Made by a program: the position numbers and the translations under genes
Notes under the pieces: generated by a model
Databases searched by the model: none
Told to the model about the DNA's origin: nothing
What the model saw: only the letters and a program-made list of their open reading frames with translations
DNA from: Nitrospinaceae bacterium
GTDB taxonomy: Bacteria; Nitrospinota; Nitrospinia; Nitrospinales; Nitrospinaceae
Reading direction: 5' to 3'
Length of the DNA: 64,000 bases
NCBI GenBank assembly: GCA_965237905.1
Contig: OZ250172.1
Coordinates: 1,280,001-1,344,000, forward strand
Shown here: positions 1 to 64,000 of the stretch, piece after piece
Numbering within the stretch: the first letter of the stretch is position 1
How the letters are laid out: each line of letters begins with the position of its first letter

Positions 1-233
1 TGACACCTGCTGTAACACCCTTTAAAATATTTGTTTTGAAAGAGTTTTTTCTTCCCATCACATTCCAGCGGAGGGTCGATCCGTCCCAACCACCCATTTT
101 GAGTGGAGTTGGCACGCCATCCCGCCATGGTTTTTGGTGAATTTCGCGGATCCACCGCAAGCGGGCACACTTTGAGTGGATCGGTGTTTATTTTTAAGAA
201 TCGAACGATGTGGGCCCGAAATATTAATACTCT

Positions 234-1655
234 ATGTCCTCCAAAAATGCCCTCACAAATCTGATTGAACTGACCAGTAATGTGGCGGACGCTTTTACCA
301 CCGCTCTCTACACGGTCGATCTTGAGCAGGGTACTTTAAAGTTACGTTCTCACCTGACCCTCAGCTCTCATTTAAAAACCGATGCGACGTTTGTCATTGG
401 AGAAGGTTTATTGGGCCAGGCGGCTCTGCACAGGGATACCCGCATTGACGATTTTGCGGGAGCCGACGCCTCCCATCTGGAGTGGTATTCCGAACCAGAA
501 GAGATCAAGGGTCTCATGATCATCCCCGTGATACGTCGTGAGCTGGAAGGGATTCTGGTCGTTGACTCCAAAGAAAATTACAGTTTTACTCCCAAGCTCC
601 AGAAACTGATTGGTGGTTTTGCCGATCAGATGGGTTGGTACTTGAGCCTTGAGAAGAGAACCCCCAACTGGATCGACGGCGAACCCGCCGACTTTCAGCA
701 GATGATGAAATGGTGCCGGTTTCTCAGTGATTCTCCGCACCGCAAAGCACTCAGCGAACGGTTTTTAAATATCCCGCGTTCCCTGATTCAGTGCGACGCC
801 ACCGCAGTCGTCTGGTTTGAAAGCGATGGCACCGGGCGGATCACTCACAGCAAAAACTGGGGCCAGGGCCTGAAGTCCCTGACCGTCGAGTCCGGGACTG
901 GAATCTGCGGGTCCTGCCTGGACAGTGGTCAACCCATGCTGATTCCCAACACGCTGAACCATCCGTGGATTGTCTTTTCCGAGGACGAACCTTCGGTACC
1001 CTTCGGATCGGTGATGGCCGCCCCCATCGCCAACGAAAAACGAATGCTGGGCCTGGTGGTCTGCGCCGCGCGCGCGCGCAACGGCCTGAAACAACCGGAC
1101 ATGGATCGATTAACACTCATGACCAACTTTGCCGCTTCCGCACTGGACCTTAAGAACGCTGCACCGCGATCCGAGCTTATTTTGGACCGGAGTGAACAAA
1201 CGTCACACTCTTCTCAGCATTTTTTACCCGTGCACGTGAAAGCCTTCGAAGCCGAGATCATTAAGAACGACAGCCCGGTATCGGTCATGTCCATTCGCAT
1301 TGCAAATGCAGGCACTCTTTTCAAAACAAGACGTCAGGAAAGGTCCGATCTCCTTCTGGACCAAATCGCCACATACCTGTCGGGCAAGATCGATTCTCTG
1401 AAAACGTTCATGAGACATTCTGATGAAGGATTGGTTCTAATACTCACAGGCCTCAACGAACAAGAAATCTACGAACTTGAATATTCCGTCCGGGAAGCCT
1501 TATCCCGGATTTCCTTTAACCTGGAAGGGATCAAGATGGAGCTGGAGTTCGATTACGGACTGGCTTCCTTTCCCGCTGATGGAAACGACTTAAAAGAATT
1601 GATTAAAACCTCCTGGGCCAGAACTACTCAATCCGAAGAGAGCGTCCATGGCTAA
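234..1655 (+). CDS. Tandem GAF-domain protein with C-terminal degenerate GGDEF-like domain
   Basis: Two GAF-like segments (GEGLLGQAA...LMIIPVI...GILVVDS; GTGICG...SVMAAPI...LGLVV). The C-terminus has a GGDEF-like fold (RHSDEGLVLIL in place of RYGGDEF; GLASFPADG). Confidence 0.7.
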   Translation: MSSKNALTNLIELTSNVADAFTTALYTVDLEQGTLKLRSHLTLSSHLKTDATFVIGEGLLGQAALHRDTRIDDFAGADASHLEWYSEPEEIKGLMIIPVIRRELEGILVVDSKENYSFTPKLQKLIGGFADQMGWYLSLEKRTPNWIDGEPADFQQMMKWCRFLSDSPHRKALSERFLNIPRSLIQCDATAVVWFESDGTGRITHSKNWGQGLKSLTVESGTGICGSCLDSGQPMLIPNTLNHPWIVFSEDEPSVPFGSVMAAPIANEKRMLGLVVCAARARNGLKQPDMDRLTLMTNFAASALDLKNAAPRSELILDRSEQTSHSSQHFLPVHVKAFEAEIIKNDSPVSVMSIRIANAGTLFKTRRQERSDLLLDQIATYLSGKIDSLKTFMRHSDEGLVLILTGLNEQEIYELEYSVREALSRISFNLEGIKMELEFDYGLASFPADGNDLKELIKTSWARTTQSEESVHG

Positions 1656-2688
1656 GAATTTTCTCAAAAACCTTTCCGAGTATTTCGTATCCGATGTAGC
1701 CATGGACCTGGGCACCGCCAACACGCTGGTCTATATCAAAAATCAGGGGATTGTCCTGAACGAACCTTCTGTGGTGGCGATCAGTACCAATGGCAACGGG
1801 TATGGGGATCCAGTAGCCGTGGGCTTGGAAGCCAAGCAAATGTACGGCCGGACCCACAATAAACTGAAAACTATTCGGCCTATGAAAGACGGGGTGATCG
1901 CCGACTTCGAGATCACCAATACGATGATCAAATACTTCATTCGGAAAACTCTCAAGAACTTCCGGTTCAAACCTCGGATGGTCGTGGGTATTCCCACCTG
2001 CATCACCCAGGTGGAGAAGAAGGCTGTTATCGATGCAGCCACCCTGGCAGGCGTCCGGGCAGTTTATCTGGTGGAGGAACCGATGGCTGCGGCAATCGGT
2101 GTCGGCATTCCGGTCCATAAAGCGGAAGGCAACATGGTGATTGATATCGGCGGAGGAACCACGGACGTGGCAGTCACCTCCCTGTCGGCCATCGCTTATG
2201 GCGAGTCCATACGGGTCGCCGGTGACGAGCTCGACGAATCAATTTTGCGGTACATGCGATTACAACATCATTTAAATATCGGGATTTTCGAAGCCGAGCG
2301 GGTCAAAATCCAGATCGGAAGCGCTTACCCGGTGCAACCTGCACTCACCACTGAAGTTCGCGGGTTGAATGTTAAAACCGGAGTCCCCACTTCCATCGTC
2401 ATCAACGACGAGGAAATCCGCGAAGCCATGAGAGAACCGATTTCCGCCATCATCACCGTGTTAATGCGGGCTCTGGAAAAAACCCCGCCGGAGCTTTCGG
2501 CAGACATCTACTCCAATGGCATCTACCTCACCGGCGGCGGCGCCTTGATCCGCGGCCTCGACAAGCTGATCGAAGAAACCACCAACCTCAAGACCTTCGT
2601 TCCCGACGAACCCCTGCTCAGCATCGTCAAGGGCGCGGGGATGGTCCTCGACAACTTCGATACCATGAGAAAAGTTTGCATCAACTGA
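1648..2688 (+). CDS. mreB: Rod shape-determining protein MreB/Mbl (actin-like ATPase)
   Basis: Motifs DLGTANTLVY, NEPSVVA, RPMKDGVIADFE, EEPMAAAIG, DIGGGTTD, LTGGGAL. Confidence 0.95.
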   Translation: MAKNFLKNLSEYFVSDVAMDLGTANTLVYIKNQGIVLNEPSVVAISTNGNGYGDPVAVGLEAKQMYGRTHNKLKTIRPMKDGVIADFEITNTMIKYFIRKTLKNFRFKPRMVVGIPTCITQVEKKAVIDAATLAGVRAVYLVEEPMAAAIGVGIPVHKAEGNMVIDIGGGTTDVAVTSLSAIAYGESIRVAGDELDESILRYMRLQHHLNIGIFEAERVKIQIGSAYPVQPALTTEVRGLNVKTGVPTSIVINDEEIREAMREPISAIITVLMRALEKTPPELSADIYSNGIYLTGGGALIRGLDKLIEETTNLKTFVPDEPLLSIVKGAGMVLDNFDTMRKVCIN

Positions 2689-2750
2689 TCCCCTTTGGTG
2701 TACAATGCGCCCTCTTGCAGTAGGCATTAACGGACGCACACACCGGGACC

Positions 2751-3101
2751 ATGAAACAAACCGTCGTCTCTAAAAACTCCCAAACGACTCCATGCTCCGA
2801 ATGCGGAGCTGAAATTTTCCAACTCCCCACGGTCGTTGAATTTGACCGTCAGGAGATTCACGTATTCGATCCGACGTTTTGCGCCTCTTGCCTGCTGTCA
2901 CTCTGCGAGCGGTATTCGGTGGAATGCGCCAATTGCGGAGGCAAAATTCCCCCCTATTCCCAAGTCGGCGTTCTGAAAACGGAAACCGGGGCTTCTCAGT
3001 TCGTTCACATGACCACTGTCTGCTCAACGGTGGGAAGTGCGTTTCACGGATATTGGGGAAAAGGCGCTTTGGGCAATTATGTGCAGGTGGAAGCATGCTA
3101 G
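2751..3101 (+). CDS. Small Cys/His-rich putative zinc-ribbon protein
   Basis: CSEC, CASC, CANC pairs plus further Cys/His. ATG start; overlaps the next gene by 7 nt. Confidence 0.6.
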   Translation: MKQTVVSKNSQTTPCSECGAEIFQLPTVVEFDRQEIHVFDPTFCASCLLSLCERYSVECANCGGKIPPYSQVGVLKTETGASQFVHMTTVCSTVGSAFHGYWGKGALGNYVQVEAC

Positions 3102-3394
3102 AAATCAATTTTGAAAATCACAATCGAACCCTGAAGGTGGAACCCGGAACCAACCTCCGAGAGGCGGCCATCGCGGGCAAGCTCGGCATCTATGCCCATG
3201 TTTTTAAGCTGTTGAACTGCCGGGGCCGGGGTCTGTGCGCCTCCTGCCGGGTAGAAATCGTCTCCGGCCAGGTGGCGGAGCGCAACGAGGTGGAGAACAA
3301 AAACCTGGCCCGCGCCCTGAAGAAAAATCCCAACCTGCGCCTGGGTTGCCAGATTACCGTGGAGGATAATCTGGTGGTACGCACCCACGTTTGA
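3095..3394 (+). CDS. 2Fe-2S ferredoxin (plant/adrenodoxin-type fold)
   Basis: CRGRGLCASC...RLGCQ. The real start is probably ATG 3095 (MLEINFEN), not 2879. Confidence 0.85.
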   Translation: MLEINFENHNRTLKVEPGTNLREAAIAGKLGIYAHVFKLLNCRGRGLCASCRVEIVSGQVAERNEVENKNLARALKKNPNLRLGCQITVEDNLVVRTHV

Positions 3395-3521
3395 TCCCGC
3401 TGGAATATTCAATAGACAATGAGTTACAAGAGGTTATCGTTCATTCCCAGCGGTGGGCAGACAATCTTTAGAAACCCGTTGACAAACCTGCCCTCCGCGT
3501 TTCAAAATAGACCCGAATCCA

Positions 3522-3980
3522 ATGATTTCCTTGGCTGACGACAAATTGGTGGAAGCGCGGGAACACGCTGTGGCGGAGTACCCTGACGAATGTTGCGGGA
3601 TCGTGATTGGCAAGCCGGATCATCCGGAAAACGATCAGATTTTTCGTTGCACGAATATTCAAAATCAGTTGCACGAGCAGGACCCCAAAACCTACGTACG
3701 GGACGCACGTACCGCTTACTACATCGACCCTCGGGAACTGATGAGGATCATGAAACAGGCGGAAGAGCAGGACTTGGTGATCAAACTGTTTTATCATTCG
3801 CATCCGGAGCACGACGCGTATTTTTCGGAGGAGGATAAGCGGATGGCCCTGTTCGACAACGAACCGACCTATCCGGATGCCCGTTATCTGGTCATCTCGG
3901 TGTATAATAAGGAAATTAGGGATCAGGCGTTTTTTGAATGGAGTCCTGAAACCCTGACGTTTGAAAAAGTTCATTTATAG
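3522..3980 (+). CDS. M67/JAB (Mov34/MPN) metallopeptidase, CysO-cysteine peptidase (Mec)-like
   Basis: YPDECCG and the JAMM motif YHSHPEHDAYFSEED. Confidence 0.9.
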   Translation: MISLADDKLVEAREHAVAEYPDECCGIVIGKPDHPENDQIFRCTNIQNQLHEQDPKTYVRDARTAYYIDPRELMRIMKQAEEQDLVIKLFYHSHPEHDAYFSEEDKRMALFDNEPTYPDARYLVISVYNKEIRDQAFFEWSPETLTFEKVHL

Positions 3981-4009
3981 CCCATAAAACAGGGACCCTG
4001 TTTTATTGA

Positions 4010-4270
<261 letters not shown>

Positions 4271-4299
4271 TATTTTAACAACGTATTGAGGGGCTTACT

Positions 4300-4533
4300 G
4301 TGGTGGATGAAATGAAAGAGGAAGTGGAATCGGTCCTCGAAACCCTCCGCCCACAACTCATGCAGGATGGCGGCAACGTCGAGTTGGTGGATATTGATGA
4401 CGGGATAGTCAAGTTGCGCTTGGTTGGCTCTTGCAGTTCCTGTTCCAGTTCTACCATGACCCTTAAAATGGGTATCGAACGTGCGCTGAAAAAAGCCATC
4501 CCAATGGTCCGGTGTATCGAATCAGTTGAATAG
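4300..4533 (+). CDS. NifU/NfuA C-terminal-domain Fe-S carrier
   Basis: [15 protein letters not shown]...[18 protein letters not shown]. The start could be 4300 or 4312. Confidence 0.9.
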
Positions 4534-4591
4534 CCCGGCCCATGAAATTGCAGTTTTTAATTTCATGAATCGCATTGAACCCTGAAGCCCC

Positions 4592-5194
4592 ATGCCTACC
4601 CAGCTGAATCGCACATCCATCCGAACCTCATTGGGCCCGAAAATTCTTTTTTGGATTTGGGTCATAGCTCTGATGCTGGCCGCCCCGTCCTTTGCCGGCG
4701 AAGATATTCCGGTCGACGCGCCCCAATTTTCCCTGCCATCGCTCGACGGCCGTAAATTGACGCTGAACGAGTATCAGGGAAAATATCTGCTGGTCAATTT
4801 CTGGGCCACTTGGTGCGGACCCTGTAAAATAGAAATGCCGTCACTGGAGTCGCTGTACCGGAAATTCAAAAAACGCAACCTCTCGGTGATCGCCGTTTCC
4901 AACGATATTTTCGGGGCACAGGTGGTGGAACCTTATATTCAGGCACAGAATTTTACCTTCCCCGTCGGGCTGGATCCGAAACTGAACGTCAGCAACCAGT
5001 TTGGCGTGATCAGCCTGCCCACAACATTTTTGATCGACCCCCAAGGCAAAATCATCGGCGTTTTAAATGGCGCGGAAAACTGGGTGGACCCCAAAACCCT
5101 TCTCTATTTTGATCAACTGCTCGCAACCTCCGAGAAAGCCGCGGAAACACCGTCATCCTCTCCATGCAAAAACAATCAAAAAACACCGTGCTGA
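4592..5194 (+). CDS. TlpA/ResA-family thiol-disulfide oxidoreductase
   Basis: NFWATWCGPCKIEMPSL, LPTTFLID; N-terminal signal/TM. Confidence 0.92.
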   Translation: MPTQLNRTSIRTSLGPKILFWIWVIALMLAAPSFAGEDIPVDAPQFSLPSLDGRKLTLNEYQGKYLLVNFWATWCGPCKIEMPSLESLYRKFKKRNLSVIAVSNDIFGAQVVEPYIQAQNFTFPVGLDPKLNVSNQFGVISLPTTFLIDPQGKIIGVLNGAENWVDPKTLLYFDQLLATSEKAAETPSSSPCKNNQKTPC

Positions 5195-7014
5195 AAATTT
5201 TAAGGACGCTGGTCCTGGCAGCCCTCGTTGCGTGCGGCGCCCCACTGCTCTCCTGGGCTCACGACTATCCACCGGACAGTCTACTGGAAGGGGATATGGT
5301 GTTCATTCCCGCGGGGCAGTTCGTTTTCGGAACCAACCAGACAGACAAATCCGAACTGGGCGCTTCCATGGGAATTCCCAAACCCCTGTACCAGGACGCC
5401 CACCCCGAACAGAAACCGTTTCTCAAGGGATTTTACATCGACCGGCTTGAAGTGACGAATCGCCGGTACCAGAAATTTCTGGAAAACCTCCCCACCTATC
5501 CCGAATACAAAATCATGATCGAAAAGCTCGGTTATTACGCGCCGCCCAAGGATTGGCAAAAAACCCAATTTCCCGAAGGCCTGGGCGATCACCCGGTGGT
5601 CTGGGTGACTTGGTTCGACGCCGCCAACTTTTGCCAATGGGCGGGCAAGCGCCTGCCCACCGAAAAGGAATGGGAACGGGCCGCGCGCGGCACCAAAGGA
5701 CAAGCCTACCCCTGGGGAAATGCGTTTGAACGCGGTCGTGCCAACCTTCCCAACAAAATAGGCTCCAAAGTCCCGCTGTCCAAAGTCGGCACTTTCCCCA
5801 AGGGAGCCAGTCCCGAAGGCGTAGAGGATTTGATCGGCAATGCCTGGGAATGGAACGACGGGGACTATGTTTCCTATCCCAACAACACATTCCAGTTCGA
5901 CGACTTCAACCAGGATTACAAAGTGATCCGGGGAACCTCCGTTTCCGATATCGGGCATTTCCCCGGTGAATCCTATTCCCAAGTACTGAAAGAGTTTGCG
6001 CGGGCCGGATACCGCCAGTATGCCGATCCCGATCAGGGGGCGTCGGATGTCGGGTTCCGCTGTGTCAGCAGTAACGCTCCGAAAGGGTTTCAAGAGGACC
6101 CCGCTTCACCCAATACCCAGGCGCAAAACAACCCGTCCTCACAGCCGGCCCCCAGTGGCGGTTTGTTCGGTGGATCTACGGGAACTTCGGAGTCGGCTCC
6201 CGATGCCTCACCCAAGGCTTCATTCAATCCTTTCGAACCGGAATCCACACTTCCAAAATCCGGGATACTGGTATTGTCCCTGATTTCGTTACTAGCCGGT
6301 CTGTTCAGTTTTCTATCTCCCTGCACCTTACCCATCCTCCCGGCCTACTTCGCGATTACCGCCCAGACCAGCCGGGGGCGGATGACGCTCAACTCCATCG
6401 CCTTTTTTTGCGGATTGGCATCCCTGTTTGTGATGATGGGGGCGTCTGCCAGCGTCTTCGGAAGCATTCTGCGCGATTACCTGGATTCCCTGACCTTCTG
6501 GGGCGGCATACTTATTATTATTTTCGGCGCCATGACTTTAGCCGGCAAGGGATTTTCAGGAGCTACATTCAAAAGCGCACCCGCGGCAACCCTGGCAGGA
6601 TATTTTCTGTTTGGAGCCACGTTCGCCATGGGCTGGACCCCCTGCGTAGGGCCGGTGTTGGCCGGAATTCTGCTCTTGGCGGGATCAGACAAAACCATCC
6701 TGCAGGGCATGACCCTGCTGTTCTTTTATGCCGTAGGGCTGGGATCACCCTTGATCCTGATCGCATCGGTGTGTAGTCACCTTCCAAAAGACGGCTGGTT
6801 CTGGCGGCTGTTGCGCGGCAAGGCTTGGGACATCAAAATCGGCAAGCGGTCCTTTCTTCTTCATACCACCAATCTATTCAGTGGATTATTACTGATATTT
6901 CTCGGGATCGCTCTCGCCCAGGGATATCTGACTTACTTCAACAACCTCCTTCCTATAGAGCTCCAAATCTGGTTCAGCGGGTTCGAGGAAAAAGTCATGC
7001 ACTGGTTCGATTGA
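5164..7014 (+). CDS. FGE-sulfatase (SUMF1-like) domain fused to cytochrome c biogenesis CcdA/DsbD-beta membrane domain
   Basis: FGE motifs (EVTN, HPVVWVTWFDA, RLPTEKEWERAARG, GNAWEW, GFRC), a Pro/Ser linker, then CcdA motifs SFLSPCTLPILP and GWTPCVGPVL. Confidence 0.88.
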   Translation: MQKQSKNTVLKILRTLVLAALVACGAPLLSWAHDYPPDSLLEGDMVFIPAGQFVFGTNQTDKSELGASMGIPKPLYQDAHPEQKPFLKGFYIDRLEVTNRRYQKFLENLPTYPEYKIMIEKLGYYAPPKDWQKTQFPEGLGDHPVVWVTWFDAANFCQWAGKRLPTEKEWERAARGTKGQAYPWGNAFERGRANLPNKIGSKVPLSKVGTFPKGASPEGVEDLIGNAWEWNDGDYVSYPNNTFQFDDFNQDYKVIRGTSVSDIGHFPGESYSQVLKEFARAGYRQYADPDQGASDVGFRCVSSNAPKGFQEDPASPNTQAQNNPSSQPAPSGGLFGGSTGTSESAPDASPKASFNPFEPESTLPKSGILVLSLISLLAGLFSFLSPCTLPILPAYFAITAQTSRGRMTLNSIAFFCGLASLFVMMGASASVFGSILRDYLDSLTFWGGILIIIFGAMTLAGKGFSGATFKSAPAATLAGYFLFGATFAMGWTPCVGPVLAGILLLAGSDKTILQGMTLLFFYAVGLGSPLILIASVCSHLPKDGWFWRLLRGKAWDIKIGKRSFLLHTTNLFSGLLLIFLGIALAQGYLTYFNNLLPIELQIWFSGFEEKVMHWFD

Positions 7015-7023
7015 TTTCCCCCT

Positions 7024-7053
7024 TTGCAAATCGGAATAGGTTTCTGATAGAAT
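7024..7053 (+). promoter_or_regulatory. Putative sigma70 promoter
   Basis: TTGCAA-N18-TAGAAT about 45 nt upstream of ATG 7097. Confidence 0.5.
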
Positions 7054-7096
7054 CGGGCCGCAGATCAATTGGTAATCTCAACATCAGGAACCAACT

Positions 7097-7576
7097 ATGA
7101 GCAAATGGATCGTTATCGGCTTGGCCTTGGTTATGGTTCTGGGTGCCTGCACGGGAACCCAGAGCGTAACGCACAAACGGTGGGGAAAAGACCTGAATAG
7201 GGTTTATCTGCACGATATCACGGTCAAAAACGATTCCCTGCAGGAGGCCGGGTCCCGGCTCCGCCTGGCTTTGGAGAGGCGATTGGATGACTCCCTCTTT
7301 ATTGTGGGGGAAGAACCCAAGGAAACCAAATATGAGCTGAAATACAAAATCATCCGGTTTGAAGAGGGCAATCGGTTGAAGCGGCTGGCCACTTTCGGAA
7401 TCGACGAGGGGTCCCGGGCACTGTTGAATGTCAAAATCGCTTTGATCGGGAAAGAAGGCATACTGGGAGCGTGGCAGGTGAAAACCTGGGTCAAAGGCGG
7501 CCTCGCAGGAGGATCCGAAGACACGCTCTTCTCGCAGGCGGCCGAACAAATCCTACAACATTTGAAAGGTTATTAG
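7097..7576 (+). CDS. Lipoprotein, DUF4410-like
   Basis: Lipobox VLGAC; FEEGNRLKR...G pattern. Confidence 0.6.
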   Translation: MSKWIVIGLALVMVLGACTGTQSVTHKRWGKDLNRVYLHDITVKNDSLQEAGSRLRLALERRLDDSLFIVGEEPKETKYELKYKIIRFEEGNRLKRLATFGIDEGSRALLNVKIALIGKEGILGAWQVKTWVKGGLAGGSEDTLFSQAAEQILQHLKGY

Positions 7577-7827
7577 GAATTTAAGGCCAAACGTTTTCCG
7601 GCAAAGTCCTATTCCTCCAATTTTTCCTCTAAACCCGACCCTCGGAAGACCAGCTAACCCCTTCATTGGTAAGGGAGTACCCCTTCCAAAAGCAGACACC
7701 TCTATACGGAAATTCCTTTTTGACTTTTCAGAGTTTGTGAGTCAATCTATATATCCAATGGGATGCCAGAAGCGCCAGGGGAGCTTTTGGCATTAATGCT
7801 CACCCCCTGAAGAAAGGAGGTGATCCA

Positions 7828-7872
7828 TTGTCTAACGAAAGCACAATGGGAGCTTCCGGAGATAAGGGCTAA
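7828..7872 (+). CDS. Putative 14-aa peptide MSNESTMGASGDKG
   Basis: TTG start directly after the maximal SD AGGAGGTGATCCA; stop TAA at 7870-7872. Confidence 0.4.
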   Translation: MSNESTMGASGDKG

Positions 7873-7907
7873 CCCCTTTATCGAGGAAGCTCCCTGATTA
7901 TTCGGGG

Positions 7908-7937
7908 GGGCTCCACTTTTATAGTGGAGCCCTTTTT
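7908..7937 (+). terminator. Rho-independent terminator
   Basis: GGGCTCCACT-N5-AGTGGAGCCC-TTTTT. Confidence 0.75.
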
Positions 7938-8071
7938 ATTTGGAAGACACTCTAAACCATTGAGTCCATTTTTTATAAAACAGTCCAGCGACCCCACAAA
8001 CTCCCGGATCCGGGGCTCGCCCTTGAAGGATTTTCGCCGTCACGGCGAATGAATCAAGAGATTGAAATCGA

Positions 8072-10666
8072 ATGAATTTTTTAAAGAACGTCTCCATACG
8101 CGACAAGCTCAACCGGATCATCATGCTGACCACCAGCGTGGCCCTGTTGTTGGCCGCGCTCGGTTTTTTTCTGTATGATCTTCTGGAATTTCGCAATACC
8201 GAGACGCGTGAGCTTTCAAGTGTAGCCGATATTATCGGCGCCCACAGCACAGCTGCCCTCAAATTTCAGGATTCCATTTCCGGCCGGGAAACCCTGGAAA
8301 CCTTAAGCATCGACCCCCGCGTTGTTTCCGCCAGACTGTATACCCAGGAAGACGAAATTTTTGCATCTTATAACCGGGACCGCAAAAGCAAAATTGTCTT
8401 GCCGTCCCAACCTCGACCCGCAGGCAGCTATTTTGAACAAGGACAAATTCTGATATTCAGGCCGATCCTTCTCAATGGCAAAAAAGTGGGGACCATTTTT
8501 ATTCATTCCGACCTTCAAAATTTTTATGAGCGTCTTCAGCAATACGGCATCATCGCGTTTATAGTACTGGTCATCTCCCTGCTCGGTGCCTTTCTACTTT
8601 CATCCAAACTGCAGAAGACTATTTCCTTCCCGATCCTGCATCTGTCCAACCTGGCGAACCGGGTTTCCACCGAAAAAAATTATTCCCTGCGCGCCGTCAA
8701 CGAAAGTCAGGATGAACTGGGAGAACTCGTCAATCAATTCAACGACATGTTGAGCCAGGTTCAGGATAGAGACCTTGCGCTTCAGGAGGCTCATCACGCA
8801 TTGGAGGGAAAAGTCCGGGAACGTACCCACGATCTGGAAAATGAAATCCAGATTCGCCGGAAATCGGAATCCGCTCTTCGGGAAAGTGAAGAACGCCTGC
8901 GGAGTATCCTGGACCATGCTACCGCAGTGGTTTATATGAAGGACATCGATCTGCGGTATGTACTGGTCAATCATCAGTTTGAAAAAGTGTTCGCCGTAAC
9001 GAATGAACAGATCCGGGGGAAAACGGATCCGGAAATTTTCCCAAAAGATCTAGCGGGCCGCTTTATCAGCCGGGACAGCATCGTCCTCGAATCCGGCCAA
9101 CCCTTGGAAGTCGAGGAACAATTTAAGGTAAATGGGAAAACCGAAACTTATATTTCGATCAAATTCCCTTTGCGCGATTCCGACGGCAAAATTTACGCCG
9201 TTTGCGGTCTGGACACCAATATTACGGACCGGAAAAATTTTGAGCCGGAACTGCAAAACGCCAAGGTCCAAGCAGATTCGGCCAACTCGGCCAAAACCGC
9301 CTTCATCGCGAATATGAGCCATGAAATCCGGACTCCTCTGAATGCCATTATGGGTTATTCCCAGATTCTGCAAAGGGATACCACGTTGACAGCGGAACAT
9401 CATCAGGCTCTGGAACGCATCGATTCCAGCGGGAAAAACCTGCTCGCCATCATCAACGACATCCTCGATATATCCAAAATCGAAGCGGGACGGATGGAAC
9501 TCCACTTGAGGAATTTCAACCTGCTTCAGGTCATCGAGGATATCACCACTCTTTTTAAATTGAAATGCGAAGAGAATGGTTTGATTCTTGAAATCTCCCC
9601 GCTTCCTGAAGACCGGTGCCATCTATACGGGGATGAAGAAAAACTAAGACAAGTGCTGATCAACCTCCTGGGAAATGCACTCAAGTTTACCGATTCGGGA
9701 ACCGTTTCCCTGAACATCATTCCTGGGGAAAACGACGAATACCGGTTTGAAGTCAGAGACACTGGAAAGGGCATATCGAAAGAAGCTCAAAAAACCATCT
9801 TTGAGCCTTTTAAACAAGACGCCGAGGGAATCAAAAAAGGAGGCACCGGATTGGGTCTGGCCATCTGCCGGAAACAGATTCTGCTAATGGGATCGGATTT
9901 ATATGTATCCTCGGAAATAGATGAAGGGTCGCGTTTTTATTTCAGCCTCCATTTACCGCCATCCAGAGGAAAATCGAAATCCGGAGAAAAAATAAGCAAG
10001 AAGGTAATTCGAATCTCCGGCGAACATCATGTCAAAGCCCTGGTCGTCGACGATAACTCGGACAACCGGACGGTGCTGAGCCGCCTGCTGAAAACCATAG
10101 GAGTCAACGTCATTGAAGCGGAAAACGGACTGATCGCTCTGGAAAAAACGCGCGAACACCTGCCGGATATTATTTTCATGGATATTCGTATGCCTGTCAT
10201 GGATGGCCGGGAAGCCATCACCAAAATAGTGGAGGAATTCGGACAGGAGCGGTTCAAAATCGTGACCATCACCGCTTCGGCCATGCAACACGAACGGGAA
10301 CAATTCCTTAAACTGGGTTCCCATGAGGTGATCCTCAAACCGTTTCAGACCAATGAGGTTTTTGAATGCCTGAAAAATCTTCTTAACATCGATTATATTT
10401 ATTCAGAAGCACTTCAAAAAGACACCGAACCCAAAGTGTCGCACGACATGGATTATTCTCAAATACATATCCCCAAAACCATCCACCACTCGCTCAAAGA
10501 AGCGGCGGAACTGCATTATGTCACAGGCATTCGACAATCACTGCCGTTACTCGTTGAGTCGGGAGAAGAAGGGAAAAAGCTGGCGGATAATCTGAACTTC
10601 TGTCTCAATGATTACGATATGAAAAAAATTCTAAGTATTCTCGATCAGGTCAATTCGGAAGGGTAA
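8072..10666 (+). CDS. Hybrid sensor histidine kinase/response regulator (periplasmic sensor-HAMP-PAS-HisKA-HATPase-REC)
   Basis: Two TMs, HAMP (DELGELVNQFNDML), PAS, H-box FIANMSHEIRTPLN, GNALKFT, GGTGLGL, REC (VVDDN, IFMDIRMP, KPF). Confidence 0.95.
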   Translation: MNFLKNVSIRDKLNRIIMLTTSVALLLAALGFFLYDLLEFRNTETRELSSVADIIGAHSTAALKFQDSISGRETLETLSIDPRVVSARLYTQEDEIFASYNRDRKSKIVLPSQPRPAGSYFEQGQILIFRPILLNGKKVGTIFIHSDLQNFYERLQQYGIIAFIVLVISLLGAFLLSSKLQKTISFPILHLSNLANRVSTEKNYSLRAVNESQDELGELVNQFNDMLSQVQDRDLALQEAHHALEGKVRERTHDLENEIQIRRKSESALRESEERLRSILDHATAVVYMKDIDLRYVLVNHQFEKVFAVTNEQIRGKTDPEIFPKDLAGRFISRDSIVLESGQPLEVEEQFKVNGKTETYISIKFPLRDSDGKIYAVCGLDTNITDRKNFEPELQNAKVQADSANSAKTAFIANMSHEIRTPLNAIMGYSQILQRDTTLTAEHHQALERIDSSGKNLLAIINDILDISKIEAGRMELHLRNFNLLQVIEDITTLFKLKCEENGLILEISPLPEDRCHLYGDEEKLRQVLINLLGNALKFTDSGTVSLNIIPGENDEYRFEVRDTGKGISKEAQKTIFEPFKQDAEGIKKGGTGLGLAICRKQILLMGSDLYVSSEIDEGSRFYFSLHLPPSRGKSKSGEKISKKVIRISGEHHVKALVVDDNSDNRTVLSRLLKTIGVNVIEAENGLIALEKTREHLPDIIFMDIRMPVMDGREAITKIVEEFGQERFKIVTITASAMQHEREQFLKLGSHEVILKPFQTNEVFECLKNLLNIDYIYSEALQKDTEPKVSHDMDYSQIHIPKTIHHSLKEAAELHYVTGIRQSLPLLVESGEEGKKLADNLNFCLNDYDMKKILSILDQVNSEG

Positions 10667-10714
10667 TACCCGATCCAGCGTTAACACAATTCCAACCGCC
10701 GTTTGATTCAATAA

Positions 10715-11452
10715 CTAGTCCGAATCACTTTCGACGTCTTTGGCGCATCGAAAGCCAATAAAATTGTAACGCGCTGCCGGTTCCATGTAGTTGCGTGCCC
10801 AAGTGTGGGAAAAATCTATATTCAAATGGGACTGGTACAACCCGCCCCGGATCACTTTATACAATCCCTTCTCGGTGCCGGGCATACCGTTATAGTCCCA
10901 GTCGTCTGCCGTCCATTCCCACACGTTGTGGCCCATGCCATACATCCCGTACGGACTGATCCATTCTTGTCGCTTGTCCACCGGCTCCGGCATAAAACCC
11001 GAAAATCCATTATTGGGATGGGGCTGATATTTCCCCCACGGCCACTTGCCCCCGTCGGGTCCACGCGCCGCTTTTTCCCATTCCTGTTCCGTCGGCAAAC
11101 GCTTGCCGACCGAGTCACAATACGACTTCGCTTCTGCAAAAGGCACCCATGTGACCGGGAATTTCTCCTTCCCCGGGCCAACCTCAAAGTCCGGCTTGAA
11201 TTTTTTGTATTCGCCGCGCTGCATTTCGTACCGGTCGATCAAATACGCTTTCAAAAAAACCTTCCGGCCAAGAGCGGTCTTTGGGTCTTCGGCATGGCCG
11301 TATTTGAATTCTCCCGCGGGGATGTACACCATCTCTTTCGGAACTTGAACGTGGGCAGGAACCTGAACGGGAATTTGCTCGACACTACTCTCGGAGCAGG
11401 AAAAAAGCCACAAGGATAAGAATAACAATAATGAGAATAGTCGCCATTTCAT
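10715..11452 (-). CDS. FGE-sulfatase-domain (SUMF1/EgtB/PvdO-like) lipoprotein
   Basis: Lipobox LFSC; RLPTEQEWEKAARG, HNVWEW, RGG, GFRC. Confidence 0.88.
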   Translation of the reverse strand: MKWRLFSLLLFLSLWLFSCSESSVEQIPVQVPAHVQVPKEMVYIPAGEFKYGHAEDPKTALGRKVFLKAYLIDRYEMQRGEYKKFKPDFEVGPGKEKFPVTWVPFAEAKSYCDSVGKRLPTEQEWEKAARGPDGGKWPWGKYQPHPNNGFSGFMPEPVDKRQEWISPYGMYGMGHNVWEWTADDWDYNGMPGTEKGLYKVIRGGLYQSHLNIDFSHTWARNYMEPAARYNFIGFRCAKDVESDSD

Positions 11453-12216
11453 TGACGTGCTTTGGATGGGGCGGGCCGTTGGTCGAAAAAGTGAAATACT
11501 TCTCCACCGTTGATAGACAAAGGTTTCTTCTGGTAGTCGAGGGGGTGGTCGATACCCGGCTGGATGGTCCCGTCCACCGAGTAAGGACCGTAATCCGCCC
11601 AGTAATTGCGCTTGCGGGAATCGGTAAACTCGATTTGGGTAATGTACTTGATGTTCTTGTAACCGTACTTGAACGGCGCTATCAAGCGGAGGGGAAATCC
11701 ATGATCCTTGGTCAACGGCTGACCATTCATGCGCAGGACCATCAGTACCCGCGACCTCAGCAATTCTTCCAGCGCGTAACTTTCGTAATAGGAATCGGCG
11801 GATCGGAAAGTAACGTATTTTGCCTTGGGATCCGGTTGCACCCGGTCAACCAGTTCCTGAAACCGGAAGCCCTCCCACTTGGCCTTGGCCGACCAGCATT
11901 CCACGCACTTGAGCCGCGACACCTGCGACACCATGGGAAAGCCGAACAGGTCTTCATACCCCAAGGCCAAACTCTGTTTCACCAAGCCGGTGACGGCCAA
12001 ACCCCACTCCTGCGCATTCACACCCAGAAACGGATTGGCACTGCGGATAAAAAATCCGGGCACGTCCCGGTTCTGAATATAATTCGGGGGAATGTTCTTG
12101 TTGGTTTGAAAATTAACCGTCCCCGCACTCTTCTTCGGCCACAACGAAGCGAGCGCGGAAAATGAAAACACCTTCAGAAATACCCGGCGGTTCAATTTGG
12201 ATCGTAATCCGAACAT
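11449..12216 (-). CDS. Tat-exported molybdopterin-dependent oxidoreductase (sulfite oxidase/MsrP-like)
   Basis: Tat motif NRRVFLK; CVECWSA (MsrP has CVEGWS), HGFPLRLIAP, KYGYKNIKYITQI. Confidence 0.85.
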   Translation of the reverse strand: MFGLRSKLNRRVFLKVFSFSALASLWPKKSAGTVNFQTNKNIPPNYIQNRDVPGFFIRSANPFLGVNAQEWGLAVTGLVKQSLALGYEDLFGFPMVSQVSRLKCVECWSAKAKWEGFRFQELVDRVQPDPKAKYVTFRSADSYYESYALEELLRSRVLMVLRMNGQPLTKDHGFPLRLIAPFKYGYKNIKYITQIEFTDSRKRNYWADYGPYSVDGTIQPGIDHPLDYQKKPLSINGGEVFHFFDQRPAPSKARQ

Positions 12217-12217
12217 T

Positions 12218-13027
12218 TTATTTATCCTTCAAACCCAGCACGTCCTGCATATCATACAACCCCGGTGGCTGATCAACAACCCATTGGGCGGCGCGGATGG
12301 AGCCGCGCGCGAAGGTTTCACGGCTCTGCGCCCGGTGAAAAATTTCCAGCGTCTCACCCATTCCGCCGAATAGGACCCGGTGTTCCCCGACAATATCTCC
12401 GGCCCGCAGGGTATGCACGCCGATCTCTTTCGGCCCGCGCCCCTCACTGAATCCTTTACGTCCGTAAACGCCGACTTTACTCAAATCGCGCTCCAGCGCT
12501 TCCGCCACCAGTTCCGAAAGACGTACTGCGGTGCCGCTGGGAGCATCCTTCTTGAACTTGTGATGGGCTTCCACGATCTCGACATCATACGCGTCGCCCA
12601 ATATTTTCGCGACGTCCCCAACCACCTTGAATAACACGTTGACCCCGATACTCATGTTGGGCGCGAACACGCAACGGATGGTTTTGGCCGCTTTCTTGAT
12701 CTGGTCCTTCTCCGCCCCGGACAACCCGGTGGTACCGAAGACCACGGATTTTTTCTGAGCCACGGCTTCCTTCAGGGTCCGCATGCTGGACTCGGGGGTG
12801 GAAAAATCGATGACCACGTCGCAGGTACGCATCATTTCAGCCAAGTCGTCGAGCAGGGCAATATTTTTATTACCAATCCCCGCCAACTCACCCACGTCCT
12901 GCCCCAAGGCAGGATTGCCCGTCGCCTCGGTGCCGCAACACAGAGTAACGCCGTCTGTATCCTCAATGCAGGAAACAATGGTTTTTCCCATACGCCCCGC
13001 CGCACCGACTACACCAATTTTGATCAA
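12218..13027 (-). CDS. dapB: 4-hydroxy-tetrahydrodipicolinate reductase
   Basis: GAAGRMG, EAHHKFKKDAPSGTA, LRAGDIVGEH. Confidence 0.97.
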   Translation of the reverse strand: MIKIGVVGAAGRMGKTIVSCIEDTDGVTLCCGTEATGNPALGQDVGELAGIGNKNIALLDDLAEMMRTCDVVIDFSTPESSMRTLKEAVAQKKSVVFGTTGLSGAEKDQIKKAAKTIRCVFAPNMSIGVNVLFKVVGDVAKILGDAYDVEIVEAHHKFKKDAPSGTAVRLSELVAEALERDLSKVGVYGRKGFSEGRGPKEIGVHTLRAGDIVGEHRVLFGGMGETLEIFHRAQSRETFARGSIRAAQWVVDQPPGLYDMQDVLGLKDK

Positions 13028-13086
13028 TTCAACCTCCTGGAGAATAATTTTTCTAACTAGCGGACAACAACTCTAATAGGAAGGAC

Positions 13087-13962
13087 TTAAATCAACGCGT
13101 ACTTTTTCAGAATCGTCTTCAATCGCTCGACGTGATCTTCAGACATGTGGGCCAGAGGTGCCCGCAATTCCCCGGATATTTTGCCCATCAACGCGAGAGC
13201 GGTTTTCACCGGCACCGGATTGGTTTCGATGAACATGGCGTTATTCAGCACCATCAATTCATAATGGAGCGCCGAAGCGCCATCCACATCGTGATGGGCG
13301 GCCCGTGCGCACATCAGTGCCATTTTCTCCGGCACAAGGTTGGCCGAAACGGAAATCACGCCTTTGCCTCCGATCGCGAGAATCGGCCACAGCAAACCGT
13401 CGTCTCCCGACAGCAATGTAAAATCGTCACCACACTGGTCGATCACCTCGCTGATCTGGCCGATCGAACCCGACGCTTCCTTGATGCCAACGATGTTCTT
13501 TTGATCCTTATCGAGACGCGCTACCGTTTCCGGCAACATGTTGACCGAGGTGCGGCCCGGCACGTTGTAAAGAATGATCGGCAGATCGGTTTCCTTTGCG
13601 ACCGCCATGAAATGTTCGTATAGCCCCTGTTGGGACGGCTTGTTGTAATACGGCGTGATCAACAAGGCGCCGTCGGCGCCCGCCTCCTGGGCAAACTGGG
13701 TCAGCTCGATCGCTTCGCGGGTGGCGTTCGACCCGGTACCCGCCAGTACGGGAATCTTGTCCTTGCACATCTCCACCGCGATGGAGATCACCAGATGATG
13801 CTCTTCATGGGTCAGCGTGGCGGACTCGCCGGTGGTGCCGCACGGCACGATCCCGTTGGTTCCATTTTCGATATGAAACTGCAAGAGATCACGAAACGCC
13901 TGCTCATCCACTGTGCCGTTCTTGAACGGGGTGACGATGGCCACCAGGGATCCTTCAAACAT
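13087..13962 (-). CDS. dapA: 4-hydroxy-tetrahydrodipicolinate synthase
   Basis: GTTGESATL, PYYNKPSQ, LYNVPGRT, GIKEASG. Confidence 0.97.
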   Translation of the reverse strand: MFEGSLVAIVTPFKNGTVDEQAFRDLLQFHIENGTNGIVPCGTTGESATLTHEEHHLVISIAVEMCKDKIPVLAGTGSNATREAIELTQFAQEAGADGALLITPYYNKPSQQGLYEHFMAVAKETDLPIILYNVPGRTSVNMLPETVARLDKDQKNIVGIKEASGSIGQISEVIDQCGDDFTLLSGDDGLLWPILAIGGKGVISVSANLVPEKMALMCARAAHHDVDGASALHYELMVLNNAMFIETNPVPVKTALALMGKISGELRAPLAHMSEDHVERLKTILKKYALI

Positions 13963-13982
13963 GAGTGTCCTTTAACGGGTGA

Positions 13983-14801
13983 TTACAATTCAACGATGTG
14001 GCCCTCAAACGCAATTTTGGTGAGCCCTTCGAGATAGACCACGGGCAGGGAACCGTTTGCGGGTTCGATGTGGACTTTTAATATATCACCGCCGCGCGTT
14101 TCCACGTTGACGGGCGATTCGATTTTAAATTTGTACGAGGCGATAATCGCCGAGGCGACCACGCCGGTGCCGCAGGCGAGGGTTTCCCCCTCCACGCCGC
14201 GTTCGTAAGTGCGGACTTTGAGAGCACTGCCGTTTTTCTTTTCGACCAGATCAACATTGGTCCCCGCCGGGGCAAATACGGAATGGTAACGAATGCCGCT
14301 TCCGATGGCGTTGATATCCTCGCCGTCCACATCCTCGGAAAATACAATGGCGTGCGGCACGCCGGTGTTGATACTGTCCACTTTATACTGCAGGCCATCG
14401 AACGCTACCTGCACATCGTTCTGCAAATTTTCCGGACGGGTCAGTTTCACTTTGACCACGGGGCCGTTGACTTCGGCTTCAATAATGCCGGCGACGGTTT
14501 CAAAGGAATGGTTTTGCGGCGCAATGCCTTTCTCGAACGCGTAGCGCGCCACGCACCGGCCACCGTTGCCGCACATCTCGGCGGAGGAACCGTCGGGATT
14601 GTAAAAATCCCACTTGTAAGCGGCCTTCTCGGAGTTTTCGATGAAAATCACCCCGTCCGCACCGACCGAGGTTTTCGGCTGGCAGACCTTCTTGACGAAA
14701 TCACGTTTCGTCTCCGGGTCCAGTACCGGCTTGCGATTGTCGATGATGACGAAATCGTTGCCGCTACCGCTCATTTTTGTAAAGGGAATACCCACAACCA
14801 C
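13983..14801 (-). CDS. dapF: Diaminopimelate epimerase
   Basis: FTKMSGSGNDF, EMCGNGGRC, ERGVEGETLACGTG. Confidence 0.97.
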   Translation of the reverse strand: MVVGIPFTKMSGSGNDFVIIDNRKPVLDPETKRDFVKKVCQPKTSVGADGVIFIENSEKAAYKWDFYNPDGSSAEMCGNGGRCVARYAFEKGIAPQNHSFETVAGIIEAEVNGPVVKVKLTRPENLQNDVQVAFDGLQYKVDSINTGVPHAIVFSEDVDGEDINAIGSGIRYHSVFAPAGTNVDLVEKKNGSALKVRTYERGVEGETLACGTGVVASAIIASYKFKIESPVNVETRGGDILKVHIEPANGSLPVVYLEGLTKIAFEGHIVEL

Positions 14802-14874
14802 ACCATTTTAAAGGGATAACTTTAAATTAAGATGAAAAACCCGGGGTTTGGATTCATCTCTCCCAAGTGCGGGG

Positions 14875-14903
14875 ATTCTAACACAGGCCCGAAACCCGGT
14901 CAA
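14875..14903 (-). promoter_or_regulatory. Putative sigma70 promoter of dapF-dapA-dapB
   Basis: Minus-strand TTGACC-N17-TAGAAT about 75 nt upstream of dapF. Confidence 0.65.
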
Positions 14904-14960
14904 ACCCGCCCGCCCCTGAAAAACAAGGAGTTTTGCGAATGAAGGAGAAGATTGCAAGGC

Positions 14961-15124
14961 AATAAAAATGCCCCTCCTGCCCGAGGCGTTACCACCCCGG
15001 ACAGGAGGAACTGGGAGGGCCCAACCTCTGGCGAGGCTGGGGGAGAATTCGCTCACCCTTTTTAAGTCATACATGAGGAGAGAGACGGGCGAATTCTGTC
15101 TGGTAGTCGAGACCTTACTCGACT
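14961..15124 (-). ncRNA. Candidate structured small RNA ending in an intrinsic terminator
   Basis: Four consecutive hairpins. The last (14 bp) is followed by GGCAUUUUUAUU on the minus strand, and G-U pairs in two stems form only on the minus strand. Confidence 0.45.
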
Positions 15125-15247
15125 CCTTACAAAAAATTCGCGCGCCGGGTCCGGGTCGGCAAAAACCCTTTTAAATTTGAGGACTCAAGGTGACAGGGGT
15201 TTATTGCGGAACGTAATGGCGTTAAAATAAAAGCTGGAGGTGCAACC

Positions 15248-15649
15248 ATGTCCCACAAAAAACAAACCAAACTGGTGCGGGTGCGGCCCGAAGAAAACTT
15301 CACCACCAAGCGCAACCTCAACTATTTTCCGGGCCTTTCCGAGAATACGGCAGGCACACAAAACCTGTCGATGATGCTGGTGCGCATCCCTCCCGGCGGC
15401 AAGGCGGAACCGCATTATCATGACGGATTCGAGGCGGGCATCTATATTCTGCAGGGCAAGGTGGACAACCGCTTCGGCGAAGGACTTAAGGAATCGGTCG
15501 TCACCGAAAAAGGTGATTTTCTGTTCATCCCGCCCGGCGTGCCGCATCAGCCTATGAACATGAGCGACACCGAGCCGGCACTGGCCATCGTCTCCCGCAA
15601 TATCGCCAGCGAACAGGAACCGGTGGTGCTGTACGGGGTAAAGAAATAA
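15248..15649 (+). CDS. Cupin domain protein
   Basis: PHYHDGFEAGIYILQG and GDFLFIPPGVPHQP; SD GGAGGT. Confidence 0.9.
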   Translation: MSHKKQTKLVRVRPEENFTTKRNLNYFPGLSENTAGTQNLSMMLVRIPPGGKAEPHYHDGFEAGIYILQGKVDNRFGEGLKESVVTEKGDFLFIPPGVPHQPMNMSDTEPALAIVSRNIASEQEPVVLYGVKK

Positions 15650-15928
15650 ACGGAGGGAGGCTGTTCTTCGGACAGGGCTGGTCAAAATTCTTAAAAAACG
15701 TCAGCTATTTCCCGTCGGGCCAATAGAAATGGCTGGAACCTAAGCAGGAACTGGCGAAACTGCTCAGAAAAAAGCGGTAACTCCCTCAGTAAACTCAAAG
15801 TATCCAACCTTCCCCAGTCACCGGTTAAACCGGCTTAAACCCTTAAAAATTAATAATAACCAGCAAAGCGTGGAACTATTTCTATTAAATTTACAAAGTA
15901 ATTCATTGTATTCATATAGCTCAGAAAG

Positions 15929-15937
15929 TGGTATAAT
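15929..15937 (+). promoter_or_regulatory. Extended -10 element
   Basis: TGGTATAAT about 85 nt upstream of ATG 16023. Confidence 0.45.
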
Positions 15938-16022
15938 TTTGTAAGACTCCATCAAAATACCGGCTCAAACCGAAATTTCGCTTTGACCCTTTGACTCGGC
16001 TTTTTCAATAAAATTGGGAATT

Positions 16023-19004
16023 ATGAAAAATCCCCGCCTGCCCGGCAAAATTATCCTCCCGACCGCCTTTTTTCTCATTCTGGCTGGATCGTTGGGCTTG
16101 TTATTCGACAATAAATTTCCCGGTATTGCTGTTGCCTCTGATGATCAATCCCAAGCGTCCTTTATTATCGAAACGGCCGCTAGCGAGAAGCAGGTGGTGG
16201 ATCTCTCCCAAACGTCGCCTGCCTGGAGGCAGAAGCTCAGCAAACATATTTTCATCAATATTGACCAGGAACTGCAATCGCTCGAACAACAATTCACCCT
16301 GCACAACAGCGCCAAAGGAAAACGGTTAATCAAGAGAGTAAGAGTTTCTCTTCAGAAAATGAAATCCGGAAAACAGAAATTTATGCGTACTGGCCGGGAA
16401 CCCTCCCTCGCTCTCTTTTACAACGGCCGCACGGTGCTGGAATACAATCTGTGGAAATTGAAGGGCCTGACTCGAAACTTAAAGATGGACCAGACTCAAT
16501 CGCGCGGCCTCTATCGGGTTTACGCGCTGATGAACAAATGGCTCGTCTATGTGGCCCACCGCGAAATCGACGCACGGCGACAAGGAAGCCTCGATGCCTC
16601 ACTCCGGGCAGAAACGAAGTCAACGCAGGGTATCGAAGAGTTCAATACCGCTTTCCCGCAAATATCAGAAATGGCTAAGATTACCGAACAGGATCTCAAA
16701 GAGGCCGGCGAAGCACTCTCCCAACCGCACTCCCCAGTGCAGAAGACCACACCCAACATCAATTCGGAAACCTTCGAACGGGAGACTCTCAAGTCACCGG
16801 AACCGGAGACCCGGCAAGACCCTCAACCGAATTTGGTGATGGAAGAAGGGAACACCGTCTCTCCACCCAGCTTCGAAGAGGGCGTTGACTCCCCCGAGGC
16901 GGCAACCATTTCAAACTGGATATTCGTACTGGTAATGGGGGTTGGAGTTCTCATAGTCTCGTTCCTGATATTCCGCAGAAAAAGAAAATCCACCGATCTA
17001 CGTACGTTTTATAGAGGTTATGCCAAAAATCATTTGGAACGCCACGATCAAAACACCACCGATTTCGTAGAGATTCATACCCTCATAGGATCTGGCTACA
17101 CAGAGGATACCGCGGCTGACAACGCAAGTGAGGTTCCAAACAATGGGGATTTCTCTCTGGAGAATTCAATCTTCCGCGAAGCACTTCCTCAAGCCCCGGA
17201 TCACATGACTCTCCAAAATGAACCTTCCTCCCTGAGCAGTGCAATGTCAGAAACCATGGAGTCTCCTACAGAAGAATGGTCCAAGAACAGTGAAATCGAA
17301 GCACCCATCACCGATGGTGAAACGCCCGAGGGTATTCCTTCACAGGTAACGGACAACGGATTTGAAGACCCCGCTCAGAAGGACATGACCTTCCAATTGG
17401 AAGAGCTCACCCAAAAACTGGAAAACACGCTTGCGGAAAACGACTCTCTAAAAGAAAAGCTGGAGACCTTCCACGAAATAAATGAAGGTTTGGAAAGCCA
17501 GGTAGAAGCCCTGCGCAATAAAAGAAAAAAGTACGCCCACGGATGGGTAAATCTTCTTAAGGAAAACCACTCCCTAGCGGAAGCACAGGAGATTTCTAAT
17601 AAAGAAACAGAGGAGCTCGACCAGGATCTGGAAAGCACACTCACCGAAAAAGAAGATCGCGCCCAAGGACTGGAAAACATCCTTGCGGAAAACGACTCTC
17701 TAACGGAAACGCTGGAGTCGACCAATTCGGAAAATGAAACATTAAAAGAACAACTGAAAACTCTCCGCGAAGAAAAAGAAGAACGGGGCAAACAAATGGA
17801 AACCCTACGCAATGAAAAAAAAGAGTACACCCAGAAATTAGAAACTCTCCGCGAGGAAAAAGAAGAGAGCACCCAAGGACTGGAAAGCATCCTTGCGGAA
17901 AATAACTCTCTGACGGAAATTCTGGAGTCGACCGCTTCGGAAAATGAAACATTAAAAGAACAACTGGAAACTCTCCACGAGGAAAAAGAGGAACGGGACA
18001 AACAAATGGAAACCCTCAGCACCAAAGAAGAGGAGCTCGCCCAGAAGCGGGAAAACATCCTTGCGGAGAATAATTCTCTAACGGAAAAATTGGAGACCCT
18101 CAATGAGGAAAAAGAGGGCCTGAAGAAACAATTGGAAACCCTTCACTCTAGAGAGGAAGAACTCGCCCGGCATCTGGAAAGCACGCTCGCAGAAAACAAC
18201 TCTCTAACAGAAAATATGGGGACCGCCCACACAAAAGAGGAAGACCGGGACAAACAATTGGAAACCCCCCACGCTGAAAAAGAAGAACGCGACCAGGAAT
18301 TGGAAAACACGCTTGCAGAAAACAACTCTCTAATGAAACAGCTGAAGACCTCTCACCAGGAAAATGAACGCCTGAAGAAACATTTGGAAACCCTCCACAC
18401 CGAAAAGGAACGCCTGGCGCAAAAACAAAATAACACTGATGCAAAATCTAAAACCATGAAGAAAACCCCTAAATCCACTCGGGGGAACAATAAAATACCG
18501 GCGAAGAAACTGAAAAGCACTCCCACAGAAAAAGAAGCCTTAACAAAACAATTTAAAGCCGCCCAGGAAAAAGCCAAAAGATTGGCGAAGGAACTGAAAA
18601 ACTCCTCCGCAGAAAGAGAAGCCTCAACGAAAAAACTTAAAGCTACTGAAGAAAAATCCAAAAGATTGACGAAGGAGCTGAAAAACACCTCCACAGAGAA
18701 AGAAACCTCAGCGAAAAAACTTAAAGCTACTGAGGAAAAAATCAAAAGATTGGCGAAGGAGCTGAAAAACACCTCCACAAAAAAAGAGACCTTAACGAAA
18801 AAACTTAAAGCCACCCAGGGAAAAAATAAAGGGTTGCCGAAGGAACCGAAAAGCACTTCTACAAAAAAAGAAGCCTTAACAAAAAAATTTAAAACCTCCC
18901 AAGGAAAAAACAAAGCGACTGCCAAACAATATAAAGCTTTGGCCAATCAATGGAAGCGACCCAAACCGAAAGCGATCAAACCACCGAATCAGAGTGCACT
19001 CTGA
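16023..19004 (+). CDS. Large membrane-anchored repetitive coiled-coil protein, function unknown
   Basis: N-terminal hydrophobic segment, internal TM (WIFVLVMGVGVLIVSFLIF-RRKRK), acidic heptad repeats, Lys-rich C-terminal repeats. ATG 16023 preferred over TTG 16014. Confidence 0.8.
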   Translation: MKNPRLPGKIILPTAFFLILAGSLGLLFDNKFPGIAVASDDQSQASFIIETAASEKQVVDLSQTSPAWRQKLSKHIFINIDQELQSLEQQFTLHNSAKGKRLIKRVRVSLQKMKSGKQKFMRTGREPSLALFYNGRTVLEYNLWKLKGLTRNLKMDQTQSRGLYRVYALMNKWLVYVAHREIDARRQGSLDASLRAETKSTQGIEEFNTAFPQISEMAKITEQDLKEAGEALSQPHSPVQKTTPNINSETFERETLKSPEPETRQDPQPNLVMEEGNTVSPPSFEEGVDSPEAATISNWIFVLVMGVGVLIVSFLIFRRKRKSTDLRTFYRGYAKNHLERHDQNTTDFVEIHTLIGSGYTEDTAADNASEVPNNGDFSLENSIFREALPQAPDHMTLQNEPSSLSSAMSETMESPTEEWSKNSEIEAPITDGETPEGIPSQVTDNGFEDPAQKDMTFQLEELTQKLENTLAENDSLKEKLETFHEINEGLESQVEALRNKRKKYAHGWVNLLKENHSLAEAQEISNKETEELDQDLESTLTEKEDRAQGLENILAENDSLTETLESTNSENETLKEQLKTLREEKEERGKQMETLRNEKKEYTQKLETLREEKEESTQGLESILAENNSLTEILESTASENETLKEQLETLHEEKEERDKQMETLSTKEEELAQKRENILAENNSLTEKLETLNEEKEGLKKQLETLHSREEELARHLESTLAENNSLTENMGTAHTKEEDRDKQLETPHAEKEERDQELENTLAENNSLMKQLKTSHQENERLKKHLETLHTEKERLAQKQNNTDAKSKTMKKTPKSTRGNNKIPAKKLKSTPTEKEALTKQFKAAQEKAKRLAKELKNSSAEREASTKKLKATEEKSKRLTKELKNTSTEKETSAKKLKATEEKIKRLAKELKNTSTKKETLTKKLKATQGKNKGLPKEPKSTSTKKEALTKKFKTSQGKNKATAKQYKALANQWKRPKPKAIKPPNQSAL
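17400..18915 (+). repeat. Intragenic degenerate tandem repeats (42-bp modules; 84-bp C-terminal units)
   Basis: LENxLAENxSL recurs six times. Near-identical blocks start at about 17671 and 17881 (210 bp apart). KKLKATEEKxKRLxKELKNTSTxKETx units recur every 84 bp. Confidence 0.85.
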
Positions 19005-19120
19005 CGCACAAACTTGAGACCCTATCTGTCGAAGCCAGGGACCCCAAGGAATCGGTGGTATTGTGCGAGGCAAAAGAATAATCAGTTTAAAGGAAGTTAT
19101 TGTCCCACTTGGCCGGAAAA

Positions 19121-20938
19121 TTACACCATGCCGACGGGGTTGTTGTAGACGGAGGGGCGTTGGTCGGGACGCATGTGGAGTTGAGTCAGCTCGTTGGTGC
19201 CAAAATGATCGATGTATAAAAAAATGTACTCACGCACGGCGGTTCTGAGGTCCCACTTACCATCGTGGTTCTGCTCGAATTCCGAAAACACTTCCATGGC
19301 ATCCTGAATGCTCAAACCTTCATCGACCGTAAAATAATAATCCAATGCCAGGTCCCATTCCGGATTCTTGTAGGCGGACACGCCGAATTTCTCCGGCTCC
19401 ATCGCCACCGGGCTGAACTTGCCCAACACGAAGGTCATGAACCCGAGCGAATGAATATTCTGGCGGTTGTCGTGCACAAACTGTTTGCTGTCGTTTGCTT
19501 CCTCCTCCGTCTCGCCGGGGAACCCGAAAAACCCCATAATGTGATTCCAGATGCCGTACTTCGCCGACATGGCCAGGTTGGTGCGGATGGCATCCAGATT
19601 CGTCGCCTTGTCCATCAGCTTGAGCACCCGGTCGTTGCCGGACTCGTACCCGAAATGCAGGTAACGGCAGCCGGATTTCGCCGCGTCGTCCCACACCTCG
19701 TCGTCGAGCAGGGATTCTTCGAAGCGCATGTGGGTGGTCCACGCGATATCGATTTTGTTGTCGACCAGCGAGCGTGACAGCTTGCGGAACAGCGCGGGAG
19801 GATATGACTCGTCGGTGAAATGAAAATGCCGGTTGCCGTACTTATCTTGTAAAAACTTGATCTCCTCGGTGATCTGTGCGATCTGCTTGGTGCGGTAGCC
19901 TTCGACATAACCCTGGAAATGATCGCAGAACGTGCACTTGCCCCAGTAACAACCGCGTGTGGCCAGGTACGGCAGGATCAGCTTCGGCACGAAATATTTT
20001 TCCAGCGGCAGGCCGTCGAAATCCGGCGGCGGCAGTTGATCCATGTTCTCGGCGAACACTTCCTTGTTCTGGTGGATGGCGCCGGACGCATCCTTGCGGA
20101 TGAGATTGGGAAGCGCTGACAAATCCGTCTCGCCCTTGCCCAATGCGTCGATCAACTGCAGGAAGGCGCTTTCGCCTTCGTACAACACCGCCGTGTCGAA
20201 CAGTTCGAATAATTCCTTACTTCCCTTAATGGCGTCGCGCAGGCGCGTCACGATGTTGCCGCCGATGGTGATGTGCGTGTCCGGAGACTGCTCTTTGATC
20301 ATCTTGCAGAAGGTGAAGGTGGGGATCAGTTGTTTCTGCTGGACGATGGAGATGCCCACCACATCCGGCTTTTCTTTTTCGATGAGGTCGGCAATCAGAA
20401 ATTTGTACACGTCCCGATAAACATTGATCTGGTCGTCGTCCAGCGCCTCCAGAATTTCCGTGGACATGAACGGTTTGTAGATCAGTTCCGTTTCGATGGG
20501 GGGAAAGCAGATTTGCGCCGGGTAATAACCGAATGAGACCACCGCCATGGTTTCGTGCAGGCATTGCGTGGCCCATTCCAGTTTGTCGATCTCGTAAAAA
20601 TCGTCATTTCGGAGAATGCGCTTGGCCTCGATCACGTCTTCGATCAGGCGGGCGAACCGCTCCTCGGTGAGCGACTCCAACTGCGCCTTGAGAGCGGCTT
20701 CCTCTTCGGTCAGCCCGTCGCGATCGGCCACCACCTGAAGGTGCCTCAGCTCGAAACCGATGCGGCCCTGGACGTGGCGCAGGAATTTCTCGCCAAACAT
20801 CAAGTCGTACATCTCGACGTTGATGTCCTTCTGGATCACCTCGTGCCCCGCGGGCCGGAGAACCGACGTCAACGCCGGCAGACTCAGATACGGCTCCGAC
20901 GGTAGCCAGTCGGGCGGAAATAACAGCAATATTTTCAT
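19121..20938 (-). CDS. B12-binding-domain radical SAM protein
   Basis: PYLSLPAL N-terminus, PDVVGISI, GGN, YEGE, RGCYWGKCTFC, HFGYESG, GFPGET. Confidence 0.92.
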   Translation of the reverse strand: MKILLLFPPDWLPSEPYLSLPALTSVLRPAGHEVIQKDINVEMYDLMFGEKFLRHVQGRIGFELRHLQVVADRDGLTEEEAALKAQLESLTEERFARLIEDVIEAKRILRNDDFYEIDKLEWATQCLHETMAVVSFGYYPAQICFPPIETELIYKPFMSTEILEALDDDQINVYRDVYKFLIADLIEKEKPDVVGISIVQQKQLIPTFTFCKMIKEQSPDTHITIGGNIVTRLRDAIKGSKELFELFDTAVLYEGESAFLQLIDALGKGETDLSALPNLIRKDASGAIHQNKEVFAENMDQLPPPDFDGLPLEKYFVPKLILPYLATRGCYWGKCTFCDHFQGYVEGYRTKQIAQITEEIKFLQDKYGNRHFHFTDESYPPALFRKLSRSLVDNKIDIAWTTHMRFEESLLDDEVWDDAAKSGCRYLHFGYESGNDRVLKLMDKATNLDAIRTNLAMSAKYGIWNHIMGFFGFPGETEEEANDSKQFVHDNRQNIHSLGFMTFVLGKFSPVAMEPEKFGVSAYKNPEWDLALDYYFTVDEGLSIQDAMEVFSEFEQNHDGKWDLRTAVREYIFLYIDHFGTNELTQLHMRPDQRPSVYNNPVGMV

Positions 20939-21086
20939 AGTGTTTCAATGAATCCGGGAAGAGCGGGATCGATCAGCCTGAGTACCCTCCTCACCCCGGA
21001 AGTTGCGTGTTTTCAAGTGGGATTATCATATCACTTTTGGAATTGTTCGCATAGAAATTACAGAAGCCCCAAATTCTCAAAACCCA

Positions 21087-21114
21087 TTGACATCACACCA
21101 AGGGTCCGTATAAT
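21087..21114 (+). promoter_or_regulatory. Consensus sigma70 promoter
   Basis: TTGACA-N16-TATAAT in the divergent intergenic region. Confidence 0.65.
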
Positions 21115-21293
21115 TCGGAAAATTCGATAAATTCAAGGGTTAGGACCTTTTTCCCCAGGTTGGGGAAATCCTTTTATAGTTCATTATTGAAACCGGAATT
21201 TGCGGTTGTCACAGGCCACCGAAAAAATGGTAAGCTGGCTCTTATCTCAGGACATTCAATCTTTTTGGTAACACTCTAATAAAGAATAAATTT

Positions 21294-23480
21294 ATGCGCA
21301 TATATTCCATAACACCCATGAAACTCAGAATTTCGATACTCCTATGCCTCCTGCTGGTCCCCGGGTGGGGATGGGCGGCCAAGGGCCCTATCAAAGCCAC
21401 TAAAATTTCCATATCGCTGGTGGACGGCATTGCGGTGTCCCCCAAGGGAGATATTTATATCGCCCGCCGCGCTCATAACGTGATCAGCCGCATCAACCAA
21501 AAGGGTATGCTGGTCAATGTGGTGGGCACCGGCGCTTCCGGGTATTCCGGCGACGGCGGTCCCGCGACGAAGGCGACAATGAACATTCCCGCCGGGCTGA
21601 CTTTTGACCGGCACGGCAACCTGTATATCGCCGACCGGGCTAATCATCGTGTGCGCAAAGTCGACACGAAAGGAATCATCACCACCGTCGCGGGCAACGG
21701 CACCGCAGGATTCAGCGGTGACAGAGGACCTGCAACGCAGGCCAGCCTCAACCTGCCTTCCGGCGTGGCAGTCGACAACAACGGCAACCTGTACATTTCC
21801 GACCGCTCTAACAACCGGGTGCGCAAGGTGAGCAGTAAGGGCATCATCCAAACCTTTGCCGGCAACGGAAGCGACGGGTACCACGGCGACAACATGCCGG
21901 CTTTGCAGGCGACTCTCGATAAACCGTTCGGCCTCGCGCTCGACAAGGATAACAACTTGTACATCGCCGACCGCGGCAACAACCGGATCCGCAAAATCGA
22001 TTCCTCCGGCCTGATCAGCACCGTGGCGGGCGACGGTGGATTTTATTACATCGGCGACAACGGTCCCGCCTACCGGGCCAGTATTGCCGGTCCTACGGGT
22101 GTGACCGTGGACCGCAAGGGCAACATCTACATTGCCGACCGAGGCAACAATCGCATCCGAATGGTCGACACGCTGGGAATGATCCGCACCATCATGGGCA
22201 CGGGCCAGCAGGATTACAACGGCGACTCGGAACTGGCGCGGGAAACCAACCTGCACCTGCCGTTCGGTGTGGCACTCGATAAAAAAGGCGACCTGCTGGT
22301 CATCGACCGCTCGCATTACCGGATTCGCAAGCTGATCATGAAAGGCAGCCGTGTCACCACCCTGGCGGGTAACGGCGTCAAGCAGTTCGGCGGAGACGGC
22401 GGTCCCTCGCAAGGCGCTCATCTGGAATTTCCGCACGGCATTGACGTAGACAGCAAGGACAACGTGATCTTCGCTGACAAGGCTCATTACCGTATCCGAA
22501 AAATCACTCCCAAAGGCATCATCTCTACTATCGTCGGCACCGGGGTGCGTGGCAATATCGGCGATGGCAAGCCGGCGCTCAAGGCATCGGTCTTCCCCAC
22601 ACGCATGCGGTTGAACCACAAAAACGAAATCTTTTTCATCAGCCCCAGCGGATTCGTCAGTCTGGTCCGCAAAGTGAACACCAAAGGCATCATCAATGAA
22701 TACATCACCACCGGCGATGCGAATTACCAGAAAGCCGTACTGGCTTCCGGGTCGGGCGCCTCTACTAGATCCGAGATTACGGTGATCTCACAGTTTTCCG
22801 ATCTGGCACTGGACAAAAAGGGAAACCTCTACCTGGCAGACCGGATCAATCACCAGATTCGCAAGCTGGCGCCCAACGGCAAAATCAAGACCATCGCCGG
22901 AACAGGAGATTCGAGTTATTTCGGCGACGGCGGTCCAGCCACTCAAGCGGCGTTTCGTGATCCGGCGGCCATCACTCTGGATAAAGCGGGCAACCTGTAT
23001 GTCGCCGACGCCGCCAATAACATGGTTCGGAGAATCAACACCAAGGGCATCATCTCCACCATCGCCGGCAACGGCAAGCACAAAGACAGCGGCGACGGCG
23101 GTCCGGCCCTGAAGGCCAGTTTGCGTTCCATCGATTCCCTGGCGTTCAACCCGGCAGGCGAACTGCATATCGTCGAAACCAACACCCACCATATCCGGAA
23201 GATCAAAAAGGACGGCACCATTGTCACCGTTGCAGGCCGGCCCGGGATTCAGGGAAATTTTGGAGACGGCGGACCCGCCACCAAAGCCATGCTCAAGCAA
23301 CCGGCGGATATCGCGTTCGACTCCAAGGGCAACATGTACATTACCGACATGGGAAACAACAGTATCCGGAAAGTCGATACCCAGGGAATTATCACCACCT
23401 TAGCGGGCGCAGGAATCTACAGTGCGGGTTGGAATCCTGAAGGCGAATATATGGAAATTATTGACGGAATTTTCCCCTAA
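21294..23480 (+). CDS. Secreted NHL-repeat beta-propeller protein
   Basis: Signal peptide and about 12 repeats of GxGxxGFSGDGGPAxxA..P.G.A.D..GNLYIAD..N.RIRK. The start may be 21318. Confidence 0.92.
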   Translation: MRIYSITPMKLRISILLCLLLVPGWGWAAKGPIKATKISISLVDGIAVSPKGDIYIARRAHNVISRINQKGMLVNVVGTGASGYSGDGGPATKATMNIPAGLTFDRHGNLYIADRANHRVRKVDTKGIITTVAGNGTAGFSGDRGPATQASLNLPSGVAVDNNGNLYISDRSNNRVRKVSSKGIIQTFAGNGSDGYHGDNMPALQATLDKPFGLALDKDNNLYIADRGNNRIRKIDSSGLISTVAGDGGFYYIGDNGPAYRASIAGPTGVTVDRKGNIYIADRGNNRIRMVDTLGMIRTIMGTGQQDYNGDSELARETNLHLPFGVALDKKGDLLVIDRSHYRIRKLIMKGSRVTTLAGNGVKQFGGDGGPSQGAHLEFPHGIDVDSKDNVIFADKAHYRIRKITPKGIISTIVGTGVRGNIGDGKPALKASVFPTRMRLNHKNEIFFISPSGFVSLVRKVNTKGIINEYITTGDANYQKAVLASGSGASTRSEITVISQFSDLALDKKGNLYLADRINHQIRKLAPNGKIKTIAGTGDSSYFGDGGPATQAAFRDPAAITLDKAGNLYVADAANNMVRRINTKGIISTIAGNGKHKDSGDGGPALKASLRSIDSLAFNPAGELHIVETNTHHIRKIKKDGTIVTVAGRPGIQGNFGDGGPATKAMLKQPADIAFDSKGNMYITDMGNNSIRKVDTQGIITTLAGAGIYSAGWNPEGEYMEIIDGIFP

Positions 23481-23545
23481 AGGACCCGGTACGTTAAACT
23501 TAAAAAGCACCTGAATGATATCTTTTGAATGAATGGAGAAGTTTC

Positions 23546-24055
23546 ATGTTGAACATATCTAGAATCCTGACCGTCCCGGTACTGTTGATGAGTTTGGCGC
23601 TGGCGCCGAATCCGTCCCTGGCAGGCGAAACGGATGCACTGACCGATCTTTTGAAGCAGGTGGACAAGCAAGTATGCCAATCTCCAAAAAAACTGATGAA
23701 TTATTACACGAAAGACACGGTGATTATCTCCGATGACAAACGCTTGCTTCCCGAACATCGCATCAAGGATTATGAAGTGATGATCGCCGAACTGCAGGGG
23801 ATGAAATGCAACAGCAAGCGCACCGTTCTCGCGGGCCATGTCGATAAAAACTTTGCATACCTGCTGGTGGATGAATTAATCAGCGTATCTTCTCTCCACA
23901 GCACGGACGAGCGACAACACAGCGTTTGCACCTACGTGTTTACCAGGAACGGCGGTCAGTGGAAAATCAAACAGGAGCATTGCTCCAGCTTGCCGGATTA
24001 CAGTATTGTGCCGGGGGACGACGCGTTGTATTATTTTCACAACCCGGTCTATTGA
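23546..24055 (+). CDS. Secreted NTF2/SnoaL-like protein
   Basis: Signal peptide; C-terminal TYVFTRNGGQWKIKQEHCS is typical of the NTF2 fold. ATG 23546 follows GGAG. Confidence 0.65.
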   Translation: MLNISRILTVPVLLMSLALAPNPSLAGETDALTDLLKQVDKQVCQSPKKLMNYYTKDTVIISDDKRLLPEHRIKDYEVMIAELQGMKCNSKRTVLAGHVDKNFAYLLVDELISVSSLHSTDERQHSVCTYVFTRNGGQWKIKQEHCSSLPDYSIVPGDDALYYFHNPVY

Positions 24056-24126
24056 TGGAGCGGGCATGGGGCTATTCCCAGCCCCTATAAAACGTGTCCA
24101 CCTTCATCCCCTGTTTCGGGGCTACG

Positions 24127-26170
24127 ATGCCGCAACCTCCTCCAGTCCCCTACCCGATTGGCCCCGTGCTCACCAATACGGGCGTTCATTTTACGTTGTA
24201 TTCCAAACACGCCACTGCGGTGGACCTCTGCCTGTTCGAAACCGCTTCCTCCGAAACAGAATCGCAACGCATTGCCCTGGAGAAAGGCGCCGATTCTTTC
24301 TGGCGCATTCATGTCCCCAACCTGAAAGCCGGCTGCCTTTACGGTTACCGGGTACACGGATCGTATCGTCCTGCCGAAGGACACCGTTTCAACCCTTCCA
24401 AGTTTACTGCTCGATCCTTACGCCAAAGCATTGGGACGAACCCTGCAATGGAACCATGCATTGTCGTCTGTCCCGCCGTCAACTGAGGACCAAGGCGATC
24501 AACCGCCCAATACGCAGGACAGCGCCTCATACGCGCCCCTCGCAAAAGTAATCGATACCTCGTTCGATTGGGGGAAGGATCGTCCACCGGGAATTCCCTG
24601 GGAAGAAACCGTACTCTATGAAACGCATGTCAAAGGGATGACACAACAACACCCCGGCATCCCTGAAGAGTTGCGCGGCACTTATGCCGGCCTCGCTTCG
24701 GAACCCGTGCTGGAACACCTGAACCATCTGGGGATCACCGCGATCGAACTCCTGCCCGTTAATCAGATTGCGGATGAATATCATCTACACAAAAATGGAT
24801 TGACCAATTACTGGGGGTACAATCCTCTCCTGTTGTTCGCACCGGATGGTCGACTCGCCCGCCAGAGAGACCCCGACCCGATCACGGAATTCAAAAACAT
24901 GGTGCGGGCGTTTCATCAAGCGGGTATTGAGGTGATTCTCGACATGGTGTTCAATCACACCGCCGAAGGCGACGTGCATGGTCCGACCGTTTCGTTTCGC
25001 GGCATCGACAACGCGGTGTACTACCGGGCGGACCCGGACCATCCGGAGCGCTACACCAACTTCACCGGATGCGGCAACACATTCAACCTTCACCATCCGC
25101 AGGTCCGGCAGTTGGTTCTGGATGTCCTTCGGTATTGGATCGATGAGATGCACGTGGACGGTTTTCGGTTGGACTTGGCGGTCACCGTGGGACGTGGCCG
25201 GAAATCGTTTGAACCGGAAGGGAATTTTTTCAAGTCGATTCAGGAGGACTCGATATTGTCCCAAGTGAAATGGATCGCCGAGCCCTGGGACCTGGGACCG
25301 AAAGGTTATCAACTGTCCAACTTTCCCAACGGGTGGTCGGAATGGAATGACCAGTACCGGCAGACCGTCCGCAAATTCTGGCGGGGAGATTCCAACCAAG
25401 CCCAATCATTGACAAAACGGGTCTCGGGAAGCCACGACCTGTTTCGTTCCAAGGGCAGGCCACCACACTCATCCATCAATTACATCGCCAGTCATGACGG
25501 GTTCACGCTGGAAGATGGGGTCACTTACAAAAAGAAGCACAATAAGGCGAATGGTGAAAATAATCGTGACGGCCATAACGGCAACGACAGTTGCAATTAT
25601 GGAGTGGAGGGTCCGTCAGACGATCCGGCCCTGAATGCGCTCCGTCAGCGACAGAAAAGAAATTTGCTGGCGACGCTTCTGCTGTCAGCAGGTACGCCGA
25701 TGATTTCCGGTGGTGACGAAATCGGCCGCACCCAACAGGGTAACAACAACGCCTATTGCCAGGATAACCCGATCAGTTGGTACGATTGGAATCTGAATGC
25801 AGATCAAAAAAGTTTTCTAAAATTCACCCAGCTCATCATTCAACTGAGAAAACGACATGCATTAACACAGGCCTCCTGGCAATGGTTTCAAGCGGATGGA
25901 CAAACGATAGATCCCTATGCACAGGAATCCATCGGCGTTCAGTGCCTGGGATGTTTTTCCCCTGAGAACGAGAAAGCCGCCCTTTTAATTCTGTTGAACA
26001 GCGGTGACCAGACCTGCGATTTCACATTACCCGGCGACTCCCGAAACTGGAAAGTGTTACTGGACACATCGGCCCCTGAGAAAACGGATGCCCCCGCCTC
26101 CAGAAAATCGTTGAAAACCCCCAATATAGCTCCCCGCTCCCTGAAAGTTTTAACCGCTACGGAGATGTAA
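24127..26170 (+). pseudogene. glgX: Glycogen debranching enzyme GlgX with a +1 frameshift at 24403-24405 (or sequencing error)
   Basis: N-terminal CBM48 part (GVHFTLYSKHATAVDLCLF, YGYRVHG, HRFNPSK) is in one frame and the catalytic part (NYWGYN, VFNHTAEG, DGFRLDLA, IAEPWD, SHDGFTL) in another. Removing one T restores KLLLDPYAKALG. Confidence 0.9.
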
Positions 26171-26273
26171 ACGGACCCATCAAAACAGGATTGCAACCCC
26201 GCGCTGCAAGGCTTATCCTGTTTACATCTAATAATGAAGACTCAATCATGTTACAATTCAGTTAGTTAAGTCT

Positions 26274-26594
26274 ATGAAACATCAGGATTCACAGTCGGAA
26301 AAAATTCGGATTCACATTGACCCGGATTTGCAGGATCTGATTCCCGATTACCTGGAAAACAGGGGAAAAGACCTGCTTGTTTATCAACAAGCTTTGGAAA
26401 AGGACGACTTCGATTCAATTGCTGTCCTGGGTCATTCCATGAAGGGATCCGGGGGGGGATATGGATTCAACGATCTAAGCAGTATCGGCCGGGCTATTGA
26501 AAAAGCCGCCAAAAACAGGGATAAGGAATCCGTCCGCAAATCCATCACCGTTCTTACGGATTTTCTGAAAAAGCTGGAAGTCGTTTACGATTGA
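26274..26594 (+). CDS. Stand-alone Hpt phosphotransfer protein
   Basis: LGHSMKGSGGGYGF motif. Confidence 0.88.
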   Translation: MKHQDSQSEKIRIHIDPDLQDLIPDYLENRGKDLLVYQQALEKDDFDSIAVLGHSMKGSGGGYGFNDLSSIGRAIEKAAKNRDKESVRKSITVLTDFLKKLEVVYD

Positions 26595-26657
26595 TCCCCG
26601 GCCCTGTCCCCAAAACCGTTCATTCACTTTAATAAAACCGCGCTTCACTTAAAGTCT

Positions 26658-28733
26658 TTGATGATCGTTCCCCGCAAGCTCAAATTCACAATCTGTCTCG
26701 CAGTGCTGTCATCACTGTTCGGCTTCACCGTCTACGCCCATGCGGAGAACCCTGCAGGAGTGACCGCCGTCATCGGAGTCACTGGTCAAGAAGAGCGATG
26801 CCTCACATGCCATGCGGGGATCGAAGAAGTCAGCCGCTCACATCCTCTCAAACTGGGATGCACCTCCTGCCACGGCGGCAATGGCGCGGCGGAAGACAAA
26901 AATGGAGCGCATGCCACGCTCATCTACGACCCGGCAGCAGGAACCGGCAAACGCAATCCTTCTTCCCTGAAAGTGGTTCACCTCAGTTGCGGAAGAGCAC
27001 AATGCCATTCCGGCCATCAGGATGAAACCCGCAACCACGCCGACCGGGTCCGCAAATCCATGATGGGGAATATGTCAGGAGTCATTACCGGCCTGCGGTA
27101 CCAGTGGGGCGGCCAGCCGGGGAAATCGGCGCGCTACGGAATCTATAAGGTAGAAGATAAAGACGGCATGACTCCGGAAAACCTCGGCGCCCTGAAACGT
27201 CTGGAAGAACTCCCTTATTTTACCCCCTATCACTGGCGGCAACATCAAACCGCACGGAAGGGAGCCCCCCGTAAAAAAATTTCCAATCACATCGGCGACC
27301 ATGTTCTGCGCGAACGTTGTTTTCAATGCCACATCGATGCGCCTCCACCAAAGGGAGAATACCGCTCACAGGGATGCGCCGCCTGCCATTTCAGGTACCA
27401 CCCGGAAGGGAAATACCTGGGTAGCGATCCGATGATTCCCAAAGACAAGCCAGGGTATCCGGCGTATCATCGCATGACAGTACTGCCTTCCAGCAACCTG
27501 TGCGTGCAATGCCACAAATCATTTTTATCGCAGATGACCACGGAAAAATTTTCCATTCCCTTTCCGCAACGCAATCGCCAGGGGAAACTCCCCTTCCCTG
27601 GAGCCGGCCAACCCCGTATGGACGTTCATCTGGAACGGGGGATGGAATGCATTGACTGCCATACGCAGTCTGATATCATGGGAGACGGTAACATCTACTC
27701 CCGGCAATTTCAGGCGGTGGAAATCCGTTGCGAAACCTGCCACGGCAACACCACGTCGTATCCCCGGATTTCAAAAATCAAGACGTCCCAGGACCCGGCC
27801 GTTCGGTTGAGTCGCCATTACAGAGGTCTCACCAACAAGGTAGGCGACGCCATGGCGGTTTCGGCCAGGAAACAAAAATTATCCAACGTCAAAACGCAGG
27901 GAAAGAAATTTGTCACTTACAGCAAACGTACTGGAAAAGCGCGCACCATTCCGCTGACCAAGGATCAGCGTTGGGGACACAACATTCCCGGCCACCGGGA
28001 CAAACTGGCCTGCACGGCATGCCATTCGCAATGGGTGCCTCGCTGTCAAGGATGTCACATGACTCTGAAGTCGGGGAAAGGTAACGGCGCGGCCAGCACC
28101 TGGAACCCGTTTCAATTCACCATGAAACATGAAGAACCGGCGTTGATGATCGGCCCGCGCGGTAAAGTGGTCCCCATGCTGGCTCAACCGCCGCACACCC
28201 TGACCGTTGTGGATCAACAGGAGAAAATAGTTCCGGTCGTTGACAACAAGGGCGATTCGCCGGGAGACTACCGTCATTGGGAATTCACCAACTCTGCCGG
28301 TAACTCGGGTTCCAATCTGGCTTATGGCACCCAACCACATTCGGTGAGCAAAAAAGTACGCTCCTGCGCAAGCTGTCACCTGTCTCCGAAAACCCTGGGG
28401 ATGGGTGAAGGGGACTTGCATATCAAGAAACATGCGTCCGGCCGGTACGATAAATTCAACCCGCTGGTGCGAACCAACCGGGTGCTGAACAAATCAAAAT
28501 TCGGACCCCAGACCAAAGTGAACCCACGGGGACAAGCGATCGCCGGCTCCGGTCAACCGGGTGCGCGACCATTCAATCAGGAGGAAATCACTCGTATCCT
28601 GAAAGTCGGCAACTGCATTCCCTGCCATTCGCGCTATACGGATAAAATTTACCAGGATATGGAAAAGAGTTACAAATTTTCGATCAATATCAAACATCGT
28701 AAATTAAGAGACAAAATTTTAAAGAAACGCTGA
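26658..28733 (+). CDS. Periplasmic multiheme c-type cytochrome (11 CxxCH + 1 CX4CH)
   Basis: Signal peptide; CLTCH, CTSCH, CFQCH, CAACH, CVQCH, CIDCH, CETCH, CTACH, CQGCH, CASCH, CIPCH, plus CGRAQCH. Confidence 0.9.
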   Translation: MMIVPRKLKFTICLAVLSSLFGFTVYAHAENPAGVTAVIGVTGQEERCLTCHAGIEEVSRSHPLKLGCTSCHGGNGAAEDKNGAHATLIYDPAAGTGKRNPSSLKVVHLSCGRAQCHSGHQDETRNHADRVRKSMMGNMSGVITGLRYQWGGQPGKSARYGIYKVEDKDGMTPENLGALKRLEELPYFTPYHWRQHQTARKGAPRKKISNHIGDHVLRERCFQCHIDAPPPKGEYRSQGCAACHFRYHPEGKYLGSDPMIPKDKPGYPAYHRMTVLPSSNLCVQCHKSFLSQMTTEKFSIPFPQRNRQGKLPFPGAGQPRMDVHLERGMECIDCHTQSDIMGDGNIYSRQFQAVEIRCETCHGNTTSYPRISKIKTSQDPAVRLSRHYRGLTNKVGDAMAVSARKQKLSNVKTQGKKFVTYSKRTGKARTIPLTKDQRWGHNIPGHRDKLACTACHSQWVPRCQGCHMTLKSGKGNGAASTWNPFQFTMKHEEPALMIGPRGKVVPMLAQPPHTLTVVDQQEKIVPVVDNKGDSPGDYRHWEFTNSAGNSGSNLAYGTQPHSVSKKVRSCASCHLSPKTLGMGEGDLHIKKHASGRYDKFNPLVRTNRVLNKSKFGPQTKVNPRGQAIAGSGQPGARPFNQEEITRILKVGNCIPCHSRYTDKIYQDMEKSYKFSINIKHRKLRDKILKKR

Positions 28734-28740
28734 CCCTTTT

Positions 28741-31449
28741 ATGAAGTTTCTGTTTTCAAAAACAACCTTTCTTACACTACTCGCCACACTGGCACTGGCG
28801 TGGGCCCTTCCTCAACTGATGGCTCAGGAAGATGGGTCAGCGCCTTTTGGCGAGGAAAGATCCAATCAATCCCCCGGCGGTTTCGAAAAGAATATGGTGG
28901 ACATCCCACCTCAGCGGGAGAAATCGACGATGGATGCATCCGATTTCCGGGACCCGTTCTTTTTTCTGAAAAGAGATGGCAAGGATTCCAAAGAGGCGCT
29001 GAAGCCGGGCACAACGGTGGACGGCCTGCGGTTCAATACCTACAACGACTCCCAGGGTTTTGTCGACCGCTATTATAAGAATTCCAATTTCGTTCTGAAG
29101 GATGTTTACGGCCGCATCGAATTGGTCAACAAGGAAGCGGGGTGCTTGAATTGCCACCGCGGCATCGAGGAGATCAGTCAGAACCATAAATTTTCCTGCA
29201 CCAAATGTCATAACGGCAACCCTAGAGGTAAAATCGCGGCCCTGGCTCACAAAGGTCTCGTGTCCAATCCCTCCGACTTAAAACACGCACCCAGATATTG
29301 TGGTAAATGCCATGAAGAGCAAATCAAAAAGGTGAAGAATTCGTTGATGACCACCGCGCGCGGCGTCATTGAAATCACCCGGGAAGCCTGGGGGGAGCCT
29401 CCCCTGAAACAACCCAGGCAAAAGAGAAAAAAGGGCAAGAAACGAAGCAAAAATCAACCTTGGACTTACAAGAGCCCCGGAAAACCGGTGGACGATTTTC
29501 TGCAGAAGAAATGTTTGCGTTGCCATGTGCAATCGCCATCGCCGCACCGTGCCGGAGATTACCGCGCCACCGGGTGTGCCTCCTGCCATATGATATACAC
29601 CAACGAAGGAACCTCGCTGACCCGCGATCGCGCGATTCAGAAAGTGCAAAAAGCGGACCCGAAATATTTGCGCAACCGGTTCAACCGCGGCATCGCTTCG
29701 AATTCTCTGAATAATCGGCGGGGATATCCGTTACTGCATAAATTCACCGTGGCGATACCCAGTGTCCAGTGCGAGCATTGCCACAACTACAACGGCGTCG
29801 GCAACGAATTTGAAGGTTTGTTCGGTAAACCAGCCCGGCCCAAAACCGCTCAGGCCAAAGTCGAGAAAGACCAATCTGTCCTGTATGGACGCTCACACGA
29901 GTTTCTCCTGCCCGACATCCATCGCGAAAAGGGCATGCACTGCATCGACTGCCACGGCCCCAACGAAATCAAGGCGGATGCTTCCAAGTACCCGACCCAG
30001 CACGATGCGGTCAAGGTCCGGTGTGAAACCTGTCATGGAACCAACAACCGGGCTCCCACCGGCATCGAACTGAAAGTAGAAGACTCGCGGGCGGAAGAAC
30101 TGATCAAGAAAAACCAACTCAACCCCAATCTGATGAAGAAAATTAAAATGGGGGACACGGTGATGGCTGACCGGCAAGGACGGCTTCAGCCTCATATATT
30201 ACTGGTCGATGGCAAATGGATTCTGTACTCCAAGGTCACGGGTAAGGAACATAAGATCCCGCTTTTAAAATTCATGCGAAAGCGCCCGTATGCCCATCAG
30301 ATACTCGGCCATATGAAATATACGGAATGCTCCGCCTGCCATGCGCGCTGGTCCGCCAACGAATGGGGGATGCATGTGATCCGGGAGGAAAAAATCAATC
30401 CGAGGCAATGGCAGGATTGGTCCCTCTCCGACCCCACCCTGCAGCAACAGCTATGGGGATGGAAACGTGATAAGGCCCTGGTCAAGCAACCCATGGGAAT
30501 GCTGAACTGGAACTCGGCAATCACCACCCCGAACGGCCCCAGGGGAAGCTGGGCGAAAGGCATCTGGAGCCACGTCTTCTCCGAAACGGGTTGGAGCAGT
30601 TTGATCCTCGGAAAAAACAAGCGCAAACGATACACGATCATGAAACCGCGTTATCAATATTTCCTGACCACCCTTTCCAATAAGGATGGCCGGTCCACTC
30701 TGAGAGCCAAAGTACCTATGACACCACGCGGCAAACCGGGTTGGGTGATGACTCCCCATACTCCGCACACCATCCGGTCCACCACCCGCCCCTGTGAAAG
30801 CTGTCACGAAAGCACTCTGGCGGCGGGACTCGGAGAATCGACACTGAGATACGTGGAGGACGGAAAACCGTTTCTGAGTGAATTAAAACGGTCCAACCGC
30901 ATCCTGCCTCAATTTCAGATCAAGCAGATGGTGTCGCGCAACGGCTGGAGCCTGCAGAACCCGATGCCCAAGGGGAAACTGCGGTTTATGAATTCCAAGG
31001 AAATAAAATCCCTGCTCAAAAAATCGGAACGTTACAACGCCTATCGTTTTCTGTCTCTGAGAAGAGCCGGGCAATCGCGCCTGCTGATCCGGGAAGAATT
31101 CCCTTACGATTTAAAACATCAAGTCAACCAAGAGAAATTCGGTCCGCCCACGGAAAAAGAAGCACTCTATTATTACGATTTGGATCAGCACCGTTTTTTC
31201 GAGAGTCAGCGTCCGGAGCCGGCTCCCGAGTCTACACCCGGTGAAATGCTAGAGGAGCAGACGACTATCGAATCAACGGAAGAACAGGAAAAGGAAGAAC
31301 AGGAAATCACTGCACCTTTACCCCCGGCCAAGACCCCAGAAAGCTCCAGCCCGAAATTTTTTATTGACCTGAGGCCAAACGTAACCAAGCCCCCTCCAAC
31401 TCCCCAGCCGCTTCCCGAAAAAGGGTTTTTGGAAAATGAGAAGCCCTAA
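28741..31449 (+). CDS. Periplasmic multiheme c-type cytochrome (10 CxxCH), paralog of the upstream gene
   Basis: CLNCH, CTKCH, CGKCH, CLRCH, CASCH, CEHCH, CIDCH, CETCH, CSACH, CESCH; acidic Pro-rich tail. Confidence 0.9.
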   Translation: MKFLFSKTTFLTLLATLALAWALPQLMAQEDGSAPFGEERSNQSPGGFEKNMVDIPPQREKSTMDASDFRDPFFFLKRDGKDSKEALKPGTTVDGLRFNTYNDSQGFVDRYYKNSNFVLKDVYGRIELVNKEAGCLNCHRGIEEISQNHKFSCTKCHNGNPRGKIAALAHKGLVSNPSDLKHAPRYCGKCHEEQIKKVKNSLMTTARGVIEITREAWGEPPLKQPRQKRKKGKKRSKNQPWTYKSPGKPVDDFLQKKCLRCHVQSPSPHRAGDYRATGCASCHMIYTNEGTSLTRDRAIQKVQKADPKYLRNRFNRGIASNSLNNRRGYPLLHKFTVAIPSVQCEHCHNYNGVGNEFEGLFGKPARPKTAQAKVEKDQSVLYGRSHEFLLPDIHREKGMHCIDCHGPNEIKADASKYPTQHDAVKVRCETCHGTNNRAPTGIELKVEDSRAEELIKKNQLNPNLMKKIKMGDTVMADRQGRLQPHILLVDGKWILYSKVTGKEHKIPLLKFMRKRPYAHQILGHMKYTECSACHARWSANEWGMHVIREEKINPRQWQDWSLSDPTLQQQLWGWKRDKALVKQPMGMLNWNSAITTPNGPRGSWAKGIWSHVFSETGWSSLILGKNKRKRYTIMKPRYQYFLTTLSNKDGRSTLRAKVPMTPRGKPGWVMTPHTPHTIRSTTRPCESCHESTLAAGLGESTLRYVEDGKPFLSELKRSNRILPQFQIKQMVSRNGWSLQNPMPKGKLRFMNSKEIKSLLKKSERYNAYRFLSLRRAGQSRLLIREEFPYDLKHQVNQEKFGPPTEKEALYYYDLDQHRFFESQRPEPAPESTPGEMLEEQTTIESTEEQEKEEQEITAPLPPAKTPESSSPKFFIDLRPNVTKPPPTPQPLPEKGFLENEKP

Positions 31450-32116
31450 AAAGACTTTCCTGATTGGATCGTTCCTGCTGATCGCCGGAGGATGGTGTGC
31501 CGCCGGAGCCGGGGCGTCGCCCGCGCTGGTGAAGGAACTACAATGCGATACCTGCCACCGGTTTTCTAAAAACGAGGCAGAAAAATCCGCTCCCGATTTG
31601 TTTTTCGCCGGCGACAAGTTTCAAAAGGAATGGCTGAAAAAATTTTTGAAACAACCTGAGACGATCCGACTGGCGGGACACACGCGCGACCCGGGGTTTT
31701 TAAAAGGCAAACCGCAATACACCGGCCCTCATCCCACCTTGAACCCCAAAGAAGCACAGCAGATGACGGATCATCTGATGTCTCTGAGGATTCTGAAGGA
31801 TATTGCGCCGCTGGAATTGCCGGCTTTATCCAAGGGCACGCGCGTACGAGTGAAAATTTTGTTTGAGCGGAACTACAGTTGCATCGCCTGCCACCAGAGT
31901 TATAACCTGGCCCGCCAACCGCGAGGCGGAGTCTCCGGTCCTTCACTGATCGACGCAGGCCGCCGCCTGCGTCCCGAATGGGTGTACCAATGGCTGAAAA
32001 ACCCCAAACAATTTATCACCCGGGGAAGAATGCCGCTTTACACGTTTGACGAAGAAACCCTGCGAAAAATGACCCAATACATCATGTCCCACAAAAAGGA
32101 TCCTAAAAGTAAATGA
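31436..32116 (+). CDS. Diheme cytochrome c
   Basis: Signal peptide; CDTCH...APDL and CIACH...GPSL...RMP. Confidence 0.88.
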   Translation: MRSPKKTFLIGSFLLIAGGWCAAGAGASPALVKELQCDTCHRFSKNEAEKSAPDLFFAGDKFQKEWLKKFLKQPETIRLAGHTRDPGFLKGKPQYTGPHPTLNPKEAQQMTDHLMSLRILKDIAPLELPALSKGTRVRVKILFERNYSCIACHQSYNLARQPRGGVSGPSLIDAGRRLRPEWVYQWLKNPKQFITRGRMPLYTFDEETLRKMTQYIMSHKKDPKSK

Positions 32117-32553
32117 ACCGTGTCTTGATTTTAATCGGGGGAGTCGCACTGATGGCTATACTCGCCGGGTGCGGCCAAGACCCGGCGGAGGAAAAACCAT
32201 CGCCGTCTTCCACTGCGTCCGCGCCATCCGCGCCTTCTCCAGCCCCTCGCGCACATCCGGTCACCCAGGAGACCCGCGACACGTATCAGTTTTACTGCGC
32301 CCAATGTCATGGCACCGACGGACATGGCACTGGCATCAACGCACCCTACCTGACCGTTCCGCCACGCGACCACACCAAGGCCGCTTATCTCGAAACCCGC
32401 ACCGACGAACATTTGTTCACCGCCATTCAGCAAGGCGGGTTGGCGGTCGGCCGGGCACCTTGCATGCCCAGTTGGCAACGCACACTGGATGAGAACACCA
32501 TGCACTCCCTGGTGAGTTATATCCGCGAGCTATGCCAATGCGAGGCCCTGTAA
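32113..32553 (+). CDS. Monoheme cytochrome c lipoprotein
   Basis: Lipobox LAGC; CAQCHGTDGHG; distal MPSW. Confidence 0.88.
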   Translation: MNRVLILIGGVALMAILAGCGQDPAEEKPSPSSTASAPSAPSPAPRAHPVTQETRDTYQFYCAQCHGTDGHGTGINAPYLTVPPRDHTKAAYLETRTDEHLFTAIQQGGLAVGRAPCMPSWQRTLDENTMHSLVSYIRELCQCEAL

Positions 32554-32681
32554 CCGGCTAATTGTCATCTAATCCTAAAAATAGTATAGTGAGCCTCCGA
32601 TGATCCCCACGGCGCCCCAAGGAAGCCTTGCGTTGCCCCGGCGTCCGCATCATCTCAATTCAAACCAATAGGAAGTGACCC

Positions 32682-33974
32682 ATGGTAGAAGTCGTGCCGT
32701 TCAACGGCCTGCGTTACAACGAGGAAAAATCCGGCCCTCTTTCTGAGTTGATTGCACCGCCGTATGATGTCATCCGCCCGAACCTGCAGGAGGAGTTGTA
32801 TGCGCGTAACCCGCACAACGTGGTGCGACTGATCCTGGGCAAACAGAGTGAAGACGACAACGACGCCAACAGCCGGTACACGCGGTCGGCCAAAGACTTT
32901 ACGGATTGGCAGTCAAAGGGTATTTTGAAGGAAGACGCGGTACCGTCATTTTATGTTTACAGCCAGGAATACACGTTCAACGGACAAACCAACAACCGCA
33001 TCGGTTTTTTCGTGCGGGTACGGCTGGAAGACTTTGACAAAGGCAATATCTGTCCACACGAATTCACCCTCGCCAAAGCCAAGAAAGATCGGGCGCAATT
33101 GATACGCGCCTGCCGCGCCAACTTCAGCCCGGTGTTCGGTTTGTTTTCGGACCCCGGAGGAGTGATTGACGGTAAGCTTGCGGAAATCATCGAACAGCCT
33201 CCTTTGACGGAAATCGATGAGGACTCCGTGATTCACCGGATGTGGCAGGTGGACGATGCGGAAACGGTTCAGTTTTTATCGGGAAGTTTCAAGGATAAGA
33301 AAGTGTATATTGCGGACGGCCATCACCGCTACGAAACCTCACTGGCCTATCACAAAGAACACGGGGCAGAAGTTCCCGACTCGGCGCATGTGATGATGTT
33401 TCTCACCAATCTGGATGCGCAGTCGCTGGCCATTTATCCGATCCACCGTCAATTGAAATGCCCCACACCTTTCACACGGGAACATTGCATCGAACAACTG
33501 ACGCCCTATTTCGACGTAGAACAATTGCCTAAAGGACAATCCGCCGATCAGCTCACGGCCCGGCTCGAAAAAACGGGAAAAGATGGAATCGTCTTCTGCG
33601 CATATCTGGGTCAGGGAGGCGCCCTTCTTTTAAAACTCAAAGATATTAAAAATATCGTTCCCTTTATGGAGGATGACTCCACCGACCTGAAGGTTCTGGA
33701 TGTGTACCAACTCCACACTTTGGTTTTGAGAGAACTTTTGGGAATCGATACACGCAAACCGGAGCATCAGCAATACATCACTTACAACGTGCGCACCGAG
33801 GAGTCGATGGCCAACGTGGATGCAGGCACATTCGACCTGGTGATCTTCATGAACGCCACGCGCATGGAGCAGGTCCGCCAATTGGCCGAAAAGGGAATCC
33901 GCCTGCCGCAGAAAGCCACTTACTTTTATCCAAAATTGCTTTCGGGTCTGGTGATCAACCGATTCAAACCATGA
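32682..33974 (+). CDS. DUF1015-family protein
   Basis: APPYDVI, PHEFT, YIADGHHRYE, LPQKATYFYPKLLSGLV. Confidence 0.9.
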   Translation: MVEVVPFNGLRYNEEKSGPLSELIAPPYDVIRPNLQEELYARNPHNVVRLILGKQSEDDNDANSRYTRSAKDFTDWQSKGILKEDAVPSFYVYSQEYTFNGQTNNRIGFFVRVRLEDFDKGNICPHEFTLAKAKKDRAQLIRACRANFSPVFGLFSDPGGVIDGKLAEIIEQPPLTEIDEDSVIHRMWQVDDAETVQFLSGSFKDKKVYIADGHHRYETSLAYHKEHGAEVPDSAHVMMFLTNLDAQSLAIYPIHRQLKCPTPFTREHCIEQLTPYFDVEQLPKGQSADQLTARLEKTGKDGIVFCAYLGQGGALLLKLKDIKNIVPFMEDDSTDLKVLDVYQLHTLVLRELLGIDTRKPEHQQYITYNVRTEESMANVDAGTFDLVIFMNATRMEQVRQLAEKGIRLPQKATYFYPKLLSGLVINRFKP

Positions 33975-34621
33975 AAATCATTTCCGCTGAGTTTATGATC
34001 AGCGCGGTGTCCGACGAGCAGTATCCGCGTGGGGTTTTACCGGAGATTGCTTTTGTCGGACGCTCCAACGTCGGCAAATCGTCGCTCATCAATTCCCTGC
34101 TCAACCGGGAAAAACTGGTCAAGACCAGCTCCACCCCCGGCAAAACCCAGATGATCAACTTTTTCGACGTGAATCACGAATTCGTGTGCGCCGATCTCCC
34201 CGGTTATGGATTCGCGAAAGTCCCCAAGGCCGTTCAAAAGAAATGGCAGAGCCTGGTCGAACAGTATTTAACAAGCCGGGAGAATTTGCGAACGGTGATC
34301 TTCATCGTTGATATCCGTAGAAAACCGACCGATCTCGATCTGCACATGCAGGAATGGTTGGAGCAATATGAAGTGGACTACATTCTGGTCGCGACGAAAG
34401 CCGACAAACTTTCCCAGGCGGAACAAAGCAAGCAACTCAAACAGATTCGGCAGGCATTTTTGAAAGATGCGAAACAGGAAATGGTGGCCTACTCCAGCAA
34501 AAACCAAAGAGGCCGCAAAGAACTCTGGAAACTTTTACAAAAACGAATTGAAAACACCGATTTCTCGTCCAAAAAAAATGGGGTCGACCTCATCCAACCC
34601 GGACAAGATGACCCCATTTAA
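33971..34621 (+). CDS. engB: Ribosome biogenesis GTPase YihA/EngB
   Basis: EIAFVGRSNVGKSSLIN, TPGKTQ, DLPGYG, TKADK. Confidence 0.96.
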   Translation: MKIISAEFMISAVSDEQYPRGVLPEIAFVGRSNVGKSSLINSLLNREKLVKTSSTPGKTQMINFFDVNHEFVCADLPGYGFAKVPKAVQKKWQSLVEQYLTSRENLRTVIFIVDIRRKPTDLDLHMQEWLEQYEVDYILVATKADKLSQAEQSKQLKQIRQAFLKDAKQEMVAYSSKNQRGRKELWKLLQKRIENTDFSSKKNGVDLIQPGQDDPI

Positions 34622-34644
34622 GTATTAGAGGGTTGATCGATGAA

Positions 34645-34971
34645 CTATCCCCACATTTCTTCCGGGAGCTCCAAGCGCTCGACTTTCTTTCCGCCGACGA
34701 TATGGGACTCCAGAATTTCTTCCACGTCATCCGGTTTCACTTTAGTGTACCAGACGCCTTCCGGGTAAACGACCACGACGGGACCCATCGAACACGGCCC
34801 CATACACCCGGCGGTGGTGATCAACGCTTTTCCAAACAGCATCTTTTGTTCGATGCCCATGCTCAGTTTTTCAAAAACTTCGTTGGCCTGATGTTCCCCA
34901 CAGGAACCCCGGGGGTGCCCCGGCGGCCGTTGATTGGTACACACAATAATATGATGTGTTGGTTTCGGCAT
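34645..34971 (-). CDS. Thioredoxin-like [2Fe-2S] ferredoxin
   Basis: VCTNQRPPGHPRGSC...GCMGPCSMGPVVVVYPEGVWY. ATG 34971 follows SD AGGAGG. Confidence 0.92.
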   Translation of the reverse strand: MPKPTHHIIVCTNQRPPGHPRGSCGEHQANEVFEKLSMGIEQKMLFGKALITTAGCMGPCSMGPVVVVYPEGVWYTKVKPDDVEEILESHIVGGKKVERLELPEEMWG

Positions 34972-35228
34972 ACTCCTCCTCCAAATGATACGGATACAGT
35001 TCTGATTTTGGATGTTCAAAACACATAAACGATTTGCTTATTATAGAAAAATAGGCTTCGAACTCCTAAAAAGACTCCTTATAAACGAAAAAACCACCCC
35101 TGGAAACGAACCGCTGGGGTTTGCTCCCGGAGGTGAGGCGGTAGTATACTATAACTTGTAAATAGTTCGACCACCTGTTTCGATTATTTGCTTTTCTCAT
35201 TCCCAAACTTTTAAATTTTCAGGATTTC

Positions 35229-36299
35229 ATGCCCAAAAATACCCTGACGGGGAACCTATTCGCGGAACCACGATTCGATGAGCCGTACCTGGTGGAAGCG
35301 GCGCATCAGGCGCTGGGCCGGCCCGTGGCTCATGTCGGGTTCTCCCCGTTGCAGGGCGACGCCTCGACCCGCCAATACTACCGCCTGTCCGTGGAATACC
35401 AAGAGGGTGCATCGGAGCCGCAGACCCTGATCCTCATGCAATTGGAAGCACCCAACGTCCGAGGCGAAACCGATTTCATCCGCATTTTAAAATTCCTGCA
35501 AGGAATCCACCAACCGGTGCCGGAATTGTTTCATTTCGATGCGGAGCGCGGACTTTTGCTGCTACAAGACTGCGGAGACCTCACGCTGGAGACATTCCTG
35601 CACTCTGCTGACCCGGCAACAGTGAAGAACTGGTACCTGAAAGCCGTGCACCTGCTGGCGGACATGCAGATAGAGGCCACGCGGGTTATCGGTGCGGATT
35701 GTCCTGCGTATCACTTGAAATTTGATGTGGAAAAATTAATGTGGGAAATGGACTTCATGCTGGAGCATTTTATCGAAGGCACCCGGCAGAATAACCTGAA
35801 AGCCGCCACCCGCAAGGAAATCCGCAAACAATTGACCGCCCTGTGCACCCTGCTTGCCGATCAAACCCCCTGGTTCACGCACCGGGACTACCACAGCCGC
35901 AACTTGATGGTCCACAACGACGGATTGGTTCTCCTGGATTTCCAGGACGCACGTATGGGACCGAGTCAATACGATCTGGCATCACTGCTTCGCGATTCTT
36001 ATCTGCCCCTTCCCGATGCCCTGGTATGGGAATTGGTGGACGCCTTCATTCAAAAAAAACAGGAGCGGGAGCATCACACCATCGACCGGGAGGAGTTTAT
36101 CCGGATTTTCGACGTTATGTCGATTCAAAGAAACCTGAAAGCCATCGGTACTTTTGCCTACCAGAAAAAAATTAAAAATAACGATCGTTACATGAGGTAT
36201 ATTGCACCCACACTTGAATACGTCCGTCAGGCCTTCATTCGGCGCACTGAACTGAAGCCTTTACACACTGTTTTGTCGGAAACGATTCCTGAGCTGTAG
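35229..36299 (+). CDS. APH-family kinase, AmgK (anomeric MurNAc/GlcNAc kinase)-like
   Basis: GDASTRQYYR, HRDYHSRNLM, LDFQDARMGP, YDLASLLRDSY, QRNLKAIGTF. Confidence 0.85.
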   Translation: MPKNTLTGNLFAEPRFDEPYLVEAAHQALGRPVAHVGFSPLQGDASTRQYYRLSVEYQEGASEPQTLILMQLEAPNVRGETDFIRILKFLQGIHQPVPELFHFDAERGLLLLQDCGDLTLETFLHSADPATVKNWYLKAVHLLADMQIEATRVIGADCPAYHLKFDVEKLMWEMDFMLEHFIEGTRQNNLKAATRKEIRKQLTALCTLLADQTPWFTHRDYHSRNLMVHNDGLVLLDFQDARMGPSQYDLASLLRDSYLPLPDALVWELVDAFIQKKQEREHHTIDREEFIRIFDVMSIQRNLKAIGTFAYQKKIKNNDRYMRYIAPTLEYVRQAFIRRTELKPLHTVLSETIPEL

Positions 36300-36323
36300 A
36301 ACCCAAATGCGGAAAACCCCTTC

Positions 36324-37427
36324 ATGAGTATTTTAAAGCGTTACATTCTTGGGCAATTTATCAAAACCTACGCTCTCACGGTGGGCGCCCTGGTGGGAAT
36401 GTTCATTGTGATTGACGGTTTTGAACGGCTGGACGAATTCGTCACCAGGAACGCGGGTGTGAGTGACTTTCTGATTTACTATTTTTTGAAAATTCCGTTC
36501 ATCCTGTCCTACATGGCGCCGCAGTCGGTACTCGTTGCCACTGTCATCACACTGGCCACCTTGTCCCGGAATAACGAATTCATAGCCATGAAAGCTTGCG
36601 GCATCGGGGTCACCGGCCTCACGCTTCCCATCATTAGTTTCTCGGTGTTTCTGGCACTGAGCCTAATGATCTGCAATGAATTCGTAACCCCCGTCACCAG
36701 CCAGAAAATGAATTATATACTCAACATCAAGGTGCGGGGTGCGGTGGATCAGTCGAAGCAGATGCGCGACCGTTTATGGATTCGATCCGGCAATGGCTCC
36801 ATCTGGAACATCAACTATTACGACCCGGTGAAGTCTCTTATGAAGGGAGTCAGTTTGTACACCTTCGACCCAAACCGGCCCGATATCCGCCAACGCATCG
36901 ACGCGGAGAGCGCATTATGGAACGGACAGCAATGGGAGTTCTTCAACGGATATATCCGTTTCTTTAAACCCGACGGAGTGGATTCTACCAAATACTTCAA
37001 AAGAGAAATTTTTCCGGCGCTCGAAAAACCAGCCGATTTTAAAAAACTGCAAAGACGTCCTGAAGAAATGAGCGCCCGGTATATGTACGAAACGATCCAG
37101 AAACAGGAAAAAGAAGGCCTGGACGCGACACGTACCTGGATCGATCTCCACCAGAAACTGTCCTATCCATTTATCAGTGTGGTCTTGGCTCTGATCGGCA
37201 TCCCTCTGTCCATCCGCTCCAGCCGGAAAGGAGGCCTGTTGTTCTGTGTCTGGATGAGTCTGGTAACCGGATTTATCTTCTCTTTCTTTTATGCGTTGGG
37301 GATATCCTTTGGGTATAAAGGAGTGTTCCCCCCTGTCCTGGCGGCATGGGGGCCCTGCCTGTTATTTATCTGTATCGGATTTTACATGTTGTTGACCATG
37401 GACAGCGAAAAACTGCTACCCACCTAG
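36324..37427 (+). CDS. lptG: LPS export ABC transporter permease LptG (LptF/G family)
   Basis: ILKRYI, LSRNNEFIAMKACG, KLSYPF, PPVLAAW; six TMs. Confidence 0.8.
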   Translation: MSILKRYILGQFIKTYALTVGALVGMFIVIDGFERLDEFVTRNAGVSDFLIYYFLKIPFILSYMAPQSVLVATVITLATLSRNNEFIAMKACGIGVTGLTLPIISFSVFLALSLMICNEFVTPVTSQKMNYILNIKVRGAVDQSKQMRDRLWIRSGNGSIWNINYYDPVKSLMKGVSLYTFDPNRPDIRQRIDAESALWNGQQWEFFNGYIRFFKPDGVDSTKYFKREIFPALEKPADFKKLQRRPEEMSARYMYETIQKQEKEGLDATRTWIDLHQKLSYPFISVVLALIGIPLSIRSSRKGGLLFCVWMSLVTGFIFSFFYALGISFGYKGVFPPVLAAWGPCLLFICIGFYMLLTMDSEKLLPT

Positions 37428-37431
37428 CCCC

Positions 37432-38355
37432 ATGAACACATTCGGATCCATTGACATCGGCTCCAACACGGTCCGACTGCTTGTTATGGAAGCGGACGAT
37501 GCAGGAGGCTTTAAAGAAGTGGACTCCGAGCGGGTCATTTGCCGCCTGGGCGAAGGCATCAACTCCGAAAAACGATTACTGCCGCACCGAATGGATCTGA
37601 CGCTGGGTGTGTTGCAACGATTCCGCGACCAATGCCGAAAGTACGGCGACATTCCGATCCGAGTGGTGGCCACCAGCGCTGTACGGGAAGCCTCGAACCG
37701 GGAGGAGTTTGTGCATCTGGCGCAAGAACGGGCCGGACTGGACGTACAGGTGATTTCATGGGAGGAGGAAGCCCGGCTCACGGTCGAGGGCGTGTTCTGG
37801 AAACTTCCCTCGTCCGGCAAAACACTCATCTTTGATATCGGCGGCGGAAGCACCGAGTTTATTTTTTCCCAAGACAAACAAGTATTGGCATCCGCCGGCA
37901 CCTCCCTCGGCGTCGTGCGCCTCACCGAGCAGTTTATCTCCCAGCACCCGGTCGACGCCGCGGAATATCAAAATTTAAAAAACCATGTCCGGGAACAACT
38001 GGACCGGGTCCATTTTCGGCTGGGCGACCCGAGTCCGGAAAAACTGATCGGCACCGCCGGTACCGTGACCACTCTGGCGGCAATGGACTGCAATATATTC
38101 CCCTACGATCCCGAGAAAATCCACGGCCTTGTCCTCCCGCTGGATAATATTCAACGCCTGTTCGAGGACCTGAAATCGAAATCTCTCGAACAACGGCTGG
38201 AAATTCCATCCCTGGAACGGGGCCGCGAAGACCTGATCATTGCCGGAACCACCCTGGTCTTGGAAACGATGAAAGCCTTCCATTGCTCGCACTTGACGGT
38301 CAGCGAGTACAGCCTGCGCGAGGGGATTGTGCTCCAGGCCGCCCGAGACCAGTAA
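37432..38355 (+). CDS. ppx: Ppx/GppA phosphatase (short form)
   Basis: IDIGSNTVRL, VATSAVREASN, DIGGGSTE, GTAGT, SLREG. Confidence 0.9.
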   Translation: MNTFGSIDIGSNTVRLLVMEADDAGGFKEVDSERVICRLGEGINSEKRLLPHRMDLTLGVLQRFRDQCRKYGDIPIRVVATSAVREASNREEFVHLAQERAGLDVQVISWEEEARLTVEGVFWKLPSSGKTLIFDIGGGSTEFIFSQDKQVLASAGTSLGVVRLTEQFISQHPVDAAEYQNLKNHVREQLDRVHFRLGDPSPEKLIGTAGTVTTLAAMDCNIFPYDPEKIHGLVLPLDNIQRLFEDLKSKSLEQRLEIPSLERGREDLIIAGTTLVLETMKAFHCSHLTVSEYSLREGIVLQAARDQ

Positions 38356-38686
38356 TCCCTCTTCATGGCCCTTCCTCAGTAACCCCGGTTTTCCACAACA
38401 TGTTCAGCGATATTCTGCCAGACTGCTCGGAATACACCCTATTTTGAAGCACTAAACTTATATATTTAAAGGGTTAAGAGGCACCCGGTACATTTCAATG
38501 GTAATACATAGAAATTCTAAGTAAACTAGTAGGATCGAACCCGTTTCCCCTTGCGATGATGAGTGGGCAAACAACCTACGGCTCTCTAGAACGGAAGCTG
38601 GGGCTCCCGGAGGGGTACCTGGACCTTTCTCCAATAAAGGGGTGGGTCTGAATTTAATAAAGAGCGGCTGGAATATTGAAGGTCCC

Positions 38687-39226
38687 ATGATTACTCTTCG
38701 GTGGTTTGGCCTGTACTGCATTCTTTTGGGATTGCTGGCCTGTTTGACAGTTCCAGAAGATCCGGCATTGCAACACTCGAAGAAACCGGGGGGTCCATCG
38801 GAGCCGCCCGCACAAAACTATGTGGGACTCAAAATACCGCCAATGCCCAAAGGGCATGAAACGGAATTGGGATATCTGTTAGGGCCGGAAGACCAGGGCA
38901 AGCACTCCATCGAAGTGGTGAGCTTCGGATCAAAAAAAATAGTCTGGATGGGGCGTCTTCTTTATCACGATGAGAAAGGCAGGGCACACTGGGAAATAAT
39001 AGCGGCGCTCCCGCCCCGGCCCTTGCCGACGGGCTACCATGTTTCGCGCGGCAACTGCCTGAATCATAACAAGCCGCAACCGGAAATCGTGGCCATTTTA
39101 AAAATGGAAGATAAGAAAACGTTGACCCAAATCCACAAAGCATGGAAGGCGGACCCGCAAAAAGAAACGTTCGAACCATTGCCACTCGAAGGCATTCAAT
39201 GCAGTAACGAAAGATTCAACCATTAA
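38687..39226 (+). CDS. Hypothetical lipoprotein
   Basis: Lipobox LLAC; ATG 38687 preferred. Confidence 0.6.
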   Translation: MITLRWFGLYCILLGLLACLTVPEDPALQHSKKPGGPSEPPAQNYVGLKIPPMPKGHETELGYLLGPEDQGKHSIEVVSFGSKKIVWMGRLLYHDEKGRAHWEIIAALPPRPLPTGYHVSRGNCLNHNKPQPEIVAILKMEDKKTLTQIHKAWKADPQKETFEPLPLEGIQCSNERFNH

Positions 39227-39319
39227 TACAATTTTTGTCTAACAGATTTATAAACTATCCCCAGAAAATCATTATCAATGACACAACAATTTAATCATCA
39301 TATTGGGAAAGGAAAAATT

Positions 39320-39967
39320 ATGAAACGTATTTACTTATTCATGTTCCTGGCTGTATGGATGTTTGCGGCCTGTTCATCCACCGGCGACACCGTCAAAACG
39401 GATGCTCTGGTAGAAACAAACACCAGCGAAGTATTTCACCATCCAGGCGCCGGCTTTAGCGTGACCAAGCCTATGGATTGGCAGTATTTGTCTCCGGAAA
39501 TGGTCAAAACGGCAAGCGAATCCACAAAATGGAACGACGCCGAACTGGAAAAAGCAATTAAGGAAAACCCCAATTCGCCTCTGGTGGTGCTGACCCGGTA
39601 CCAGGAGCCTTATCCGACTCTCAACCCGAGCGTTGCCGTCACCATGGTTAATCTGCCTGTTGAAGGCATGCCCCCGAAGGATATTTTGAATATGTCCACG
39701 GAAGTGCTGAAGCGTGCGTATCCGGACCTGACCTATGTGGATGAAGTCCAGGATGCCAATGTGGATGGCATTAACGGAGCTTACACCAAGATCAAATACA
39801 CCATGTCCGCAGGCGACCGGAAATTCCCGACCCTGACCCGCATGTGGTTGGTACCGCGCGGGAAAATCATGTTCACCGTCGGCATGTCCGGTCCGCAGGA
39901 TGGTCCGGATGTTTCCGAGGACACCTTTAAGAAAATCCTGAAATCCATCAAGATTGAACAAAAGTAG
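39320..39967 (+). CDS. Lipoprotein, possibly PsbP/DcrB-like fold
   Basis: Lipobox FAAC; GFSVTKPMDW...FKKILKSIKI pattern. Confidence 0.65.
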   Translation: MKRIYLFMFLAVWMFAACSSTGDTVKTDALVETNTSEVFHHPGAGFSVTKPMDWQYLSPEMVKTASESTKWNDAELEKAIKENPNSPLVVLTRYQEPYPTLNPSVAVTMVNLPVEGMPPKDILNMSTEVLKRAYPDLTYVDEVQDANVDGINGAYTKIKYTMSAGDRKFPTLTRMWLVPRGKIMFTVGMSGPQDGPDVSEDTFKKILKSIKIEQK

Positions 39968-39981
39968 TCTGGTGTGTTATG

Positions 39982-40019
39982 TTAAGGACGGCTCTTCGGA
40001 GCCGTCCTTAAACTTTTTT
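39982..40019 (+). terminator. Rho-independent terminator
   Basis: TTAAGGACGGCTC-TTCG-GAGCCGTCCTTAA followed by a T-run. Confidence 0.8.
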
Positions 40020-40030
40020 AAAAGAAATTC

Positions 40031-40747
40031 ATGAAACAACTTCAAATCTTTTTAATGGTATTAGTGTTTGGTATGTTTGCGGCCTTCTCCGCCACTCCAA
40101 GTTGGACCGCTCAATCAGACATCAAAGACACCTCCACTTCATCTGAAGTATCGGCGGAAGCACCGCCACCCGCGACGAAGAACGAGCCCGTTCCTGAAAA
40201 TCAAGATTCGGACAATACTTATCACAATGCTGAAGTAGGGTTCAGCATCACCAAACCCTCAAACTGGTTGTACATGAACCCGGAACTCATCAAAACTCAG
40301 GTGAGCAAGGCTCGGCTTGGCGACGAAGACCTACAGGAAATGATCAGAGAAAATCCGGCGCCTCTGCTCATGATCACCCGGTATCCCTTATCCACCCCCG
40401 CCCTCAACCCGAATGTAGTAGTCGCGCCAACCTTCATGCCCTCTGAAGACTTCTCTCCCAAGGATATAATAAATACCTCACTGGCAGTATTTAAACGTTC
40501 GTTTCCAGACTTGAGCATTGTGGATGAAGTTCAGGATGCAAAAGTCGATGGAATTGAAGGCGCTTACAGCAAGTTCAAATATACGTTATCCGTGGGAGAT
40601 CATGAGAGATTAATCATGGCTCGCATATGGTTGATGCCAAGAGGTAAAATTATATTCAATGTGGTTATGACGGGAGCACAGGAAGGCCCGGATGTTTCCG
40701 AGGAAGCTTTCAAGGAAATCCTGAGTTCCATCAAGATTGCACGATAG
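40031..40747 (+). CDS. Secreted paralog of the upstream lipoprotein
   Basis: Shared GFSxTKPxxW, TRY, LNP, DEVQDAxVDGI, GPDVSE.xFK.IL.SIKI. Confidence 0.7.
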   Translation: MKQLQIFLMVLVFGMFAAFSATPSWTAQSDIKDTSTSSEVSAEAPPPATKNEPVPENQDSDNTYHNAEVGFSITKPSNWLYMNPELIKTQVSKARLGDEDLQEMIRENPAPLLMITRYPLSTPALNPNVVVAPTFMPSEDFSPKDIINTSLAVFKRSFPDLSIVDEVQDAKVDGIEGAYSKFKYTLSVGDHERLIMARIWLMPRGKIIFNVVMTGAQEGPDVSEEAFKEILSSIKIAR

Positions 40748-40910
40748 CGGTCTCCCCCCTGCCCCCTTTAAAATCCCTCTAAATTTGCATTTTCGGCCCT
40801 TCCTGTGTTTATATATTCAGGTCGCCTCTCCCCCGGGAGTTTGGATTTGACATCAATTTTCTTTTCAGATATGTTGAACTTACACCTTAAAAATTAAAAG
40901 TTTACCGACC

Positions 40911-42704
40911 ATGACACCCAAACAGACGACCGCGAAAAAAATTATCAGTATCGACAAGGCCAAAAAGTCCCAGAAGCCCATGAAGGGCCGGGAAATCATC
41001 GTCAGATCCCTTGAAAATGAAGGATGTGAGGTGCTTTTCGGGTACCCCGGCGGAACCTCGATGGAAATCCATCAGGCGCTCACACAGAGTAAAAAGATCC
41101 GGATGGTGCTTCCCCGGCACGAGCAGGGCGGCGCTTTTGCGGCGGCAGGATATGCCCGCGCGACCGGCCGGCCCGGCGTCTGCATGGCGACCTCCGGACC
41201 CGGAGCCACCAACCTCCTCACCGGCATCATGGACTCCAAACTGGACTCCATCCCGCTGATCGCTATCACCGGGCAGGTTCCGACCACGGTGATGGGAAGT
41301 GACGCGTTTCAGGAAGCGGATGTTGTCGGTGCTACCTTTCCGCTGGTCAAGCACAGCTATCTGGTTACGGATATCAACGATATTCCGCAGATCATTCACG
41401 AGGCGTTCCATATTGCCAGCACCGGACGACCCGGACCGGTCCTGATCGATATCCCAAAGAATATTCAGCAGCAAGAGGGGATCGTGGATTTCGACGTCCA
41501 TTTCGATGTTCCGGGCTACAAGCCCAATTTGAAACCGGCGCCCCAACAGATCAAGAAGGCCGCGCACTTCATCAAGGAAGCCAAACGACCGATCATTTAC
41601 GCAGGCGGCGGCATCATTGCTTCCGGCGCGTCCGACGAATTGCGCAAACTGGTCAAGAAGACCGGCATCCCCATCACCAACACCGTCATGGGCCTGGGCA
41701 CATTTCCGATGGATGACCCGCTGTCTCTTCACATGCTGGGAATGCATGGCGCGGTGTATGCCAACATCGCCATGAATCATGCCGACCTGGTTATCGCGCT
41801 CGGCGTCCGGTTCGACGACCGCGTGACCGGTAAGTTGGCCGAGTTCTGCAAGAATGCCAAATTCATCCACGTCGATATCGATCCGTCCGAAATCAATAAA
41901 AATATTTCGGTGGACGTGCCGATTCAGGGCGATCTCAAACAGGCGCTCAAGATGCTGAACGAAACTGTCGAGCCTAAAAAAGATATCGAACCGTGGGTCC
42001 AACAGATTGACGGCTGGAAGAAAGAATTTCCACTGGCTTACCAGTTGGACGACAAAGCCATCGTGCCCCAGCACGTTGTTGTCGAAACACAGAAACTGGC
42101 GGATAAGGATTGTATCGTTTCGGTCGGAGTCGGCCAGCATCAGATGTGGGCGGCGCAGTTTTGGCGGTTCCATACCCCGCGTTCGTGGTTGTGTTCGTCC
42201 GGGTTGGGATCAATGGGCTTCGGCCTGCCCGCCGCGATGGGCGCGCAGGTGGCGTATCCCGACCGGCAGGTCATCAACATCGACGGCGACGGATCGTTCC
42301 TGATGAATATTCAGGAACTGCAAACGCTGAAAATCGAAAACATCCCCGTCAAGAACATCGTGCTCAACAACGCGCACCTCGGCATGGTGGCGCAGTGGGA
42401 GGACCGGTTCTACAAATCCCTGCGCGGTCATACTTACATCGGGGACGCTGATTTCGCGGAGATCGCCGATGCCTTCGGCATTGCGGGTGAAACCATCCGC
42501 AAACCGGAAGAAGTCGAACCGGCGCTGAAACGCATGCTCAAGCACAAGGGACCGTACGTACTCGACGTCAAGTACCCGTACAACGACCAAAGTCACGGGC
42601 ACGTCGTTCCGATGATCCCCGGTGGGCATACGTACCTCGATACCATACTCGACCAGAAATACAACCTGCGCGAGTACTGGAAAGAAAAAGGCATCGAACC
42701 GTAG
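40911..42704 (+). CDS. ilvB: Acetolactate synthase large subunit
   Basis: FGYPGG, RHEQGG, TSGPGATN, LGMHG, RFDDRVTG, GQHQMWAAQ, GDGSFLMNIQEL. Confidence 0.96.
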   Translation: MTPKQTTAKKIISIDKAKKSQKPMKGREIIVRSLENEGCEVLFGYPGGTSMEIHQALTQSKKIRMVLPRHEQGGAFAAAGYARATGRPGVCMATSGPGATNLLTGIMDSKLDSIPLIAITGQVPTTVMGSDAFQEADVVGATFPLVKHSYLVTDINDIPQIIHEAFHIASTGRPGPVLIDIPKNIQQQEGIVDFDVHFDVPGYKPNLKPAPQQIKKAAHFIKEAKRPIIYAGGGIIASGASDELRKLVKKTGIPITNTVMGLGTFPMDDPLSLHMLGMHGAVYANIAMNHADLVIALGVRFDDRVTGKLAEFCKNAKFIHVDIDPSEINKNISVDVPIQGDLKQALKMLNETVEPKKDIEPWVQQIDGWKKEFPLAYQLDDKAIVPQHVVVETQKLADKDCIVSVGVGQHQMWAAQFWRFHTPRSWLCSSGLGSMGFGLPAAMGAQVAYPDRQVINIDGDGSFLMNIQELQTLKIENIPVKNIVLNNAHLGMVAQWEDRFYKSLRGHTYIGDADFAEIADAFGIAGETIRKPEEVEPALKRMLKHKGPYVLDVKYPYNDQSHGHVVPMIPGGHTYLDTILDQKYNLREYWKEKGIEP

Positions 42705-42729
42705 GAAAGATTGAGTAGAAAAAATAGAC

Positions 42730-42763
42730 TCCCTCATCCCGCAAGGGGTGGGGGATTTTTTTT
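42730..42763 (+). terminator. Rho-independent terminator
   Basis: TCCCTCATCCC-GCAA-GGGGTGGGGGA-T8 between convergent genes. Confidence 0.75.
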
Positions 42764-43631
42764 ATGTCCCCCGTTTGGCGCTGTATTCGACGTAGGCGCG
42801 GACGATGTTTTCATCTACCCGCTCGAAGTGTTTCCAGCCGGAGTATTTGGTTTTGAGTTGTTCTTTAACGAGGGTGAGGGTGTCGGGCAGGTTTTTGCGA
42901 TCGTCCAGCGCGTCGTTGACGTACCGCTTCAGTTCCATGAGGTAATGTTTCATCTGGGTGACAATCGGCTTGCCGCCGACGGGACCATGGCCGGGGACGA
43001 TCACTTCGGCATCGAGGTTCTCCATTTCCACGAGGGTATGAAGCCACGATTCGATATAGCTGTCACCCAAAAATGGAATGATGCGGTTGGACACCAATCC
43101 GCCGGTGATGAGAATGCGCCACTTGGGAATGTAGATGTACAAATCGCCGTCGGTATGCGCCGGGCCGGGATGGACCAGCTTGAGATGGTACTTGCCGAGC
43201 TTCAGTTCCAATTTTTTTTCAAACGAAAGGTTGGCCGGGATGATTTTTCGTTTTTCCCGTTCGGCCTCGAGGACCGTCATCGCCAGCGCCCGTTTCTGCG
43301 CGATGATGGTGCGGGCTGATTTGAAAACGCCGTTACCGGAAATATTCTCTTTATGGAAATGGCTGTTGACGACGTAGACCACGGGTTGGTTGGTCGCTTT
43401 ACGGATGGCTTGGAGCACCTGCTCGGCCTCTTTGTTATTACCGCGCGTGTCGATGACAATGACCCCCTTCTTCGTGGTGATAAAGGCCGCGTTGGCGCCG
43501 TTGCCGGTCGGGTCCACCATACAATAAATATTCGGGAGAGCCTCAGTCAGCTTTGCTTCCTGCGCGAACACTCCGCCTGCACTATTCATCCACACCAAAA
43601 ACCCAACGCATAACCATTTGAAAAACCGCAT
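42762..43631 (-). CDS. Secreted MBL-fold protein (cyclase-like) with degenerate metal motif
   Basis: VIDT, NSHFHKENISGN, PAHTDGD, VPGHG; signal peptide. Confidence 0.85.
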   Translation of the reverse strand: MRFFKWLCVGFLVWMNSAGGVFAQEAKLTEALPNIYCMVDPTGNGANAAFITTKKGVIVIDTRGNNKEAEQVLQAIRKATNQPVVYVVNSHFHKENISGNGVFKSARTIIAQKRALAMTVLEAEREKRKIIPANLSFEKKLELKLGKYHLKLVHPGPAHTDGDLYIYIPKWRILITGGLVSNRIIPFLGDSYIESWLHTLVEMENLDAEVIVPGHGPVGGKPIVTQMKHYLMELKRYVNDALDDRKNLPDTLTLVKEQLKTKYSGWKHFERVDENIVRAYVEYSAKRGT

Positions 43632-43733
43632 TGCCAGCCGTTTCCTTTCTATTCTTCAGTAAAAGTGATCAATTAAAGGATGGTATCATTGAATGACTTT
43701 ATGTAGCCACGAAATTGTGGTAATTTAACGATC

Positions 43734-44180
43734 ATGACCCAAGACAACAAAGACAAGCAGGATTTTCTGAACGACATGCTGAGTAAAGGGGATGCGATGG
43801 TGTGTATGGATGCGCGCCAGCCGGACGTTGAAGTGCCTAAAGCGCACAAGACCAATCCCATGTTGAACCTGGTCATCAGCCTGAACTTCCGGCGACCGAT
43901 AGATATACTGGAAGATGGAATTTACGGCTCACTCTCGTTCGGCGGTCGTCCGCACAAATGCGTCATCCCCTTCACCGCCGTGTGGGCGATTTACGAACCC
44001 GACTCGCAGAAGGGTCAGGTCTGGGAGGCCAGCATTCCGGAAGATATTGACTGGGGCGACCCGGCGGGTGCCACCCCATCCGACCCGACTTCAGAGAAAC
44101 ATTCGCTGAAATCGGTTGCCGGTTCCGGCAAGTCCGATAAACCCAAGCGGGACCGCAGTCATCTGCGGATCATCAAATAA
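43734..44180 (+). CDS. sspB: ClpXP specificity-enhancing factor SspB-like
   Basis: LSFGGRPHKCVIPFTAVWAIY and C-terminal XB motif RSHLRIIK. Confidence 0.8.
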   Translation: MTQDNKDKQDFLNDMLSKGDAMVCMDARQPDVEVPKAHKTNPMLNLVISLNFRRPIDILEDGIYGSLSFGGRPHKCVIPFTAVWAIYEPDSQKGQVWEASIPEDIDWGDPAGATPSDPTSEKHSLKSVAGSGKSDKPKRDRSHLRIIK

Positions 44181-44364
44181 AACACCGGCCTCCGACCCGA
44201 TATTCCCGGAGAAGCAGGGAGGCTACAAAATTTTCCTTTAAAATCAATGGTTTGATTGATCCGCCTGCCTTGGACGTATATTTGAAATTTCTTTTTACAA
44301 AAGCAGGACGGATAGTTTAAACTGCGTAATTGTTCAAAATAACGGACACTACAATTGAATTTAT

Positions 44365-44441
44365 GGTGGGCGTAGCTCAGTTGGTAGAGCCCTGGATTGT
44401 GGCTCCAGTGGTCGCGGGTTCAAATCCCGTCGCTCACCCCA
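44365..44441 (+). tRNA. tRNA-His(GTG)
   Basis: Cloverleaf with G-1, anticodon arm CTGGA-TTGTGGC-TCCAG, GGTTCAAATCC, encoded CCA. Confidence 0.97.
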
Positions 44442-44454
44442 TATTTTTTAATAC

Positions 44455-44531
<77 letters not shown>

Positions 44532-44642
44532 TACTTTTCTTGATGCGGCAGGGTGTGGGTGACCTCGCCCGGCACAGCCTTCCCCTCCGGGAATTTCCAG
44601 CCGGATAACAGCTGCATCATCGACATTAGAAAGGAGAGCGCC

Positions 44643-45356
44643 ATGCGCACGACTACGATCCATTCCCTTTGGGGTTTGTCCCTGGTATTCATTTTACCGT
44701 TAGCTCTGCTGACGGTTCCCGATCTGGCGCAGGCTCATCATGAGCAACTCGCCCAGGCAACCGTTTCGCCGGAAATGCCGCAGGTGGCCGAAGCGCCCAA
44801 GTCCGAGGGAAGCAAAAGTAAAGGCTACAGCCACGGATCGCCGCATGGCATGAAAGGAAAACCGCACGGTAAATCCGAAGGCTCCGGCTCCAAACACGGA
44901 TACGGCAAAGGTTACGGCCACGGCTCGAAGCATGGTTACGGCAAAAAAGGGGGCAGTCATGGCAGGCGTGGATACGGGAAACATGGTTACGGCGGTGGAC
45001 ATCGTGGCGGTGGACATCACGGCGGGCATGGCAAAGATCCGTTTCGTCATGTGTTGAAATTCGCCGGTGCTTTGGGCTTGACCGATGCGCAGATCAACCA
45101 GATCAAAAAAATGAAATTTGAGTTCGCCAAAGAAAGAATCATGCTGAAGGCGCAACACCAAATCGCCCACATGGATCTGGACCAATTGGTGCATTCCGGT
45201 AAAGTGGAAGAATCGAAGATGCGGGCCATCGCCGACCAGATTGCCGAAATCAAATCGAAAAAAATCCATGGCATGGTGGACGCCAAGATCGACCTGCTCA
45301 AATTGCTGACACCGGAGCAAAGGAAAAAAATCTCCCAACTCCATTCGCAACACTAA
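44643..45356 (+). CDS. Periplasmic Spy/CpxP/ZraP-family protein with His/Gly-rich insert
   Basis: Signal peptide; LGLTDAQ and LLTPEQR (LTxxQ motifs); long GHG/KHG tract; SD AAGGAG before ATG 44643. Confidence 0.85.
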   Translation: MRTTTIHSLWGLSLVFILPLALLTVPDLAQAHHEQLAQATVSPEMPQVAEAPKSEGSKSKGYSHGSPHGMKGKPHGKSEGSGSKHGYGKGYGHGSKHGYGKKGGSHGRRGYGKHGYGGGHRGGGHHGGHGKDPFRHVLKFAGALGLTDAQINQIKKMKFEFAKERIMLKAQHQIAHMDLDQLVHSGKVEESKMRAIADQIAEIKSKKIHGMVDAKIDLLKLLTPEQRKKISQLHSQH

Positions 45357-45396
45357 AAGCGATTAACCACAGATAAACACCGATAATAGAAAAACC

Positions 45397-45427
45397 CTGT
45401 CATCCTGAGCCTGTCGAAGGGCGACAG
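45397..45427. repeat. REP-like palindromic element
   Basis: CTGTCATCCTGAGCCTGTCGAAGGGCGACAG imperfect hairpin, resembling dispersed GTCATCCTGAGC...TCGAAGG repeats (recalled, not searched). Confidence 0.45.
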
Positions 45428-45456
45428 TCGATTGAGGAACTACTCAAATAAAAAAA

Positions 45457-45535
<79 letters not shown>

Positions 45536-45575
45536 TAAAAAAAGGACTTATGGCTTCGGCTATAAGTCCTTTTTG
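45536..45575 (+). terminator. Hairpin/terminator after tRNA-Pro
   Basis: AAAAAGGACTTATGGC-TTCG-GCTATAAGTCCTTTTT. Confidence 0.75.
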
Positions 45576-46143
45576 CTTTTGGCTAGCACTGTGGCTAGCA
45601 TTTGGTCCGGGAATGCCACATAATTTGGGTAGATTCGAGAAAGTGGATTGTGGGGCTTCTCAGGCGGTCAGTTCCAAGCATCGAACCATAACTTTTAATA
45701 ACAGGCAGGGCTTCTTGAATGACAGGTTTTGACAGGTTCCGCGCACCGCCCAAAACGTGACTTTTCGTGACCAGGTGGCGGCTTCCGAAACCCTAGTTTT
45801 ACCTGGTCGCGGGCCACAAAAAAACGTGAGTTTTCGTGAGTAGTCTAGATCCTTTTAATTACCCCGAAGACCTCCCCCTGGGCCCTTTTGGATGTTACCT
45901 TTTGTCAACCACTTGTGACCTTCTAGATCGATTACGAAACTGAAGTTTTCTGAAATAGTCTGGCCCTCTGGAATGCCCTCCAAATGTTTACTTTTGTTAA
46001 ACACCTGGAGGAGATTTCAGGCCTCCCGAATACCAACATTTACCAACAACCTAGGACACCTGTTTTCCCCTACCTGGCCACCCAATCTGGCGGGTTGACC
46101 TCTTGGTTTATTTGGGGTTTAATCCCGGTAATCCGAACTTCTT

Positions 46144-46200
46144 GCGAGGGGCTTAAAATCCTGTGGGGGGCTCGTGCGGGTTCGATTTCCACCCCTCGCA
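46144..46200 (+). pseudogene. Degenerate tRNA-Leu(TAA) relic lacking the D-arm
   Basis: Acceptor GCGAGGG/CCCTCGC-A, anticodon loop CTTAAAA, long variable region, T-arm GCGGG-TTCGATT-TCCAC; no D-arm or CCA. Confidence 0.6.
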
Positions 46201-46236
46201 AATATTTTTGCAACAACCGTTGTCGTTGGAGGACAT

Positions 46237-47613
46237 ATGGGAACCATCATCGAGCCTTTCAGGATAAAAATGACAGAGCCTCTGGCGATTACAACGCGGG
46301 AACAAAGAGAAAAGTGGCTTCGCGAAGTACATTTTAATATTTTTCTGCTTTCGTCTGATCAGATCACCATTGATCTTTTGACCGACAGCGGGACGGGAGC
46401 CATGTCCACCAAACAGTGGGGGGCTTTGATGCAGGGAGATGAAACGTATGCCGGGAGCCGGTCCTGGTTCCGCTTCAGAGACACCGTGGATCAAATCACG
46501 GGGTTCAAACATATTTTCCCGATCCATCAAGGAAGAGCGGGAGAGCGTATTCTTTCTCAAATCCGTTTAAAGCCCGGAGATGTCGTGCCGAACAACGGCC
46601 ATTTTGATACCACGCGGGCCAATATCGAATGGATGGGGGCACAGGCCGTCAACCTGGTGATCGAGGAAGGAAAGAACCTTGCTTTGGATCATCCGTTTAA
46701 AGGCAATATGGATATTCCCAAGCTCAAACGATTGATTGATGATACCGGCCCGGAAAAAATCCCTTTCGCCATGATAACCGTCACCAATAATTCTTACGGC
46801 GGCCAGCCGGTTTCATTGGAAAATATTAGAGAAACGAAGGCCTTATTGGCTTCCTACAACATTCCACTGATCATCGATTCCGCTCGATTTGCCGAAAATG
46901 CCTTCTTCATTCATAAAAGAGAAAAAGGCCAGGGGGGAAGGTCCCTTTTAAACATTGCCCAGGAAATTTTTTCTTATGCCGACGGCACCATCATGAGCGC
47001 TAAAAAGGACGGACTGGCCAATATCGGAGGCTTCTTTGCCTGCAACGATGACCAGTTGGCAGAGGATTTTAAAAACCTGTTGATCCTGACCGAGGGATTT
47101 CCCACTTACGGCGGTCTGGCGGGCAGAGATCTGGAGGTGATTGCCGTGGGTTTGCTGGAAGCGCTGGAAATGGAATACCAGATTTACCGTCACGCCACGG
47201 TAGAGTACATGGAGAAAAAATTCATGGAAATGAGATATCCCATGGTTCGGCCGGTAGGGGGACACGCGATATACCTGGACGCTCAGCAATTATTACCACA
47301 CGTTCCGCCCCTTCACTATCCGGGAATCTCCCTGGTCAATGAAATGTACCTGCAAGGAGGAGTGCGTGCGGTCGAGTTGGGAAGCGTTATGTTTGGGAAT
47401 ATCGATCCGAAAACCCGGGAAGAATCTCCCGCGCTTTTTGAATTGGTCCGGCTCACGTTTCCGCGACGCGTTTACACACAAAGTCATTTTGATTATGTCG
47501 TCGACATCATGAAAAATATCTGGGAAAGACGTGAAAGCATCGGCGGTTACCGCATCATCAAGCAACCTCCGTTTCTCCGGCATTTTTCCGCGCATTTCGA
47601 GCCAGTCAAATAA
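46237..47613 (+). CDS. tnaA: Tryptophanase (beta-eliminating lyase)
   Basis: EPFRIK, IDLLTDSGT, MSAKKD (PLP Lys). FDTT and LRHF match TnaA rather than tyrosine phenol-lyase (FTTT, LRFF). SD GGAGG before ATG 46237. Confidence 0.85.
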   Translation: MGTIIEPFRIKMTEPLAITTREQREKWLREVHFNIFLLSSDQITIDLLTDSGTGAMSTKQWGALMQGDETYAGSRSWFRFRDTVDQITGFKHIFPIHQGRAGERILSQIRLKPGDVVPNNGHFDTTRANIEWMGAQAVNLVIEEGKNLALDHPFKGNMDIPKLKRLIDDTGPEKIPFAMITVTNNSYGGQPVSLENIRETKALLASYNIPLIIDSARFAENAFFIHKREKGQGGRSLLNIAQEIFSYADGTIMSAKKDGLANIGGFFACNDDQLAEDFKNLLILTEGFPTYGGLAGRDLEVIAVGLLEALEMEYQIYRHATVEYMEKKFMEMRYPMVRPVGGHAIYLDAQQLLPHVPPLHYPGISLVNEMYLQGGVRAVELGSVMFGNIDPKTREESPALFELVRLTFPRRVYTQSHFDYVVDIMKNIWERRESIGGYRIIKQPPFLRHFSAHFEPVK

Positions 47614-47722
47614 GCATGCTGCCATCAAATTGGGGATCTTTGTTGGGAACTGACTAATGGTGGGGCAGCTGATATTCGCATCAAAATGAATATAAGTAAA
47701 CAGGCTTTAAGGTGCAAAAATT

Positions 47723-49465
47723 TTAAATTTTTCTACGATACATGCCATAGACTTCCTGCAAGGCATGGGTCCATTCATCAAGCGTGACCTCCTTGACGAT
47801 GGCCAAGGTCACCTCAAAAACATTATCTCCGCTGGAGGCGGCTTTCTTTAACTTTTCAATACCCGCTTTAACTTTTTTGGGATCGCGCTGTTCTTTGAAC
47901 CGTCGGACATCATCCACTCGTTTCCGTTTGACCTCATCTGAAACTTCCACGCGTGAAACCGTCTTGGATTCCTTCCTTCCTTCAGAATACCGGTTCACAC
48001 CAATGATGCGCCGTTCCCCGGAATGAACCTGCTGATCGTACCCACTCGAGGATTGGGCGATTTCATCGCGGAAGAATCCGTCGGCTTTGGCCTGCAAGGT
48101 TCCACCCAATTGATCAATTCCCCTGAAATAATCCAAAATCCCGTGGATGACCCGATGGTAGGCTTCCCTTCGCCCCGAACTGTCGCTCAGGTAGGCCATC
48201 ATATCCTTGAATCCCCCCATCTCCTCGAACAAAATGGCTTGGGTGTCCGAAGCGATCCGCACCGCATCTTCCGTCGGCGTGGTGATTGGCTCATCATACG
48301 AATTGCTGTGTAACGCCTGCGGATAATTCAACAGGGCGTAAAATAGTTCAAATGCGGTGCGTGAAATATTATTCTGAATTTCCTTTTCATATAAGCTCCG
48401 CCCCGATGTCTGAACGTGTGCCTTTAATTTCTGGGCATTGGGATCATCCGCGCCATAGGCATCCCTCAGGGCAACGGCCCAAACCCGCCGAACAGCGCTC
48501 AACAAGGCAATGTATTCAAAATCCATTCCGGAAGTTAAAAAGAAGGGAAGCCGTTTACCAATGGTGTTGATGTTCATACCGCGCTGTAATGCTTCATCGA
48601 CGTATACGAAACCATTGGCCAGAGTGAAGGCTGCCTGTTGGATGGGAGTGGCTCCCTTTTGTTCGATGTGATACCCGCTGACATTGATCGGGTAATACAA
48701 AGGCGCATGCTGCGAACACCACTCGAACATGTCCATCGCTATTTTTATAGAAGGACCCAGCGGAAACAAAAGTTCATTTTGAGCATCATCTTCCTTGCAC
48801 GGATCGGTTTGAGAAGTCCCCCGGACTTTGGTCAAATCCTGTCCACTTTCTTTGGCCGCCTGCAATCGAGCGGCGGTCATCCACAGCGAAGGTCCGTTAA
48901 TGGTCATGGAAATGCTGACATCATCCTCAAAAAACCCATCATACAAAGTCAGGACATCCTGGTAGGTGGTGACGGACACCCCTCCCTCGCCGATATCGAA
49001 GAAATAGTCGGGATTGTCGGCGCTTCTGCCGAGCAGGGTGTTGGTATCAAACGCGGTGCTGAGCCGTTTGGATTGTTGTTGTTTCACAATGTAGCGAAAC
49101 CGCTCATGGGTCATCTCCGGGCTTCCCAGTCCTGCAAAAATCCGCGTGGGTTCTTCATGTTCCCGTTGATTGTCGACAATCAGAAACGCCTTGGGGTAAA
49201 TGGAAAGGCCATAGGGAAATTCTCCGGGGAATCCCCATTCCCCCAGGTACCGCGCCATTTGCGCCGGATGGTCAAAATGAGGAAGCGCTATGAGAGGAAT
49301 TTCCAATTCGGTGGGCAAGGAATGATATTCAAGGGCGCTGGTTTTCTCCTGCCAGGCCTGCTCCAGATCTTTTTGATACTTTTTATCCTTTTTAGCCCGG
49401 TCCACCGACTCCTCAATCCAACGGTGGTATTGATCATTGGCTTTAATAATATCGGCTAAAGACAT
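47723..49465 (-). CDS. Acyl-CoA mutase substrate-binding subunit, IcmF (isobutyryl-CoA mutase)-type
   Basis: PGEFPY, PTRIFAG, RLSTAFD, SMTINGP, SGYHI, HVQTSGRSL, LHSNSYDEPITTPTE. Confidence 0.88.
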   Translation of the reverse strand: MSLADIIKANDQYHRWIEESVDRAKKDKKYQKDLEQAWQEKTSALEYHSLPTELEIPLIALPHFDHPAQMARYLGEWGFPGEFPYGLSIYPKAFLIVDNQREHEEPTRIFAGLGSPEMTHERFRYIVKQQQSKRLSTAFDTNTLLGRSADNPDYFFDIGEGGVSVTTYQDVLTLYDGFFEDDVSISMTINGPSLWMTAARLQAAKESGQDLTKVRGTSQTDPCKEDDAQNELLFPLGPSIKIAMDMFEWCSQHAPLYYPINVSGYHIEQKGATPIQQAAFTLANGFVYVDEALQRGMNINTIGKRLPFFLTSGMDFEYIALLSAVRRVWAVALRDAYGADDPNAQKLKAHVQTSGRSLYEKEIQNNISRTAFELFYALLNYPQALHSNSYDEPITTPTEDAVRIASDTQAILFEEMGGFKDMMAYLSDSSGRREAYHRVIHGILDYFRGIDQLGGTLQAKADGFFRDEIAQSSSGYDQQVHSGERRIIGVNRYSEGRKESKTVSRVEVSDEVKRKRVDDVRRFKEQRDPKKVKAGIEKLKKAASSGDNVFEVTLAIVKEVTLDEWTHALQEVYGMYRRKI

Positions 49466-49466
49466 T

Positions 49467-50777
49467 TCAATTAGAATGTTGAGTTAACGATTGATACAAA
49501 CTGTTGATTCCGGGGTTCCGGTGTTCAATGGCGGTGGTTAAAAATAATCGTTCGCTGGGAACTTTTTTTCGTAACAGACTGCTGATATGCCGGGAACCGC
49601 GATGCTCGCTTTTGTTCAACACCACAACCACTCCCGGTATATTCAACATATCTTCCTTTTCAATTTGCTGGGCTCCTCCCACATCGGGGGTGGTGACGAA
49701 AACGGATTGGTCCGCCACCCGGGTGACTCCAATGTCGGGTTGGCCGATGCCATAGGATTCGATGAAAATATCATAACCTCCGGCTTTCAAAATTTTGACA
49801 ATGTCCGGCAAAGCGCGTGCAATCCCCTGACCGTAACCCCGTGAGGCCACACTCCGGATAAAGATTCTGCGGGTATCGACCCAGTTTTTGTCGGTGGCAT
49901 AAATGTATCCGATACGATCGGCGAGAAGCGCCCCGCCGGACCCTGCGGAACTAGGGTCAATGGAAATGACGGCCAATTTTTTGTTCTCCATGCGGCCGTC
50001 TTTAAAGAAACGCAGGATCAGTTCATCCGTGATGGTGCTTTTACCGGAACCGCCGCGTCCGGTGATCCCATAGACCGTAGACTCTCCTTCCCGGACCCAC
50101 TCATCTAAATCGGATAAATACCTTTCAAAGGATTTTATTTTTCGGAGAATTTCCTGTTCCCTGCCCATCTCCTCCCAATAAGACTGATCAAAGTGGGAGG
50201 CTTCTTCTTTTCCTTTATGATTATCTACCCTCCGGGAGTCCTCGAGAATCGATTCAAGCCGCGCTTTTTCCTCGGCTAAATTGATCAGTCTCGAAAGAGC
50301 TAATTCATCACCGGATTTCACCCCTTCCAAAAGAGATTCCGGCTCTTCGGGAACCACAGAGAAATCATAATGCTCGTTAATAAAGGGAAGGACGGAGTCC
50401 CCTTCACCAGCCCGGAAAATTTTGTCGATGCCCTCCTGTTGTTCCAGGATCTCAATATCCTCCGGGGTAATGGTCGCTCCACCGCCGCCAATGAGGTGGA
50501 TATGAGGATAGTTTTTATTTTGCAAGGCATCTCGAACCGCTTTAAAGAATGGAACATGGCCCCCGTTGTAAGAACTGATACCGGCAAAATGGACTCCCTC
50601 CTGGATGATGGCATCCACAAACTTGTCGACGGTCAAGTCGTATCCGCCCAGGATCACTTCAATGCCGCCCTGCTTCAGCGCGTCCGCAATCACCAGTATG
50701 GCGGCGTCATGGCCGTCATTGCTTTTCACACCGATAAATCCCCGAATTTTGTTTTTTGTCATAACCCTTAAATCCAT
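49467..50777 (-). CDS. Cobalamin-binding domain fused to MeaB/ArgK-like GTPase (IcmF N-terminal half)
   Basis: DGHDAA, SSYNGGH, GGGG, P-loop GITGRGGSGKS, IDPS, GGALLADRI, ESYGIGQ, NKSE. Confidence 0.88.
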   Translation of the reverse strand: MDLRVMTKNKIRGFIGVKSNDGHDAAILVIADALKQGGIEVILGGYDLTVDKFVDAIIQEGVHFAGISSYNGGHVPFFKAVRDALQNKNYPHIHLIGGGGATITPEDIEILEQQEGIDKIFRAGEGDSVLPFINEHYDFSVVPEEPESLLEGVKSGDELALSRLINLAEEKARLESILEDSRRVDNHKGKEEASHFDQSYWEEMGREQEILRKIKSFERYLSDLDEWVREGESTVYGITGRGGSGKSTITDELILRFFKDGRMENKKLAVISIDPSSAGSGGALLADRIGYIYATDKNWVDTRRIFIRSVASRGYGQGIARALPDIVKILKAGGYDIFIESYGIGQPDIGVTRVADQSVFVTTPDVGGAQQIEKEDMLNIPGVVVVLNKSEHRGSRHISSLLRKKVPSERLFLTTAIEHRNPGINSLYQSLTQHSN

Positions 50778-50822
50778 TCACGTGCGGCCAGGGAGTTTCA
50801 ATGGTCCGCTATCATGGACCGC

Positions 50823-52017
50823 TTACCGTTGATCCAAAGGAACGTAAGATTTCATTTCCTTTAAACCCGGCCCGGTGTATTCCTGAGTGGGCCGGTAGAG
50901 CGGCCCGTTGCTTTTTCGTTGTCTCGCATTATTGGCAACCCAGCCGAAGTGGCGGGTAGCTTGAAATATTGGGGTATTGAGTTCCTTGGGGATGCCGATG
51001 ATTTTTAACAAGAGACAAATCGGTAAATCGGCGTTGGGGGTGCGTTCCTTTTCCTCAAGCATGATACGGCTGATGATGTCGTAGATTTCAAAATAATGGC
51101 CCAACCCTTTTTTCTCCGCGAGCGGCCGGGCAATCTGTTCTGCAATCAGCACCCGTGACTCCACCTTGTTTTTATAATGTTGCAACCGGTGACCGAAACC
51201 TGACACTCGCTCCTTGTTTTTCAATTTGCTGTGGATATACGCTTCGGCATGTTCCGGGGATTCGATTTCCTCGAACAAGTCAGCCACGCGTTCATTCGCC
51301 CCACCGTGCAATACCCCCTTCAGCGAGGCGGCGCCGGCTAGCAACGGAGAATAGGGATCAGTACCGGAGGACTCGGCCACCAGGGAGGAAAACGTCGAGC
51401 AGTTGATGGTATGTTCCAAATAAAGAATGAGGATGGCGTTGAGAGCATTCACCGCATCATCGTCCGGCGGTATTCCAATCATATTCAGAAAATTCGCCGC
51501 GTAATCCAACGCAGGATCGGGCAGAATGACGGTTTCCCCGTGCCTGATTCGATATCCCTTGGCAATGATCGTAGGAATTTGAGCTCCCATGCGCAAGCCG
51601 ATCCGAACAATCAGATCGGCCACCTGTTCCGGGTTTTCATGGGGTTTCTGCCAAAGCGGATTGTGATAATCCTCATCGAAAAAGCGCGCATAGGACAACG
51701 TTGTGAACAGGAAATCCATCATCTGGACGTTTTCAGGATACGTCCGCATATGCTCCAGTACCGGATCCTCGAGGCGGCTGTATTTTTTAAGCTGTTGAGA
51801 GAAAGCGGAAAATTGTGTTGGGTTGGGGAGTTCGCCTTCCAAAAGAAGGTAGGCCGATTCCTCAAACAGACCTTTTACCAGATCATAAATGCTGTATCCC
51901 CGGTAAAGGAGAACAGGTTTCCCATCGGCCCCCACGGTGGTGAAGGAAATATCGGAGGTGCACACCGGCACCCCGTCCAAACCGGTATCAACTGTGACTG
52001 AACTTTTTATGACTCAT
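50823..52017 (-). CDS. prpC: 2-methylcitrate synthase / citrate synthase family; probable +1 frameshift near the start
   Basis: GLDGV, LLYRGY, LHGGANE, GFGHR, PNAD. The in-frame ORF begins at TTG 51980, inside the conserved GLxGV motif; ATG 52017 is out of frame by one base. Confidence 0.8.
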
Positions 52018-52020
52018 CAC

Positions 52021-52860
52021 CTACCCTTTGTAATCCAGCAGACCGTTAATTTCCGTTCGATCCATCATCCCTTGTACCAAATGTTGCTGGGTTCCTTCCT
52101 GCTTTAAGCGGGAGAGAAACATTTTGGTTTGTCCGGCATGATACCGAAACAGGGAAACTGGAAAAATAATGATATTGTATCCCAGGTCCATGAACTCCCT
52201 GGCGCTGATGAAAGGTGTGTTTCCAAACTCCGTCATATTAGCCAGGAGATAGCCGTCGACTTCTTTCCGGTACCGAGTGAACTCTTTTTTGGTTCTCAAG
52301 GATTCCGGAAAAATGACTTCCGCTCCTGCTTCGCGGTACAAATTGCCACGAGCGATGCATTCCTCAAGCTGGTGTTTGTCATCGATATTGGCGGCCCCCC
52401 GGGCATCCGTTCGAGCCATTATGACAAAATCGGGATCCAGCGAATCCCGTTCCCTACAGGCCCTCTTAATTTTGTCGACCATCTCATCTTTCGGGACCAC
52501 TGCTTTCCCGGAAAGATGACCGCATTTTTTGGGAAACACCTGGTCTTCAATATGCAATCCGGACAACCCTACCTCAATGTATTTTCTTACAGTGTTCTCG
52601 ATATTTTCGAAACCCGTATCGGCATCACACAGGACCGGCACGTCCACCGCCTGGACAATCCAGCGTCCCAAATAAAGGAAGTCCTCCATTTCCAGAGTCC
52701 CGTCGTCGGGGACCCCGAGGCCATTGGAAAGCCCGGCTCCTGAAATATAGATTCCGGGAAATCCCTCCTGCGCAATTTGCTTCGCTGAAAAAGCATTATA
52801 GGCTCCCGGGAGCACGAGTTTTTGATTACGAAGCAGGTCGCGCAGGTCTTTACCGGCCAT
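52021..52860 (-). CDS. prpB: 2-methylisocitrate lyase
   Basis: DADTGF, HIEDQVFPKKCGHL, MARTDA, LANMTEFG. Confidence 0.92.
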   Translation of the reverse strand: MAGKDLRDLLRNQKLVLPGAYNAFSAKQIAQEGFPGIYISGAGLSNGLGVPDDGTLEMEDFLYLGRWIVQAVDVPVLCDADTGFENIENTVRKYIEVGLSGLHIEDQVFPKKCGHLSGKAVVPKDEMVDKIKRACRERDSLDPDFVIMARTDARGAANIDDKHQLEECIARGNLYREAGAEVIFPESLRTKKEFTRYRKEVDGYLLANMTEFGNTPFISAREFMDLGYNIIIFPVSLFRYHAGQTKMFLSRLKQEGTQQHLVQGMMDRTEINGLLDYKG

Positions 52861-52861
52861 G

Positions 52862-54238
52862 TTATTTCACCTCAAATAATTGCATCAAACTTCCGATATC
52901 TTTAACCTGTTCCAGATTTTCAATCATGTCCATGATTTTGTCTTGCTGTTCCTTTTTCAACAAGGGCTCGGCGGCCCTCCGGAACTTGGTTTCCAGCTCT
53001 TCCAGAGTTAAAGGATTGTTGGGATGACCTTTAGGATCCAGAACTTCTTTTTCATAAACCTTGCCGTTGTTCATGGAAACCGTGACTTTATTCGGAAACG
53101 ATTTTCCATACATACCAGTATATTCCTTTTTTTCCTCTACAGTCACCTTTTGCACGAGGTCCTGGAGTTGTTTATTTCTAAGGTGCGCCGCGTCAAACTG
53201 TTGCAGAGTCACTTCGCCATCCATGAGAGCTACCGCGACAATGTAAGGCAGACTGTGATCCGCCGTTTCCTTGGTTTCGGGATGCCATTTGTCCGGCTCC
53301 CTGCCGATGATGTCATAGGAATGAAAACTGGTTTCGACATGGATCTTTTCTATGTTTGAAACACCGTCGGTTCCTATTTGTTGCCTGATATCGAAAGCGG
53401 CCCAGATGGCGCTCTGGGAATGATATTCGGCGGGGAAGTATTTGATATAAGTGTCGACCACCTTGAACGGTTCGCCATTTTGTCCTCCGAAACGAGGAGC
53501 CAGATCGAATTCTCCCTGTGTGATCTGGTTGATTAATCCATGCTGTCCCTCGAAAATATCACTGGGGCCGTTCATCCCATGTTTCACGTAAAGGGCCGCC
53601 CGCACGGCGTTTTGACAGGCCTGGGCGAACGCCGCGGCTTTCCATTTTGAGATCGTGCCGATACGTGTTTGCCGCAGATAGTTCCCGGTGGTGATCGCGA
53701 TGCTCATCGCATCCCGGATTTGGTCTTTGGACAATCCCATCAACTTCGCGGCCGGGGCGGCACTGGATACCGAGCCATAGGTCACATGGTCCCAGCCTTT
53801 TTTCCGGATGGCGGCGGCATCACACAACCGGCAATGCAGTTCATAGGCGATCACCATGGCGAGCAGGAGGTCCTTTCCGGACTTCCCCTCCGCTTCCGCC
53901 ACATTGAGACAGGCGGGAATGTTATCGCTCGGATGGGCGGGTTCTTTATTGAGGTAGGTGTCGTTCCAATCCAACGCCCGGATCATGGTTCCCAAATAAA
54001 ACGCGGCATCATAAACGGGGGATTTATGAGACGTCCCTAAAAGAGTGGAACCCTGTTCTGAATGGGAGGTCAGTGCAAAATTCCGGATGGCGACCACCGG
54101 GGGGGAATGGTAGGCCGCGAGGGAAGTCGCAAAACTGTCGAGGAGCCGGGCTTTGGTCGCCTGGATAGCCTGAGGCGTCAAATCCGTGAAGGATAATTCG
54201 TATACATAATCGGTTATCCGGGCTTCAATTGGGTCCAT
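52862..54238 (-). CDS. prpD: 2-methylcitrate dehydratase (MmgE/PrpD)
   Basis: RALDWNDT, HPSDN, GWDHV, IKYFPAEYHSQ, ETADHSLPY, PKGH. ATG 54238 preferred. Confidence 0.92.
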   Translation of the reverse strand: MDPIEARITDYVYELSFTDLTPQAIQATKARLLDSFATSLAAYHSPPVVAIRNFALTSHSEQGSTLLGTSHKSPVYDAAFYLGTMIRALDWNDTYLNKEPAHPSDNIPACLNVAEAEGKSGKDLLLAMVIAYELHCRLCDAAAIRKKGWDHVTYGSVSSAAPAAKLMGLSKDQIRDAMSIAITTGNYLRQTRIGTISKWKAAAFAQACQNAVRAALYVKHGMNGPSDIFEGQHGLINQITQGEFDLAPRFGGQNGEPFKVVDTYIKYFPAEYHSQSAIWAAFDIRQQIGTDGVSNIEKIHVETSFHSYDIIGREPDKWHPETKETADHSLPYIVAVALMDGEVTLQQFDAAHLRNKQLQDLVQKVTVEEKKEYTGMYGKSFPNKVTVSMNNGKVYEKEVLDPKGHPNNPLTLEELETKFRRAAEPLLKKEQQDKIMDMIENLEQVKDIGSLMQLFEVK

Positions 54239-54450
54239 ACGATTCACCTTTAACAGAAACAGCCCCCACCCAACCAATATAATTCCTGAAAACTGATTAA
54301 TCTATATTTTTATCGTTCTACCCGGGAGCGAGGGTTTCAGTTCCGAATCGTTTTTTTAGGGAATTGGACCCAAAAAGATTTTACACTAGGGGTATGGACA
54401 ACGACCTTTGATCCGCTGGCGGGGAGGGGGATCAATGATGGAGTACACAA

Positions 54451-56379
54451 ATGGCTTTGGACTACAGCGTATTTAGTGCAACCGATCAAAAATCGGAGCG
54501 GCCCAAAAGCCAGAATTTTTTCAAATACAACCCCCATCTCAAATTCCTGATTCAACGCTACGACGGCAACGACCCCGAACTGACGTTGGATGTGCTCAAT
54601 ATGATCGGCGAATTGAGCGCCCAGCATCTCGCTCCCAAAGCCGCCGAGAACGATCGAACCGGGTGCCGTTTGCAATGGCAGGTCGGGCAACACCAACTGT
54701 CACAATCTGATTTTCGTAAATTCAATGAACTCAAAGAAGAGGATTCCAAAGAATCCTCCTATCCGGATGACGCAGTGGGCCGGGCCCTGAAGGACTTGCA
54801 AGCCGATCCTCATCTTCCGGTTTTTTCAGACGTCCTGCTCCCCGAGGGTGCCCAAGAACAAGTTCAATCGCTCAGGGAGCAAAGCCTGATCGGTTTGGCG
54901 TTACCGGATACTTATGGCGGCGGCGGTTTGTCCCAAATGATGGCCGGAGCCGCATTACTTTTTTACGCACAGGCGGACGCCTCCCTGTTCCTCCGTGTCA
55001 TGCTGACCGAAGGGGTCGCCGATCTGATCGATAACTTTGGCGATGACGATTTAAAAAAGAAGTATATCCCTCCTCTTTGCTCGGACGATCCGAACCGCCA
55101 TTATATCGGTGCCATGGTGATTACGGAACCTGAGGCAGGTTCGGATTTAAAAGGAATCTCAGTCAAAGCTGTAAAAAAAGAGAATAAATATTTGCTTGGG
55201 GGAAGGAAAATATTCATTACCAATCCGGATGCCGATGTTTGCATTGTTTTAGCCAGAGTGGAAGGCGCGCCCCAGAAGACTCTGGAAGGTCTAACCCTGT
55301 TTTTGGTTCCAAAATATTTGAAAGATGACCAGGGTCAACAATCCCGAAACCACATTCTCATCGAGAACCTGGAAGAAAAACTGGGAATTCATTCTTCGCC
55401 GACCGGGACCATGCTGTTCAAGGGAGCCGAAGCCTATTTAATCGGGAACGAAGGGGACGGCCTGAAACAAATGCTTTACCTGATGAATAAATCGAGATTG
55501 GGCATCGGTACGCAAGGCCTTGGAATTGCCGAGCAGGCTTTTCTGGAATCCGCTATTTTTTGTACGCAAAGAAAACAATTCGGAAAAACCCTCGCCGAGC
55601 TTCCTTTGATGCGGGAAATCTTGGTCACCCTACGGATAGAAAACGAAGCGGTCACCAGCCTGATCTTTAAAGCTTATCATTACATTGACCAATATCTGGA
55701 GCTCAGAGAAAAAAATCAGACCGGAGACATGACTCCAACCAACAAGAAGGATTTGGAAAAATATCAGAAACTGATTCGGATATTAACTCCCCTGGCCAAA
55801 TACCGCGGATCGGAGTGGAGCGTGACGGCATCAGACATGGCGGTCAGCAATCTGGGTGGTTATGGGTATATCAGTGATTTCCCGGTGGAACGGCTGATGC
55901 GGGATGCCAAAATCACGACCATTTATGAAGGAACCAATAATATGATGGTACTGGACATTCAACGGTCCATTGCCAAAGAATCCACCTTGGAGGTTTTGAT
56001 TGAGGATATCAAATCTCATTTGCAAGCCGTTAACCATAGCTCATTGATCCCTTTTAAGGATCGGGTTGTTCAGGGGGTGGAAAGCGTCCTTGGTGCCAGA
56101 GAAAATATTTTGAAGTCGGAGGACCCGGACACAGCTCAACAAATTGAGGCCCGGAGATTCGCCAAACTGCTAATCCGGGTGTACGAAGCCGGACTGATGC
56201 TGGAGGAAGCGCAATACCTGATTGACCAGGAGAACGATTGGAGGAAAGCGGTGATGGCCGTGAAATATATCAATGACAAGTTTCCCCACTCAACACAACC
56301 CATTACCGGTCAAATGTTATCCGTGAAATATTTTGATTCCATTTTCTATATGGAGAAATTGGAAACTCTTCACCTTTAA
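54451..56379 (+). CDS. Long acyl-CoA dehydrogenase
   Basis: GAMVITEPEAGSDL, KIFITN, EEKLGIHSSPT, RKQFGK, LGGYGYI, IYEGTN. Confidence 0.93.
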   Translation: MALDYSVFSATDQKSERPKSQNFFKYNPHLKFLIQRYDGNDPELTLDVLNMIGELSAQHLAPKAAENDRTGCRLQWQVGQHQLSQSDFRKFNELKEEDSKESSYPDDAVGRALKDLQADPHLPVFSDVLLPEGAQEQVQSLREQSLIGLALPDTYGGGGLSQMMAGAALLFYAQADASLFLRVMLTEGVADLIDNFGDDDLKKKYIPPLCSDDPNRHYIGAMVITEPEAGSDLKGISVKAVKKENKYLLGGRKIFITNPDADVCIVLARVEGAPQKTLEGLTLFLVPKYLKDDQGQQSRNHILIENLEEKLGIHSSPTGTMLFKGAEAYLIGNEGDGLKQMLYLMNKSRLGIGTQGLGIAEQAFLESAIFCTQRKQFGKTLAELPLMREILVTLRIENEAVTSLIFKAYHYIDQYLELREKNQTGDMTPTNKKDLEKYQKLIRILTPLAKYRGSEWSVTASDMAVSNLGGYGYISDFPVERLMRDAKITTIYEGTNNMMVLDIQRSIAKESTLEVLIEDIKSHLQAVNHSSLIPFKDRVVQGVESVLGARENILKSEDPDTAQQIEARRFAKLLIRVYEAGLMLEEAQYLIDQENDWRKAVMAVKYINDKFPHSTQPITGQMLSVKYFDSIFYMEKLETLHL

Positions 56380-56555
56380 TAACCCCAGTTTCTGGGCGCC
56401 ATAGGGGCCACAGCCTTCACCCTCTCAACTTAAACGCATAACTTATTATTTTATAAGGGCTTTCAGCCAATTTATAATCCATCTTCCGGTTGCTTAATTG
56501 GCTTTTAAAACCTATATTAGATAGGAGAGGGGGAGGAGATTTTTGAAGGTGTCCC

Positions 56556-57740
<1,185 letters not shown>

Positions 57741-57776
57741 AACCCGTGGGGGGACACTGGTTTTACATCCAGAGAA

Positions 57777-60700
57777 ATGCCAATGAATGCACCAAAGTCT
57801 CCAGGAACAAATAAAGAATCTGCCCCGCAAACAGATAGTACCATTCTTGATAAGGAGCGTTACCTGGTCTGTGAAGGTCGTGTTCATTTGACCGGTATTC
57901 AGGCCCTGGTCAGGCTGCCCCTGGACAACCTTCGGCTTCTAAAAAAAATCTTTCCCGGCAAACGATTTGCCTACTTCATCTCCGGTTATGAAGGCAGTCC
58001 TTTAGGCGGACTGGACATCAATCTAAGAAAAATTTATCCCATTCTTAAGGAATGGAACATCATCCATGTGCCAGGAGGCAATGAAGAAGCCGCGGCCAAT
58101 ATGATGTGGGGAAGCCAACTGCACCGGCTGTTTGGCCCATCCAAGGTCGACGGTATCATTGGGGCCTGGTATGGAAAAGGCCCGGGGGTTCGTCGAATTG
58201 CTGATGTCCAGGATCACCTTCAGATGGCCGGACTCGATAAATTATGTGCCGCCTATTTCATGAGTGGCGACGATCATGCCAGCAAAAGCAGTACCACCCC
58301 GCATCAAACCGACCTCGTGCATTTTGCCAATCATGTCCCGACCGCGTATCCCGGCAGCATCCGGGAAATTCTGGAAATAGGGAAAAAAATTACTCTGGCT
58401 TCGATGATCTCCGGCCTCAGCATTAATTTAAAAGCGGAAACTCATATTTGCGACGGGTCCCAGGAATTTATTTTGGATCCCGAAGAGGACCGCGATCTCG
58501 CCGAAAAGTTTCACCAATTCATGAAAGAGCATCAGGACTACACGCGGTTGTTCAGCCCCGTCTTGTTGAGGCCCAAGGTGCTTGAAAACGAAAAAGAACT
58601 TTTATATTCAAAAATTCCCATGATTCAGGAAATTTCCCGGGAATTCGGATTCGACACATGGAAAAATCGTAACCAGAAATCCGATTTCGGCATCGTAGCG
58701 ACCGGCAAAAGCTATTATGATCTCCTCGGCGCATTGCGACAGTTGAACATTTCGGAGAATGAGGTGGAAATTTATAAACCCATGATCACCTGGCCGCCGG
58801 ATATGATTTCCTTTAGGGAATTTGCCAAAGGGAAAAGGGAAATTATTGTGATCGAGGAGAAACGCGCATTTTACGAAAACCACATCAAACATGAAATGTT
58901 TAATGATACCCATCATCCGGTCATCCTCGGCAAGAAAGACGAGCAGGGAGAAGCTTTGTTCCGTCAAAATAATAATCTCGACACGGATATTCTATCCGAG
59001 GTTTTGGGAAAGAGGTTGGCCGCCAAGGATCAATTTAAAGACCGGGGGATCGACCGAATTCTGAAGAAGAAGAAACAACTGATCGAATTTTCTCTTCCAA
59101 TAAATATCAAAAGGCCTCCCGGTTATTGTTCGGGTTGCCAGCACCGAACCGCTTTGGAAATTGCCGGCCATCATAAATTAGAAGGGACCGTAGATTCCAT
59201 TGTTGTGGAAAATAAAGATTTAGACGGCCATCCTGTCCGCGTGGAAATTACGCCAAAGCACCTCCTGGGAATAGGGATCGGCTGTTCTACGATGTCCATC
59301 ATAGATACCCTGGCCAGCAACCGGGCCGTGGTAGTCGGCCCCATGGAAAGTGAGGGATTGCTTTGGATGGGTGCTTCTGCCTTCAGTTATCGCATGCATG
59401 CGGACCAGGGCTGTGGAGATGGAACCTATTTTCATTCGGCTCGCCTCAATATCAGTTTCATCCGGGATGCGATCCAGCATTTGAAACTTCATTACGATAT
59501 CGAGGATACCAACCAGACCCTTTTGTACGTGGACAACAGTGTGGTCGCCATGACCGGCGGCCAGCGCCCGGTGGGACAGGACGACCCGGAAACCGCCATC
59601 GCCAATATCCAAAGAGAAGGCATTAAAGATATTGCCCTGGTGGCGGAATACCCGGAGGAATTCATCCATCTTAAGAAAAAATATGGTATTGAAGTGCACC
59701 CGAAATCCGAAACGTTGCAGGTGAAAGAAGAGTTTTCCAAAAAGCCGGGCCTGAGCGTTATTTGGTATGTACAAAAATGCGCCATTGAAAAATCCCGGGA
59801 ACGAAGAAGAGATGTCGATCTGGCTCCCAAAACCCGGGTTCACGTCAACCCCGAAGTGTGTGAGGATTGCGGTGACTGCGGAGTGGAAGCCAAATGCGCG
59901 TCTGTCTGGAAAATGGATACGGAATTCGGTCCGAAAGTCAAAATCCATCAGTTCAGTTGTATTCAGGATTTCGCCTGCGCCCGGGGCGAATGCCCCTCCT
60001 ATGTTCGGGTCTATACGCAATCCGGCCAACCGTTGCAGAAGCCCGACTATTCAAAAATACATATTGGGGATGAGGAGCTGGAAGACCCCAAGAGAAATAT
60101 AGACCCGAATAAGGTATATGAGATATTTTCTATCGGTGTAGGGGGGTGGGGCCTGATGACCACTTATGAAATCCTTGCGCGGGCGGCAACCAAAGAAGGT
60201 AAGCATGTGGTCAAAGAAGATGATACCGGTCTGGCGCAAAAAGGAGGAGAGGTAAACACCAATTTAAAAATTTCCCATCAATACACCAGCTTAAACGAAG
60301 GATTTGATATCGAGGCCGGGGAAGCCGATCTTTATTTTTGCTCGGATTTGATCGGCGCAATCAACCCGGCCAATCTGGTAACCGCATCAAAGAAGAAAAC
60401 GGTCGCCATCGTCAACACTGAAAAAATTCCGACCATGCCCATGATTGTTGGAAAGGAAACTTATCCCGAACAAAAACCGCTGATTGATATCATCAATGAA
60501 CATACCATCAAGGAAAAGAATATCTTTGTCAATGCCACCGATATCGTTGAAAGGCTGTTCAAGGATTTCAAGCCCACCAACCTTTTCCTGGCTGGGCTTG
60601 CTTTTCAAAGTATAAAAGATTTTCCCATTGAGCATGCGAGCTCCATAGAGGAGGGCATCCAAGCCAACGGTGTGGATGTCGAAAGAAACACCCAGGCTTT

Positions 60701-61592
60701 TCGATACGGACGGTTGTATGCCATCAACCTCACAAAAGTATTGAACCTGGCCTATGCCAAACCTCATTCCAACGCAGATAGGATCGAGGGGTTCCGGCAG
60801 GATTTGGGGGTTCGCAATAAAAAACGGTTCAATTCACTTGTAGAAATCATCCCCTTTGATCCGCCTTATCAGATCAAATTCGCCCGTGAAATTTATGAAC
60901 TCATTAAATTTCAAAATGCTTCTTATGCCGAAGAATTTGTCCGGTGCGTGGAAAGGGTTTATAAACTGGAGCGATCTGACTTTCCCCGCCGGGATTTTCA
61001 ACTGACAAAAACTGTGGCCGATAATTTATTCAAGGTCATGGCTTATAAAGATGAGTATCGAGTGGCCGACCTGTTAACCCGTCCGGAAGAAATAAAAAGG
61101 ATCACTTCCCAGTACGAGAAAGGGGAAATCAAAAAGCTCAGGTTTCTGTTACGCCCTCCTTTGTTGGAGCATATTCCCTGTATAAAAAATCTCAAATATG
61201 TGAAGAATAAATTTGAAAAGGATGAAAAATGGGAATTTGCGGGTTGGATGCTTTCACTCCTGAAGCATTATAAATTTTTGCGGGGAACCTTTTTCAATGT
61301 TCTGGCATGGGGCAACCCAACCCGCAAACAGGAAATCGAAGCGATCCCCCAATACAAAGCGAGAGTTGAACAATTACTGGGCTCCCTCAATGAAGGGAAT
61401 TATGATCTCGCCTGTGAAGCCGCCTCCTATCCCAGCCTGGCAACCGGTTACGAAAAGTTGAAAAATAAACATGTCGAGCACGCGGAAACATTTTGGAACC
61501 GGAAACACACCGATTTCACTTCAGAGAATGGAAAAGCGCGCGGAAAAAAAGTCCCTTCCTCCAGTTTTTTGGAATCCCCCAATCCGTTTTAA
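57777..61592 (+). CDS. Single-chain indolepyruvate:ferredoxin oxidoreductase-family 2-oxoacid oxidoreductase
   Basis: LTGIQALVRLP, ISGYEGSPLGG, WYGKGPG, YCSGCQH, GDGTYFHS, AMTGGQ, CEDCGDC, TGLAQKGG, MAYKDEYRVA. Confidence 0.92.
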   Translation: MPMNAPKSPGTNKESAPQTDSTILDKERYLVCEGRVHLTGIQALVRLPLDNLRLLKKIFPGKRFAYFISGYEGSPLGGLDINLRKIYPILKEWNIIHVPGGNEEAAANMMWGSQLHRLFGPSKVDGIIGAWYGKGPGVRRIADVQDHLQMAGLDKLCAAYFMSGDDHASKSSTTPHQTDLVHFANHVPTAYPGSIREILEIGKKITLASMISGLSINLKAETHICDGSQEFILDPEEDRDLAEKFHQFMKEHQDYTRLFSPVLLRPKVLENEKELLYSKIPMIQEISREFGFDTWKNRNQKSDFGIVATGKSYYDLLGALRQLNISENEVEIYKPMITWPPDMISFREFAKGKREIIVIEEKRAFYENHIKHEMFNDTHHPVILGKKDEQGEALFRQNNNLDTDILSEVLGKRLAAKDQFKDRGIDRILKKKKQLIEFSLPINIKRPPGYCSGCQHRTALEIAGHHKLEGTVDSIVVENKDLDGHPVRVEITPKHLLGIGIGCSTMSIIDTLASNRAVVVGPMESEGLLWMGASAFSYRMHADQGCGDGTYFHSARLNISFIRDAIQHLKLHYDIEDTNQTLLYVDNSVVAMTGGQRPVGQDDPETAIANIQREGIKDIALVAEYPEEFIHLKKKYGIEVHPKSETLQVKEEFSKKPGLSVIWYVQKCAIEKSRERRRDVDLAPKTRVHVNPEVCEDCGDCGVEAKCASVWKMDTEFGPKVKIHQFSCIQDFACARGECPSYVRVYTQSGQPLQKPDYSKIHIGDEELEDPKRNIDPNKVYEIFSIGVGGWGLMTTYEILARAATKEGKHVVKEDDTGLAQKGGEVNTNLKISHQYTSLNEGFDIEAGEADLYFCSDLIGAINPANLVTASKKKTVAIVNTEKIPTMPMIVGKETYPEQKPLIDIINEHTIKEKNIFVNATDIVERLFKDFKPTNLFLAGLAFQSIKDFPIEHASSIEEGIQANGVDVERNTQAFRYGRLYAINLTKVLNLAYAKPHSNADRIEGFRQDLGVRNKKRFNSLVEIIPFDPPYQIKFAREIYELIKFQNASYAEEFVRCVERVYKLERSDFPRRDFQLTKTVADNLFKVMAYKDEYRVADLLTRPEEIKRITSQYEKGEIKKLRFLLRPPLLEHIPCIKNLKYVKNKFEKDEKWEFAGWMLSLLKHYKFLRGTFFNVLAWGNPTRKQEIEAIPQYKARVEQLLGSLNEGNYDLACEAASYPSLATGYEKLKNKHVEHAETFWNRKHTDFTSENGKARGKKVPSSSFLESPNPF

Positions 61593-61655
61593 CGGCCGAA
61601 AAATTGGCGCCGATTCCCATGAGGCGACTCTCCCTTCACCGGATGCAACGTCTTT

Positions 61656-62546
61656 TCAAAGCTCAACCACCGTTTCGTAGTGTCCTAAGTGCACTTCCAG
61701 GCCGTTCTCAAGACTCCGCGATTTTGGAACCGTAAAAGTCCCCTGTCGGGTCAGCTTCAACATACTTTTGAAATTACAGTATTTATCGTCTGGATAAACC
61801 GCGCTGGCTTTCCGAACCCGTTGTTTCATTTCCTCGCGATCATAAGATTTACTCGCCGCTCCCGTCTCATAGGTTTTTTCAGCTCCTACCGTCAGCGGGA
61901 TCAAACCCGGTTTTGCGTTTTGGTAGGTGTTGCAGTAAAAACCTCGCTTGAACAATCCGGATTGCACGGAATATTCAATCACCCGGCCCGCCGCACTCTC
62001 CGCCCCGTTACCAAAATTGGCCGGACAACAGATGATATCGGATTCCAGTTCCCGAAAATCGAACATCGGCAACACATATAAATCGGAGCAGATAAAAAAG
62101 AAAGCGGTGAAACTTTCTCCATTCACTCTCAGAGTCACTTTGTTGAGATAGGAATAGGACGCGACATTCATCTTTGGAAAAGATTCATCGAGGTGTCGCA
62201 TCTCAAAAGATTGAGGTGTGATTTTTGCCTGGGGAGAATAAATTCCGCCGTGTCGGGAAAAGATAAAAAGAGCATTATAATTTTCCTTTGGATCTGCAAA
62301 GGGCAGATCATGGCTCGGAAGGTTTAAGGTGGTGATAATGGACAACCCATGATCGCTGGCCATTTTGGAAAGTTCAGCAAGAGCTTTTTGGGAACCTTCA
62401 AGGGTATAGGCTGCGTACTCCGGGAAAATAAGAATTTCCCCTTTATGAGAAGATTTAATTTTATCCGAAATTTCATTCAGTTGATCCTCTTCAGGCGCCA
62501 TCCCAAAGGTTTTTACCTTGATATCCAACGGCATGTTGACCACCAA
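61656..62546 (-). CDS. Divergent carbon-nitrogen hydrolase (nitrilase superfamily) protein
   Basis: Putative E-K-C triad contexts IFPEY, YNA, QAKITP, FICSD. Confidence 0.6.
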   Translation of the reverse strand: MVVNMPLDIKVKTFGMAPEEDQLNEISDKIKSSHKGEILIFPEYAAYTLEGSQKALAELSKMASDHGLSIITTLNLPSHDLPFADPKENYNALFIFSRHGGIYSPQAKITPQSFEMRHLDESFPKMNVASYSYLNKVTLRVNGESFTAFFFICSDLYVLPMFDFRELESDIICCPANFGNGAESAAGRVIEYSVQSGLFKRGFYCNTYQNAKPGLIPLTVGAEKTYETGAASKSYDREEMKQRVRKASAVYPDDKYCNFKSMLKLTRQGTFTVPKSRSLENGLEVHLGHYETVVEL

Positions 62547-62575
62547 TCCATGAGCCAGACTTTAAAAAGTCCCGT

Positions 62576-63628
62576 TTATTTCCCAATGTAAATCGGAATC
62601 CTTTCAACAGGGTTTGAAGTCAGCACCGAATTCACTCCAACCCTTCGATCAAGAGTTTTCATTAGCCTGAAGCAGGATTGGGCCTCATGTTCACCCATCT
62701 CCTTGATGCGTCCCAAATCCTTCCAGCGGATATCGGAATATTGGTCAATCAATTCCATCACCGCCGCAACCGCCAACGGAGCCAAAGGCTTGCCGAGGCG
62801 GCCCAATTCATGATTGATAAAACTGCCGACATAATCTTCCCGCCCCTTGTCGTTACTCAAATCATTCGTTTGCAATTTACGGGAAACTTCTTTCTCCAAT
62901 TCCTGATACCTTCGGGCATCTGTTCTTTCAGAAATCATTTGATTCAACTTGTCACGGGAACACATTTCCTTATCCGCCGCATTGAAATCCAAAGGAGCGT
63001 CCTGTTGTGTGGCTATATTCAGTGCGTCTTCCAAGACGTTATCCCCCGAAACAATCTCGACCAGACCATAATCTTTCATTTCCTGGGCCGTGACCCGGTT
63101 TCCCGTTGCCGCCATGTATCGGGCATTTTCTTTATTGGAGCGAAGCATGACATTTAAAATCCCAGCCCAGCCGGGGATCAGTCCTATGTTTACCTCTGAA
63201 AATTGTATTGCCGTATCCGGCGTGCACACACTCAACTCCGTCATTAAAGGCCACTCAACAGATCCCCCGAAGCGTTCCCCCTGCATGATAGAAACGGTTG
63301 TCTTTTTTCTGGATATATTTTTAATTTTGAAATCGAGGGTGGCCCCAAGGTTCAGATAGTCCTGCACCGCAGATGGATCGATATCCCCCTGAAACAGAGC
63401 CAGGTCCGCTCCGGCATGCACCTTGCCCGAAGCCCCGGTAAAAACAATAAAAGACAAACTGCAATCTTCCTCGAGTTCATCCAGCGCGTGAAGAATCTCC
63501 TGCAATGCCTCCAGAGGCACAATATTCACTTTACTGTCAGGATTGATAAAACTCAGCAGAATTCCGCTTTGTCCGTTATGCTCTTTTGTGGAAACGGTTA
63601 CATATTTTCCAGAAATGATTTCGGGCAT
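62576..63628 (-). CDS. Enoyl-CoA hydratase/isomerase (crotonase) family
   Basis: AGADL, GGSVE, SEVNIGLIPGWAG. ATG 63628 preferred. Confidence 0.88.
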   Translation of the reverse strand: MPEIISGKYVTVSTKEHNGQSGILLSFINPDSKVNIVPLEALQEILHALDELEEDCSLSFIVFTGASGKVHAGADLALFQGDIDPSAVQDYLNLGATLDFKIKNISRKKTTVSIMQGERFGGSVEWPLMTELSVCTPDTAIQFSEVNIGLIPGWAGILNVMLRSNKENARYMAATGNRVTAQEMKDYGLVEIVSGDNVLEDALNIATQQDAPLDFNAADKEMCSRDKLNQMISERTDARRYQELEKEVSRKLQTNDLSNDKGREDYVGSFINHELGRLGKPLAPLAVAAVMELIDQYSDIRWKDLGRIKEMGEHEAQSCFRLMKTLDRRVGVNSVLTSNPVERIPIYIGK

Positions 63629-63629
63629 T

Positions 63630-64000
63630 CTACAACCCTTTCTTTCCCCTGTATTTTTGAACTTCCATATGGGCGATGGTGTTCTCCAGAACTTCCGGAA
63701 CGGCTTCTCCAAAATAATAAAGCCAACTGTCCAGGGAATGTTTCATGGCCGGGTTTTCTTTGATAATGGCGCTGGCGCCCCAAATCTTGACCAGGTGATC
63801 GCAGGCTTGTTGCGCGGCCAACGATGCCTTCAGCTTCGCCCCATTGGAAGCAATGACATAATCCCTTAACAACTCCCGGTTATCAGGATTCGCATCGAAT
63901 TGAGTTTTCAGCCAGGCGGCATGAAAGGTCATATCTCTGGCCGCATGGATCTCCATGGACATCTCCGCCACCCGTGCCCGGGTCCGGTCCAACTCGATCA
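63630..64000 (-). CDS. Acyl-CoA dehydrogenase, C-terminal part (gene runs off the window)
   Basis: VAEMSMEIHAARDMTFHAAW, AKL.AS, IWGA: ACAD C-terminal helical domain. Confidence 0.75.
   Translation of the reverse strand, partial: IELDRTRARVAEMSMEIHAARDMTFHAAWLKTQFDANPDNRELLRDYVIASNGAKLKASLAAQQACDHLVKIWGASAIIKENPAMKHSLDSWLYYFGEAVPEVLENTIAHMEVQKYRGKKGL

Follow-up and report, generated by a model that had tools for sequence, protein, structure and literature searches.

A probable rre-type small mRNA with an extended Shine-Dalgarno sequence and a predicted 5' pseudoknot

The infC gene is autoregulated through its AUU start codon. IF3 discriminates against AUU, AUC and AUA starts and against Shine-Dalgarno (SD) sequences that are too long, and the first translocation is slower with a strong SD; the same source counts UUG among the starts canonical for IF3 (PMC4611024). 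Extended SDs act as a sensor in rpsU of Bacteroidota (PMC9976891) and help weak starts in S. aureus (PMC13009471), and the 5' pseudoknot of the tisB toxin mRNA is a standby site for S1 and the 30S subunit (PMC7708055). The closest described systems are the rre small mRNAs, with rreB in Bradyrhizobiaceae and rreR in Rhodobacterales (Hahn et al., PMC5711450). According to that report, rreB is a 165-nt RNA that co-sediments with 30S subunits and is weakly translated, and its start codon speeds decay. A 20-fold overexpression was harmless and left growth unchanged, and ribosomes far outnumber rreB. The RreB and RreR peptides are unstructured and kept within clades, with no similarity to each other, and rreB adjoins a hybrid sensor gene in B. 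japonicum. The same text names alphaproteobacterial orders only and does not contain the word pseudoknot. A search of the open literature yielded no rre follow-up since 2016 and, for the class, no non-alphaproteobacterial member, pseudoknot or near-cognate start. The class is thus known, and the pseudoknotted variant described here was not found in the open literature.

The unit lies in a 64-kb stretch of DNA (the window) from a 3.09-Mb genome assembled as one contig with a single 16S gene. The original prediction had described a small transcript with an upstream hairpin, a long complement to the 16S tail, a short ORF, a second stem and a terminator, and had suggested a search of related genomes, analyses of covariation and peptide conservation, and a comparison with Rfam. 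The upstream hairpin, the TTG-started ORF and the stem at 7848-7857/7885-7894 with the stop codon in its loop are all present (Table 1). The list of parts was correct as far as it went; what it overlooked were the promoter, the pseudoknot, a hairpin that covers the start codon and the alternative fold hiding the SD.

Table 1. Features of the unit and its neighbour, in window coordinates.
Feature	Position	Strand	Details and basis
Predicted sigma-70-type promoter	7720..7748	+	-35 hexamer 7720-7725, 17-nt spacer, weak -10 hexamer 7743-7748
P1 hairpin	7763..7793	+	7763-7772 with 7784-7793; fold and homolog comparison
Predicted pseudoknot stem 2	7776..7809	+	P1 loop 7776-7781 with C-rich strand 7804-7809, 6 bp
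Purine-rich 18-mer	7810..7827	+	Read directly
Extended SD	7811..7827	+	17-nt perfect complement of own 16S 3' end
P3 hairpin over start codon	7825..7849	+	7825-7831 with 7843-7849; fold
14-codon ORF	7828..7872	+	TTG start, TAA stop, hydrophilic peptide; read directly and conservation
Switch arm	7849..7857	+	Codons 8-10, internal 16S-tail mimic; predicted partner SD or 7885-7893
P4 hairpin	7849..7893	+	Stop codon in terminal loop; covariation and fold
Predicted intrinsic terminator	7908..7937	+	9-bp GC hairpin 7908-7932, then five T
Hybrid sensor kinase (neighbour, outside unit)	8072..10666	+	Pfam CHASE8-HAMP-PAS-HisKA-HATPase-REC

The long match to the 16S tail is real. It covers 17 rather than the proposed 18 nt, with base 7810 mismatched to the genome's own 16S, and it is the sole non-rRNA site in the 3.09-Mb genome with at least 15 nt of 16S complement. 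The duplex spans the entire free 16S tail at a predicted -30.9 kcal/mol, compared with -20.3 kcal/mol for the best other gene start among 1361 roughly placed starts. Relatives retain about 13-15 nt of complement around a conserved core of approximately 13 nt. The fold of the unit has a z-score of -8.45, and none of 200 shuffles was as good. The 17-mer reproduces the antisense strand of the 16S end exactly and might thus be read as a chance match or a leftover of a 16S gene. The match ends at 17 nt, and at least 83 genomes carry the unit with its promoter, frame and covarying stems, while a reversed-pattern control matched none of 120 genomes. These conservation data refute the reading, to which we assign practically no likelihood.

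The search covered 120 genomes of the source phylum, a phylum other than Pseudomonadota, with 102 of them in the source order. The SD-start pattern matched 75 of the 120, all in the source order. One of these matches (L217) is spurious, and variants of the unit are present in nine genomes that the pattern missed, which places homologs in at least 83 of the 102 source-order genomes. Of the 19 others in the order, 7 were examined with the model R1, and none of these 7 has the unit. In the other orders of the phylum, the pattern matched 0 of 18 genomes and R1 found nothing save one weak SD-only match; four SD matches in these orders proved unrelated on inspection. The unit is single-copy in each pattern-matched genome except G076 (L296, L297), the only genome with two intact copies, which may reflect bin mixing.

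The unit very probably belongs to the rre small-mRNA class. Membership calls for at least 16 nt of 16S complement directly before the start codon, and the unit has 17 nt reaching the start codon, with 13-17 nt across the class. A short ORF with a weak, non-AUG start is likewise shared, here TTG with 14 codons, the same length as in rreB, and 13-15 codons in 48 of 49 relatives. Further common traits are Ser as second codon, an SD and start codon predicted to be hidden in a stem, a stand-alone unit whose own promoter and terminator are indicated by conservation, and an unconserved gene context. The unit differs from described rre genes in having carriers outside Alphaproteobacteria, a leader of ~55 nt with the predicted pseudoknot instead of one of 8 nt, a dedicated competing partner for the switch arm and a dissimilar peptide, as well as in the TTG start, with ATC, ATT or ATA in relatives. 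We stop short of a firmer placement because similarity beyond the SD-start motif is absent. R1 aligns with rreB and rreR loci over the SD-start region only (13-23 bits). Beyond ~22 nt the unit is unlike alphaproteobacterial rre genes, so that the likeness could also reflect convergence on the 16S tail. Published rreB primers match locus L117.

The view that the unit belongs to no named family has to be given up given its fit to the rre small mRNAs and a sub-threshold match to the Caulobacter sRNA CC2171 (Rfam RF01867). The unit scores 34.5 bits (E 1e-5) with the CC2171 model, below the gathering cut-off of 75, and is thus not a member. The two have the 5' SD-start motif in common, but the 3' structure fails to align and CC2171 lacks a pseudoknot. 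Applied to 20 loci, the CC2171 model exceeds 75 bits in six (Caulobacteraceae, Methylobacterium, Pseudolabrys) and gives rreB- and rreR-type loci 37-42 bits, so CC2171 is one rre subfamily (Caulobacter/Hyphomicrobiales). Expression of CC2171 was confirmed by Northern blot in Methylorubrum (10.1101/2022.01.24.477521). At gathering level, Rfam returned only tRNAs in the 64-kb window; the window holds no tmRNA, and the tmRNA of the genome lies elsewhere.

The 5' end of the unit is predicted to form an H-type pseudoknot supported by compensatory changes. P1 is stem 1 of this pseudoknot, and its loop holds the G-rich strand that would pair with the C-rich strand in stem 2. Covariation was assessed in alignment A1, which comprises 49 copies of the unit. 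Absent from A1 are L217 (the false match), L008 (truncated), L016 and L248 (altered 5' end), and L007, L222, L226 and L227, which the motif missed; R1 gives L007, L016, L222, L226, L227 and L248 scores of 106-132 bits. For stem 2, 89% of cells are paired, double changes occur in 4 of 7 pairs, and at least five Watson-Crick pairs are kept in 48 of 49 copies. On the RNA tree, the changes are spread over four or more distinct clades, and L294 adds a further case. P1 has double changes in 9 of 10 pairs, and its column pairing is low (67% of cells) because the register shifts between clades. Taken as a whole, the structure outscores each of 500 shuffles and every slid control, with 82% of cells paired compared with 37-58%, among sequences that are related. 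Double changes occur in P4 as well (3 of 10 pairs), and the helix between SD and switch arm has none.

Metagenomic copies were retrieved with a pattern of the 5' part only, which matched at least 120 loci (~370 estimated); 113 of the matches are distinct, 7 being truncated and 106 complete. Among the matches listed, all 111 examined have the G-rich strand enclosed by a P1 hairpin. The median energy of P1 is -14.0 kcal/mol versus -6.4 kcal/mol with the 5' arm shuffled, and 75% of shuffles also reach six pairs. Beyond the five pairs fixed by the pattern, stem 2 is paired in just 20 and 23 of the 97 matches listed, and the metagenomic set therefore yields no stem-2 covariation. In a few copies the 5' hairpin carries an insertion, is lost or is preceded by additions (L016 in G035, L248 in G024, L234, L236 and L237). 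Such copies are natural tests of the need for the pseudoknot.

The remaining helices might form a switch around the SD. The P4 hairpin has 94% of its cells paired in A1, and at least 2 nt of the stop codon lie inside the P4 loop in 43 of 49 source-order copies. Such a loop position is not general in ATC-start copies, where the stop codon is fully paired in 36 of the 72 matches listed according to a crude fold. The P3 hairpin is weak in some clades, and one of its pairs occurs in four forms (C-G in 19, A-U in 14, U-A in 7 and G-C in 2 of 49 copies). In the RNAalifold consensus of A1, the SD pairs with codons 8-10, and nine SD:arm pairs are kept in 48-49 of 49 copies. All 49 copies have a hidden SD in the nascent fold, which precedes the 3' arm, versus 24 of 49 in the full-length fold; for the unit itself, the two folds come to -30.7 and -33.2 kcal/mol, and the 16S duplex to -31.8 kcal/mol in the same comparison. 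The arm is predicted to hide the SD in the nascent RNA and to move to its downstream partner in the full RNA. The arm varies in 16 of 441 cells, less than its P4 partner. The SD:arm helix is unable to covary because the SD is invariant, and 6 of 9 possible transitions in the arm would preserve pairing with the SD regardless. Although the metagenomic pattern covers only the 5' part, 97 of the 106 complete matches listed contain the arm, and in these arm-bearing copies the nascent SD is hidden in 97 of 97, compared with 31 of 97 in a longer window.

A third fold is predicted in which a C-rich strand (7801-7808) pairs with the SD. In 18 of 49 copies this hairpin is at least as stable as -9.5 kcal/mol. 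ViennaRNA, which does not score pseudoknots, predicts 83% pairing of the unit's own SD with the C-rich strand; blocking the pseudoknot strands leaves the SD 43% paired. An H-type fold directly 5' of an SD that its C-rich strand can cover might suggest that the pseudoknot senses a ligand or protein and thereby releases the SD. No Rfam riboswitch matched at E values as high as 10, and both loop 3 and P1 are free to vary. The remaining 31 copies have a weaker competing hairpin, and no regulated gene lies downstream, making such a switch very unlikely. An extra small hairpin is predicted at 7895-7909 between P4 and the terminator and is not evident in distant homologs.

The unit likely forms a stand-alone transcription unit with its own promoter and terminator, giving a predicted RNA of 185 nt from a transcription start inferred near 7755. 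Of 51 homolog loci, 36 have a TTGAC[A/T/C] hexamer 70-130 nt 5' of the SD, with 30 of these 36 at 93-101 nt; among control windows the count is 4 of 245. The intrinsic terminator proposed originally has its stem and T run in place, and a GC hairpin with a T run occupies this position in most homolog rows, as judged by eye and uncounted. A consensus promoter and terminator scanner called neither element at the unit, so both rest on fold and conservation. Four public runs (three RNA and one probably DNA) contained only contigs of relatives, which span the promoter or pass the terminator.

Conservation indicates that the reading frame is under selection, whereas the encoded peptide seems barely or loosely constrained. 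Across the 49 copies, the ORF has 14 codons in 41 and 13 or 15 codons in 7, with one copy frameshifted. Start codons are TTG (34), ATG (14) and GTG (1), and stop codons TAA (29), TGA (15) and TAG (5). The spacer between SD and start is changed by -1, +1 or +2 nt in L295, L294, L292 and L231, as read from the alignment rows, yet 14 codons are kept. Among the metagenomic matches listed, 72 copies have ATC (55), ATT (14) or ATA (3) at the start position, and all 72 keep a frame of 13-15 codons, in contrast to the scattered lengths of the two alternative frames. In the copy at L236:1553-1620 (G027, approximate), a one-base frameshift in a G run extends the ORF to 18 codons, through either decay or an assembly error.

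The conserved length and frame could point to a micropeptide gene, as the original prediction had considered, in which the peptide is the product and the RNA structure merely keeps expression very low. Peptide sequence conservation, unlike that of length and frame, is slight. The pN/pS ratio is 0.84 over the ORF, a value near 1 that is not clean because RNA structure depresses pS too, and codons 4, 7 and 12-14 are highly variable. Codons 8-10 (Gly-Ala-Ser) have a pN of 0 among close pairs, the only codons to do so. This conserved core coincides with the paired arm, although a constraint on the peptide would explain the Gly-Ala-Ser conservation equally. Ser is the second codon in most clades and is frequent at codons 2-5, in gammaproteobacterial copies too. 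For the published rre genes, conservation of the peptides within clades and weak translation of rreB favor a peptide product, while the lack of similarity or structure in RreB and RreR speaks against one. Near-cognate starts would also give very little peptide. We regard a micropeptide gene as possible but unlikely.

On balance, we lean towards an rre-type small mRNA that acts as an RNA, binding the 30S subunit via the 17-nt complement and holding it at the IF3 initiation checkpoint, with the peptide as a by-product. Transcription would run from the unit's own promoter to its own terminator. In the nascent RNA, codons 8-10 are predicted to pair with the SD and start codon, which would block ribosome loading. 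Once the 3' arm is completed, P4 would capture the switch arm and the pseudoknot would occupy the C-rich strand, as suggested by the covariation of both elements, so that the SD might open at little cost. By analogy with tisB, the pseudoknot may also be a landing site for S1. Tight binding of the 30S subunit, seen for rreB in the published text, would then follow here. With an over-long SD and a poor start (TTG, or ATC, ATT and ATA in relatives), the joining of the subunits and the first translocation would both be slow. Whenever a ribosome did, rarely, translate as far as the stop codon, RNA decay would speed up, as shown for rreB. The RNA level would then gauge free 30S subunits and the state of initiation factors. 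Because UUG itself counts as canonical for IF3, the case for IF3 in this unit depends on the relatives and on the length of the SD.

The proposal of a small transcript built for very tight 30S binding agrees with the rreB experiments (PMC5711450) and with the conservation of the unit. A bulk role in sequestering ribosomes, also proposed, would have the RNA store or park a sizeable share of 30S subunits under stress. The duplex over the whole free 16S tail, the unit's own promoter and terminator, and the 30S binding shown for rreB would suit such a role. It is weakened because 20-fold rreB overexpression left growth unaffected and ribosomes far outnumber rreB, and bulk sequestration would need no conserved start and stop. 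We consider it improbable. The tisB-like architecture could also suggest a type I toxin-like mRNA with a hidden SD, a 5' pseudoknot and an antisense antitoxin. As in tisB, a predicted 5' pseudoknot lies upstream of a sequestered ribosome-binding site, but the unit has no toxin-like peptide, no known antitoxin and a far longer SD. The peptides are short, polar or hydrophilic, and without a membrane segment, the unit is near-universally single-copy in the source order, and rreB overexpression was harmless in the published text. A toxin seems highly improbable.

The neighbourhood of the unit argues against control of the downstream gene. The original prediction had raised translation-coupled attenuation of the hybrid kinase, and the location of rreB next to a hybrid sensor gene in B. 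japonicum might be taken as a parallel. Of the 48 loci given, 46 have a downstream ORF, and this ORF is kinase-like in only 9; we reject attenuation on this ground as scarcely plausible. The other 37 of 46 have different neighbours (MscS, GatC, FliG-like, SnoaL, CBS, NnrS), and in 14 of 46 the longest downstream ORF, a crude pick, runs in the opposite direction to the unit. L011, from the same genus, has the unit but lacks the kinase. Neither the consensus fold nor the homolog folds examined show an antiterminator, and no run of control codons appears in the ORF codon table. Autoregulation of the bS21 type was also discarded, as rpsU of the source genome has an ordinary SD. Elsewhere in the window, a 996-aa ORF (16014-19004) encodes long acidic tracts followed by lysine-rich repeat tracts.

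The same design occurs in at least four phyla, namely the source phylum, Pseudomonadota, Gemmatimonadota and probably Planctomycetota. A GTDB scan with the shared 20-letter motif matched at least 120 loci (~5800 stretches estimated), and the matches listed are mostly Alphaproteobacteria by title. An ORF of 10-30 codons is present in 116 of the 120 matches listed, versus 50 and 28 in the other frames. An internal anti-SD is a modest general trait, as 84 of 115 beat shuffles (median -12.8 versus -11.5) among the 120 GTDB matches listed, and the SD switch is therefore not claimed for all rre genes. With the second codon unfixed, plain rre-like units were found among Alphaproteobacteria in 14 of 81 genomes, in the Gemmatimonadota group in 7 of 61 and in the Planctomycetota group in 4 of 61, counts that include centre genomes chosen for their match. 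In a gammaproteobacterial set (81 genomes, including the chosen centre), one of three matches is a plain rre-like unit. The pseudoknotted unit was found in 1 of 201 genomes of Pseudomonadales and in 14 of 61 genomes of its family. One copy with an ATC/ATT/ATA start adjoins a MetR-like gene whose named homologs belong to Pseudomonadales/Gammaproteobacteria. The variant spans two phyla given its presence in this gammaproteobacterial family, which places part of the 72 copies.

A drifting peptide behind a conserved frame, ORF length and poor start, in a design shared by at least four phyla, points to an RNA-level role at initiation. We tentatively extend this to a doubtful but conceivable joint reading, in which rre genes would be a cross-phylum class of translation-initiation gauge RNAs. 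The variant would be locked during transcription and then capture a 30S subunit along the whole 16S tail at a purposely bad start, in the extreme AUC, AUU or AUA, its lifetime reporting IF3 and free 30S to some partner, much as an infC-like sensor freed from any gene. The likeness to the rpsU and infC systems is that an extreme initiation site serves to sense the state of ribosomes or factors. They differ in that rpsU and infC exert cis control of a ribosomal protein or factor gene, whereas the unit has a 14-codon ORF and no gene attached. If the gauge reading is true, rre genes are no alphaproteobacterial curiosity. The variant narrows the question of rre function, unexplained since 2016. As a compact RNA with two defined folds and a natural series of start codons, it makes the mechanism open to direct tests, and it could reveal how far mRNA pairs into the base of the 16S tail.

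Several minor observations concern the wider set of loci. Two queries found no match on plasmids. The 45 viral matches are mostly ordinary longer genes with a long SD, and a few resemble host rre genes; two viral matches to the pseudoknot pattern were rejected, with L300 being coding sequence and both scoring 9 bits with R1. The ATC-start copies (L317, L344, L355, L401 and L426) often sit where a MetR-like LysR gene has its 3' end. Different genomes of one gammaproteobacterial family carry either the pseudoknot/ATC type (14 of 61) or a plain GTG type with 25 codons (3 of 61), the two types being represented by L439, L450 and L451 versus L427-L433. The Gemmatimonadota copies (L251-L256, L022, L027, L033, L098, L136) have a TTG start and 19-20 codons, and a conserved motif within their ORF could pair with the SD. 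Erythrobacter-type rre loci (L026, L055, L110, L124, L141) have a different conserved structured leader ~70 nt 5' of the SD. Finally, a family of 65-codon phage genes (L143, L146-L150, L152, L153 and ~20 more viral loci) combines a 13-14-nt 16S complement with a TTG start. The SD of these genes overlaps the stop codon of the upstream gene and is unusually long for a gene of ordinary length.
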